From positions 372,001-436,000 of the forward strand of contig CBFFRP010000288.1 of assembly GCA_965644295.1 (NCBI GenBank): a stretch of 64,000 nt of DNA, given 5' to 3'. Shown piece after piece: positions 1 to 64,000 of this stretch. The notes under the pieces are model-generated. The model searched no databases. It was not told the origin of the DNA and saw only the letters and a list, made by a program, of their open reading frames with translations. This stretch comes from Paraphysomonas bandaiensis (lineage: Eukaryota > Protista > Chrysophyceae). Both the position numbers and the translations under genes were made by a program. The first letter of the stretch is position 1; every line of letters begins with the position of its first letter.

Positions 1-1
1 G

Positions 2-1222
2 GATGATTCTGCTTATGAAACTGTGACTTTCACATTCGGTATAGAGGGAATTGACCGAGGATCATTCGACATATACAAGCCAGATGAAAATCGTGGTGAT
101 GCGAAATTTGATTCCAACTGGAATCTTGCACAGCCTGCGTGTCAGAGAGCCATGGTTCAGATGTGTGACGACATTGGAACGTTCGAATGTCGATCGGAGG
201 CTTGTAAACCAACCAAGAGAGTGGCCCGGGAAAATACCACAGAGTGCTTCATGAAAGATTTTCGTGTGTGGGCGCAGAGTGTTCATGGTGAATATACATA
301 TAATATGTCGGAAAGTCGCTTTTACTCGGCATTAATGGAATTTCGGGAAGAAGAAACTCAACGTTACAGTGTGTTTTCTGACTGGCAGGAAGCAATCGGG
401 TTCATTGGTGGCGAGCTAAAATTTGGAAGCGTAATATTCACTTCAACTATGGATAGCCGATCTTCTATGCAGCACAAACAAGAGGTAGTTCGTCGATTGG
501 ATGCACTGGTCAAGAAAGTGAAGAATTATGGTGAATGTAATGAATGCGACTGCAGCAGCCTCATGTATACCGGCGAGGGTGCATTCGTGTGGATGAGATC
601 TGAGGAAGGAATCGTGAAAGGGTTTTATCAAGGCTTGTCGATTGCTTTTCCGGTAGCATTCCTCGTGTTACTATGTGCTACTGGAAACATTATCATTGCG
701 ACGTACGCTATTATGACAGTTTTTTTCATTGTGTTTGGGGTTCTAGGATTTATCAATTATTCAATGAATTGGCATCTGGGTATTGCTGAAAGTATAGCTG
801 GCATCATCATTATCGGCTTTTCAGTTGATTATACGGTCCATTTGGGGCATATGTATAATGATGCTGAGCCGAATGGCTTTCATGATAGAAAAAGTAAATT
901 TGAAATGACCAGTCGTGTTTTGCTGCTAACTGTAATTGGTGGAGCAATCACCACAATTGGAGCGGGGGTATTTATGTTTCCCTGTCAATTAATATTCTTC
1001 AATAAAATGGCGGTCCTAATAGTAGCCACTATATTATTCAGCTGGGTGTACGCCCTGGGTTTCTTTATGTCGCTGCTGTATCTGGTTGGCCCGGAAGGTG
1101 CTACGGGGAGCATACCCGTTGCAGTTGCGAAGCTGCGGATATATTTTGATGAGAATCGCGGTATAGGAGAAGCGAAAATTAGCCCCTTCTCTTCTGACCA
1201 TGGACAGAAAAGTTCGTCGTAG
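2..1222 (+). CDS. Dispatched/Patched-family RND (MMPL-like) membrane protein, 3' part; 5' end lies outside the window
   Basis: Frame open from position 2. Cys-rich luminal loop followed by several TM helices with IIIIGFSVDYTVHLGH and GGAITT motifs typical of the second RND repeat. Confidence 0.85.
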   Translation, partial: DDSAYETVTFTFGIEGIDRGSFDIYKPDENRGDAKFDSNWNLAQPACQRAMVQMCDDIGTFECRSEACKPTKRVARENTTECFMKDFRVWAQSVHGEYTYNMSESRFYSALMEFREEETQRYSVFSDWQEAIGFIGGELKFGSVIFTSTMDSRSSMQHKQEVVRRLDALVKKVKNYGECNECDCSSLMYTGEGAFVWMRSEEGIVKGFYQGLSIAFPVAFLVLLCATGNIIIATYAIMTVFFIVFGVLGFINYSMNWHLGIAESIAGIIIIGFSVDYTVHLGHMYNDAEPNGFHDRKSKFEMTSRVLLLTVIGGAITTIGAGVFMFPCQLIFFNKMAVLIVATILFSWVYALGFFMSLLYLVGPEGATGSIPVAVAKLRIYFDENRGIGEAKISPFSSDHGQKSSS

Positions 1223-2310
1223 AAATCCCCGTAGCCAAGTTTGCTTTACATACACTTATGATTGGATAGTATTGTGTATATATATCCTCTCTACGTAATA
1301 TGCACTCCACAGTGTGGTTTTTCTAGTCGAGTTACATGGGCTGCAATGTATGTACACGTTGCAGTGAAACCACAGTATTACAGTATAGTATAATCATAAC
1401 CTTAAATTCATTATTATCTTCCTAGTGGTATCGGCACATATACACGAGTTTTGTTTAGAGTCTCTCTTTCCATTTACTAGTAAACAAGTTCTCAATACAG
1501 TGGGCGATGGGCGACCATTCGAACAAATTTGGACTACTATACTCTTGGAGTGCCCTCCTACTATGCTTGTGTTACACCCCATTCCGACAGTGTGGCCATA
1601 GCGTAGACTCGCTGACACAGCACATATAACAACAAGATTTTACGCTGATGCTACGCTAGCTATCACTCACGTTCACCAACTTAACCCAATAGATCGCGCA
1701 CAGACTCTGTGAGCGCCACTGTACTGCTACATTCTTGTTCGCCTTCTCCAAGAATACGAGGGATTTCTCAAAACTATGCATGCATATGTATCAAATCGAG
1801 CATATTTAACGGGCACCTTCAATACGCCATCTAGGGAGGTGAGATGAGACAACATATATAGGTAGTGAATGTATTATTATGTGAATGTATTGGATGAATT
1901 ACCTCTTGTCACATAACTTGTCGTGTAAAAATCTAGCCAAAGAAATAAAAATTTCATTATCTACATTTATTAATTGATGGCTAGGTGAATACCATATCCC
2001 CAAGTCAACTAAGTCAACCTATCATTGATAACTGAAAATATGAACTGGATTTTCTAAACCTGACTAGGTTTCTACACATTTTTGGCGTGACTAGGAAATT
2101 ACACCAAGTTGACTAGAGGTCCAAAAGTAGACGTCATGTATATTTAATGTGATACTATATCCTAATTTTGTCTCCAAAAAGAAACTGTTTATCTCAGCTA
2201 TGTTATTGACTTCATGGCTATATGACGCAACTTTAGAGAAAGTACAAATAGGAATCACTTTTCAAAGCAAGTTATATAACACTCCAAGTTTCATTCTAAT
2301 GTCGGAGATC

Positions 2311-2520
2311 AGAATGTTGATATACCAGACATCTGCTGATTTTAGAGTCCTCCACGGATGCTTCACTTCAGTAGGCAGCCGAATTACCCGGATGCCTTTA
2401 AGGTGGGACCCATTCCCGGATGCTTGATTTTTGCAGGCATCCCAATACCCCAGATGCCTTTAAGGTGGATTGATGCCTCTTTATTCGTCAAAGTCAGACT
2501 TTGTTGAGGGATCAAAGTTT
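2311..2520 (+). repeat. Dispersed repeat family A, internally deleted and duplicated fragment
   Basis: Shares AGAATGTTGATA, ACATCTGCTGA, CCCGGATGCTTGA and GTCxGACTTTGTTGAGGG with the copies at 6.2, 15.8 and 34.6 kb. Confidence 0.8.
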
Positions 2521-3657
2521 GGTGACGGATACGATGCACACAACATTCGAGTCAGTTGTAGGTTGTAGTAGCAAGCTAGCAAAGGTTAAGCCTGTTTACG
2601 TAGATGTGATACTAACGACAACAAGAAGCCTCACCATGTGATTACAATATACAAATTTCAATACCTCGCATTGCTATTCCTTTAGTGTTCTTCTGCCGTT
2701 ACGGTATACTTGTAATCAATTATTAAAATTTCGGAGTATGTGTTTTAGAGTTAGTGTAGTTAGTACATAAACTATTCTCTTATGTAGATACGATATATTT
2801 TAAACAGTAACCTACTTCCTCGAGTAGCAAGCAAACTACAAATAACTATGCATTCTAAATATGAGGTTTTGAACATAATGAGCGGGATACACAAGCTACA
2901 ATTTCAAAGTTTTGAGCACGGGACTTTTCAGATCCTTAAAACCTATGATTAAATATAACTATAGAGCGATAAATCTCAAGTACACATGGAGTATGACATT
3001 GCAAAAAAAGAAGCAACACACATTGTATTAGGACTGCACTATGTATTCATCAGACGCTGGTAGTTTTCGTCCCATTGCATTAAGGCTTCTTAAGTCATTA
3101 GCTGTAGTGAACACATCTTTCAGATTGGAATCATGTCGTTTCTTCGAGGTACTTGAAGAACACGAGAACACGATGTGGATTGTTAACGCGTGATAGACTG
3201 ATAGACATTAGTGCATATGTAACTACTCTGATGTAATTCAATTACATTGCTAATTATCAGAGACTCAGAGAATGAGATCTTGAGAGGACGACGAAGTGAT
3301 TTCACAAGCGATGAGTTGTGTATAGTGAGTTACATCGTCACTGTATGTGTATATGTATGTATATGAGTATAAGAGGTAGCTATACTACTCGGCTGTGACT
3401 CTCACGTATTGAGACTGCACTCTAATCTAGAGTATGTGATCCTGTGGTAATGATGTAAGTGGAACTTACAAGGTGAATTCATTATAGATATGTACACTTT
3501 GGGTACATGATAATGATATCCATGTATATGATGTGGGTGGATTGATGCATGAGCATATGATGATGGTTTGTATTGGTGTTGTGGTAAATATCAGTGTTTT
3601 TTGTGAGGTAAGAGTGATGGATGTAAAAACTGGTGGTGTTGTGTATGTGTGTGGTGG

Positions 3658-3663
3658 AAAAAA
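3658..3663 (-). terminator. Pol III-type T6 terminator after U3
   Basis: A6 on the plus strand, 6 nt beyond the U3 terminal stem. Confidence 0.6.
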
Positions 3664-3669
3664 TGGGGG

Positions 3670-3874
3670 CTCTATTCTCATAATGCCGGTTCACGCATCG
3701 GATCCAAAGGACCCGCCGATCTTCAATAAATGACAGCCCGAAGGCAGATCATTATCAACTTCCCGCTCAAGCGTGACCGACTTTATACGATCATCAAATA
3801 GAGATTGGGTGTCTATTTTGAATTGATAGACGTGGAGAAAATACTATACAAAGATTCTGTACAAGTATGATCTT
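3670..3874 (-). ncRNA. U3: U3 snoRNA (~205 nt)
   Basis: Minus strand starts AAGAUCAUACUUGUACAGAAUCUUUGUAUAG (box A'/A). Terminal stem CUCUAUU/AAUAGAG, box C' UGAUGA, box B GAGCGGGAAG, GCC-UUCG-GGC hairpin, box C AUUGAAGAUCG, hairpin GGGUCC/GGAUCC, central stem GUCGGUCACGC/GCGUGAACCGGC, box D variant AUGA. Confidence 0.85.
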
Positions 3875-3897
3875 GATTCAGTTAGTGCTATCATTGC

Positions 3898-3907
3898 TAT
3901 TTATATA
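3898..3907 (-). promoter_or_regulatory. TATA box of U3 gene (-33 to -24)
   Basis: TATATAAATA on the minus strand, at U6/plant-U3-like spacing from the inferred start at 3874. Confidence 0.6.
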
Positions 3908-4005
3908 GTTTATATTTTACCCAAAATATAAAATATGTATTTGACATCAAAATAAAATACATCACAGCTGAGCTTTTTTGTACATGTCAAAAAGAAAAAA
4001 ATATA

Positions 4006-4098
4006 TGCAGAATCTGGGAATCGAACCCAGGTTTACACGGACTTTCGCCACGTTGTAGGCTCCACAACGTGTTGTCCTAACCACTAGACGAATTCTGC
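4006..4098 (-). tRNA. trnH-GUG: tRNA-His(GUG) with 21-nt intron at 37/38 (intron 4041-4061)
   Basis: Acceptor stem GCAGAAT/ATTCTGC plus A73, D-arm with TAGTGGTTAGGAC, anticodon stem ACACG/CGTGT, anticodon GTG, T-arm CTGGGTTCGATTCCCAG, and a T7 terminator at 3995-4001. Confidence 0.95.
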
Positions 4099-5039
4099 CA
4101 TACGGGCCAAAGCACCGCGCAGATTTCTTATTGGGGATTGATTTTTTACTATATATAAAGGAAATTTTATATATTCAAGTCCCCGTGCGTCACATACGAG
4201 TAGCAGAGACAGCCATATCCACAGTACGTAGATACTGTGTATGTAAAGATCATCATGCTCTCTTGCTATCTTAAGTATGGTATCTCTTCGCAATCATCAG
4301 ATTCTTTGTCTATATGATCCGATAGATTGACTGTTAAAGGCGATGAGGAGATACTATACATACATGCATACATACATATAGCAACACACGCATATATCAG
4401 CATCATCTAACAGTACATGAGTACATCGATTCTCAGTTAACAGAGAAACAGTTCATTAATAAAGATCTACAATACAATTGATAACTTGTTACAGTGTGAG
4501 TTGATTGAAACGATCCTGCTCATGTTAGTATGGGTTGCTATATGGTGATGGAGTCTCGAGCCAACTCTTTTCACCTCACTTGAATATCATCATATCAAAT
4601 ACTATTCTGTACTTCATATACATACGAGGGCTCATCCTCGTCATGGAAAGGAGCTAGATATCTTGTTCAATGTTTTACATGCCTTTTTTGATGTATATAG
4701 TGTCACTTTTGTAGAAATGTATGTGTATCGCACAATTTATTGTATAGTTCTGTTTTATTGCATCAATAAGTAGCGTACAAAACAATTAAATGTTGTCGTC
4801 CTTAAAAATTAATATATTTAAACCACGAAGGTATCAAGTAGTCCAGCTATTCAGTGTCTTTGAATAGATTAGGTGATTTCGATTAATCCTCATATACACC
4901 TCAGCCGGGTAGTTGTCAAACTTCGGCACCTTACTGCCCTCTTTCGCCTTCTCGCCCGAAGCAACATCACTTGCTAACATGTTAGAAATGGATATTTTGC
5001 TTTGTTGCATACAATGTACTTTCAAGAAAGAATTGTAAC

Positions 5040-5187
5040 GTTTATTCTAAACACTTCACATATCATTCATGTAGCATCTGATGAATATCTGTTCTTTTTT
5101 TCCAGCTGCTTATCATACGTTCACCAGTCAATCTCAAATTCATATATATCTTAAATAGCCATATATTGGTAACTGAATTTACTTCCG
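5040..5187 (-). repeat. Dispersed repeat family B fragment (homologous to 17253-17370)
   Basis: Shared blocks GGAAGTAAATTC(A/G)GTTAC, GACTGGTGAAC and CAGATG(C/T)TACATGAAT in the same order. Confidence 0.7.
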
Positions 5188-6231
5188 TTATAACTAAATT
5201 TAACTTTTTCAACTATGGCGTTTTCATCTGTAGCATACTATTAACTCACTTCAATTTCACAATATATATCATATTTTACAGGTGAATTCAACATTTACTA
5301 ATTCTTTTAACTATTTTTTTCAGTGAGGCGTTAATAAGACTTCCAATTTCTTACTTTTGTCTGTTATATAATGAAGTGTGCTGGCAGTCTAACCATCTGT
5401 TAATGAATGTTGATACTGTATACAAGTAGTGCATACATTACATTTCGCCTACGAATTCAAATGAGAATGGGGCAGCTTTTTGTGACCAAGTCCGATGTAG
5501 CTCCACAGTATCCTCCATTTCATGGGCGTAACCTCACAATCTTAGAATGTGGGTAACGATGTCATCAGGGGCATCAGACAACCGACACTGCCATCGAACA
5601 TTATTGTAATTAGATTCTACGAGGTAATCCAAGCACTTGCCATTCATGTTCTTCTGGCCTAATGACACCAATGAATTCATCGTGAAGCCAACAGCTTTTC
5701 CTTGCAGACCTGATGCGCTAAATATGTGTTTCACATCAATACCCCCTGTGGAAACATTCAAGCTAATGATGTAGAGAGCCATAAATGTATTACACATACC
5801 TCGACAGTGATGTACGGCTTAAGATCCATCGTTATATACAAAGGAGCTATATAGATATGTTTCTAGATGTACATACACTGCGTTAAGTTGATATCTATAT
5901 ATGAATTAATTGTTAAGTTTGAATGTATGTTTCGATGCTATGCAAGCCATTAATAAGTATGTATTGTAGTGTGAGAAAGCATCTTAGACAGTCACACTGT
6001 GTAATCATGGATGTAAGAACGGCTAGGATTAACACTAATATTGACGAGGTTGAATAATATTTCCCAGTAGTGGCAGTAAGTTGTCCCGATTGAATCAGCA
6101 ATAGAACAACGCGCATACTGGAGTATTGCTGAAGGCAGTCGTTATCAGTACATAGCATTAACTGCATTAAAAGATAATATACAACTGAGTCTTGCTTATA
6201 CCTAATAGGGTAATGACAAAGGGTAATAATA

Positions 6232-6701
6232 TACAGTAGTGAATGTTTTTTACATTGGCTATTATAGGCGTTTAAGAGTCAGTGCTTATCTCTGATATCT
6301 TACAATTAAAAGCTACGAAAGATGCTTATGCGTCACTACAAGCGCCATGGTGCAACCACTTTCGCTCTATCAGTGAGCAAGCAGAATGTTGATAATAATA
6401 TGACCTAACATCTGCTGACTTCAGGATTTTTAAGTCCTGAAGGTGAACATCCCGGATGCTTGACTTCAGCAGGCAGCCAAATACCCCGAATGCTTGTTTA
6501 TTCGTCGGGGCCCAAAGACGTCTACACAAGTGACACTTATATTAGTGTCCCTTCTTGTTCCACGCAAACATTAGGCCGTGAGTGGGCAGAACATTATGTG
6601 CTGACTATATGTAGGCGGCTCACGTTAGTTTCCGGAGAAATCTCTCCGGTACTTTCCCCCCAGAACACCACGAAAAGGTGCGAGTCCGACTGTGTCGAAG
6701 G
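6232..6701 (+). mobile_element. Repeat family A copy (~470 bp non-autonomous element)
   Basis: Collinear with 34575-35047 and the reverse complement of 15822-16350. Starts TACAGTAGTGAATG. Confidence 0.8.
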
Positions 6702-6733
6702 TAGTAATATACAGCAGATATGTCAATATTATG

Positions 6734-7549
6734 CAGGCTTGCGTAACAATTAATTGGTGAGAGGTATCCAATAATAATATAATAATCGCGATTATTAATC
6801 ACCTTCAATTCTATTTCTGGCTTTGAAACTTTCTGAACTATAATCTATCTCATCCCAAAGATGCCATTATACACACAGAGACATCAATAATTATTGCATG
6901 GTGGCAATCATAACAACCTTAGCTCGGCTAATAAACAACCTCTCACAAACATTAGTAGTGCTGTACAAATCCTTCATGCAACGATATCGTGTTAGAAGTT
7001 AGGTGCGTGCTTTCTTGTGCTTTTGGTTGTCATTGAGTAAACGAATGGCCTCATCATCTCCTATAATCCTCCATCGCTTCATTGAATTCAGATTTGTCTG
7101 AACTCATGCTTATCATTTATGAAAAAGAAGATTCGTACCTTTTTTTTGACTTCTGCTTTCCCAAAATCTGCATTTAGTTCAACGTCTACGTCTGTGCTCA
7201 AGTAAAATTTCATCCCGGGGTACTGAGACAAATTAAATAATTAAATTGTACCTGCTGGACATATCAATCTGTTCCTCTCCGTAGATCAAGTATTGCAACA
7301 GTTTACCAACGATGTATACTGATCCCCACAACAAAGTTGGAGTCGCAACTATTTGTGGTTTTTTGGGGGATAAGTACCGGAGAGATTTCTACAGGAGAGT
7401 AATGTTAGGTGCTTATATATAGTCAGCAGACATTGTGCTGCCCACTTTTAGCCGAATGCTTGTGTGGTACAAGGGACAATAAAAATACAAAAATCATTTT
7501 CTAATCAATTAATTTTATAGCCGATTCAATTAATCGTTAAGCAAGCTTG
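6734..7549. mobile_element. Degenerate hAT-like MITE related to 7708-8461
   Basis: Left end CAGGCTTGCGTAACAATTAATTG; reverse complement of right end CAAGCTTGCTTAACGATTAATTG. No TSD visible. A family A fragment is nested inside. Confidence 0.45.
7321..7478 (-). repeat. Repeat family A distal fragment
   Basis: GGGGATAAGTACCGGAGAGATT and CCGAATGCTTGTGTGGTACAAGGGACA match the other copies. Confidence 0.8.
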
Positions 7550-7707
7550 CCACGCACATCATGTTTGGAGCATTGTGTGTGTAATTTTTTATTGGAAAAT
7601 TTCAAGTAACTACAACAAATATATTTGCTATGATTCATCTGCAGTGTGTGAACATTCGGAGGACTCTTTCGTAGATAGGTTTATGAGTACTCTGATGATG
7701 TCCTCAT

Positions 7708-8461
7708 CAGGGCTGCGTAACAATTAATTGAATTGCAATTAAATTGCATAGAACATACGAAATAATTGCTCGCTGTAAGGTTGCAATTAAATTGCAATTA
7801 ATTGGCAATTATTAATTATATAGTATAAGAGCACATTATAATCTTAGAATTAGCTAAACATTAAGGACGATGGCCATTTATTGCCCTTATAATGGCTATT
7901 ACAATGGCTATTACAATATAGTGGGAAGGTTGACCTCTCATTATAATAACATTTTCTTTACATTAAGAAAGGTACTGTTTTTTTGAACGGTCGATTATGT
8001 GTCTTTCCTCTTGATTTTGAGCTACAAAACTTAGTTCAGCTCGATCCATGGTGTATATGTAATGCTCAATACCCCTCCAGTTGAAGATATATATCTATAT
8101 GTAGTGTGGCAATCATGTTCCTCTGATCCTGGATGCCTTACAAGACACTGCAGGTTTGAAGTTCACTATGAACTGGATGTGCCGCGGTGGTATGGACATG
8201 GATTATCAGGGCTTTTCACTGTTTTTTGCAGACGAAAACCTGGATATATAGAGTTTTAACCATGTATATATCATACTCTATCAATTATATCATCATACGG
8301 TTGAAGATGCTATACGTGTTTGAAGTGGGTAACTAAGTTAATTAGACAATAATAATTGGCACAATTAAATTGCAATTATAATTGCGCGAGCTATAACTAA
8401 TAATTGCAATTTAATTGCAAAAAAACATTTGCAATTAAATTGCAATTGTTACGCAGCCCTG
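7708..8461. mobile_element. Non-autonomous hAT transposon (MITE), 754 bp
   Basis: Perfect 18-bp TIRs CAGGGCTGCGTAACAATT, 8-bp TSD gtcctcat/gccctcat (1 mismatch), and subterminal AATTGCAATT arrays at both ends. Confidence 0.9.
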
Positions 8462-8753
8462 GCCCTCATACGTTTGTGTTATGTCTCTAGGTATTTATCA
8501 GCTACTCAATCACCTACTGAGCCATTGTACGATGCAGGCAGGGTTTTATTTACCCATAGTGCTTTGACACTAAGAGCCAATCTCTCCGACTTTTACATGA
8601 AAGTTTTACTTTCGTTTTTTCTTACATCGTAAATTTCATACGCCACCTTACTCATACATAATCAATCCACTGCGTATACTGCCATGCAATACCTAGCAAC
8701 ATTAAAAAGGTACATACAGAACAGACTATAACGACCAGAACGATTTTGTCAAA

Positions 8754-10760
8754 TCAAAAATCATATAGATCATCATCGCCACCACGAGAGCTTCCACCTA
8801 CGGAAGCAGAGGCCTTCGCCTTTTGTGCACTTCCCGTCTTTGACGGTGCAACCGGACTCGGAGCCTCCTCAGCTCCACTGATCGGGTCATCCGCTGGCTG
8901 AATACTTTTTTGAAGTATCCACTTCCTAATCCTAGTCTTTAGATCATTCATCGGTGTCAGGTCAGCTTCTGACAAAGGAGCACCTATATTCAAAGTTTGG
9001 TTACTCAATAATAGACAATTATCTATGCATGACCTGTCAGAGGGCATATGTGGCCCTGCTTCTTCAACCACTCCTCGATTATACTTCTCTCAAACACATT
9101 TCCGTATACCGTCTTGACGGGTTCTGTCATCTGCCTCTGACAAAGCTCGCATACGAATTCTTTTGGCACATCCTTCGGCATGCTCAGCTCCCTCGCAGGA
9201 GTCTTCTTTTTACGTTTCTTCTTTCCCTCCGGGGAGACACTGCTGGGATTTTTCTGTGGGCTTCCACCACCTCCAGTTGACTGAAGCATTGGTAAATCTC
9301 CTAGTATTGGGCCACTGTGCAATAGTTGGGGAGAAGAAACCTCCGCGGCTTCCTCTTTACATGATCGAGTGGAAGGGGTTTTAGGGGCCTTACTGCGGGG
9401 AGGCTTCTGGGCACTGGAATAGGATCCATCCTCAAGATGGTGTGAGTCTTCACCAACCTCTTTATTTTCTTTCATATCTGCGTAGATAACATCAAGTCAA
9501 AAATACATACACTATAAGTAAGATAAAACATCAAAGGAGGCTGAGAAATACATCCTTAAAGCTCAACAGACTCAAGTACCTTTTCTCTCAGATGAAGAGT
9601 AAGTCAGTTCCTGGAGAACTGTCATCATATCAATAGTATCTTTATCATTTCGCGGGAGTGTTCCTTTACACCCCATGTCCGAGAGCATATCTCGAATAAT
9701 CTGCAGTCCCGCAAGATGAAACGGGAGTGCACCCGAATGAGTCCGAATAGAAGAGTCCGCGCCGGACAGAAGGAGTACTTTGACAGTCTCAATCCTATTG
9801 TAGAAGCATGCTTCATGCAAGGCTGTCCAACCGAGGATATTCCGAAGGTTCTTGTCCGCTCCTCGATCCAGCAGTTCCTGTCAGGGTGCATAGAGCAGTG
9901 TCAGAAGGTCACGACAAGTCAGTCAAATATCGCACCTGCACAATGCGAGAAAATCCACATCGAGCCGCTTCCGCTAGTGCCGCCTGAGCGGGTGTGCTGA
10001 CGAAAGGAGAAGAAGATGAGAGATCTTCTGGAGGAATATAGTCTGGCCGTGCACCATGCTGCAGCAACTTGGCAACGATGTTAACAAACCCACGATGACA
10101 GGCTTCCAGTAAAGGGGTATATCCGTACGAATTCGTGGTGTTTACATCCGCCCCAGCTTCTGATAGGCGATTAACCAGAGGTTCTACACCGTAGGCACAT
10201 GCCCTTAAGAAGCAGCATTATCAACACATCACACTGAAAGGAGGAATACATACATGTGGAGAGGCGTCCATCCCTTGTTGAAAGTACCGGGACCTGGAAT
10301 ATCATGCTCATAACACCATCGCAAAATATACTTGATATTTACCTATATTGGTCTTTGTGTCCAGATAACCACCACGCTTTACAGTTTCCTCAATGAGCTT
10401 CGTACCGGCTTGAACAGTAAGGAAACTCATACAACAAGCATGCAAAGGAGTCCATCCAGCATCATTTGGTTCAAGTGGAGTTTCAAGATAAATTTTATCA
10501 TTACCAACTTCAACATAAAACATATTATCAAGTACTTCAATATTTAATTGATCATCATGATCCTCATCATCTGTATCATATTCATTAGAAAATAATGAAA
10601 ATGGTGTAGCATTTTTTAATTTTGGTGCACGTTTTGAATGAAAATCATAAATTCTATACATTCCAGGGAAAGCAATAGCTGCTATAGCCCTTCCAACCAT
10701 GAGAGTAGCTGAGAGCATATCATCTACACTACCACTACTAGCTGATGAAGCAGCTCCCAT
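8754..10760 (-). CDS. Ankyrin-repeat + U-box E3 ubiquitin ligase (multi-exon, MG start)
   Basis: Spliced ANK repeats (GWTPLHAC, GWTPLH, GYTPLLEAC, GWTALHEAC) and U-box (VPKEFVCELCQRQMTEPV...FERSIIEEWL...CPLTG). GT-AG introns restore the frame. Confidence 0.85.
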
Positions 10761-11443
10761 ACTTTATATATTGTATAATGTATGTATGTATATGGAGAGA
10801 GAGATATGTGTAATGATAAATGGATTGATAGAGTGAGAATGGTTACAGAGGTATGGAGATAATAGTTTCCTCTGATATATAGTTGAGTTTAAGTGTGGGG
10901 AGTAGAGCAGGTCTCTCTCTCTCTATATATATGTGCGTATGTATGTATATATGAGAGATAGCCGCATACTGCTGCATGAAGACACCATCTCTACAATATT
11001 TTCAGTTTCGTGGTAAAGGTTTGTACCACAGTACAATGTATATATACAACAGTATCTACGTACACAGGTCGGTAAGTACAAGTTACTATTAGTTGGATAT
11101 ATATGACCATATTAGCTGTAAGTATCGGCAACCTTTGTATATTTTTGTTCAGAGATGCCTCTAATATTGAGACAATAATTATCTGTATTCTAGCCGTAGT
11201 TGTATATCAGTAATGTAGAGAATTTTTGCTTCAATTTATTTACGCAAAATACGATGCTGACTGCCGATACTATGAGATCACACACTGTTCATATAGATAG
11301 AATGAGATCTCAATTATACATCTAATCACAATCCACACATCACACTAATCACCTTCAAAGATCCCTTGATCTCTTCATCATATCACAGAAGAACTTCACC
11401 CTTTCCTATCTATTAAACCATACATATATACATATAAACAGAT

Positions 11444-14400
11444 ATGCAGCAAACATCTCCATCAAACCCCTCTAATAATCCACCTCAAGACACAGATACT
11501 GAACCATGGATATCTGTTATTAAATCACGTGAAGGTTAACAGTTACATACCTCCCATATAATCATATTAATATTCATATTCATAGATATAAAAAACACGA
11601 ATGGTTTATCTAATGCCATCACTACTACTAAATATACTATACTTACATGGTTACCAAAATCATTATGGGAACAATTTCGTCGTATTGCAAATATTTATTT
11701 TCTTTGTATTTCTGTTTTAATGGTAAGCATGAAGATGTATTGTGATTATGATATATAACCATTTTGATATTTCTACTTAGTTGATTGGAACATATGCCCC
11801 TTACATATTTGCGACTCCTTTGGAGCCTTTTAGTACGGTGTTGACTCTTATTTTTGTGCTAATGGTGACCTCAGTGAAAGAAGGGATGGAAGATTTGGAG
11901 AGAGCGCGGTATTCTTGCGTTATATAATGTGTGTGTCTGCTAAGTATCAACAGGTCTGACAAAGACGAGAATGTCAGCAATGCAACAGTTATCACTTTTG
12001 ATAAAAACGGCCGACCTATAGAAAATGTAATTCAACGCCAGCAGGTATATTTTATACGTTCTCTTATACTTCAATTTTATTCGATGGTTCAGATCCAGGC
12101 AGGAGATATCATAAAACTTACCGGTCAGTGCGCTGTACCAGCCGACATGCTGCTTATCATGACATCGTACTACGGCGACGGAAACCAATGCTACGTGGAG
12201 ACTGCTAATATTGATGGAGAGACTAATCTTAAGTTAAAAGAGGCCCCTGCACAGCTGATGGAAATAATGGAGGATGACCCTGTTCCTCGAGAGGCTCTCT
12301 TTCGAGGCCACCTGGAATTTGAACCTCCGAATAAAAACATTCACAACTTTATTGGAGCTCTTCATCTGGAGTGCATCCATGAGCCTATTTCGCTAGGATC
12401 AGATAATCTCCTACTCCGTTCTTCGCTTTTTTCGAATACTGAATGGGGTTATGGGATTGCTGTGTATACTGGACAGGAGACAAAGATCCAGATGAACAAC
12501 CGACATGCACCCTCAAAAATGAGCAAAATAGAGGGCTACGTGAATAAAGCCATCGTGCTCATCTTCTGTGCCCAGGTAATCCATATGGAATATGCCAACC
12601 GTATTGCTATGTGCTTGTGCATTGACTGACTTCACTCTACAGATGACCTTGGTAACGGTGGCAATCATTAGCATTTACGCCCTTGGATACGACAACAAGA
12701 ACGATTTTCCTTATCTGTACCCCAATGGTGATGACTCCGTGAGTATTCTTCCTCTCTGGCTGGAGCAGTGGTGCGTGAATTAGTATTTAACATGTATGTT
12801 ATGTTTACTTTACTCTTTGTTTTATCACTGTGCACTTATACACGGTACTTATTATTCGCATATCCTCTGATATACTCATCATTTGTCCAGGTTTGTATTT
12901 TTTTTGCTATTTAACAATTTTATACCAATCTCATTATATGTGACTATCGAACTGGTGAATTTGGGACAAGCATACCTGATAGCTCAAGATCTAGACTTGT
13001 ACGATGAACCCCTCAATATGCCATGTGCAGTCAGGTCTTCAAATCTCTGTCAAGAGTTAGGCCTAGTAAGTAACGTATTCTCAGACAAGACCGGTACCCT
13101 CACTCGCAACGAGATGAGATTCGTTCAGTTCATATGTGATGGTCAGATGTATCATGTTGAGCCCAACTCTGATACACTTAAAAATCTTGAAGCAATGAGA
13201 AACCCCCGCGATTCACCTCTGTACCATTTTTTGCTATGTTTGACCACATGTCACACTGTCATCCGCGAAAAGAATGGTACGTATAGAGCGGAGAGTCCAG
13301 ACGAATTGGCCTTAGTGGAGGGAGCGGGGAATTTTAACTGTGGGCTCTTGGAGCGCAGCACGACCTCCATGGTGGTGGAACTTATTGGTATGAAAAAGAC
13401 TTTCGATGTGTTGGCTGTTAATGCGTTCAATTCTGACCGCAAGCGTATGTCCGTCCTTATTCGAGACATAGAGACCGGTCAGCACTACATGATGTGTAAA
13501 GGTGCAGACAATATAATGCTTCCCCTGTGTGCAATGAGTTCAGAGCACCGCGCGGAGTGTGAGAAGTCTTTGCTGGACCTCGCTTGTCTAGGGCTTCGCA
13601 CGCTTTGCGTTGCCCGCAAGAAGCTCGACAAAGCCGATGCGGAGGAGTGGCTGAAAAACTATCGAGATGCCTCTAATTCCCTCCAAGACAGGACAGGAAA
13701 GCTTGCGAGGGTGGCGGAGGAGCTGGAAGATGGCATGGAGCTTCTAGGAATCACTGCCATCGAAGACAGACTTCAGGATGAAGTTCCGGAAGTGATTGCT
13801 GATCTTTCCCGGGCTGGTATAGTCCTTTGGATGCTCACTGGAGACAAAGAGGAGACCGCAATTAATATTGGACACTCCTGCAACCTGCTGGAGGCGAATA
13901 CTGAAACGTTTTTTCTAACTCGTATTGAGACTCAGGATGATTACCACAATAGATTAATGGAGGTCGCTGATGACGTTGAAAACGCACGACTTGAGAAGGA
14001 ACTTGCTATACATAATAATGAACCCTACCGCGACATTGCGCTTGTCATGGACGGACCGTCATTTAAGTTTTTTGACGACTTAAGTCGCTTACACCGAGCT
14101 AAATTGCTGCAAATTGGCAAGGCGTGTCGGTCGGTTATCGCTTGTCGATTAACTCCTGTTCAGAAGCAACAACTGGTTAATCTTGTGAAAGTGGACACGA
14201 AACCGAAAGCGACAACGCTTTCTATTGGCGATGGAGCGAACGATGTGTCAATGATCAGAGAGGCTGATGTGGGCGTAGGAATATTTGGGAAAGAAGGTAG
14301 GCAGGCAGCCAACAATGCGGATTTTGCTGTCGGCCAATTTAAGTTCTTGAGGAAGCTGTTGCTAGTCCATGGGCGTTGGAACTACTGCCGCCAATCAAAG

Positions 14401-15221
14401 GTGTTTTTGTACTCGATGCACAAGAATATGGTCATTACGCTTTCACTCTTTTGGTATAGGTGAGTAAAATGTGAATTTTTCATTGTGCTGGTGTGTCATT
14501 GTGTTTCCTACTGTTGCTGTCTTCCTAACTATCAACATTTTTGATAACTAACCTGCCCCCTACATACTACAGCTACCTGACCGCTGTTTCCGGGACTTCC
14601 ATGTACGAGTCATGGGTATACTCCATCTATAACTTCGCCCTGGGTTTGCCGATTATATTCTACGGTATATTTGACCGGGACATTCCCATGGCATTTGCTC
14701 TGCAGTATCCACAGGTATATAAGACTGGACTGTCCAACGTCCACTTGAACATACGCGCCGTGAAGACGTGGATTCTCAATGCAGTTTTCTATGCTATTGT
14801 GTTTTGTTTACTGTGGTTCAACGTAGCGTATCCCTCTTTCGAGTCTTATGGTCTGTATGAGATGGGAACTACAATATACGTTGGGCTGGTGCTTGCATTA
14901 CAATTGAAAGTAGGCTTCATTCACAATTTGTGGAACCAGATTCACGTGTGGTCAATGCTTGTTTCCCTCGGAGGATTATTCCTGTTTCTATATATTCTAA
15001 ATTCCATGACAGACGATAACTACAACTTCTACTTCGTGGCCAATAAAATATACTCGGAGAACCTGTTTTGGTTTTTCGGAGCTTTTAGCGTCCCACTTTT
15101 TTGCGCGATGATAGATGTTATCGGGCATTCGTTTTATGTTTTATTTAACCCCACGAACGAAATGCTCTATCGCGAAGCAGCTTTTTTACAGGACCCTTTG
15201 CTTGAAAAGGAGCCGCTATAG
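11444..15221 (+). CDS. P4-type ATPase phospholipid flippase (ATP8/DRS2-like), 8 exons
   Basis: Motifs TTKY...[42 protein letters not shown] and GDGANDVSM. Seven GT-AG introns. Confidence 0.95.
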
Positions 15222-15821
15222 AAGAAATAGTACAGTGAGGGTTATTTAGTGCTCTGAATGCTACGCGTTGTAATATGCGCGAAGTGCATCTTGATCATAT
15301 CATGCTTGGTTGTGTTTCCTATACAATATATAATTGATTTGTTGGGCAGTATGTATACAACTCCTTAAATATATACGCTAGACATGGTAGTCTTATCTCA
15401 TAGGTTAGGTACTTTATATAACTAAACCGGAGTAATAGTATACGAATTATCACAAATCTATATTGATGCTACTGCAATACTAAATAAATCGAAAAATTAA
15501 TCTTCAGTCCACTGACCACTGATGACTGATGTACCGTCATGTTCAAACATGTACAATCTCTATAACCTCTACTACCAACCCATCGCATCAGATCTTGGAT
15601 AATCAAGATCTTACACAGTCAATATATTTCAGTTTCACAAATATAATTCATATAACATCATTAGTTCATGTAATGATGTTTCAACTGCTGCATTCTTCGT
15701 GTAACGGTCATTATTCCAATGCTTCAATAAAATTACAGCTTTTAATTGCTTACAAATAAGCAAAACTCAGCACTCCCTCTGTATTCACAGCCATAGGTAG
15801 TGTTGAGTTCTGCAGTATGAT

Positions 15822-16350
15822 GCGATACCTTTTTCGTGGTGTTCTGGGGGACAAGTACCGGAGATATGCGGAGATAAGCCGCAAACATAGACAGCAGATA
15901 TTGTTCTGCCCACTCGTAGCCGAATGCCTGGTAGTACAAGGGACACCAATAAGTGCCACTTGTGTAGACGTCTTTGGGCCTTGACGAATAAACAGGCATC
16001 CGGGAATGGGCCCACCTGAAGAGTATAACCGGGTATTGGGCTGCCGGCTGAAGTCAAACATCCAGGATGTTCACCTTAAGCACTCTAAAAACCTGTCAGC
16101 ATATGTCAGGTATATCAACATTCTGCTTGCTCACGGTGTTTGCTTTGAGTGAAGAGTTAAAGCGAGGTGGTTGCACCTTGGTGCTTGCGGCGACGAACAA
16201 GCAGCCTCCGTAGCGTTAAATGGTAGGATAATATAGTTTGTACTAGTTAGTTACGGGTAGCGTCTATCTAGTTTGACTAGTTTTCTTCTAGTTAATAAAG
16301 TGGTGCTGATTCTTAACGCCTATATTGCTAATAATAAGACTTTCAATGTA
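15822..16350 (-). mobile_element. Repeat family A, longest copy (~530 bp)
   Basis: Reverse complement begins TACATTGAAAGTCTTATTATTAGCAATATAGGCGTTAAG and is collinear with the other copies. Confidence 0.85.
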
Positions 16351-16952
16351 TGATGCGATGTATTGTGCAATTGAATTGAGTTAATAGTGTGCAATAGTAA
16401 AATCAACATATAGGTGTAACCGGTGAACACAAACTGGCCCTAGAGCTGGTTGAATGCTCCAAAATCGTGTAGTGGGCGTTAATAGTATGCTGTCAACCCG
16501 AAGGGGCCACAACGACTTCCCCGTAGACCGCGTCAGCGACGTGGACACACTCAAAGCAACATACGAAGAAGAGCATGGCGGAGTCGGCAGCTTTCCCCCA
16601 GCTCGCGCCCAAAATGGAGCAATACACGATTTTTAATCGAGCAACACCCAGCGGAAGTCACGGGTTCTACGCTTACTACGTGTACAGAGGAGACCTAACG
16701 CACCCCTCCGCCTCAGCAGAGAAGCCACAATACCAACTCCGTCAGCTACTCCTCTGCCCTTGGCCCAACTCGCAGCTGGAGCCATTCAAAGACACGACGG
16801 CGCCCCAATCCACCCCTCGCCCATGCATCTCAGGCTAGGTACACTCGACTCACTAATTCAGTATCCTCCTCTCCACAAGGTTCTGAGGAGCCGTACTCTA
16901 AGGTTGTATTATTTCAAGGACTAACGTTCGCAGAGAGCTTCTCCCTTGCACA

Positions 16953-17231
16953 CAGAGTGAATGTCTGATTATTTAGCAATAGGCGTTGAGACCTTGCATC
17001 AATTAGTGGCTAGAAGAATGCTAGTCATATCCTTGCACACAAGAAAGGAAGTGGTTGCACCTTGGTGCCGTGCTTGCGGCGACCCACAAGCAGCTTCTGT
17101 AGCGTTACATAGTAGGATATGAGAATTTGTGCTAGCTAGTTTCAGGTAGAGGTCGATCTAGTCTTCATCTAACCACTTATCTGGTGTTCGTTCTTGATGT
17201 CTACTGCTAATAATATGACTTTAACACTGTA
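16953..17231. mobile_element. Family A derivative with inverted termini
   Basis: Forward terminus GTGAATGTCTGATTATTTAGCAATAGGCGTT at 16957; inverted terminus TACAGTGTTAAAGTCATATTATTAGCAG at 17231. Confidence 0.6.
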
Positions 17232-17252
17232 ACGGGTGAACATATTTACAAA

Positions 17253-17370
17253 GGAAGTAAATTCGGTTACTGATGAGTGACTATGTAAGATATAGGAGTG
17301 ACTGGTGAACATGTGATAAACACGTGTTTCTGAAAACAGATGTTACATGAATATGTTGTGAAATATTTAG
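17253..17370 (+). repeat. Repeat family B fragment
   Basis: Homologous to the reverse complement of 5040-5187. Confidence 0.7.
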
Positions 17371-17694
17371 ATTAGTAATTACATACTTACTTGGAGCAAA
17401 GCAAGTTTAAAGTTTACGTGTTGAGCAAGGTTAACTTCAATGAAATGTCCAACTCTAACAGTGAAAACCATCAAATGACGAGGCATAACTGAGGGGTACG
17501 CAACCACCAAAACCCTGATAGGGCAAACTGGAGGACGTATGACTCCGACTGTTCACCTAGCCTCGCTGCTATATGAAACGTTTTCTCAATGGTGGTACAT
17601 CAATAGTGTTCTTAGCAATATTCTGACAAGCAGTAATACTGTTTTATGTACTGTTTAGAGCATAAATAACTATTGCAATGTTAAACTAGTCCTG

Positions 17695-17735
17695 AGTTTT
17701 AAACGCTTATTGCTAAAAATAAGACATTCACTACA
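17695..17735 (-). repeat. Isolated family A terminus
   Basis: Reverse complement reads TGTAGTGAATGTCTTATTTTTAGCAATAAGCGTTTAA. Confidence 0.65.
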
Positions 17736-17759
17736 TAAATAACTGTTGGAGTTGTATTT

Positions 17760-18623
17760 ACGTAACACAGACTGGCAATTCCTATACCATATATATTATA
17801 TATGTCTCTGTATCAATTATAGTAGTGAATGTCAACAGGCATGTAAGAGTCAGAACTAATGTAATAAAGCAATTTAACTAACTAGTGCTTACCCAAGAGT
17901 GTGATACTTTTGAGGAGTTTGAAACACATAATTCTGACTGCAATATACTTAATACTTATAGGAAACTTTGTGCCGACGACAACAATTTCTTGACAGGGAA
18001 GGCACAATAAAGCAGATAAACATTATATACATATGCTGCTTCATACTATACCATGGATGATTCTGAAACATGAGCATGTCAATATATTCGATATCACGAG
18101 TACGTGTATATCTTCGTTTTGTTTAAGTACTTGTCATGACATTCACGATCCTGTCTAAAGTACATGAAGTATCCATTCTTCTTAACCTGGCAAACGTAAC
18201 ACAGACTGGCAATTCCTATACCATATATATTATATATGTCTCTGTATCAATTATAGTAGTGAATGTCAACAGGCATGTAAGAGTCAGAACTAATGTAATA
18301 AAGCAATTTAACTAACTAGTGCTTACCCAAGAGTGTGATACTTTTGAGGAGTTTGAAACACATAATTCTGACTGCAATATACTTAATACTTATAGGAAAC
18401 TTTGTGCCGACGACAACAATTTCTCGACAGGGAAGGCACAATAAAGCAGATAAACATTATATACATATGCTGCTTCATACTATACCATGGATGATTCTGA
18501 AACATGAGCATGTCAATATATTCGATATCACGAGTACGTGTATATCTTCGTTTTGTTTAAGTACTTGTCATGACATTCACGATCCTGTCTAAAGTACATG
18601 AAGTATCCATTCTTCTTAACCTG
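17760..18623. repeat. Tandem duplication of 430 bp (17760-18189 and 18194-18623)
   Basis: Copies look identical except T17991/C18425, with a 4-nt spacer GCAA. Covers the MEIG1 3' codons and downstream sequence. Confidence 0.95.
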
Positions 18624-19052
18624 CAGACATTTGACAAATCCAGACTGCTCCCATAGTTCAGGAGGTGGGTATGCGCAACCATACTCCACACTATCCATGA
18701 ATCCAGCAGCCTGATATCTGAACAAGTTTTCAACTTCAGGAGACCATGATTTTGCACGTTGCATTTTAGTAGGCTTTCTGTAGTTAGTGGCACCGACTGC
18801 CACTGGTGGCCGACCTTCTTTACTATCCCCTCGACTATGAGAACGTTCTAGAGATTTCTGATTAGGTCCACTGTTACGTCGAATAACAGCAGCACTATTG
18901 TGATTTTTGCTCCCTAATATTCGAGGAGATGTTTCAGGTTTTGATTTTGATGAAGGTCGACGCGTGTCTGTTATATATGGTAACTTTGTTTCAGTTTTTG
19001 GTAATGAAGTAGTTGAAGTTGATATTGCATTTCCACTAATAGAAAATTCCAT
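18528..19052 (-). CDS. MEIG1: MEIG1-domain protein with low-complexity N-terminal extension
   Basis: C-terminal KPTKMQRAKSWSPEVENLFRYQAAGF...GFVKCLQ...YFRQDRECHDKYLNKTKIYTY matches MEIG1. Confidence 0.9.
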   Translation of the reverse strand: MEFSISGNAISTSTTSLPKTETKLPYITDTRRPSSKSKPETSPRILGSKNHNSAAVIRRNSGPNQKSLERSHSRGDSKEGRPPVAVGATNYRKPTKMQRAKSWSPEVENLFRYQAAGFMDSVEYGCAYPPPELWEQSGFVKCLQVKKNGYFMYFRQDRECHDKYLNKTKIYTYS

Positions 19053-19109
19053 TATATTTCTATGGTGTTTATAATATGTGTGTGTTGTGGTTTATGATGA
19101 GAGTGATGC

Positions 19110-19141
<32 letters not shown>

Positions 19142-19680
19142 TGAGCCCCTGTGATAGATGGGCTATAGAGGGTTAGTTGATTGAGATATAGGGCATAAAC
19201 TAGTGTGAGTTTAAGGGTAATTAGTTTGTTGATTGTAGATAGTTGTGTTGATTTAGTGCTATGTTGATATGTATATATATGTACATGTATAGATGGGTGT
19301 GTGTACATGTATGTGGTGTGGTGTATGGGTCAGTCCTACTGATAACGTCTATATAACGTATGTGTGAGAGTGATAGAGTATGCGGTATACTGGTGTACGT
19401 GTGTGGTGTGTGTATAGGTATACCGTTTATGGGGTATGTACTTAAAGGAATGATACTGTTGCACTGCTGTACTGCTGTATGGTATACGGGTACATATACA
19501 ATGAAATGTAGATATACAGCACAGCAGTACATTTATATACTCCAGTCCCCTCCCTCTATATAGACATACATAATCATCTAGACACCCTTGTAAAGTCAAC
19601 TTAAACACCATTATATCTATAACCCATCACTACTCCTTCCTATCCCCTCCGTAGTTATTACAAGATACCCTATACATACA

Positions 19681-20671
19681 ATGACACTCTCATTTGGTCT
19701 CTATATATTCGCCATACTGTTATTACAGGGCAGTGCTACACAACATCCTGAGTTCACCATATCTGTCTCTATGGGTACTACAGTAAGTCATCTCCTTATC
19801 ACACAATACATATATCAACATAATCTAATTGTTTAACAGGATTTTAACAGACAAACATTTCAATTAGATAGTTTACCTAGAGACTTTAGGGATGGCATTC
19901 CTGTGGAGCACATAGATTCCTTTAAAGTAATATCAATACTTTATGTTCCTGTTGCATGCTTGACTATATCTACAGAGTTTATTGAAGTCGAATGGGCTGT
20001 TTACCATCAAGATCAATTCTGATGGATTCAATTCGTCTTCTCCTGCTGTCTCCGCGTCGATTCGAGCTTGTGATCTCCAGAAGTCTGGTTTCAAAGAAGA
20101 TATCTCACTTCACGTGGATAGAGATTTCAATGTTGTAGGTATTCATTATACCTCCCCTGTAACAGCACTTCCTCGCCCTTGTGACCCTAAGAAGGTAACT
20201 GACTGCATTTGTGGATATGGTGGAATCTAAACGTGTTGGTACATTTATAGGTCCCTGATAACACACCGCTTGCATTTTATTCTAAAATCAAAGTTATTGA
20301 GGCTGCCCCTGCACAGAGCATCCCTATCCAGGTACGGCTGCATTTATTTTATTAAAAAATTTCCTCATATGTTATTTGTTTTTTCACTTTACCGCAGGCA
20401 CAGGGTCCCCGACCTCCATATTTACAGAATGTAAAGCTTGGTGTTGAAGATGTGGCTGAGCAGAAGCCCGCTGCTAACCAGAGCTTCTTGTTCAAATACG
20501 TAAGGAAAACTATTCGTGTATCCTTATTTATGTTGCTGACTTTACTTTTTTCAGTGGTATATCGTCCTCCCACTGGTACTCATTACTCTCTTTGGCGGAG
20601 GTGAAGCCCCACCGGCAGAAGGGGGAGCAGCTGCTGGGAGTGGCGGAGCTCAACAAGCGAAAAAAGCGTAA
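19681..20671 (+). CDS. EMC10: ER membrane protein complex subunit 10-like, 6 exons
   Basis: Signal peptide, ASIRACDL motif, and SFLFKYWYIVLPLVLITLF C-terminal TM after splicing five GT-AG introns. Confidence 0.8.
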
Positions 20672-21299
20672 AGTATGTTTGAGAACATTCCTTAGTGAGT
20701 TGGGCAGTCTAGCGTTTATAATTTAGCTTAGTTTTTGATTCTAAATAAACAGCGATTCGGAATGTAAAAGTCGACAACAGTCCATTCGTTTTTTGTAGAG
20801 ATTAAGAGTTCAATATATCTTAAGAGTCAGGGCCAGGAGTAAACAATATATTGTGATACTAGTGCTGTATAGATGGGTAAGCAGATGTTCGCCAGTTGTT
20901 ACATACTTACATACGTATGTTGTGAAGTGTTAATACTTATAACTCTTTCTTGGAAGTAATTTGTGTGCAACAAAGCATGTTTAAGGTATACGTGTGGAGC
21001 AATATTGACTTCAGGGTAATGACACATTGCGCTCGGAACAACGCGAGTGGCACAGTGAGTGTCTGAAATCTGATCAAACAATCAAACCATTCGTGACTTT
21101 GTATCATGCAGAGCAAGACAACCGATTACACATACTATTTGTATTTATCATTTTTCGATCTTGCATTAATTATTAAATCCATACTAGCTTCAAAACTTAA
21201 TGAGGTGATATCATTAACATAGAGTGTGTGCGACTAACTGCGACAATACCTTCCTGGTAATAGAGTAGAATCACAGACAAAATACATACACCACTCCAC

Positions 21300-22959
21300 C
21301 TAATCGATGTCAACATCTACATTTGATTCCGACACCACAGCGGCAGCATATGTTGGTTTACTCTCTTTAGTACTCAAATCGGGTTCTGCCAGTGCCTTCC
21401 CTGAATCAGAGAAAGTTCCATACTCTGCAGAGTTTCCTGTCGCTTCAACATCATCGACATTGGGAGGCACGTACTGGTTCTCGTCTCTGCCATCCTTGCG
21501 AACCATATGCGCGGTGGGGTCGTCTGATCCAACCTCTGAGCCCTCGAACTGGTCGAGGTCCACAGAAGAAAAGAAACAGAGACCACACCCTACCCCACAA
21601 CAACAGCATCCAAGAACAAGGAATACAGGAATCAGAATAATGAATGTGGAGAACGTCGCTGCTTCAAGACGACACACAAGAAGCACCGCTATAAAAACAG
21701 GGAACGCGAGAGTGCAGCAGACTGTCGATCCAGCAGCAAGCAATTCCTAAGCGAACTATGTTATGCAAGTGTACAAACATATATATTCTCACACAATGCT
21801 AACACAATACCTGTCCGTGTTGTGCCTTCATCATCTGCGCGGGGTCATCAAACTCACCCTTCTCTAATGCCGCCTCTAGATCAAGGCCTTCCAGCATAGA
21901 TGCACCCCAGCGACGCATCAACCAGGAATTAACTATCTCCGCGACGAAGTACATCCACACAGGAAGTAGTACGAGACCCCAATCCCATTCCACTCGACCA
22001 TCCAACTGCGCAGCCAGGAACAGAGCAAGCCAAATCCGCAGCACACTAACAACCATACTTTTACGGCTAATGGCCTGCTCCAAGAGCTTTCTGAAATGCT
22101 CGGTTTCGATCATTAGTGCTTGGACCTTTGCCTCTTGGTCCATTCCTTCAGGGTCTTCCTCAAGTGTCTGAATGGCGGTGAGGTCCACTGGGGGCACGGG
22201 CACCAGAGCCACAGGCACCTCGTCACATAGAGCCAAAAACTCATACACAAACCATGGAACAAAAACACGGTACCAGGACCAGTCGACTGCGTGATCCAGT
22301 CGCATCAATACAAATATCTGGATGAGCACGAAAGTGAACGTGCGTGCTGCGAAGAACAGCTTAACTGAAAGTGAAACCTCCTCGGGTTTTTCCCCCTCCT
22401 CATCTTCTGGAGGTTCGTCCTTCACCACTAGAAAAAGAACAGCACTGATTACCATGATAGCATCCAGCACCCACATTGGAGTCCAAATAGCTAGCCAAGG
22501 GGCATTGTCAAGTTTTCCATCACATTTCAAACAAAACAGTATCGGCAACAGCAAAAGAATGGCAAACACCAACACAACAACCGCAGCAATTTTCATACGA
22601 TCACTACGATTTTTCTGAAAATTCTTCATAAGTTCCATCGGATTCACTTCTTGAGGGGAATCAATTAATTTTAATCCATAGGCCCCAACCTGGTCATATA
22701 TACGCCTCTTTCTAGCATCAGCAAGCACATCATATGCTTCTTTCAGCTTTTGAAATTCTAAATTATGTTCAGGAGTGACTTGAATACCTTTCTGTGCTAA
22801 TCTATCAGGGTGTAGCTGCAAACTCTTTTTCTTATAGGCTTTTTTTATAGCATCAGTGCTGGCTTTTGAATCGAGTCCAAGACGATCATAATATTCTCTA
22901 CTAGAATTGTCTTCTTTCAAGCAAGAACGAAAGCAAAACAAAAGCAATGCTTCGGCCAT
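21300..22959 (-). CDS. J-domain protein fused to TMEM185/TMEM60-like multi-TM region, 2 exons
   Basis: J domain with HPD, repeated LKCDG...WLAIWTPMW / RLD...WSWYRVFVPW / QLDG...WDWGLVLLPVW units, and a Cys string. Confidence 0.8.
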
Positions 22960-24555
22960 TATATACTTGAAATGAATATATTATATATGTATGATAAAAG
23001 ATGAGAGAGGAGTGAGTAGCATATACATTATTAATAGAGTGCAGCATGGCTAAGTGAACCCTGTATATGGTACACGAATACCTTCCGCAGGATGTATACT
23101 CTATATACCTTCAGTTCCTGTATATCCACAAATCAATTCCGCCAAATTCAGTTTTTGGCTATATAGAACTTCTTTTTATACTGTAAGAACAGGAATAATA
23201 GACTGAAAATTCCAGAAATTGATCTATTTGTGGAACGAAAAGTGCAGAAATCCAGAATATCAGTGTTATAATACTCTGCACTATATGTACTGCTGTACCG
23301 GGCGGTGATGATGCTGAAAGATGTACTGCGTGTATGTACCTATAGATATATAGATGTTGCTGGTCCTGTACAGTGGACCACAGCCATATCGTAGCTAGTC
23401 TGCAAGCAGCCAAGATAGATTCTCTCTATCCAAATCTAGGAGGCAGCTTATTGCGTCTAATATTGACCATTCCTAGTAATTGGCAGCTTATCCTTATCTT
23501 ATCTCTTACTGATGGATAACACTCACATGTATAGGATAAGCCCAGCATAGTATCCTATTTCTTTATGTTGCCCTGAGGTTGAATGTCCTCATGATCGCAG
23601 TGGTAACGTGAGTTGGATAATCGAGCTAAACGTCGTAAGGCTTCTTCAGACTTAATAACTACATCACTGCCTACCCAACGAAGTATTGTACTCGCCAGCA
23701 GTAATGCAGTAGTTGTGGCCTGCTATGTTAGAATCTACTCAAGCCATCTGTGATATATTATATATGATATAGAATGCTTGAGGAGGCGTTGTCAGTTACA
23801 CCAAGAACGATATACTCTGTCGATGGTGCAAGAATGATGAAACAGCACATTATATATATGTGTTTCATACCATAGATTGGTAACAATTTATGTGGTGTAC
23901 GTACTAACCATTGAACTAGACGTGTGCTATAAAAGTGTAATAGTCTTTAATCCCCACTTTGTCTAAAACTGTGTTTTTTTTTACTGGAGTGCATTCAACG
24001 AAACGCTCATATTAACACCGGGCCACTATAAGGACATTTCAACATCAATATTCAGTTTGAACAAAAACTATCTTATATCTTAATTATTATATTGACAGTC
24101 GTCATTTGTATGCAGTTTCATTGGTGTCTTTATCATAATACACAATTTTAAGAACAATGATGACAATTTTAGAAACAATAAAAGCAGACCAACTTATATT
24201 CCGCTCTTCATCTGCTGTAGGAGGTCATTATGGTATAAGTGTAAGTGATCTATCTTCATAACCAGAACTTCGTATACTTCAAGAATATTGCTGGAGAGTT
24301 CATATGTTAGATCTAATGCTGAAGGTGATTTGGATCACGCCGACAACAGTAAGCGGGCTACAAGTTGCTATTTATTCGAGATATACTAGGTTTCCAACAT
24401 CATGAGGATAAACTACCATTTAACTTAAGGATAAAGAGTATCATCCCTTGTCCAAATTTTAACTAGGTATAATATAGCTATACTGGACTACTGAAATTCT
24501 TTCTAATTCTTGAAATCACAATAAACTTTTTATTATTATTAACAGGAACAAAAAC

Positions 24556-25440
24556 TTACACATCACGCACTTCATATGATACGCGTACATTTTGTTTCTT
24601 CTTTTTAATTCGAGTTATAATAACATTTCCAAGCTCTCTCGTGCTGCCAATATGGGTCCCTCCGCATGGTCCGGCAAAACCAGCCACATTGGCCACTCTG
24701 ACGGTATCTGGGTAAGCCGCCGTGTCACACCCACACGCAATAGCTGCATCTGCTTTCGTCATCATTGTGCATTCAGTAGGGATATCTTCGGCTATTATGT
24801 TGCGTAGTGCTTCGTTTAACTGTTCAGGAAGGGCTTTCAGCTCGTCCTCACCAAGGGATCCAACGTACTCAACGTAGGGATTGTCTGGAAAATGATAACC
24901 CTTTCCGGATCTAAATCTATCCCATAATCCTAGTCTCCTAACAGCAGCATCGATAGCATGTCCGGCGGAGTGGAGGCGCATATGGAGGTGGCGGGTTGGT
25001 GCATCAACCTCCTGTTTAACAGTGCTTCCAGGCTCAAATCGCACATTTTCGCTTGGGGACCCAATCAGTTCAACGCCGTTACTGCCATTCTGAACGAAAG
25101 CAACTTCGAAACGATCACCAGTTGCAGATAATACAGACCCCTTGTCAGAAGGCTGGCCACCACCTTGAGGATGAAATATAGTTTTGTCCAATACTAACTT
25201 GTGGGTCCCATGCTTCGATTCTTGTTCAAACTTTTCAAATAAAACAACATTCGCTTCTAACCGGCATAGCTTCGAATCTGCAAGGTACACCTTCCCATCG
25301 TACAGTAACATTGGTTGAGATTGGGGACTAGGTGCAGCCTCCACTGGTGCTACTCTCGTGCACTCACTCTTCACTTCTGTATTAGAGACTATATCAAGGA
25401 ACACCCCCCATTCATCAGCGGAAACGTAAGGCGTTGTCAT
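24556..25440 (-). CDS. alaX: AlaX-type misacylated-tRNA editing protein (intronless)
   Basis: TIFHPQGGGQPSDKG, HSAGH and CGGTH Zn-binding motifs. First in-frame ATG at 25440. Confidence 0.85.
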   Translation of the reverse strand: MTTPYVSADEWGVFLDIVSNTEVKSECTRVAPVEAAPSPQSQPMLLYDGKVYLADSKLCRLEANVVLFEKFEQESKHGTHKLVLDKTIFHPQGGGQPSDKGSVLSATGDRFEVAFVQNGSNGVELIGSPSENVRFEPGSTVKQEVDAPTRHLHMRLHSAGHAIDAAVRRLGLWDRFRSGKGYHFPDNPYVEYVGSLGEDELKALPEQLNEALRNIIAEDIPTECTMMTKADAAIACGCDTAAYPDTVRVANVAGFAGPCGGTHIGSTRELGNVIITRIKKKKQNVRVSYEVRDV

Positions 25441-25959
25441 GTCGATATCTTTCACTTGCAACTTGCAACTTGCAAAGAACTTGAAAGTCGTAATAATTGA
25501 TCATGCATAGAAGTCTCATAGCCGCAAATTTACAATTATTGAAAAAAATTACTATTCGATTTTGTCAATTTTGTAAAATAAAATATTGTAATTTTTAATC
25601 TCCTCTATACATGATATAACAATGGACTTCATATGGTGCTGGTGATGTCAAATTTATCGTCGACATGCTGCTGGTGACGTCAAGTGTCTCTACGAGATAC
25701 TAGTATAAAGATATCATGTACGACGTCAGCGATCGAACGTATGGGATTCAACTGTTCTCAACTATGTATTTTCACTATATAACAACCCACCCATTCCCAT
25801 CCCATACTGCCCCTCTCTGGAAACACGGATGTGAAGGTAAACGTTTTTCTCATAACTCTATATAGCATACTGTCATAAAGATCACAATTTAACAGATACA
25901 CTTGGCGATATCATCCCGCCAGTTGTTATTGACAATATCTTGTGCCTGTATACCAAACA

Positions 25960-26734
25960 ATGAAACGAAGTGGAAGTGGAAGTAGTGAAGAGAATTATGG
26001 TTACAAGAAGCTCCGTAGCGGCAAGTGGAGGTACTAAACTATCAACATATTATAAGATACATCTATCTAAATATTATCAATATTAGCCCTCAGGAGGAGC
26101 AGTTTGCTCGTAGTGTTATATCTGATTTCGAGAAAGGTGTTCTTGTCGATTGTACGAATGGGACTACACTCAGAGCCTACTTGTCGAGGAAGCTGCAGTG
26201 TTCCCCGATGAGAATCTCCAAAAAGTTTGCTGGAACCTCCATTGGAAAGGTTTGATATTAATGACTTTCACCTTTTAAAGTAAATTTATTGCGCAGCTTA
26301 CTTACCTATCCCGTCTGAACAATACGTCCTCACAACCTGTGCAAAACAGCCGCCGTGATATAACTTTGTCGACAGACATCAAGAATACAATTGTGCCAAA
26401 TCAATATGCAGCGCCCAGTAGAGGCCCAGGGGGAATAAATGTGAAAACAGAGGTTGTCTGTCCGCGAGAAAACTTTTCTCACCCTGAGCTTCAGCGCGAA
26501 TCTCGAGATATTTCCACCACTACGTCTCCCGCTGTATCATCAGCACACTGGCCCTTCGAATGTCCTACCCTGGACTACTACCGGGAGACGCTTCTCCCTT
26601 CTCCATCTTTCAGTTCCAATGGTGACATGTGGCCCCCTACGTGCTCGTCATGGTTTTGTGAGTTGGAGGGAGTATTCGATGATGAGCCTCACAGTTCTCC
26701 TTTTTCGGCCAGCAGTGATGATTTTGATTACTAG
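25960..26734 (+). CDS. Protein with Myb/SANT-like 'LRxGKW...MRISKKF' domain, 3 exons
   Basis: Spliced KLRSGKWSPQEEQFARSVISDFEKGVL...GTTLRAYLSRKLQCSPMRISKKFAG resembles a domain recalled from diatom and oomycete hypothetical proteins. Acidic, Pro/Ser-rich tail. Confidence 0.7.
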
Positions 26735-27392
26735 GTGCGTGTATGCTTTAACAATACTTATATTTTGTAAATTATCGTTGCTGTAGTGGATGAGTTACTG
26801 GGAACCATCTTCATGTTTGTGGTATTTGATTTCGTTTGTAATGCGAAGCGCTTTTTCAATTACCAGTTGAAATGTTTGATTTAGAAATATGAATCCTTTT
26901 TTATTTTTGATGAGATTGTGTTGTTACAGTTGTATTTTAATTTTCTTGTGTGGACATTTGACTATGTACCTTCTTTGAACTATTTAATTTGTTATATTAT
27001 GGTATTATCACAATTGTTACATAGATGTAGTTTTGTTCATTATTGTTATGTATAATTAATAAAATGTTGAATCATTTTTGAATTATTTGTATAGAAAGTT
27101 TTGAAGTTGCAAGACTAGAACATATGAATTCAAAAAATATTTGCACGCATTGCACAGCGAAGTTGGTGTGTAAAGTAAGTCCTTTCGCAAAGAGCGAGAG
27201 AGGAAGTTTGAGATATCATGTGTCTTCTGTAGTCATACAATTTGTTCAACCTGACTGTATTATTTCACATTAAACTTAAAAGTATTTTTGAATGTGATAC
27301 TCTTGAATTTCTAGATATTGTTCAGCCACAATGTGGATACTGTCATTGCTTATAGTCATTAGGACCATTAATAGTAATGTATATATGTATAT

Positions 27393-27521
27393 CAGGGCCT
27401 AGTAACCATTAATGGGCCGTTAAAGGTAATGCCATTATAATTGCCAATTGCCGGGACTATTTTCATAAATGCCATTATAATTGCCGGGAAGTGGAATACC
27501 ATTAATGGTTACCAGGCCCTG
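27393..27521. mobile_element. 129-bp hAT MITE
   Basis: 23-bp TIRs CAGGGCCT(A/G)GTAACCATTAATGG, 8-bp TSD atgtatat/atatatat, and internal AATGCCATTATAATTGCC twice. Confidence 0.85.
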
Positions 27522-27622
27522 ATATATATTATAGACTTTAAGTTGAATTTTAAGTTTAGTTTAGTTAGTTGTGCAGGAATTTAAAGTTTAGTTCCTGCAC
27601 AACTAACTTCCTTTTCTCCGAA

Positions 27623-27716
27623 GCAAATCCATTCCTGATATTACGTGATACATGAGCGATTATACTGAGGATACTCTTACAAGTGTCATGCATCAAAGGT
27701 CTGGAAACAGCCAATA
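27623..27716 (-). pseudogene. Decayed copy of PHYHD1 exon 2 fragment
   Basis: 20-nt identity AAATCCATTCCTGATATTAC with ~28974-28993. Translates FPDL*MHDTC...ISGMDLL versus IPDFWTHETC...ISGMDLL. Confidence 0.7.
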
Positions 27717-28132
27717 TGATATATGATATATACTATATATTGTATATAGTATGCCTAACTATACTATCATGATAAGATTGTGGGTTAACAATAGTGATGA
27801 ATATAACTTATTTCCTAGTATATCATTATATCACATACATTCAAAGTTATACTATGGATGGACGGATTGTCTGCCTGTTTGTAGAACGCACAACAAGAAA
27901 GTACCTAATAATCAATACAAGTATACATTCTATGCTCACGATATCCTTTCATGCGGTGTATTTAAGTGAGAATATTGTTCTTCGCTATATTTCGCATGAA
28001 ATGGTTGCATTCGGTGGTAAATATTGGAAGCGTTCGTTGGAAACTACACGCTAGTTACTTTACTTAATATGCCATCAGACAACCAAAATATTCACAGAAA
28101 TACTACATAGCAAATAATTAAAACGCGCTAAG

Positions 28133-29159
28133 TCACACGAATTCGGTGATAGTATTGAACCGTGAGCCATCACGACGTTGTAGCCAGTTGTCTGACGGAT
28201 ACGTCACTCCTTCTGCCCCGTCCACGACGTGTATAGTGTAGGCATGCCTGGGTGCATCGGATGTGTTCTGTGCAGACCAATGCACCAGGGAATGGTGTAT
28301 GAGGACCAATGCTCCAGGCCCACATTCTAAAGGCACTCCACCTTCTGTGGAGTATGGCATGCTTTCGGTGGGAATGAATTCTGTGCCCACATCGGGAGGA
28401 TCTAATCGTTTAAATCGTCGGGATACGCCAGACTTGTGGGACCCAGGGACTGCCCACAGACACCCATTCTGCTGAGTGCAAGCATCAAGCGGCCACCAGA
28501 ATCCAAGTACAGACTGTGGCTCCGTATACAGGAATGTCCCATCTTGGTGAGGAGTCACCTCCCCACCGATATTAGCTTGCTTGAAAATATACATTGATTG
28601 GACCACAGTTGGGACCTGGGGCCCAGTTTAATGTCAACGTAACGCGAACTATTCATATATGACATACTTACTTTTATACCAAGCTCACGACAAATCGTCC
28701 CCACCCTACCCTCATATGATACTTTCTGAAAAGTCGGATTCAAATCATGTAGGGCATGGCCAATCTTATTGATACACTGATCCAAAGGCTGGACAGTTTC
28801 TCCATTTTCTCCAAATGCCTTTTCCTCCCAAAAATGTCTAATATATACATTACATATAATACATATCGATCGATATATCTCACCTAATTACATCGCCTGA
28901 TTCCAAAAAATATCGATCACGATTCACTCCCGCCATACCATCATTAGTAGTGAATATACTTCGACTCTTCAGTAAATCCATTCCTGATATTACATGAGAG
29001 ATTTCATTGCGAAGATTCTGGCATGTTTCATGTGTCCAAAAGTCTGGAATAAGTAAGTATCCTGTAGGGACATATGGATTCAGTCTGAGAGAGTGTTAAT
29101 TTGAGAGTTGTACCGTTATCATGAAATGATGAGATTTGTTCTTCGGTTAGGTATGGCAT
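28133..29159 (-). CDS. PHYHD1: Phytanoyl-CoA dioxygenase family protein (PHYHD1-like), 4 exons
   Basis: INKIGHALHD, QSMYIFK, GGEVTPHQD, NGCLW, and HWSAQN...R 2OG-Fe(II) motifs. Confidence 0.9.
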
Positions 29160-29504
29160 TGTTCTTATACTAAATATTGAGATAGTTAGAGTTAATGTTG
29201 TCTACATCATTTACCTCATTTCTATATATATATACCAGTGTACCTATACACAACATACCTACCTCCTACATACGTACCTACATACCTACCTACCTACCTA
29301 CCTACATACATACATACCTGTAGTCCATTGCTGCAGAATACGTAGCAATAGTCATAATCAAGTGTTACTTGAGTTGTTGTTTATATTAAAACACAGTGAG
29401 GTGGATTGATAGTTGCTGCAATGAATACCATTATACATCTTCAGTGATTAGTCCAATTCTACTCTTATTTTTCTTTACTACCATACTTCAATTTACCTGT
29501 AAAT

Positions 29505-30435
29505 ATGCAGTCAACTATCCAACATGCAACATATGAGTTTCCGTCTATACTCTGCGGGGAAGAAGTATTGGTTCCTATTAGAATCGACTTATGTCATAAA
29601 GGCGTTCGATATATAGATACATTTACATGGAACTTATTTGATTCACTGATGACACCAGATGAATTTGCTTGGAAGTCATGTGCTGATTTAAATATTCCAT
29701 GTACTCTACACCGTAAGTTTGCGGGGCAGATACAAGAGCAGATAGACGCCTATCATATGCTTATATCGATACTTGAGAATGCCGAAAACATCGATCTTAT
29801 CTGTGCTCATATTAAATCACATGCTGCGGAAATATCCATACGGCATAATGTTGTGGATTATACGGATAAGTTTCAGTGGGATCCGTGCTCTTCTATTGCG
29901 ACTCCAGAGGAATACGCACGTACAACTTGTGCGGATGTTGGTCTTCCACCTGAGATGGAGCCATCCTTATCTTACCATCTAAGAGAGTCTTGCATCAGGT
30001 AAGATGATATCCAATATGTTGATCTTATGGTCATGCTCATGGCTGTAGAGCTCTGTTAAAGAGCATGGACGAATCTGGCCTTCTGTCGAAACCCTCATCG
30101 ATCGGCAACATAGGTAACATGAGGCTCAATATTCCTTTTTGTATAATGATAAATATAAATGTGTAGTGTCAAGTATTAGCTTAGATATGATACCCAGCCG
30201 CAAGGCTGTCGACATGCTCACCAACCTATGGAAAGACGGCAAGCCCAGCTCAACGGAAGCCGAGGTATGTTTCATGCAAGTTACAATTTAGCGCCGTATT
30301 TGTTTTGCATATTGCCAATAATATGTGTGATTTTCGCTAACTTCTTCTTGTTGGCGTACACGACAGGACGGAAACCCTCACCCAACTCTACCTCCAGACC
30401 CGTTCTCAAATGCGGCTGCGTGGTCCACGAACTAA
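29505..30435 (+). CDS. SNF5: SNF5/SMARCB1-family chromatin-remodelling subunit, 4 exons
   Basis: LVPIRIDL...DTFTWN...TPDEFA...CADL, and second repeat DKFQWD...TPEEYARTTCADVGL. Confidence 0.85.
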
Positions 30436-31398
30436 CAGCCTTCTATATACATTCGTCGTTTTCACACATATTGCACACATACAATGTCTAAGTGTACTTA
30501 AGTACTCGATTTTCATGCTGTTAACTAATATAATTCTCGAGATATGGATGCATTTGAATGTTAAGATATTCTTCAGTTGCGCACATTCTCCATATAGAGT
30601 ACAAAGTACAACCATATGATATGAACTGCTACACCAGTTACCATGTAGGCACAAATATTATATATGTTGCTTCTTTGACTAAAAACGATCAGTACTTAGG
30701 GTTCAATTATTGAACTGACTAAATATTAGTGCTAACTAATAACTAAATGATAAACACTATTCGGGTCTTACCATTCTTGAGCGTGAAGATGGCAAGATTA
30801 AACTACACACTACACCTTTGGCATATGCTCAAAAGTAAAATCTAAATAGTGTTTTAGGTCACCCATGTCATACATCGTCTGTTGGGTTCTAATGCATTGA
30901 CTACCTCTTCAATGTGGCTTAGAACAATTATGTCATCGACATATACAAGTATGATAACTAAGTTCTCTTGTAAATAAATAGACTTTGATCAAGCATACAC
31001 TGCTGGTATCTCATCACTCTGATACTGTCCTGATATGTGGAATGTGGAGTGCTAGTGTCTGAGTGCCTGCTTCAAGTAACATCCCGTTGGAATGTTGGAA
31101 AGTCTATTCCTGTGGGAGGGGATATATATATAATATATATCCAGGTCGAAATATGGAAATGCTGTTTCCACATCCAATTGGCGGAGTTGCAAATTGTACC
31201 ACAATATACGCTGTTCTCCATTTTTCAATAGGTCAGCAATTATTCGTCGCAGGGTATAAAGAGAATTCATTCCGCTCAAACGTAGAAATACTATTATGAT
31301 CATCGCTAGTAATACTGTCCGTTATATCAAACGTGCTCATAAAATAAAAAAGATATCGCACATAATACCTATTCTGATTATTTAGTATATATATCTGG

Positions 31399-32403
31399 CT
31401 ACGGTAGAGTACAGTATCTTCCAACTATAACGTCGTTCTTAGGTGAACATGTTAATGGTCGCAGAGAAGTTAGTCTGCAACAGTAAAATCCCTCCATTTC
31501 TTGACTGCACACATTCATAGCTCTATCAAAGTCAATAACTCTCATGCATCTCTTCGCTAAAATGAAAGTGACCTCTGCATTTTCGTATGCATGCTCGGTG
31601 TCGTCAAATGAACTACAATAATCAGCCCCGGAAACAATAGTTTGAAAGACAGTAGGGTCTTCTGAAGAAAACGATCGAAATGATGTGAATGGCTCACTTA
31701 CGGTAGTATCTAACGCGGCGGATGGGGAGTCAATATCATCCCATTTAGGGGGCGGCTTGGTTAGCTGGCCGTAACAGCATGGCGTTATTACGAATGAAGC
31801 CCGGGCTGAGACACATATATCGAGCGCCATATCAGTCAACTGTCCACAACTATGCAAACTAACACCTAAGTCGAAACCAGAGTACTCTACTAATAGATCC
31901 CGAGCATCATTTCGGTAGACCTGTACATTGGTCATTCCACACTCTGCAATTCTATTTAACGCCACATTGACACTGTACTCCTTTCGTTCAAGTAATATCA
32001 CTTCACTATGAGGGTTTCTATATGCTAACAGAAGACCAAGGTGTCCCGACCCCGCCCCAAAGTCTACTATTCTAGGGTGTGAACTGTCCCTGTGTGACAA
32101 TTCAGTTTCGACGAGCTCCACAAGACTTTCAACTTGTTGTCTTTTTCTCTTTGTTCTTAACTCTTGAAGCTCTCCTGCAGCTGGATCTAAACATCTTGGT
32201 ATCACTTCCCAGTTAATGATGAACTGTGATGTATCCCTTGTATCACTTGGAGTGTGTTGGTCGTTCCCTGTGAACCATTTGGAGTCTTCTATACATGTAA
32301 CAGGGCTGCAGATATCACACTCTATGCAGCTTTCTACACGCTCAAGAGCACCACTCAGTTGTTTTAGTTTCTTATCTCTTTTGCTCTCATATCTCTTCCT
32401 CAT
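31399..32403 (-). CDS. GSTCD-like SAM methyltransferase (Methyltransf_32); start uncertain
   Basis: LDPAAGEL...RKRQQVESL, IVDFGAGSGHLG, GVSLHSCGQLTD, PCCYG and CSPKND motifs. Confidence 0.85.
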   Translation of the reverse strand: MRKRYESKRDKKLKQLSGALERVESCIECDICSPVTCIEDSKWFTGNDQHTPSDTRDTSQFIINWEVIPRCLDPAAGELQELRTKRKRQQVESLVELVETELSHRDSSHPRIVDFGAGSGHLGLLLAYRNPHSEVILLERKEYSVNVALNRIAECGMTNVQVYRNDARDLLVEYSGFDLGVSLHSCGQLTDMALDICVSARASFVITPCCYGQLTKPPPKWDDIDSPSAALDTTVSEPFTSFRSFSSEDPTVFQTIVSGADYCSSFDDTEHAYENAEVTFILAKRCMRVIDFDRAMNVCSQEMEGFYCCRLTSLRPLTCSPKNDVIVGRYCTLP

Positions 32404-32815
32404 GATATATACGATGAAACCAGAAAACAAGTTGTATTGATGTGTATATTATATAGTTACATAGCACCATATATAGTTATATTACCAGGAGCACTGCACA
32501 GTACACAGCAGTACATTGTACACTGGTACACAGTACACTGGTACACAGTCATTCAATACTCCAGTATGCCTGATATCGTACTCACAACACACACAATTCC
32601 TAACCAATAAAACAAGAATATATCACCTATCGAACAATTGATTCGTCCATATAAACTATTTGAGCTTCCCCTATAAAATATACGTCACAACTATAGTAAG
32701 AAGAGTATATACATACATACATTAACACATCCATAGATCGTGTAGATATTATAGAGGTAGATTACACCATTAAGACATTGTAAACATTAAGATATATTCA
32801 TTCTATTATCTTATA

Positions 32816-33866
32816 ATGAGAATCTTATTAAAAAGAGGGACAAGGGATAGCATCATATCTGTTACACATCAATTGGAGAGACGCAGTATATCATATGCTT
32901 CTTCTTATGATATTATGAAGAAGAAGTTGGTGGTGTTTGGTGGAAATGGATATGTTGGACAACATGTATGTCGCAGTATGTTAGATATGAATTATGAGGT
33001 TGTATCCATCAGCCGATCTGGCCAACCTCCTAATAAAGTATCGCACTCACCGAATTGGACCGATAAGGTGAAGTTCGTAAGTGCAGATGTTCTAAACACA
33101 CCCATCTCTGACTGGGAAAGTAATTTGCACGGTGTTGACGGAGTGGTAAGCTGTATAGGAGCGTTTGGGAGCAATGAGGTTTTCATCTCAATTCATCATT
33201 ACAAGATGTCTGACATTTTGTCTAGTATATGGAAAAAATTAATGGAGATTCTAACGCTGCTATAGCATCCGCATGTAAAAACACAGGTTAGTAATCTAGA
33301 TGTGCGTAGTTTGTATGACTAGTGATGCAGGAGTCAATAACTTCGTGTACGTATCTGCGGCTGATAACTCGATGCCAGAATTTTTCTTAAAAGGGTGTGT
33401 TCTGACTATTTTATATGAGCACCACATTGTTGATAATAATTCCACGCGCAGGTACTTTAAAGGAAAGGCGAAAGCAGAGAAAGCAGCGTGTGATATGTTC
33501 TCTCAACGAGCGACTATTCTTCGCCCTGGCTTTATTTACGGTCGCAGACAGGTCGGCTCAATCGAATTACCGCTACAATTGGTTGGGAGGTAGGTTCATA
33601 AAAAATTACCTTAGCATGTAAAATTTATCACTAGACCGCTGGAGATTTTTCTGAATTACACTAGGCTAGAAAAAATGAGCCATTTGCCTGGAATGAGTGC
33701 TTTTTTGACTACTCCTGTTTCTGTGGAGGACGTAGGTCTCGTGGCAGCTGCTGCCGCATCCGGAATTGTACGTAATGATACTGTTGAGGAGAATATATGG
33801 GATGGAGCTAGAATTAAATTGGTAGCTGGCAACATACGAGAAAATGTACTGCCCTCTCTGTCCTGA
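32816..33866 (+). CDS. NAD(P)-binding atypical SDR (COQ11/YLR290C-like), 5 exons
   Basis: GGNGYVG, VVSCIGAFG, FVYVSAA, YFKGKAKAE and ILRPGFIYG motifs, with a presequence-like N-terminus. Confidence 0.85.
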
Positions 33867-34574
33867 AAATGATGACTTGGTGTAGCTACTATATTGGCAC
33901 ATAGATTTCTGTAATGGGTTCTATGACATACCGTTCTAGAGAATGTGGATGGGAACTGTGTGCGTTTTAAACATTGTTGATATACTAATTTTGATATTTA
34001 TGGGTTTCTTTAATAACTTTATACCTCTACTACATGTGTTTTTGCTGTCATATACTATCGGGCTACTCAAGCTCCAGCTATCAGCTATATCTACACAATA
34101 CTTGCATGACCCACACATGATTCCGCGAAGACTCGTTCATTTAGGGGGGAAGAGGGGCTAAACCAATTTCTTGCTTGGATTGCACAATTCTGGTGGCTCT
34201 CAGCCAAGATAGTGTGTGAACGCGTGGCAGGTGACGACTGTGTAGAATCACGGATAGTCGTAGCATTATATATAATTAAATATATTGTCAGAATTAAATA
34301 TATAATTACTCCAGTTGTTATGCATTATCACCTCATGTCATTATGAACATTTCGTATAACACTTTGATCGCCTATTTGTTGCATGAGAACGTTTACTACA
34401 TTTCTGTACGTTTACGTTGTAGTGTAAATGAACCAACGATACAATTATCAATTCAGTTTTTTATAACGTCGTAACAAACAACTCATATATGACAATAGCT
34501 TATACCTTAGAAATATATTGTGTCGTAGACTTATCTCCAAGTATGCCAATATATCTCTAAACTCTGAAAAGTTA

Positions 34575-35047
34575 TATATTGAAAGTTTTATTATTAGCAA
34601 TAGGCGTTAAAAACCGGCACCAACTTAGTAGCTAGTTGAATGCTAGACAAACTAGTTAGACCTCTACCTGTAACTAATCAGTACACACGCTACGGAAGCT
34701 GCTTGTGCGTCGCCGCAAGCACCAAGGTGCTACCACTTCCGCTCTGAGTTCTCAAGGTGAACATCCCGGATGCTTGACTTCAGCAGGCAGCCCAATACCC
34801 CGGTTTCCCTTCAGATGGGCCCATTCCCGGATGCCTGTTCATTCGTCAGGACCCAGAGACGTCTACACAAGTGACACTTACTGGTGTCCCTTGTACCACA
34901 CAAGCATTCGGCTATGAGTGGGCAGAAGAATATCTGCTGACTATGTTTGCGGCTCACGTTAGTTTCCCAGAAAGAATCTCTCCGGTACTTATCCCCCAAA
35001 ACACCACAAAAAGGTTCGAGTCTGACTTTGTTGAGGGCGAAAAGTTA
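34575..35047 (+). mobile_element. Repeat family A copy
   Basis: Starts TATATTGAAAGTTTTATTATTAGCAATAGGCGTTAA and is collinear with the other copies. Confidence 0.85.
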
Positions 35048-35481
35048 TGATTACAGCATTTTCAAAGATACAATTGAAAGAGACGATCTGCCAATACATC
35101 CATAGCTAAAATATGATCAGTGTACGCTAGAGCTAATCAATTTTTTGAGTGTCCTACATGTAGTCTTAAATAGAAAGCTTCGTACAAAGAATAGTACAAT
35201 AAAGGATTGCTTTGCATTGACAGTGAATAGTTAACTGCATTCACCCCGACATATATAAGCAAAAGATATTAGTATCTCAAGAAATAAGAAGACATTCATA
35301 TATTATTACAAGTACTAATGTAAACCGCTATATACACTTTTACGGCAGAACACTTTACAAAGACGGTTAGTAATGCTAAGCTTGCGATAATACAACTGAA
35401 CGAGTACTACAATATATAATAAGTACGATGCAAAGAACATAGGAAGTATCACTTCGAGTACAATGAGGAATAGAGTTCAGA

Positions 35482-36376
35482 CTAATACCCATGTCGGCTA
35501 TACGGTTTGGGTCCGGATAATTTCTGCATATGTAACTCCTTGGCTCTCCGTTCTACAATGCTACTTGTGATAGACTGCATCTCCTGTGGTCCCAGAGGAT
35601 AGCTACCAGTGCCAGCCCACACAACATTTGACCGCCCGGACTCATAGGTGAGCATATTTCGTACAGCTTGATGTTGAGATGCATCCTGAATTTAATGAAT
35701 ATAAGCGTAGTTACAAAAGTGACATCATATAGAATGTTAAAGTATACTCAGGAGTTTATACCTGAGCAAATTTCTGTTCCGGAGGGTCATCTGTGTGCCC
35801 AACGTACTTCGGTACACCGAAACAATCTCTATGTTCATATACAGCTCCAAATGATCGAACACCTGCCCTGCTACCACGATTACTGGAAGTTGGTGGCGGG
35901 CCAGCAGGATTCGATTTCGAAGAAGTAGTTAGTGGCACAGGAGGGCCACGTGGCATTGCTTCCCCCCTTTGAATTCTACTGTGCTGAACCCGGGATAATA
36001 CATCCCCAGCAATGCGGTGGTCGGTCCGGGAACCTACCGCAGTTAAAATATCCCCCGCAGGCCCCTCTACAACCATAGGGTCCGCCTCGCGTACACGCCC
36101 CATCTGTCCAGAGAGTTCCTGTACGGAAGGGGCAGCCCAAGGTTTTGTTTTAAACACATTTCTATCTGCAATCACCTTCGAGCCTCCACCTGTACGTACG
36201 CTACGAGCAGTTGAGCAGGAACTACCTCCCCCTATAGTATAAGAGGGAGTTGATTGCCAGTCACGATCAGTGCATAGCGTCTCTTCTGCTACTGGGGGTA
36301 ATGACACAGGTACAGGTCGAGAAGGTGCACAAGTCACCTGTGTTGTCGATCCTGTTATTTGCCGATGACGGCTCAT
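35482..36376 (-). CDS. Hypothetical Pro/Ser/Gly-rich protein, 2 exons
   Basis: 206-aa ORF. A GT-AG intron joins it in frame to exon DASQHQAVRN...KPYSRHGY*. Confidence 0.65.
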
Positions 36377-37504
36377 TTTATTATTACATCATTCGTCTGA
36401 GGTATATCTATATATATATATATGCCCACACTCAGATTGTACTGTGGCTGCTGATGTTTCCATACGATATGCTCCACTGTACAATGCAGCAGTTTTATAC
36501 AATTCTCAGCCTATCTCATAAAACCCCGGATTTTTGCGTATAATTTATGGAAATGGAGTTTATTCCATTATTCGACGACTAAAATTGTAGGAATTCCTTC
36601 GTACTGTATTTTGCTATGATAGATATGCGTAAGATTTGTTGCCACTTAAAGTTTTATTCAATGAAGGTGTATGTGATGGGATTCAGTGATATCATTATAC
36701 ATCGCCTTTAATGAACATCTAGTTTTGACCGGAGTGGTATAGGAAAGGAGTGTGTGTAGCTGTACTGTATGTGAAGAGGCCCTCTCTGACTATATATGAG
36801 GCCCGTACCTGTATATATATATATATAACTGAAACATCAACAAACAAGTGACCATATATCTATAGTTCAGTATAACACCCTTCTATTCTTTAAATCGGAT
36901 GATGTCTCATGTAATGTATGTCTCATTTAATAATGTCGAGTACTTATTGAATTTCATTGTTATATATATCGACTTAAGTTCTCGCACAGGGGATATCTTT
37001 ATTCCTTTCAGCTCTAGCCATGGTCTAAACAAAATAATTTGTTTATACGAGAATTGCTACGTTTGGTTACGGATTATATGCAACTTTTTGGATCTATGAT
37101 TTTATCCCCATCGCATTCCATGAACATGATCACATTTACTCTCTTCATTTGTACATGCACAGTTATAACCAGCTAACAAATACAAACACAAAATTAGAAA
37201 ACACGATAGTTCCCTCTTTCTAAACAAATCGCAGTGAAATTGATAATACTTCGTCGTATCGCTATATATCTGCGCCGACTTTCTTATTAAGTTTAGGAAT
37301 GACTATTTAGTGTGGTTGATGTGATCTGAAGTTAGACCATTGCTTGGTGCATATCGATTATGTAATTTTTCGAGACAATAGTCAAATTATTTATATTTAA
37401 AATACAGAATTAGCAATTGGTACTGATTAATTCTGTATATTAATAATTGGAAGCGTTGCAGCAAAATACGTTTTATACAACTAGACATTTGAAATTTAAA
37501 TTCA

Positions 37505-39866
37505 CTAGCACCCTAATTCCTGTAGACACTTTTTGATATGACCATATGCTTTACACTCTTTAGCTTCCGCCGATAACCTACAATATAAATAAGTACAACA
37601 GGACATATACGTCATAAAACACATACTCGACTAAAGATAATGCCATATTCATAGCAAAGTTCTTTACTTCAATCTCTCCATCTGATAGCGCAGCAGCATA
37701 ACGATCTTTCATGAGAAATTTCATCGTCTTTTTCTGGGCGCATTCCGCAGACAAGAGATCTAAAAATATCTCCTGTTGGCGCGCAAGCTTCGAGAAGTCA
37801 CAAAGTTGAGAGCCTTCTTCCTGGATGCTTACTACGTCTATCTCATTTTTCCATTGAAGCTTCTGCAAATGCATGCTCATTTTAGTTCCATACAATATTA
37901 ATGGAACTCACACCTTCAGATATGAGTATTTGAGTATGATCGCCGTGGCACATGATGACGTGGTCCCGTGCTCGTGGCTTTTGTCACTTTCCGGATTCGT
38001 ATCATGAGAAAACACTCCTCCCATGGCATCCTCAGCAAACTTAACTGATGTGAAGTTCCGCCACTTGAAGTTGTGTTTCTTTTCACACCGGGCAGAAGTA
38101 TCACTTGGGCTACGCGCCTTGCGCACAGAATCGAATATGCGCTGAAAATTATCGTCATCTAGAGAAAACCCCACGCATAAAAGATGTCTTGTGAGGAGGG
38201 TTGACTGCACAATCCCGCCTAGTGCTGCGAATCGATCCTCATATCTGATGTAGTCTCGCTTGGTGAGAACGATCTCACTGGGTCGACAAGAGGACCCATG
38301 CATTTTTAACAGCCACCTAAAAGAATTCGTCATTATCACGAAAAATATAACCCACCTCTTCACCTGTTAGTGCCTTTCACAGGGCGGAACGGCAGCACCG
38401 AAAAATTTCCTGCAGAGCTAAGAATCATATACCTAATTGAAATGAAGTCAAATACAAACCACTGTATTGCCATGCCCTCTCAATGAGGTCATCATAATTA
38501 GTTGTGATGATCTGCCAGTTTCAAATAATTCTCTCATTCAAGTAAAGCATTAAACATACCTCTTTTACGGGTAGAGAGGTCAGCAAGCAATGGGCTACTG
38601 AGCAAACGCGAACACTTGTCTCTTCAGCAATTAAGTCCCCAAGTGTCATCTTTTTGTCACCCACCGCGACATCTTTGTCGTAACAGCTTGCAGTGCTATC
38701 ATAACACTTCTTCGCCATGTTTTTCTTCCATTTCGGATTTACCTTTTTAGCCGCCTTGTTTCCGCCAGCATTTCCTGGGTTGTAAGAATTCGGCAAGGTA
38801 TATTCTGTATCACTTAAGCTTGACCCAGTGCTACAGTCAGTGGAAATAGAATGATCACTTTTATAACTTCCAGAACTGTTCATTTCTTCCACCCAGCGCT
38901 CTATCACCGCCGCCTTGCTGTAGTAGTCTAGGGTCTCAAATTCTTGCAGCATATCTCCATGGATTCCAATTTTTTGAGCTATACGACTTAATAATCCCTC
39001 CCAACTAGGTACACCGGCTCCCATTGATGCACCAGCACCGACAAATAGAGTCAGCTCCCCTCTGACTGCTTGCTGAGCGAGAAATTGGATGGTTGAGGTG
39101 AGTTCGTCCCGAAGGTACTGTTGGCCGGACATACGTCGATAGAGCGGAGAACCAGTACTCTGAAGACACAACATCTGGCGCCGAAGTGATTGAACCAACG
39201 AAAATACTTCTTCCTCTATAGTAACTACCGCAATGTCGACTCGCAGTTCATCCGCGAGCCGGTACAGAGTTGGTAAAAGAAGTTTAATCATTTCTCCAGT
39301 GCGCTGATAGTTTCCCCCGTAACCCGTTCCCAGCAGTGGAGTTGCTAAAAGTGGACATACACCTCGCCGCACCTTTCCATGGATTCCTCGCATGTGAGCA
39401 TCATGTGCTGCAACACGTATAAAGCGCTCGATCTCATTAATGTAACTCACTGTTTGGCCCCTATTCGTACTCAAATGGACGGTATACGGCCTTGGCATAT
39501 CTACTGGCCATGGCTCGTAAGTACAAAGCTTACCCATTACTGTACTAGGATCATCTGTTATTCCTACACAAACTTCTTCTGCATCATCAGGGAAGTCTTC
39601 ACAATATCGTGCATCTAAAGCAGCCCCTCCTGCGCCCAACCATGCATCACAGCATAACTCTTTTATATTACCCAATATAGCAAACACATAACCATAACTA
39701 TCTGAGTTATCCTACATCAAATAATATGAATCATATGAGACTTGTCGTATGAGGGTTTACTGACCTCTGACGGTGTATCACTCTTCTCTGTATGGTCTCC
39801 AGAATCAGAACCAGATATCTTTTGATCTTGATTCTGATAACACTGATTCTTATTTGCTTTTATCAT
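37505..39866 (-). CDS. Macro-like + SIR2_2 (immune-type sirtuin-fold) protein, 7 exons
   Basis: After splicing six GT-AG introns: GYVFAILGNIKELCCDAW, PLLGTGYGG, LFVGAGASMGAGVPSW, ITTNYDDLIE, LLKMHGS, VLTKRDY, LLCVGFSLDDDNF and ARQQEIFLDLL. Confidence 0.85.
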
Positions 39867-39972
39867 TTCAGTTTAGAGGTAATGTTGGAGAGAAGGGGAC
39901 AGATAAGAGATACTGCTGTATATAATGACCCGTCCTAACAAGATTCCCCAAGAATATACATACATACTGCTG

Positions 39973-40004
39973 TACATACATACATACATACATACATACA
40001 TACA

Positions 40005-40036
<32 letters not shown>

Positions 40037-40198
40037 CATACATACATACATACATACATACATACGTACATACATACATACATACATACATACATACATA
40101 CATACATACATACATACATACATACATACATACATACATACATACATACATACATACATACATACATACATACATACATACATACATACATACATACA
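39973..40198. repeat. (TACA)n microsatellite, ~56 units
   Basis: Directly visible, with two interruptions. Confidence 0.98.
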
Positions 40199-40589
40199 CT
40201 CTGCTCTATAGTATACAGCAGTACGGGGTACATAAACTGTGCGAAGATAGCCATTTTAATCATAGGAATTCCTAGGGTTTTTGCATATGGAATGCTGGAA
40301 AAATATACTTTTCATGTGCTGTATTATAAGTACACTAGATTTTAGTTATGACCAACAATTTCAAATGAAGTGCTGATGATGATGTCTGGTATACAGAGTA
40401 GCTATTAGGCTTCGTGCATATGCATGGCATGGGCATAGATTATAGTAAACCTATCGGGGTTACTTACACTCTGGCCAATTGGCGTGGCATACTCTCATCG
40501 CTACTGTTTCTCTACAGAGTGTAAAACGAACAATCTATCCTACCTTTAAAGGATATTGTAAGTAGGATATCGGGTACATTCAGCTGGAA

Positions 40590-41826
40590 ATGTTGCACAA
40601 TATATGTCGTATCGGTGCTGTGGCAGCTGGATCAATGTTTTGTATATCACCCGCAAGTTCTCTCTGTGATGAAGCGAAAAAAGATTTTGTTCCAGCAAAT
40701 AAGTTATTATTTTCATCTGCTTCGAGCTTGAGACCTGTAAAGAAGAAGAAGGAAGCTACTTCTGCTGCTTTGGTTATTGTATCTGGAACATGTCATCCTA
40801 AATTATCAAAAGAAATTGCAGACATTCTAGGTGTTTCCTTACATCACACAGAAATATCTCGATTTGCTGATGGTGAGGTTAAAATTGAACTGGAAAGTAT
40901 TAGAGGTGGCAATGTATTTGTTGTCCAACCCTGTGGGAATCCTGTCAGCGACAGTTCTATGGAGTTATTGCTTGCGATCTCTGCTGCTAAACGAGCTGGA
41001 GCAAAAAAAGTGACCGCTGTCATGCCATACTATCCTTTCAAGCATCATAGACGAGGCATGCCTCGTTCCAATAAGCATAAATCGAAGTTTTTGATATCTG
41101 CAGCGATGGACTTTGCTAAGATGCTACAAGAGATGGGAACAGATAGAGTGGTGACCGTGGATCTGCAGAGGCCAGGTCAAGGGCAGGAAGCCTGTTTCTT
41201 TGACAACTCGATACCTTTAGAGAACATTGTTACTACCAAATTAATATCGGATTACTTCCTTGAAACGGTGAAGCTGGAGGGTAACACAGTAGTAATCTCT
41301 CCCAACTACGAGTGCATGAACAAAGCAGTAAAATACGAGAGCCGGCTGCAGCAAGCGTACCCCGATGCTAACGTGACTCTCTCGGCTCTCGTTCACCATG
41401 GAATATCGGCACACAAACAGAGCACCGACCTTGAGGCTTTGGGAAAGCTGGAGGTATGATATTGAATGTTTTTATGATGTATGTCATGGTTACCTGCCCC
41501 AGGTGGAAGGTGCGAATGTGGTAATTATAGACGACATTATTGACTCCGGAGAAACCATCTCGTATATTGCAAACCGCGTCAAAAATGCCGGTGCCAAAAG
41601 GGTCTTCGCCATTGCATCCCACGGAGTTTTCACAGTGAGTGCCATGCAGGTCATCGATCGCAGCCCTATCGAGAAGGTAATTGTGACAAACTCTCTCCCG
41701 CTTCCCGCTGTGCACAGCTCCAAGATAGAGCAGGTGTCTGTGGCGCCCCTGCTGGCTCAGGTAATATGGACTGAGCAGTACAAGAGCAGAACAATTGACG
41801 AGGAGTATGAGATTGAGTTCCATTAG
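40590..41826 (+). CDS. Ribose-phosphate pyrophosphokinase (PRPS)-like protein with degenerate catalytic motifs, 2 exons
   Basis: RFADGEV, MELLLAISAAKRAGAKKVTAVMPY, IIDDIIDSGET, SHGVF and VTNS motifs. Confidence 0.85.
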
Positions 41827-42192
41827 ATAGACTAAATACTTCATAACATGAGAGTAGCTATTCAGTAACGTATAAAGCAGATATTTATTGGTGAAAGTAA
41901 AAGGAACTATTATTGGTCCTAGTCAGTCTGTTGGAATTTCCTAATCACACCTAAAATAGTGTAAAACACCCAAGTGAAACACTTTCATAGTTGATGCAAT
42001 TTATTCTTGCCAGTTGCGAACGATATCATCGTAAAAAAGTGAAGTGACAGCTACATCACACCATGAAATTCACTATTACGGAAAGAAGTAATCAATTAGT
42101 AATAATTAGTGCACAATGCAGCTTTAACTCCCACAAATGAAAGGTAGAAGCTTCAACTGTATACATTATGACACATAACAACTGTAATTTAT

Positions 42193-43416
42193 TTACGAAG
42201 ACTTATTTCTATGACTCGATAAGAGCTGCACATACTCCGACTTTTCGCAAAACCCAACAGCCTGGGCACTTAATCCGGCTGCTCTGATTGCCTCCTTGAG
42301 TTCCTTGACAGACATGTCCGCAGGGTCTTTGGCAGGAATAGCAAACGAGGCATCATTTGGTAAGACACGGGTAAGAAAATCGAGAGCATGGTTCAATTCC
42401 TCAGGACTGACAGAGTGAGTCAGGCCGGGATAACCCTTAAGCTCATATTGCGAGGCACCCTGCACACAAACAACAACGCATAACAAAAATTCAATTAGTA
42501 CCGGAAATGGGACTCTACCTGTCTTGTGATCTCAGCCTTTGTTTTTTCGGCCCAATCATATCGAACCTGTAGAGAATTTCATTAAAAAGTCAATTATCTA
42601 TGGTAAACCTACCATGGGGTCGGAAAGGCCGTGGCAATGAAGAATCGGAGTATCCTCAAGCCCTGGTGTCAGATGAAAGTTCTTAGCGGCCGGAAGATAT
42701 CCTGACATGACCAATATGCCAGCTAACTTCTCTTCCTGCTGCAGTTGCATTCCCACGGTTAGTGACATGGCTCCTCCCTGGAGAGTAAATAAGACAATAT
42801 CAAAATATACACTACGAAAATGTGGTACCTGAGAAAATCCAGCAAGCACCATACGAGAATAGGGAATGCCAGCGGCATTTTCTCGCTTGAGGACGTCACG
42901 GATAGTAGCACAACTTTCGGCAAGTCCATCACAGGTCTCGGATGCTCTGTCATCAAGGCCGACAATGTCATACCAGCTATTCATAGCCATGCCACCATTC
43001 AATGTCACAGGCTGGCAGGGTGCTACACAAGGCAAATATTAAATATCACTTACAACCCAGTACACAGTCACCAACCGGTTGGTAGTATAAATTTGCAATA
43101 CGGCATTCTGGAGGAAAACATCTCCGCTACATCAGCAAATCCATCAGCAGAATCCCCCAAACCATGCATAATAAGCCTGAAGCCATGAAAAATATTAATT
43201 CATAATAGCCATATGGGTAAATTAAATTATGATATACATCGTTGCAGAGTGTTGTCCATCTGGTGGAACTATAGTGATGGTATTACTGGCCCCGTCACGA
43301 ATAACTCTCGATGCCATTCTTTTCTGCACACTTCTACTGGACGAATGCCAGATAGGTCGAATGAAATTGAAAGTTATATCTCGTAGTGCCCTGTGGCAAT
43401 GTACACCCAATAGCAT
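42193..43416 (-). CDS. Acyl-protein thioesterase/lysophospholipase (APT1-like) with C-terminal helical module, 6 exons; alternative ATG at 43317
   Basis: MHGLGDS, NSWYDI, GFSQGG, HGLSDPMV and GLTHSV give an intact Ser-Asp-His triad. Confidence 0.9.
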
Positions 43417-43881
43417 TCCCTTTCCTAGGAATAATGTGGGTACAGTGTGTTGTACTCCTATGCTGTTACTGTATGTAATCGATCCCAATCGTCGTCCTGC
43501 TGTTGTGAGTATACCTATACACACTCTGCATATACTGCTGTATATAGACTACTGTCGGACAAAAGTGGAGAATTATATAACTTTTATTAATTTTCTACTG
43601 TACGTAATTCATAAATTCTCAATATTTCCCAATATATTAACTGTTTTATGCAAGAAAATCCTGATTTCTCAGTTTTCACAATAACATTCTGGAAGTTCTT
43701 TCATTAGAAAATGCATGAAAATAAGCCACACAAGAAGACATACTGTATATACACAGCAGTATATAGAAGCCTACTTCTATTATAAGCAAACTGCTCTATA
43801 AGAGACTGCTCTATACACTATTAATTACTGGAGTCAAGGTCCTTGTTCCTTTCCTTCCTAATACGAGGTTAATTATATACA

Positions 43882-44729
43882 ATGGGGCCTAAGAAAATAC
43901 CAATGAACTCCAAGGCTGCTGCAGCCATGCAGCGTAAAGCGGAACAAGAGGCTGAGAAAGAGAGAAAGAAAGCAGCTGAACAGGAAAGACAAGAAGCAGC
44001 TGAATGGGAAGTAGGGGCAAATAAGAAGAGTTCAGCTAGAAAGAAGGTAGAGACGATATGCGTCTGTTTAAGATGTTTGTTTTATTTATTGAAAAGGAAA
44101 CAGAGGAGCAGCACGCAGCTAAAATGGCCAAGAAAGCGGAGATTGCAGCACTCTTACAAGAAGAGGAAGGGTCTGTTGCGAGTGCAAAAAAGAAGACGAA
44201 AAAGAAAGGAAAAGATGACTTTGATAAGTTGAATGAAGCCCTTGCTGCTGCACCGAAGACCAAGGCCCAGAAGCTCCAGGAACAGAAAAAGAAGGCCGAT
44301 GAAGAACGCCGTAAGAAAGAGGAAGAAGCCCGTGCCCTCAAAGAAGAGAGGCGACTTGCGCAGGAGGAGGAGAGACGAAAGGCTGCTGCTCGTGGTATAG
44401 TAATAGACCACGGGGATGACTTGATGGTGGAGAATACCAACCGACGTGAAAGTGATTTCACAGAAGTGACTGGTGTGGAGGCGGCTATTGACGTCCTTTC
44501 CATGGGTGACCAGCCTGTGGATGCCCATCCTGAGAGAAGACAAAAAGCACTTCATAATGCCTACGTAGAGAAAATGCTTCCAATTGTAAAGCAAGAGCAT
44601 CCAGGTCTAAAGTTGTCTCAGTACAAGGAACGCATATTCGAAATGTGGAAGACGTCACCTGAGAATCCCAGATACCAGGCAGCTCTGGCATCTGCTGCAT
44701 CCAGGCAGCAACAGAGTGATGTTGCATAA
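43882..44729 (+). CDS. CCDC124: CCDC124/Lso2 ribosome-binding protein, 2 exons
   Basis: MGPKK...NSKA start, coiled coil, and HPERRQKA...PGLKLSQYKERIFEMWKTSPENP. Confidence 0.9.
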
Positions 44730-45957
44730 GCTATAGATCAATCGAATGGAACTGGCTTTGTATAATGAGGAGATGGGTTGGCGATAACATATAAAAATTG
44801 TATTTCTATATATGGCAACTGCCTGCTTTGGTTTTGTTTTATTGGTGTAATACCATCAATAACACCTAATAGAACTACATATTGTTCTGTGCAATGTCTT
44901 TCATTACTATCAACATTTACTGTACCCCTTTTTATGCTTCTCCAGCGGGTTTTCTCATCATAGAGTGTATTGCTACATCTCAGACAACTACATGGAAAGC
45001 AAAAACATTTTCATTAGCTTCACTGGGGTAACACTATTCCTTCGTGTCCTTGTAGCCACGCCTCATCACATACTCTTGATTGTCACTCTATCTGAAAGAA
45101 CGGAGTGTTCTACCTTTACTCAGAAAGCATTCGTCATAAAAGCAAAACTATAATAGTAAGTGAAATAATTCTCTAAGTACAAGCTTTCTTACTGCAGACT
45201 GCAGACGCATAAGCTCACAGAATGGGCCGGGTGTTCTTAGTCTAGATCCCACAGAAGGGATTATTACAAAATCAAGGAGAGCGAAACAATGCTTATGATG
45301 CAATGACTGATGCATTAGATAGACATATTGGCTAGATTTCTTAGGGTACACACGCCATATATCAACCCTCTTCTTTAGAATCCTTATGTGTTTATGTTAC
45401 CTCCTTGGGTTCAATTTAATTCATATTATTGATTAGTTCTCTGACTCCCCTTTTCCTTATCTATATAAAAAATATTGAAAATAATCTGCAGTGACTGAAT
45501 AAATCAATGTATACATGTATACAGCTGAATTACGCACAACAGTAATGAAATCGATCATCTAGTTCATAATGTCGGTGCTTCTGAAGAAACAAAGTAGGAA
45601 AAAGTACCACCGGAATGACGATATTTCATTGTGCTTCGAAAATCAAGAAGACCATTGCTTAAGTCTTGAACGGGGTGTACAGAGAAAAGCAAAGACAAAG
45701 ATCGCATTCTAATATTTCATTGTGTGCGTTGACAGACATTCTACTCCAAGAAAGATCAATGACAAATATTTTATAGACAATCTGCTGAATTCAAATCTTG
45801 AAAGTTTTGTACTTCAAGGTGCATAAATATATTTTATAAAGGACCATCATTTCCCCATATAATCCAATCTGTCAGTTACAAAGTGTTATGTTGAGGAACA
45901 TATATTAATTAGATTGATAACTACGGACGAAAAATTCAATTTTTTCACACAAGAACA

Positions 45958-48900
45958 TTACATTTGAAACGGCATAGGTTCTCTCTTGTTGGTGTTTACC
46001 ACAAGAGTTCCTCTGCATACACTAGATCCAACTTCTGCATGGAAGCTCTTTTCAATTCTCTGCTCGAATGATGCCGCTATGTCACCTAGTGTAATATGCA
46101 CTACACCAACAAATCGAAGAGGCGATCCCCTTGCGATTTGAATTACAACAACGTCATCTGATTGAGACAATTCGTTAAACTGTTCACAGACAATTATTTC
46201 GATAGGGTCGAATAAAACAAGAGATGGGGAGTGATCATGAAACATAACGTGTGAATTTTCGATCTGTACAGTTCCCAGGGGTGAGCGAACGACACAAGAT
46301 ATAGAGTCCAATGTACGCGATGGAAATGTCAACCCAATAATTTCTGCAATCTCAATGCTCAATGTGATACCCATAGATATGCTTGGACCTTCATCAATGA
46401 GTGACATTGTGCTCGACTTCTTTACCACTGCAACCTGTGGTTTCGATATTGACGGTGGGCAGGTAACAGCTCGCTGCTGTTCCGGCATCTGAAAAGGAAC
46501 CACTGGTGTTACTTCCTGGCCACTCTTTTTCATCAAATACTTCTTAACTTGATATACTTTGGAGTTTACTTCTGTTTGAAGCTGTGCCAGTAGATTTAAG
46601 AAATTCATTTCCATCGAACGTATGTCTTTCATGAACGACTCCCTCGTTTCGCCCTCTTTATCCTCTGTAACTAAATTTAAACACATTGCCTTGTTTGTCG
46701 GGACCCAAGATATATCGTTGGCGTCTATACATCGGCGCACATACTGCTCTAGCCCGTCGTCATCATCCTTGTCCTGCTCCCAGATATATAGGATAAAAAA
46801 TAAATAGTTCCACATGTTGTGTTCTGTTTTGATATGGTACTTGAACCCCTTCGATGCTTTGTCGCGATCAAAGACTTGCTTGTTAATACCACATATGAAA
46901 CAAGTCTCTGTGGTGTCTCTCAATCTGTCAATCTTAGCCAGACGGAGCTCCGAGAAAGTATCAACAGTAATACCTCGAATTACATTAAGCAGCACAAAAC
47001 GAATCGCAATATCAAATGCCATGCTGAAGTACCACTGATTGTTTATGCGTTGATGCATATCTGCGTTGAAATCACCACTCCTACCATAGCCAACAGAGAA
47101 TTTGAAGCACTTATACAAAGATGAACAGTCGTCGGGAAAGGCCAACGCCCCAGCAGAGTTATATTCCAGAAACTGCATATGTCATATTAGTGTATACAAC
47201 GCAAAATGATAGTATACTTACCAACACCATCGCAAATATATACATCACAATAACACAGAGCAGACAGGCCATTGCTAACTGCTTGATAGGTGTAAAAACC
47301 GCAATGATAACATCCATAGCGTATGAGTTCTTTACTATAATATCTAATAGCAACAAAGTAAGAATGTGATCGACTGAAATGCTCCCCGCGGCAAGTATTA
47401 CGTATACAAAGTAATACAATGTCAATGGTTCCAATGCGGTCGCTACCAAGGACCTTAGGACTCCTTTGCCTTGCTTCATAGCAGTAATATATTTCACAGG
47501 GGCCCTTACAATGAGGAACAGTACTAATGTAAAAGACGAAAACACAATCTGAAATGTATTTAATACATTCACTGCAGATCGAATATTACTTGGTAGAGTA
47601 GGTTTACCGCACACAACCTCAGTTTCTTCCTCCTCACTGTACCCTTCGAAACATTCGCTACCATCATAAAACATGATTAACAGGAAATTGATGGTACAAC
47701 ATATCAAAAAAGTAACCCATGTGGCACGATTCTGATTTTGTTGACTGAATATCTTATTCACCCCTACTTCTTCAAGTGACTGCTGATGCAAGAGGTCGGT
47801 GTATATAACTTTTGCCCGAGTATACATATCCAAGATTTTATTTTCCTGGGACGAGCGATCCACGAATTCGACGAACTTCGATTTCGCATTATCAGTGAAC
47901 TGCTTGCACAGAGTTGGCACATTGTAAAATCTGCGCTGTAACTCCCCTCTCCACATGATCTCAACACTTGCAACACTTGAACTTCCCATCGTATTGTCAG
48001 AATTCTTCATGATATCCAACTCATTCCTTAAACTTGGTTTGAAATCACACAGCATCTGGAGAAGTACCAAGCTTTCTGTGCGCAATACCAACTCAATTTC
48101 CTCGGCTTCTTCGTCTTTCTCCGCATCATCTTCTGATGACTCAGCAGGGGCACACATAAGCTGGATGACATCTAAATGAATAACACTCAGCACACGTTCG
48201 TAGACAGCTAGCTTTTGCCCTTGGCCCTCCAAAAGAGCTTGAAAGATGTCGATGCCCGTTTTCTTGAGTTCCAGCTCTTTACCAACATCACAGTCACCCG
48301 TCACACGAGCTCTCATCTGATGATTTAATGTCTCGATCAAGGATGTATTCAGTGCAAAGTGGTCCTGATTTCCTTCACATGGCCCTTGAATCACTTCAAG
48401 TACTGTGGCTCCTACAGCAAGTGCTGCAGCGGTTGAGGTCTTACACGGAATACGTCCAAGACTCACCAAGTATGCCACCATGTCATCCAGTAGGTTTATC
48501 GACACTATTTTCCCAGGTTGTTCCCGCATAATGTCTTGATTCGGTCCATAGTGACCCTCGCACATCAGTTGCATAAATCGCACTGATATTATTTCTGGCG
48601 GAAGGTCGGGCTCTTCATCATCCTTCAATGTAATGACGCCATTCCAATCGTGCCAAGACATTAACTCGGCAATGATTTTCCGTAGCTGTAAGAAAAAAAA
48701 CTCAGAGTCGCCTGTTGACAGGTGATTGTACATCGTCTGCTGAACTTGTAGTGCTCCACCCTCTTTAAATAGCATGGCAACGCCCAACTTCACACACTCA
48801 AGAATAAGTTCACGGTCAATGCCGGGAGAAATCAGATCCAAACACAGCGTGGTCGCGCCACACGCATTGAATGTCTTCACAATATCTTCACAGGCAATAT

Positions 48901-51900
48901 CCTGCTCCTCGCCTCCATCATCATCGCGCTCATATATAGTCATGCCCCATACATTTTCAATCATTGTACGGAAGAGTTTGATTACCCACACGGCGGTTTT
49001 GGTGTACCTCTCACTTAGATTCTTCTCCCTTCCAGATGAATGAGTGACAACTTCTACAGCACCTCTTATATGATCCACCAGTTTCTTGAGAAGTGGCTCG
49101 CGGCGCACAGTGCTGGTCGAAGTTCGGTCTCCCGCCAAGGGCAGCGCGGTGATTTTCGATATTATGGCCTGAAACTCGTCGTTGAGAGTTTCTTGTACCG
49201 AGTCTTCTTTCGACAAATAGTCCAAAAATGTGGACAGTTTCGATGACAGTTTTCGTTCCTGGTAATCGGGGGTTTCCAGTTCAGCGATTGCAAGTGCAAC
49301 CTCAGATTTGGCGACATCTATGTGTGTGACCTGCACGAAATCAGATAGCACAATCCCTTTGGCTTTACTTAAGCTGTCCAAGGCGCCATATATGTAGGTT
49401 TTATGTTTCGTGCTGAGAATGGGACTGTCGAGGTCATAAATCCCTTTGAGCACATCAAACAACGATGTTATGATACCATCAATCTGAAGCATTGAGATCT
49501 GAAGAGTACTAGCCTGTGTACCGTAAGTAGCAGTGTGCTCTCGTCGAAATACGACAGGGTCATAGTACACCTTGAAGAACCCATACACAATCATAGCGCA
49601 TACGACAATGTATTCCACTCCTTGCCTAGATGATCCAGGACAGTCCCACCCGTTCCGCTCCACCATCCTGAGAGCATCTTTACCAGTTGACAAAACCTCC
49701 ACACAATGCTGTAATAGAGTCCAAATCTTAGGTGAATAAACCAGTCCTGGAATGAGCATCTCGACTTCAAGAATTGCGTTGTACAAAAATAATCCCGTTC
49801 GAATCTTTATAAAAAGAAGACATTTCGGATCAAGGATGGCATCAATAATATCTACATAGTTGAACATGGCCTGAACTTTAGTTTCAATTGTAGTGATATT
49901 GTAGTACCCAATAGTGCACCCAGCTAAAGCTTTTAACAGTTCCACATGGTAAGCTAATTCAGCAGCGATATCATCAGGTGACAAGTTTCTCCGATGCTGA
50001 TACGGCGCCATTAGTTTTAGTTTCTTCGAATATTCAAAGTGGCTGGTTGGACAAAAAAAGCATAAAATCTTCTTTTGGCGATTGGGTGAAGAAATCTGCT
50101 TGACAATTTCGTACTGATTTTCAAGAATATTTTTCTCTCCAATAGCTGTAACGGATGACAGAAGCGTTAAATATTGCGGAAATCTCCCGTTTTTACATAT
50201 CTTTTCAGTGAACTCCGCGATATAATGCATCGGAACCCGGCGCATGAGAGGCTCGTTATTCGAGAAAATAGCTGCGATAACGTGATGACTGCCAATGCCA
50301 TTGTCAACGGTTGACATGAAAAACTCCAGCTCTTCGTACATCTCATCTTGATTGGTAGTGTTGTCATATGCGTACCAATACAGCAAATCATTGCAAGCTG
50401 TCATAATCGATATCGTACTCTTAGCGGCGTTGGCTTCTTCGTTTGCAGATAAGTCCAATTTCTTCAACAGTTTCAAACAAACTTCCCAGCACCCAAAATT
50501 TCTGAGTAGATTCTGCATGTGAACATCTGGCTCATAGTCATGATCAAACTTCAACACCTTGCGTCGAACACGACAATTGTCTCTCAGAGTGTTCAGAATG
50601 GTCTCACTTCTTGCGCTGATACTTCGGTCTTCTTCTGTCCTGACTCCACCCCAGAGAGCAAATGTTTCAATATTTCTGTCCAGCTCCAATAACAGATCAG
50701 TTGTAAGGCGGAACTGTTTTTCTCGTGAGGGTGAAACAAGCATCTGAACCTGACGTGCATTCTCCATCATAACCTCTATGGAAGAGTGATGAGCCATTAG
50801 AAGATCTAGAACACTTTGTACAAGAGCGGGTTCGACATACATGAGTAAATCCAACAGTGTATCGTCGTATTCATCGTTACTAATTCTGAGCTCATTAGTA
50901 CTCTCACATATTCTACTAAAGGCATCTGCTGCACGAGCTGCATCTGCAGGACTATTGGTGGCTTCTGCTGCCCACTTACTAAAGCCATGAAGCAAAATAG
51001 TCAGATTACGGTCATCCAATATCTTCTGAACGTCTCTCAATACGTCTACCATGGCAACCATGGTACTGAGCTCATACGCTGGAGCTGTGCGATATCTCGC
51101 AGGAAGAGCCCATTTTCGAACCTCTTCGTCATCTTCTTTTGGAAGCTGTTTCAGCAGTCGAGCTGCGCGCACAACACGAACCAATCGTAGCATTCGTAGT
51201 GCTCTTAAAATTCCAGAAAAACTTCCAAATGACCCTAATGCATCCTCACTAGCCATGACAATGACATCTAACAGCACAACGGCAATATCAAGCTGTACAA
51301 AGTGATCACCGAAAAAAGTAGACCACTTATGCCGAACATTGTAGTGCACATATCCACGAAAAGATACCTCAGCAAAAAAAATAAATCCCACGACAAGATC
51401 GAACACAAACCACGGGGTTCCGCTATAGTTATATATAACTTGGACTAGAGCAACAGCAGTCGACACTAGCACAAGAACCATTACTAATGCCAGCTCTGTC
51501 ACTGACTCCATAAAACTCAGAGCAGACTTCTGCCATGTCGGCACCATGGCAACTAGCTTAGCCATATCTAAAGAGTTTGAGCTACCTATTCGAGCCGAAG
51601 CACTACTTGATTTATTGTCTATCTCTGGATTTCGACGATTCAGAACAGTCATGAGAGGAACAATTACATCTTGAAGCTTCTCGATTGTTCCGTAAAACTG
51701 CAGTGTAACGAGTTTCTTCAACACAGACACCATATATAGTGAATGAGTTTCCCACTTTCCACCATCTGCTCTCATCGACTTTATGTGACTGGAGAGAATA
51801 TGCTGAAGAAGTCCGAACCGATGCTCGCGCTTCTCATCTACACTAGCTATGGTTCCCTCTTCACTCTGCAGCGAGCTCCACATTTTTGATAGGCACGGTA

Positions 51901-54778
51901 CCCGTCTTGTGGTTTCGGATTCTCGGTCGACATACAGCGTTGTAATGAGAGATGCTGTTGCCCCATATAGGTCCGAGATATTCGATCCTTTACTTGACAC
52001 AGCGGACAGTGTTTGTGCTGAGAGAATCGTAATCAAATACTCATATGGAATCAGTGTTTCGATTTTAGATATTGCAGATACATTGCGATCTAAGCACATC
52101 TCAGAAAGGAGGTACAATTGGGCAACAAAATACTGAACAACTGCTTTCTTCCTTTCTTGAGTCATATTCCTTGGGGCTAGTTTCTTATCAGATTGTACTG
52201 GAGATGAATTCGATCTCATCTTAGACATATCTAGTACTCCCGCGGAGAGTGACCGTTTGATAAGCAGCGGAGGTTTCGATGACTTTGCTCCAGCGACACC
52301 GGCAACTGCGCCAGGTAGATTATTATTACTTCGTGGTCCAATTTTGGCAGATCTAAATAATTCAGATAGCGGAATAACTTCTTTTCCGAAGAGGGATTCC
52401 GTTGAAAACTTTTCGTCTAGGGTCGCCCACGTGACGGAGAGATATGGTAGTCCATCAGAAAGAGCTTTGTACCCCAGAGGAGCACACTCATGAGGTACTT
52501 TCTCAGGAATATATAACGAGTTGGCAAAAAACTCCCTCGTCTGGGCGACGTCTGTTGTTGAAGATTGAGCTAGCTTCACGAATATCATTGGCGCAATAGG
52601 TAACACAGCATCCATAACAAATCCCTGATTTCTACTTATACCGTGCCCAGAGCAGGAGCAAAACGCTTTCAACATTGTGAAATACATGCTCTTCATTTTC
52701 GCCTCTGGGCTTGTCAGCTGGTTTGTAAATATCTTTATTTCATTCGGACCCACACGTTCGGTTTGTAATTCCAAATTATCGTTTAGCATTTCCCTCACTA
52801 CATCTGCAGCTATCTGCTGAACGCCTACCCATCCCAACACAACATGCATATGAGATGCGACGTACAATTGGTTTGCTGAGTTACGCTTTACTGCTTGAAG
52901 TAGTAGTCGAAGTAATGATTCTGAAACCTTAGCGGCCATCCTATGAAGAAGTTTCTTCCGCATTTCAAGCTCTGGTTCTGCGGCCACTGCTTCTCTCATG
53001 TTGCGGGTATTGGAGCGACCAAATTCTTGTACTTGGTCGGTGTCTACATCCCCAGAAAGTTTCCCTTTAAACAGTGGCAGTAGCGAGTTCAGTAGAAACA
53101 AAACAATGTCGATGGTTCCTTGCTCGCGGAACATTTTTTGACGGCGGCCAATTACTGCATCATTTCTTATTATTTCTCCAAATTCGTTAACGGCATCATC
53201 GTCCTGCTCATCGGGGTTCGCAGGCGGTGTGTCAGATATAGAGTTTCCCTTGAGATAATTAATCATTTTCTCTACAACTTTATAAAATCGTTTGTCATCA
53301 GCAATATCCAGATCTGGCCAAATTCGATCAATAAACTCTTCGTTATCTTCATCATTCGGATCATATTCGTCAAAATTTTTCACTGCATCTAAATAACTTT
53401 TCATCATGTTCCGTATGGAATTTCCGACAAATACATCCATCGGTTGCTTGGACTCAGAGTCTTCTGTATCAGACGGGTCTTGATCACTGTAGCGAGAGAT
53501 GAATAAATACACTGCGTTCGACTTGTTACGCGTAGCTGAGCACTTGTAATTTGTAAAACCCGCGACTTCACGTAGCTCCCCACGCTCGAGGTATGCGCTG
53601 CTGTGACTGATTTGAACAGCTCGCTTGTCCTGCAAGAAATTACCAGTACTATGCAACTCTTGCACGGAAAACAATGTGCCTTTATCCATTGGACTATTCG
53701 CTACGGTGAGAACGTATTCTCCATCGCTGTCTCCTTCTCGCTTCATACACATATATTTACCAGTATTAATGTGCTTGAAACGCACTTGGTCAGTTTTCCA
53801 CTGAATAGGACCACCTAAATCAAGATAATGACTTCATATATGGTTCCAAAATAATGGCTCCAAACCTGATATTATTTGTTTACTCTCTAGTAGCCACAGA
53901 GCACTACTCGCGATGTTCTTATCAGACAATTCCATCACAATTTCTCCGTCCTCACTAAGTTCCATGATGCTGTCATCTTCACTTATTTCATCATCTTCAA
54001 TACCCCTATTTGTGATAATAGCTGGCCGTTGGAAAAGACTTAGACTCGACTGCGTCTCTGGGTCAACCAAAGAAACTAGCTCAGAAGTCAGAATCACATT
54101 AGGGTCCTCTGAATGCGTGGTACTTTGAAATATAGAGAGGAACCACGACGTGGGTTCCAGGGAAGCATTTACTTCTCTATGACCCCGAGAATACCCTTTG
54201 TCCGTACTATGCAGAAACTCATTCGGTCGCTCCGCAATATTCAGCTTTATTTCAGAATTCGACAGCACCACATCACCAGACTGATTAATTTTAAATCGCG
54301 GCTGAATGACCATCCATGAGTCCGATGTACCTTGCGGATGCAGACACACACGTATATTTTCGCGCTCATGTTCTGCAACTTGGTTTCCAACGACTGTGAC
54401 ATACTTCCGTGACTTGACGTGAAGCAATTGAATAGAGTCTCCATAGTGAACTTCATTTCCGAATTTCGTTTTCATGTAGAGTTCATTCATTTTTTGTTCA
54501 TTCTTCGCACCTAATCGAAGAGCTTCTAAATGGCGTATTCCGGCATCATCAACAGGAAAACCATTAGCTTCTTCTAGCTTTTGTATTTCCATCAACTCTT
54601 GCAATTCCGACGAGGCAGAATATTGCCTTGGAAGACATATTTGAAACCAATTATCATCAAACGAATCCATTTTTCCAACCACGATTTCATCACTGAGTAT
54701 ACCCTCTGCGCAGAGGTAGTTTTTGATTTTAATATTGCGCAAAGTAACAATGTCCCCAATCCTGACACATTCTGACAT
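45958..54778 (-). CDS. ITPR: IP3-receptor/RyR-family Ca2+ channel with inserted voltage-sensor domain and C2-like tail, 3 exons, ~2,900 aa
   Basis: Suppressor domain (IGDIVTL, YGDSIQLLHVKS), MIR (RFKHINTGKY), RQKMFREQ, RFMQLMCEGH, EVIQGPCEGNQ, VDTFSELR, CFICG and EHNMWNYLFF. Confidence 0.92.
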
Positions 54779-55060
54779 GGTTAAAGGAGACGATTATCAG
54801 ATTAATCAGTTGAAATTAAACTTAAATGCTCTTGTATAAGTGTAATACTTCCACTGATAATTATGATCAATAGAATAGATAATAAGCAAGATTTCTCATA
54901 AATACTTGAGTTTATTGATGTAATTGATAAATCTTGATAAAATAATCCCTCCGTTAAGTGATAATATTGCACAATGCATTAGCCTGGAGAACACTATCCT
55001 TGCATGTGATTATTGTCAATTTCTTGCAATAGTCTGCCACAGGCTTCTACGTGTCTGTGC

Positions 55061-55095
55061 TATACACTATACACTATACACTATACACTATACAC
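55061..55095. repeat. (TATACAC)5 short tandem repeat
   Basis: Directly visible in the ITPR/USP spacer. Confidence 0.9.
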
Positions 55096-55547
55096 CATCC
55101 TACTCAGAAAACGGTTTCATATATATACTACCGTTACCGGACAATTTATCCGGTTACGGCTTATATGAGACTCGAAATCCAGTTTAGCCAACATTGAAGG
55201 AAGAAAAAGGTGGGATTTCTTGTCATTCTAGATTTTTCCTGTCATGTAAACCTGTATATAGATATATATACCATACATAGAAGGCTATATACTGTAGCGA
55301 GACATGTACAGGACAGTGTGTCTACATATGCTCTGCAGACAGTGAGATTGGAGAACAAAGTCAAATTAAGATCATATAAATTCACATGTGAGGGTACCTA
55401 TTATCGTAATATCATATAATTGATAAGTATGGTACTGCTCACATATTCATTCACTGTATCATCACTTCACATTAATTAAAGAAGATCTATTGAGCGATAT
55501 AAAACACAGAAGTAAAGATGTACACTATATAACAGCTGCTGATACAT

Positions 55548-57559
55548 ATGGGTTGCTTTAATAGTAAACATCCAAATCATCAGCGCAAGCCCGAGAGGTG
55601 TATAAGTCCTGGGGTAGAAGCTCCTGCATTGGCCCAAACCAATGGCGCGTTTCAGAGGAGTTCATACCGACTGGTCCATGAACAAGTCATGGAGGAAATA
55701 TTAAACAAAAGTAATTTTCAGGGTATCGTTGGCCTCAAGAATCTAGGAAATACTTGTTTTATGAACAGTGCACTGCAATGCTTAGCGAATTCCGTTCCTC
55801 TTATGGATTATTTTCTGGGATATAATTGGCGACAGGAAATTAATGTCAATAACCCTATTGGTACCGGAGGGGTAGTGGCGGAACAATTCGGTGTCCTTGT
55901 TAGGGCCATGTGGGAATGTGAAGAGTACCGTGTCATTGCCCCAAAGGCTTTCAAACGAGCTCTGGGAGCTTTCCGAGCTCAATTCAGTGGATATGATCAG
56001 CAAGACTCCCAGGAGTTCTTGGCCTTTCTGCTGGACGGTCTACATGAGGATTTAAACCGAGTCATGCAGAAGCCGTACGTAGAAGAAATTGACTCGGATG
56101 GGAGGGAGCAAGAAGAGGTTGCGGTAGAAGCTTGGAAGGCGTACTTGCTGCGCAATCGCTCGATAATAGTTGACATATTTCAGGGCCAACTGCGAAATGT
56201 ACTCAGTTGTATGTCGTGTAGATACACGTCGTTTACCTTTGACCCGTTCATGTACATGACTGTGCCTGTTGTACGAAGTGGAAGGGTGCATATATGCGAC
56301 TGCCTTGCTGAGTTTTGCCGTCCTGAGATTTTATCGCTTGACTGCCAGGTAAGATACGAAGCCAACGGCTGTTGCGTGTATGTTTGGTTTGCAATGTTGC
56401 AGACTATTATTTTCACGAGCAGTACCTGAAAGAATTACTATATACGCATCGTACTAGTGCTGATATGTTATTATATCATACTTCACTTTCTAAAGTAATG
56501 AATGTGTTATAGTGGAAATGTCCTAAGTGCAAGGTACCTAGAGACGCTGAGAAAAAAATGGATATATGGATTGCACCTCCTATATTTATAATACATTTGA
56601 AAAGGTAAAAGGAATCATTTTATGTACACGCTGCGTAAGGCTATAGTAAAAGTACAATAACTCTCTGACTGAATTATCGTTGCTATCGGTGTGGTAGATT
56701 TCAGGAAAACTCATTCGGTAGAAGATCCAAGCTTGACACTTTTGTAGACTTCCCTACTGAGAATCTGGACTTATCTGAATTCATGGGCAGCAAGTACGTA
56801 CTAATATACGTTTGTCTACTTTACACATACCAAGTTATTGCTTATTGTAATTTGGCTTTTATGAATTCGTGATGTATAGACAGCCGGGTACTCACACATA
56901 TGACCTGTATGGCGTGTCCAACCACCATGGAAGCTTGAGTGGAGGGCATTACACAGCTTTTGCGAAAAACAGAGTGAACAAGAAATGGTGCATAGTTTTC
57001 TAGAAATATGTGTTTTTGTCTTATATCCTTGTAGGTACTTTTATGATGATGTTAGAGTTAAAGAGGTCAGGGCAGAAGATGTTTGCACAAAAGCGGCCTA
57101 CGTTCTTTTCTATCATAAAGTTGGTGATGGTATGGTCGACATATATGTACTTACTGTGTTTCAGGTGTATATTCCCGAAGAGATCCGCATGCACAGCTCA
57201 GATGGAGAGGTAGTACCAATGCCGCTACAATATGAGAGAAATATATCGGGCGGTTTAATCAAGAGGCAGAGTATCACAGTACCACACTATTGGCCTCATG
57301 TCAATGATCCATCTGTATCAATTAGGGATTCTATGGTGTGTTTCTATATTCACAGTGAAATAAGTTGACTCAGTATCTTGTTTGATAACTGTAGGACCCC
57401 TCTGAGCCACCAGAAGTTCAAACTCTTAGGGATGCCCTTCAGAAGGCTGCGGTGAATGCCTCTGGTGATGCATCAGCCCAGGATAGCCCAAAGTCTGAAG
57501 GGTCTCGAATTAATAAGTTCAGTTCGTCTCGTGTGGCATCTGAAACTGCCCTAGGCTAA
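55548..57559 (+). CDS. Ubiquitin-specific protease (C19; USP2/8/15-like), 7 exons, MGC acylation-type start
   Basis: [46 protein letters not shown] and AAYVLFY motifs. Confidence 0.92.
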
Positions 57560-59575
57560 CAGTTCTTTCATAGTTGACTATTTATTTACGTTGTGGTGTG
57601 TACTGAAATACCCTCGAATTGTATGTGCTATGAGTATTTACCAGTGTACTATGTTGCGATAATAGTTGTGGTTGGCGACATAATAAGGATTTTTTATTAC
57701 TTTTCTGGTATAATTTTGTAGGGAAATTAAGAAACGACATGTTGTACAGCCAGTTATTGATAGGATCATACAGAATGCTACCGTGTGACAGCTAGTATAA
57801 CCGTATAACCCCATGATTGACTCAAATCCGATTGTTGTATTTGTAATAACCAGCCATCTGGTTATTTTATGCTATATGAGCTCTCTATTGTATATGTTTA
57901 AGTTTGTACATACTATCTAGACAACGTAGGTTGAATATTATTATTATTAGCATATCTCACATTAAGCTATATGATATATTATGAATATGACAATTCATGC
58001 TTATCATTGATACTTATATATCTATTCAAAAGACAAAGAAAGATAGGATTACCAATAATGAAGTTCAATGATGAAGATATTACGATTGATGATATATATG
58101 TATATGTTATTATTATATATATATTAATGCTTAAGGCTGGAGAAGTTTACTGGAGAATTCCGGGTTTGATATTCACGCTGATAGACGTGTATTGCCAGAT
58201 TATCCAGTAATACAGTTGTACTTATGTATTTCATTAGGTACTTATTGTTTATTGAACTGTACTTGGAACTACGTATACAAGGCTTCAACTACAATGAGAA
58301 TATACTGAATGTATCTTCCCTTATGCGTTGATGATGAATCAGTTGTGATCAGGCTGAGCTATTAGTAATGTATATGGGTGAAGGTCATTCCAGTAGGCCT
58401 TCCTCTGGCCTGGGAATCATATGTATATATTGATTATTGATAATAAGATGCAATTTCTGTACTCTGGAAGTTGTTTGTAGATAGTATTGTAGTTGTAGAC
58501 ATATTCATTGTTAGTTATCTATTATTACCATGGAGGGAGAACCTAAAATGGAGGTTCATGACTCTAGTCTGTTTCATTTAGCTCTGAGTTGGATCAGAGC
58601 AATGATTATTGAAGAACAACAGTCGATATCGAGTGCTGATGAGCAGCGCGTCAGAGATATTGGACTCGTTACTGGATTAGATGATGCTGACACCAATAGG
58701 AGGGTGTTACATATTATAGGCATATTGAGATACAATGGTGGCTTTTACATTCCCCACGTATCACGTACACCTATATATCTCTATATCATACTATAGTTTT
58801 GATATCTCCGTCAGTCGTCTATTAAATACTACTATTTCTTCTCTCAATCGATTAACAAACCAAAATAATCCATATCATAAAATATGTACATTAGAGAAAT
58901 GTGTATATAATCGGTCAGTGTTATCATCTAGCGCACTATATTCTTGAAAGCAAACACGTCTTTAACAAACAGTGCAAGAGAACAGACTATAATTCAGCTC
59001 CATGTCCTTGAGAATACACCTTCAAGCACTGCAATACATCACAGTGTCGACTCATATATAGCTCAAGACTCTCTGCCGCTGAATATTTTGGAAAGAGCAA
59101 TTACTCATCACTTATGACCTGGTTTGGAACAATACTTTGAAGCTAAGGTCAGTGGTTGGACACTTCCACCTCTATGTCCTCAGATGCTCTGGAGATATCT
59201 GGATATATAGAGAGCCCGAATCTATAGAAACATGCATTTTCAGGATTTCTAAAATCGGATTTCATGGTTCTGCTGCCCTGGAAATTGGTTGAGGCAAAAA
59301 ATCGCAATAAAAGACTCTGAAAAGTGGGTATTTTCAACACCACAGCCATAAAAAGCGGTGCTAATGGGGATACATAAGCAAAAACGGCGATATTTGGGTG
59401 ATCTCTCCCACATAAAACTGCCTTGGTGTAAAACCACAGTACAATGATACGTTATGCAGCATGCAGCACAGTGCTACGAAATGTTCCCCTTCTATATGAT
59501 ATGAGACCACAGCAAGTGTCAACACTGTCATCACAGGTAAACATATTACTAGATTGATTTGTTATATTTACAATT

Positions 59576-60664
59576 ATGGGAGCGGGGGCATCAGCATTGC
59601 CTGCACTGTTAAATGAAGAGGAATTAAAGGCTATGTGTGGTGATAAATACGATGAAACATACTTCAATGCTCTGAAGAATGAAGATGGGCTTGTCTATAG
59701 CACTGTTTTATGTAGAATTGCAGAAAGTTCTGTTGAACGAGAAGTGTTACATTTATACAGTGCGTACTGTCCCAAAGGTGGGATGACAGAGAATATCTTC
59801 ATCAGCTTATGTAGAGATACTAAGCTCTTAAATAAGGGCCTTTTCTCCGTCCAAGATGCAGAAAAATTGTATCGAAAATGCAAAAGCGAGGCGGATGATT
59901 CATCAGTTCGAACGATTTCGTACAAGACATGGAGATATGAAATTATACCCGATATTGCGTCAAGGAAAGGCATGGAGGTAGAAAAGCTTCTTCTAAAGCT
60001 CTCGCAGTGTGACGACGCAATATCGAATGTGAAATCGAGAAGAGATGACCACGAAGTTGCTAAACCAGAGGAGTTTTCTACTAAAGTAGTAGAGGAGAGA
60101 GATACGCTGATGGATATTAAATCGCACCCTGTGCATTGCTTGGCCAATGCCTTCAGTGATGTTCACCACAATGCTGTAATTAAGATTCAAAATGCCCAGC
60201 GATCGAAGCTAGCCAAAAAAGAAGTCAGCAGGCAGAAAGAGGTATGTTTTTGTTGCGTGTCTACAGCCACCCTGAATATGTTTTTGCGGTAGATCCGGAA
60301 GGCATCTCTAGCTAAGGTTCCTTTAGTTCACTGCAGTATGGGCGAAGAGAGTGAGACTATATTTCGTAACATTTTCCACGAATACTGTCCTCGTGGTGAA
60401 ATTAGTGAAAAAGTATTCAAGATAATTCTGAACGATGCCAATTGTTTTGATAAAAAGCTCACTCCTTATGACGCCGAGTTCATATTTCAAAAATCCAAAG
60501 CCATGGCTGCCGGAAAGAACAGTGATTACCGCCACTGTGTTGTACACAACAAACGCCTCACCTATGAGGCATTTCGTGATTTAACAATTAAGGAGGCAGC
60601 ACTATTCAAAGAAGTTTCTGTTGATAAGCTCATTAATCTCGTGGCAACTAATATATCGAATAAG
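59576..60664 (+). CDS. p25-alpha/TPPP-like repeat protein with IQ motif, 2 exons
   Basis: Two units (FISLCRDTKLL...DAEKLY and FKIILNDANCFDKKLTPYDAEFIFQK) flank AVIKIQNAQRSKLAKK. MGAGAS start. Confidence 0.65.
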
Positions 60665-62588
60665 TAACTGTCCAGCGGTAGTTGGATTGGCATGTTTCCG
60701 AATATTGCACCACTGCTGATTGCCTCCATTGTGTATGCTATTGGTATAAATATCCAAGAACTCTGACAAATATGTACCGTACATAGGCTGTGTATTATGT
60801 TGATCCTGCTGAACGTTCTTATAGGCATGGTTAATCATTTGGACTACACTATATGTGTTTCGAGTCTATTTCCTAATTCTTATATTGCTAGAGTAACTGA
60901 ATTAATAAAGTATCGTAATACTGCGGTGCATGTGTACTTACTTAAACGTTTACGATAGTGATGGGCACAATGATATGGAATAGTGAAAAACGTTTTTTGT
61001 GACATTGTAATGTTTTGTTGAGAATGTGGAAGTGGTCAGTTCAACCGGAATAGTATGTCTACCCTCGATACATATACATAAAAATACTTGAAAAAAAAAC
61101 AGAAGTCATTTGTGTTAAGTTCATCATTATTAAATGCAATATAAATTTATATAATAACTACGCAGTAGTTCATAAAGCAATGAGTATGACTTCAACGTAA
61201 ACGCAGTTGATTACAAATTAATTCTAGAATTTTGATAACAATAATGCACACATGTATCAGATGAACATTCAACTAAGCCATATATAGACATTTAAATAAT
61301 CAAAAAACATACGATTGAAAAGGAAGCTAGCTTTCTTCAAATTATCGTAACATATATTATTTGTTAAAAACAGTCTACTATCAATTGGAGCACTTCTATA
61401 GTATTCATAAACACCTGACATATTAAGATGGCGTATACATAGTTCATAGTGCGCATACAATGCTAATCCAATAAGTAAAGAAGAATGAGGAAAAAGAGGT
61501 TAAATATCTCGATGTAATCAACACTACACACCTGTGTATAGCTTTAACTTTGACTACGAGTCTTGCTGGATATCTAATCATGTTCTATCTTTGTCTACAT
61601 TCTACTTAACCCACTGCAAATACTTAGGATTCGCGTGCTCGGGTATACCTAAAAACAATCAACTATGGATCCTGTTCAAAAATAATCTTTGCAACTCCTC
61701 CCTCATCACCACCTTTAACTAATGTCAGATAGTACAACGCATTGCAGAAGTATATGACAAAGGTTCATGCAACATGGCGAGGCATTCATAACAACTCGTT
61801 CGGATGCTAATAGTAGTTAGAAGAAACGGAAATAATAACCGTTGGCTCGTGTATATAAGTAATATGCATTCGGAATATGGGTGCTTGAGGGGACTTGTGT
61901 TGATCACCAGTCTTCTCTTATTAGGAATTTTTATCTGTTGTAATCACCCTCAAGTTCTCAGACAAGTCGGTTGATCCTTCACTAATCTGCTTCTGGTATA
62001 TATAATCACTTTTCATTAAACCAGAGTAATTAAATAGCTGATGAAGTATGCACCCTCCCCCCTCGCGAATCTGCAAAGACTTTCCACTACATCTGACACC
62101 TGAGTGAAATCTCTAAATGAACAGTACGACAGGGAGTATTATAGTCTCAGCATGTGTCGTCAGAGGAAAACATTTCTGATATTTTGACTAAGTTTATGCC
62201 GTTGTTTCTAATCTATCTTTCATCCAAAAGACTACTAGACTTGCACAAGTGTGTTGCTGGTCGTTGGACTGAAAGAAGGATACTTAGTTGTCACAAAACA
62301 CGCCTATTTTATGGAGATCTTCCACACATAAATGTAAAAACTCTAATTTTATCTCATAAACCACCTATTTTCAGAGTAAAATGGTAACTTCGTACTGTAC
62401 ACTGTATAATTCGAGTATGAATATTCGTGTTTTTTATTATCCCTCATATGGGATATTATAAAACAGTTGAAAGTTTTAGGAGTGCTTCAATGATATGATG
62501 ACGATAGTTGCTCCTAACATACACACAATTATTATCACAAAGAATTGAAAAATATCTTGATCTATACGAATTCTCACCTACAAAGAAA

Positions 62589-63135
62589 ATGTATAGAGGA
62601 ATAGCTTTATTGTCTCTCCTTGTTGTCGTTGCATCTCAAGCCTCGGAGACAACGGATAATGGAATCATCGTATTTAGTCCTGAAACTGCAGAGGAGCTTA
62701 TCTTCTCATCCCCTATCAAGGTGCGAGTATAAGTAATTGTAAAATGTATTAGCTGATGATGTTGAACTGTAGAAACATTGCTTGTTTTTCACAGATGCAG
62801 ATGCGGACCATCATGATGATGCTGTCAGTATGTTCTCCTCCATTGCATCTCAGTACAATGGCGAACTCCTCGTCGTCAATGTTCCACATACAGAGGAGCA
62901 AATTTTAAATCACTTTGGAGTGAAAACTGGTACGAAACTAACGATATTTTATTCTGCATTAGAATAACAATGAATATATGATGCAGATGATCTCCCGGCA
63001 CTTGTCCTTGTTGATGCATCAGGACCCTCTGTACAAACTTTCCCGTATGGTGGCGATGTGCTGGATGTCGTCCGAGTTGGTGGATTTATCGGAGCTTTGT
63101 ATAACAGTGAATTAAGCGCTGGAAATGACCTATGA
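62589..63135 (+). CDS. Secreted/ER single thioredoxin-like (PDI b'-type) domain protein, 3 exons
   Basis: Signal peptide, FSPETAEELIFSSPIKKHCLFF, ILNHFGVKTDDLPALVLVD, ends GNDL. No CxxC. Confidence 0.7.
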
Positions 63136-64000
63136 GATAAATAGAATGAATATTCGGAGTAGCAGTGTGAAGTATATTTATGATTGGGTGGGAACTGTTG
63201 TGGCTTATTTAGTACTAGATGCACAAATTCGGTATATTGTATTAGTAGAAACGGCTTCAGTAAAACCATTCTTAAGTGTACATTCCAAATTGATTCCGTG
63301 TCCGCATAATAGCTAATTGTGCTAAACATGAGGTCCAGATTAACAACGCAACTACACAATATGTCAATCTGTAACTCAACAACAACAATGTTATATCTGT
63401 AGTAGTGATATTAGAATTTTGATTTAATATTGGTGATGTACTGTCAGAACACTTTAGTTGCTTGTGATTGAGTACTGTTAAGAATTGAGGACAGGTTACA
63501 TAGGAACAACCGAATATATATCAGAGATCATAGTAGTACAGCAGGAGCACTATCTTTTAGCTTGACTACTAGCTACTATATGTAAGTTTACGTGGTCAAT
63601 GAGCGATGAGTGTATTAATAAAATCACTTGGACATTAAGGGGTTAAACACAGTCTTTAGAACGGAAGTATTAGTGTATTAGTCAGTTAGTCAGCAACAGT
63701 ACGTAAAGAAAAGGTAAATTATCTTAGTAACAGCAAGTATATAGAGTAAGATTTCCCTTTATATCTTTTAATTAGTCAATACTAGTGATCTATTTGTAGC
63801 ATTTTATTCATACGTATAAGTCAGAGCTTAATCACTTACGTCGTGAAACACAAATATCCGTACTATTCAGCTCTTTGCATTATTATGATATACCATACAA
63901 CGTTAAAGTCAATAATGAACACTTCAATTACTTTAAATATATATACTATGCAAGTCTCTTGCTCTTGTGTATCTGTCGAATAGTCGAGCCATTTTGTGTC

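What the first reader, a model, noticed from the sequence alone, without database searches (positions are those of the whole stretch)
51146..51500. Complete voltage-sensor domain (S1-S4) inserted inside an IP3-receptor-type channel
Seen: four hydrophobic segments lie within exon 2. They are LALVMVLVLVSTAVALV; WFVFDLVVGFIFFAEVSFR (S2, with the F-x-x-E-x-x-x-R signature); LDIAVVLLDVIV (S3 Asp); and an S4 RALRMLRLVRVVRAARLLK with six Arg and one Lys at every third position. No pore follows the S4. The module sits between segments that align by eye to IP3R 'FGFY...LLAILD' and 'TKLKIIEIL...RLDYR', which is a variable cytosolic loop roughly 1,300 aa before the channel's own TM region. Known: canonical IP3Rs and RyRs have no charged S4 and no TM segments there. 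Inference: either a voltage-gated IP3R derivative, or one chain whose sensor sits in one membrane (plasma or flagellar) and whose pore sits in another (ER), like a fused DHPR-RyR coupler. I know of no description of this architecture.
Basis: partly seen in the sequence, partly recalled or inferred. Interest (0 to 1): 0.92.

Follow-up and report, generated by a model that had tools for sequence, protein, structure and literature searches.

The report
IP3-receptor channel with built-in voltage sensor
A marine protist transcribes a giant calcium-release-type channel (IP3-receptor family) with a complete voltage sensor in a known regulatory loop; I found this design in no paper, it is shared by over 100 algal and protist proteins, and it may let membrane voltage steer this class of channel directly.

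Summary
The minus-strand gene (54778-45958, three exons, 2,906 aa) is an IP3R-type channel. Its insert is a complete S1-S4 voltage sensor without a pore: Pfam Ion_trans positions 7-112; the model (pLDDT 83) superposes on Nav/Cav sensors at Z 14.8. One spliced RNA contig runs from the sensor to the channel's S5 without a mismatch, so it is neither a chimera nor an intron.

The insert replaces the loop equivalent to the IP3R3 'wedge loop'. In 164 relatives, 100 keep a charged S4. Named carriers include chrysophytes, Triparma, two pelagophytes and Cymbomonas; losses are nested, so the fusion is old. The IP3 site is mostly lost and the activating Ca2+ site kept.

This copy also has a remodelled pore (GGGxGD filter replaced, Arg at the gate Phe) and a C2-like tail. 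One unrelated IP3R carries a different, HCN-type sensor at another site.

Best reading (0.45): voltage acts through the sensor on gating, with sensor and pore in one membrane. The two-membrane 'fused DHPR-RyR' reading is about 0.2. No function has been measured. The scan reported this architecture before on seven other pieces of this genome.

The parts
53866..54778 (-). Exon 1: IP3R suppressor (beta-trefoil 1) domain and start of beta-trefoil 2
   Evidence: Pfam Ins145_P3_rec E 5e-30; IP3R1/2/3 hits
53815..53865 (-). Intron 1, 51 nt, GT..AG (predicted; not covered by the reads call)
   Evidence: homologues are continuous across it
47222..53814 (-). Exon 2: MIR, RIH, central linker with the voltage sensor, ARM2/ARM3, RIH_assoc, channel TM helices to S5
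52868..53149 (-). Degenerate IP3-binding core: hIP3R3 K507 and R510 equivalents kept; R503, R568, K569 equivalents are G, S, A
   Evidence: residue list from PMC10613215; transfer of numbering by motif
51503..51541 (-). S0-like helix before the sensor
   Evidence: helix in model; conserved Trp
51431..51493 (-). Voltage sensor S1
51356..51412 (-). Voltage sensor S2 with charge-transfer Phe and Glu (F803, E806, R810 in ORF numbering)
51254..51301 (-). Voltage sensor S3 with D833 and D840
51149..51205 (-). Voltage sensor S4: R861, R864, R867, R870, R873, R876, K879
51071..51148 (-). Short S4-to-core linker with a W-x-x-P-x-R-Y motif, leading into the central-linker helix (IP3R1 962 onwards)
48227..48397 (-). 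Activating Ca2+ site glutamates (hIP3R3 E1882 and E1946 equivalents), both kept
   Evidence: PMC8930994
47222..47725 (-). Channel's own uncharged pseudo-sensor helices and S5
47173..47221 (-). Intron 2, 49 nt, spliced out in RNA contig
47056..47088 (-). Remodelled selectivity-filter region (two residues shorter; S-G-D-F-N-A in place of G-G-G-x-G-D)
46975..46977 (-). Arg at the position of the hIP3R3 gate residue F2513
45988..46365 (-). C-terminal C2-like domain, apparently without the usual Ca2+-binding Asp pattern
   Evidence: atlas lead; relatives' tails hit Pfam C2
45958..47172 (-). Exon 3: pore loop, S6, zinc-finger linker, coiled tail, C2-like domain, stop

Best explanation
The gene encodes an IP3R-type channel subunit (tetrameric by homology) with a working voltage sensor grafted into the loop of the central linker domain that is the 'wedge loop' of human IP3R3. 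Shown: the architecture, its transcription, the sensor's fold and its long conservation. Inferred: four TM helices leave both ends cytosolic, and sensor and pore sit in the same bilayer, in a membrane that carries a potential (surface or flagellar membrane, or a vacuole-type organelle). Also inferred: S4 movement acts through the short, length-constrained linker on the central-linker helix and shifts the ARM2 extended/retracted balance that IP3 and the wedge loop control in animals. Voltage would then replace or supplement IP3 as the priming input, with Ca2+ at the retained site as co-activator. In this copy the pore is remodelled, so the ion passed is uncertain.
For: S1-S4 fold with all charge-transfer residues (hallmarks per PMC13661669). 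The sensor is the best-conserved region tested against the nearest relative (79% identity, against 58-78% in six other regions). S4 has five or more charges in 100 of 164 relatives across long branches. The insertion site equals the wedge loop. The S4-to-Trp linker is 11-18 aa (5th-95th percentile) while the N-terminal linker is 43-148 aa. That Trp is present in 79 of 100 S4-positive and 3 of 23 sensor-deleted proteins. The IP3 site is degenerate and the Ca2+ site kept. A second sensor type occurs at another site in P0241. The Chlamydomonas IP3R is abundant in the flagellar proteome (PMC8318260), a precedent for a surface location.
Against: There is no functional or localisation data. About a third of relatives have lost the S4 charges (33) or the insert (23), so the channel does not need it. 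IP3-site degeneracy is general in protist IP3Rs, and trypanosome ones are still IP3-gated (PMC9694693). I could not measure whether the linker reaches the pore's bilayer in a tetramer, and the flank-plus-sensor model was unreliable over the sensor. The 61-sequence conservation set was chosen by sensor score, and related sequences are not independent.
Confidence: 0.45

Rival explanations
1. Two-membrane coupler: the sensor sits in the plasma or flagellar membrane and the pore in an apposed store, so one chain does the work of Cav1.1 plus RyR1.
For: The sensor hangs from the cytosolic cap on a long, variable N-terminal tether. The C2-like tail could bind a second membrane. The family sensor profile matches Cav channels best, repeat III highest, and one Cav1.1 sensor suffices for EC coupling (PMC11358481); this is a similarity, not shown ancestry.
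Against: From my own knowledge: both TM modules would enter the ER from one chain, and I know no established route that sorts them into separate organelles, short of budding or membrane continuity. The linker on the S4 side is short.
Confidence: 0.2
2. The sensor is real but does not gate the pore: it serves as a membrane anchor, sorting or clustering module, or reports lipid, pH or tension.
For: 33 relatives keep the TM helices without a charged S4 and 23 have deleted the insert, with the channel otherwise intact.
Against: An anchor does not need six i+3 basic positions conserved at 98-100% together with their counter-charges (set chosen by sensor score).
Confidence: 0.18
3. This paralogue is not a Ca2+ channel: it is a voltage-sensing modulatory subunit in heterotetramers, or a channel of altered selectivity.
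For: Arg at the gate Phe, a second Arg in S6 and loss of GGGxGD. Basic gate residues occur in 23 of 103 relatives, in two subclades. The genome holds several paralogues.
Against: The pore is 58-72% identical within the subclade and gains an Asp in the filter, which looks like coordinated remodelling rather than decay. RyR has a polar Gln at the same gate position. This rival is compatible with the best explanation for the sensor itself.
Confidence: 0.15
4. Artefact: assembly chimera, intron or chance hydrophobic stretch.
For: None found.
Against: A continuous spliced RNA contig and two DNA-type assemblies agree without mismatch (one of them may be the window's source). More than 100 homologues share the insert.
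Confidence: 0.01

Closest known systems
Inositol 1,4,5-trisphosphate receptors (ITPR1-3; protist and oomycete ITPR homologues)
   Same: Domain order (suppressor, MIR, RIH, RIH_assoc, 6-TM pore, zinc finger), fold of the sensor's flanks, activating Ca2+ site.
   Different: A 4-TM charged sensor replaces the wedge loop; the IP3 site is mostly lost; this copy has a remodelled filter and gate and a C2-like tail. The oomycete ITPR architectures listed in PMC7399828 include no such insert.
Cav1.1-RyR1 excitation-contraction coupling
   Same: A Cav-like S1-S4 linked to a release-type channel through its cytosolic body.
   Different: There it is two proteins in two membranes plus adaptors; here it is one chain, and the membrane arrangement is unknown.
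Pore-less voltage-sensor fusions (Ci-VSP/TPTE, SLC9C1, Hv1)
   Same: A stand-alone S1-S4 acting on another domain through a short linker after S4; Ci-VSP and SLC9C1 are among the structural matches.
   Different: The effector is a giant channel and the sensor is inserted mid-chain. The Hv S1 Asp and the RxWRxxR motif are absent.
Oomycete PKDRR channels
   Same: Protist channel mixing parts of release channels and voltage-gated-superfamily channels.
   Different: PKDRR is a TRP/PKD channel with RyR repeats (PMC7399828); this protein is a whole IP3R with an extra sensor.

Membership tests
IP3R/ITPR superfamily | Ins145_P3_rec, MIR, RIH, RIH_assoc, C-terminal pore, in that order | tested here: met
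   (MIR below its cut-off)
IP3R/ITPR superfamily | Central linker/ARM fold | tested here: met
   All Foldseek hits at E<0.001 are IP3R1/IP3R3
IP3-gated IP3R | Seven basic IP3-binding residues (hIP3R3 R266, R270, R503, K507, R510, R568, K569) | tested here: not met
   2 kept, 3 replaced, 2 in an unalignable acidic stretch
IP3-gated IP3R | Activating Ca2+ site E1882/E1946 | tested here: met
IP3-gated IP3R | GGGxGD filter and Phe/Ile gate | tested here: not met
   Filter replaced and Phe changed to Arg in this copy; most relatives keep both
IP3-gated IP3R | Ca2+ release from a store on IP3 binding | not testable with these tools
   needs experiment
Voltage-sensor domain (S1-S4) | Four-helix bundle of VSD fold | tested here: met
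   pLDDT 83; Z 14.8, rmsd 2.0 over 123 residues to Nav1.5; Foldseek hits weak (best E 0.012) but the top 48 all sensor-bearing proteins
Voltage-sensor domain (S1-S4) | S2 Phe and Glu, S3 Asp (charge-transfer centre) and i+3 S4 charges | tested here: met
Voltage-sensor domain (S1-S4) | Voltage-dependent charge movement | not testable with these tools
   needs electrophysiology
Hv1 proton channel | Mid-S1 Asp and RxWRxxR S4 | tested here: not met
   S1 has no Asp and S4 no Trp; S4 motif from PMC10377628, S1 Asp from my own knowledge
Ryanodine receptor | RyR repeats, SPRY domains, about 5,000 aa | tested here: not met
   No such Pfam hits, 2,906 aa, IP3R hits far above RyR
PKDRR | PKD/TRP channel with RyR repeats | tested here: not met

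The most novel reading that the evidence does not exclude
One polypeptide spans a membrane contact, with its voltage sensor in the excitable surface or flagellar membrane and its release pore in a store, giving mechanical excitation-release coupling without a partner channel; IP3R-type channels may have captured voltage sensors twice independently.
Probability: 0.2. Interest if true: 0.97.

Novelty: new variant of a known kind. Interest (0 to 1): 0.8.

Why it matters
IP3R/RyR channels are defined as ligand-gated, with an uncharged pseudo-sensor; voltage reaches them only through partner proteins. A widespread protist family with a built-in sensor at a known allosteric loop suggests a direct voltage input to this channel class, and a candidate for how flagellate algae and grazers turn membrane potential into Ca2+ signals. 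It also gives a one-gene system in which to study sensor-to-release-channel coupling, a long-open question for Cav1.1-RyR1. Natural paralogues with intact, uncharged or deleted sensors, and with canonical or remodelled pores, supply controls.

Tried and rejected
Chimera or intron: rejected. Hv-type proton channel: hallmark residues absent. RyR or PKDRR: domain content does not fit. Recent single-lineage accident: rejected by the survey and trees.

Dead ends and limits: the flank-plus-sensor model from 10 sequences had pLDDT below 50 over the sensor and gave no geometry. A single-sequence PDB search of the IP3-binding core found nothing; profiles were needed. A metagenome scan for relatives of the second-site sensor found one 22%-GC locus with no IP3R similarity, so that case rests on one sequence. 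Six literature searches found no description; the library lacks most subscription papers. The trees lack canonical IP3R outgroups, so the root and the Cymbomonas origin (ancient or transferred) are open. The atlas search with the sensor region gave only hits under 0.8.

Full report
Gene. The finding lies on the minus strand in a three-exon gene: 54778-53866, 53814-47222 and 47172-45958, 2,906 codons by arithmetic. Residue numbers below count from window 53785; add 314 for the spliced protein. Pfam gives Ins145_P3_rec, MIR (below cut-off), RYDR_ITPR and RIH_assoc in the IP3R order. The best solved relatives are IP3R1-3, far ahead of RyR. Neighbours are ordinary eukaryotic genes.

Observation. 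The insert matches Ion_trans positions 7-112 only (E 6.4e-9), and no shuffle of the ORF produced such an S4 (0 of 2,000). An AlphaFold model from 61 sequences has pLDDT 83 and superposes on Nav1.5, Nav1.7 and CatSper sensors at Z 14.1-14.8, rmsd 2.0-2.4. A profile of the insert matches Cav1.1/1.2 best, then other Cav and Nav. The charge-transfer Phe, Glu and Asp that define voltage sensors (PMC13661669) are present. In that set the Phe and both S3 Asp are invariant, the S2 acid is always Glu or Asp, and six S4 positions are 98-100% basic (the set was chosen by sensor score).

Not an artefact. A 9,431-nt contig of a probable RNA run covers 47100-53050 without a mismatch and skips exactly intron 2; two other runs hold the stretch unspliced. 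So the sensor and the channel's TM region are in one transcript. The same run holds a second contig whose two matched points are 3,827 nt apart, against 3,848 in the window, probably a paralogue with the insert. Intron 1 was not covered by the reads call.

Family. Three homologue searches and one profile search gave a large family. Of 164 near-full-length proteins, 100 have five or more S4 charges at this site, 33 keep TM helices without them, 23 have deleted the insert and 8 are truncated or unclear. A further 38 or so found later nearly all carry it. Named carriers are Epipyxis and a Chrysophyte H1 genome, Triparma laevis, Chrysophaeum taylorii, Aureococcus anophagefferens and two Cymbomonas tetramitiformis genes. 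One Cymbomonas gene spans 10.6 kb of a 104-kb contig. In trees built on the C-terminal region alone, losses are nested within S4-positive clades, and the window protein falls in a clade (SH-aLRT 99) whose named members are chrysophytes. The trees lack canonical IP3R outgroups, so they show age and repeated loss but not the root.

Site and coupling. A profile of mostly sensor-less relatives aligns to IP3R1 726-902 and 962-1249. The gap corresponds to the wedge loop, P897-E958 of human IP3R3, which stabilises the ARM2-extended resting state and carries a PKA site (PMC10613215). The tether before S1 varies widely (43-148 aa), while the stretch from S4 to a conserved Trp is 11-18 aa. That Trp is found in 79 of 100 S4-positive and 3 of 23 deleted proteins (relatives are not independent). 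This asymmetry is what a mechanical link through the S4 side would give (inference). Of seven IP3-binding basic residues, two are kept, three replaced and two unalignable, but such decay is common in protist IP3Rs (PMC9694693). The two activating Ca2+ glutamates are kept.

What is special about this copy. Most relatives keep a GGGxGD-like filter and the gate Phe (72 of 103 have Phe). The window's subclade has a filter two residues shorter with a new Asp, Arg at the F2513 position and usually a second Arg in S6; a related subclade has Lys at the gate. The pore is 58-72% identical within the subclade, so it looks remodelled rather than decayed, but Ca2+ permeation cannot be assumed. The tail is C2-like: the atlas result is a lead only, and the tails of Triparma and another relative pass Pfam C2.

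A second capture. P0241 (assembly GCA_902530625.1) is an IP3R-type channel with no sensor at the wedge loop but an HCN/KCNH-type S1-S4 about 700 residues further on. If real, this is an independent insertion. It rests on one sequence; a scan for relatives found none.

Mechanism. Best (0.45): the sensor moves with voltage and biases the priming step through the central linker, with sensor and pore in one membrane. Both modules come from one chain, and a green-algal IP3R is abundant in the flagellar proteome (PMC8318260). Rivals: a two-membrane coupler like Cav1.1-RyR1 (0.2; PMC11358481); an anchor or non-voltage role (0.18); this paralogue as a modulatory or differently selective subunit (0.15, overlapping with the first); artefact (0.01). 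Architecture, transcription, fold and conservation are shown. Charge movement, coupling, location and the permeant ion are inferred.

Novelty. Six searches of the open literature found no description, and reviews of oomycete ITPRs and of voltage-sensor diversity do not mention it. It belongs to the IP3R superfamily by architecture, but fails the IP3-site and pore tests of a canonical IP3-gated receptor. The scan noted the same architecture on seven other pieces of this genome; I take these as paralogues, not as support. I rate it a new variant of a known kind, interest 0.8.

Noticed in passing
L005:769-9987 (P0241, residues about 2229-2367): IP3R-type channel with an HCN/KCNH-type S1-S4 sensor at a different site (between ARM2 and ARM3) and none at the wedge loop; possible independent second insertion. 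Single sequence.
   Followed up: partly
window 47088-46948 (-): Remodelled pore: GGGxGD filter replaced and Arg at the gate Phe; basic gate residue in 23 of 103 relatives, in two subclades.
   Followed up: partly
window 46365-45988 (-): C2-like C-terminal domain; a clearer C2 in Triparma P0286 and P0281.
   Followed up: partly
P0309 residues about 366-420: A relative with EF-hands directly after its voltage sensor, in the coupling linker.
   Followed up: no
L004:10001-20602 (Cymbomonas tetramitiformis): A green alga carries two sensor-bearing IP3R genes among otherwise stramenopile-named relatives; ancient origin or gene transfer not resolved.
   Followed up: partly
window 48894-48949 and 52724-52741 (second contig in runs X1, X4, X7): Transcribed paralogue with nearly the same spacing across the insert.
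   Followed up: no
P0066: Family member deposited as 'archaeon'; it nests among chrysophyte-type sequences, probably mis-binned.
   Followed up: no
window 55548-57560 (+), 44058-44729 (+), 42190-43200 (-), 40590-41459 (+): Ordinary neighbours: ubiquitin-specific protease, CCDC124, an esterase-like gene (by eye), PRPP synthetase-like.
   Followed up: no
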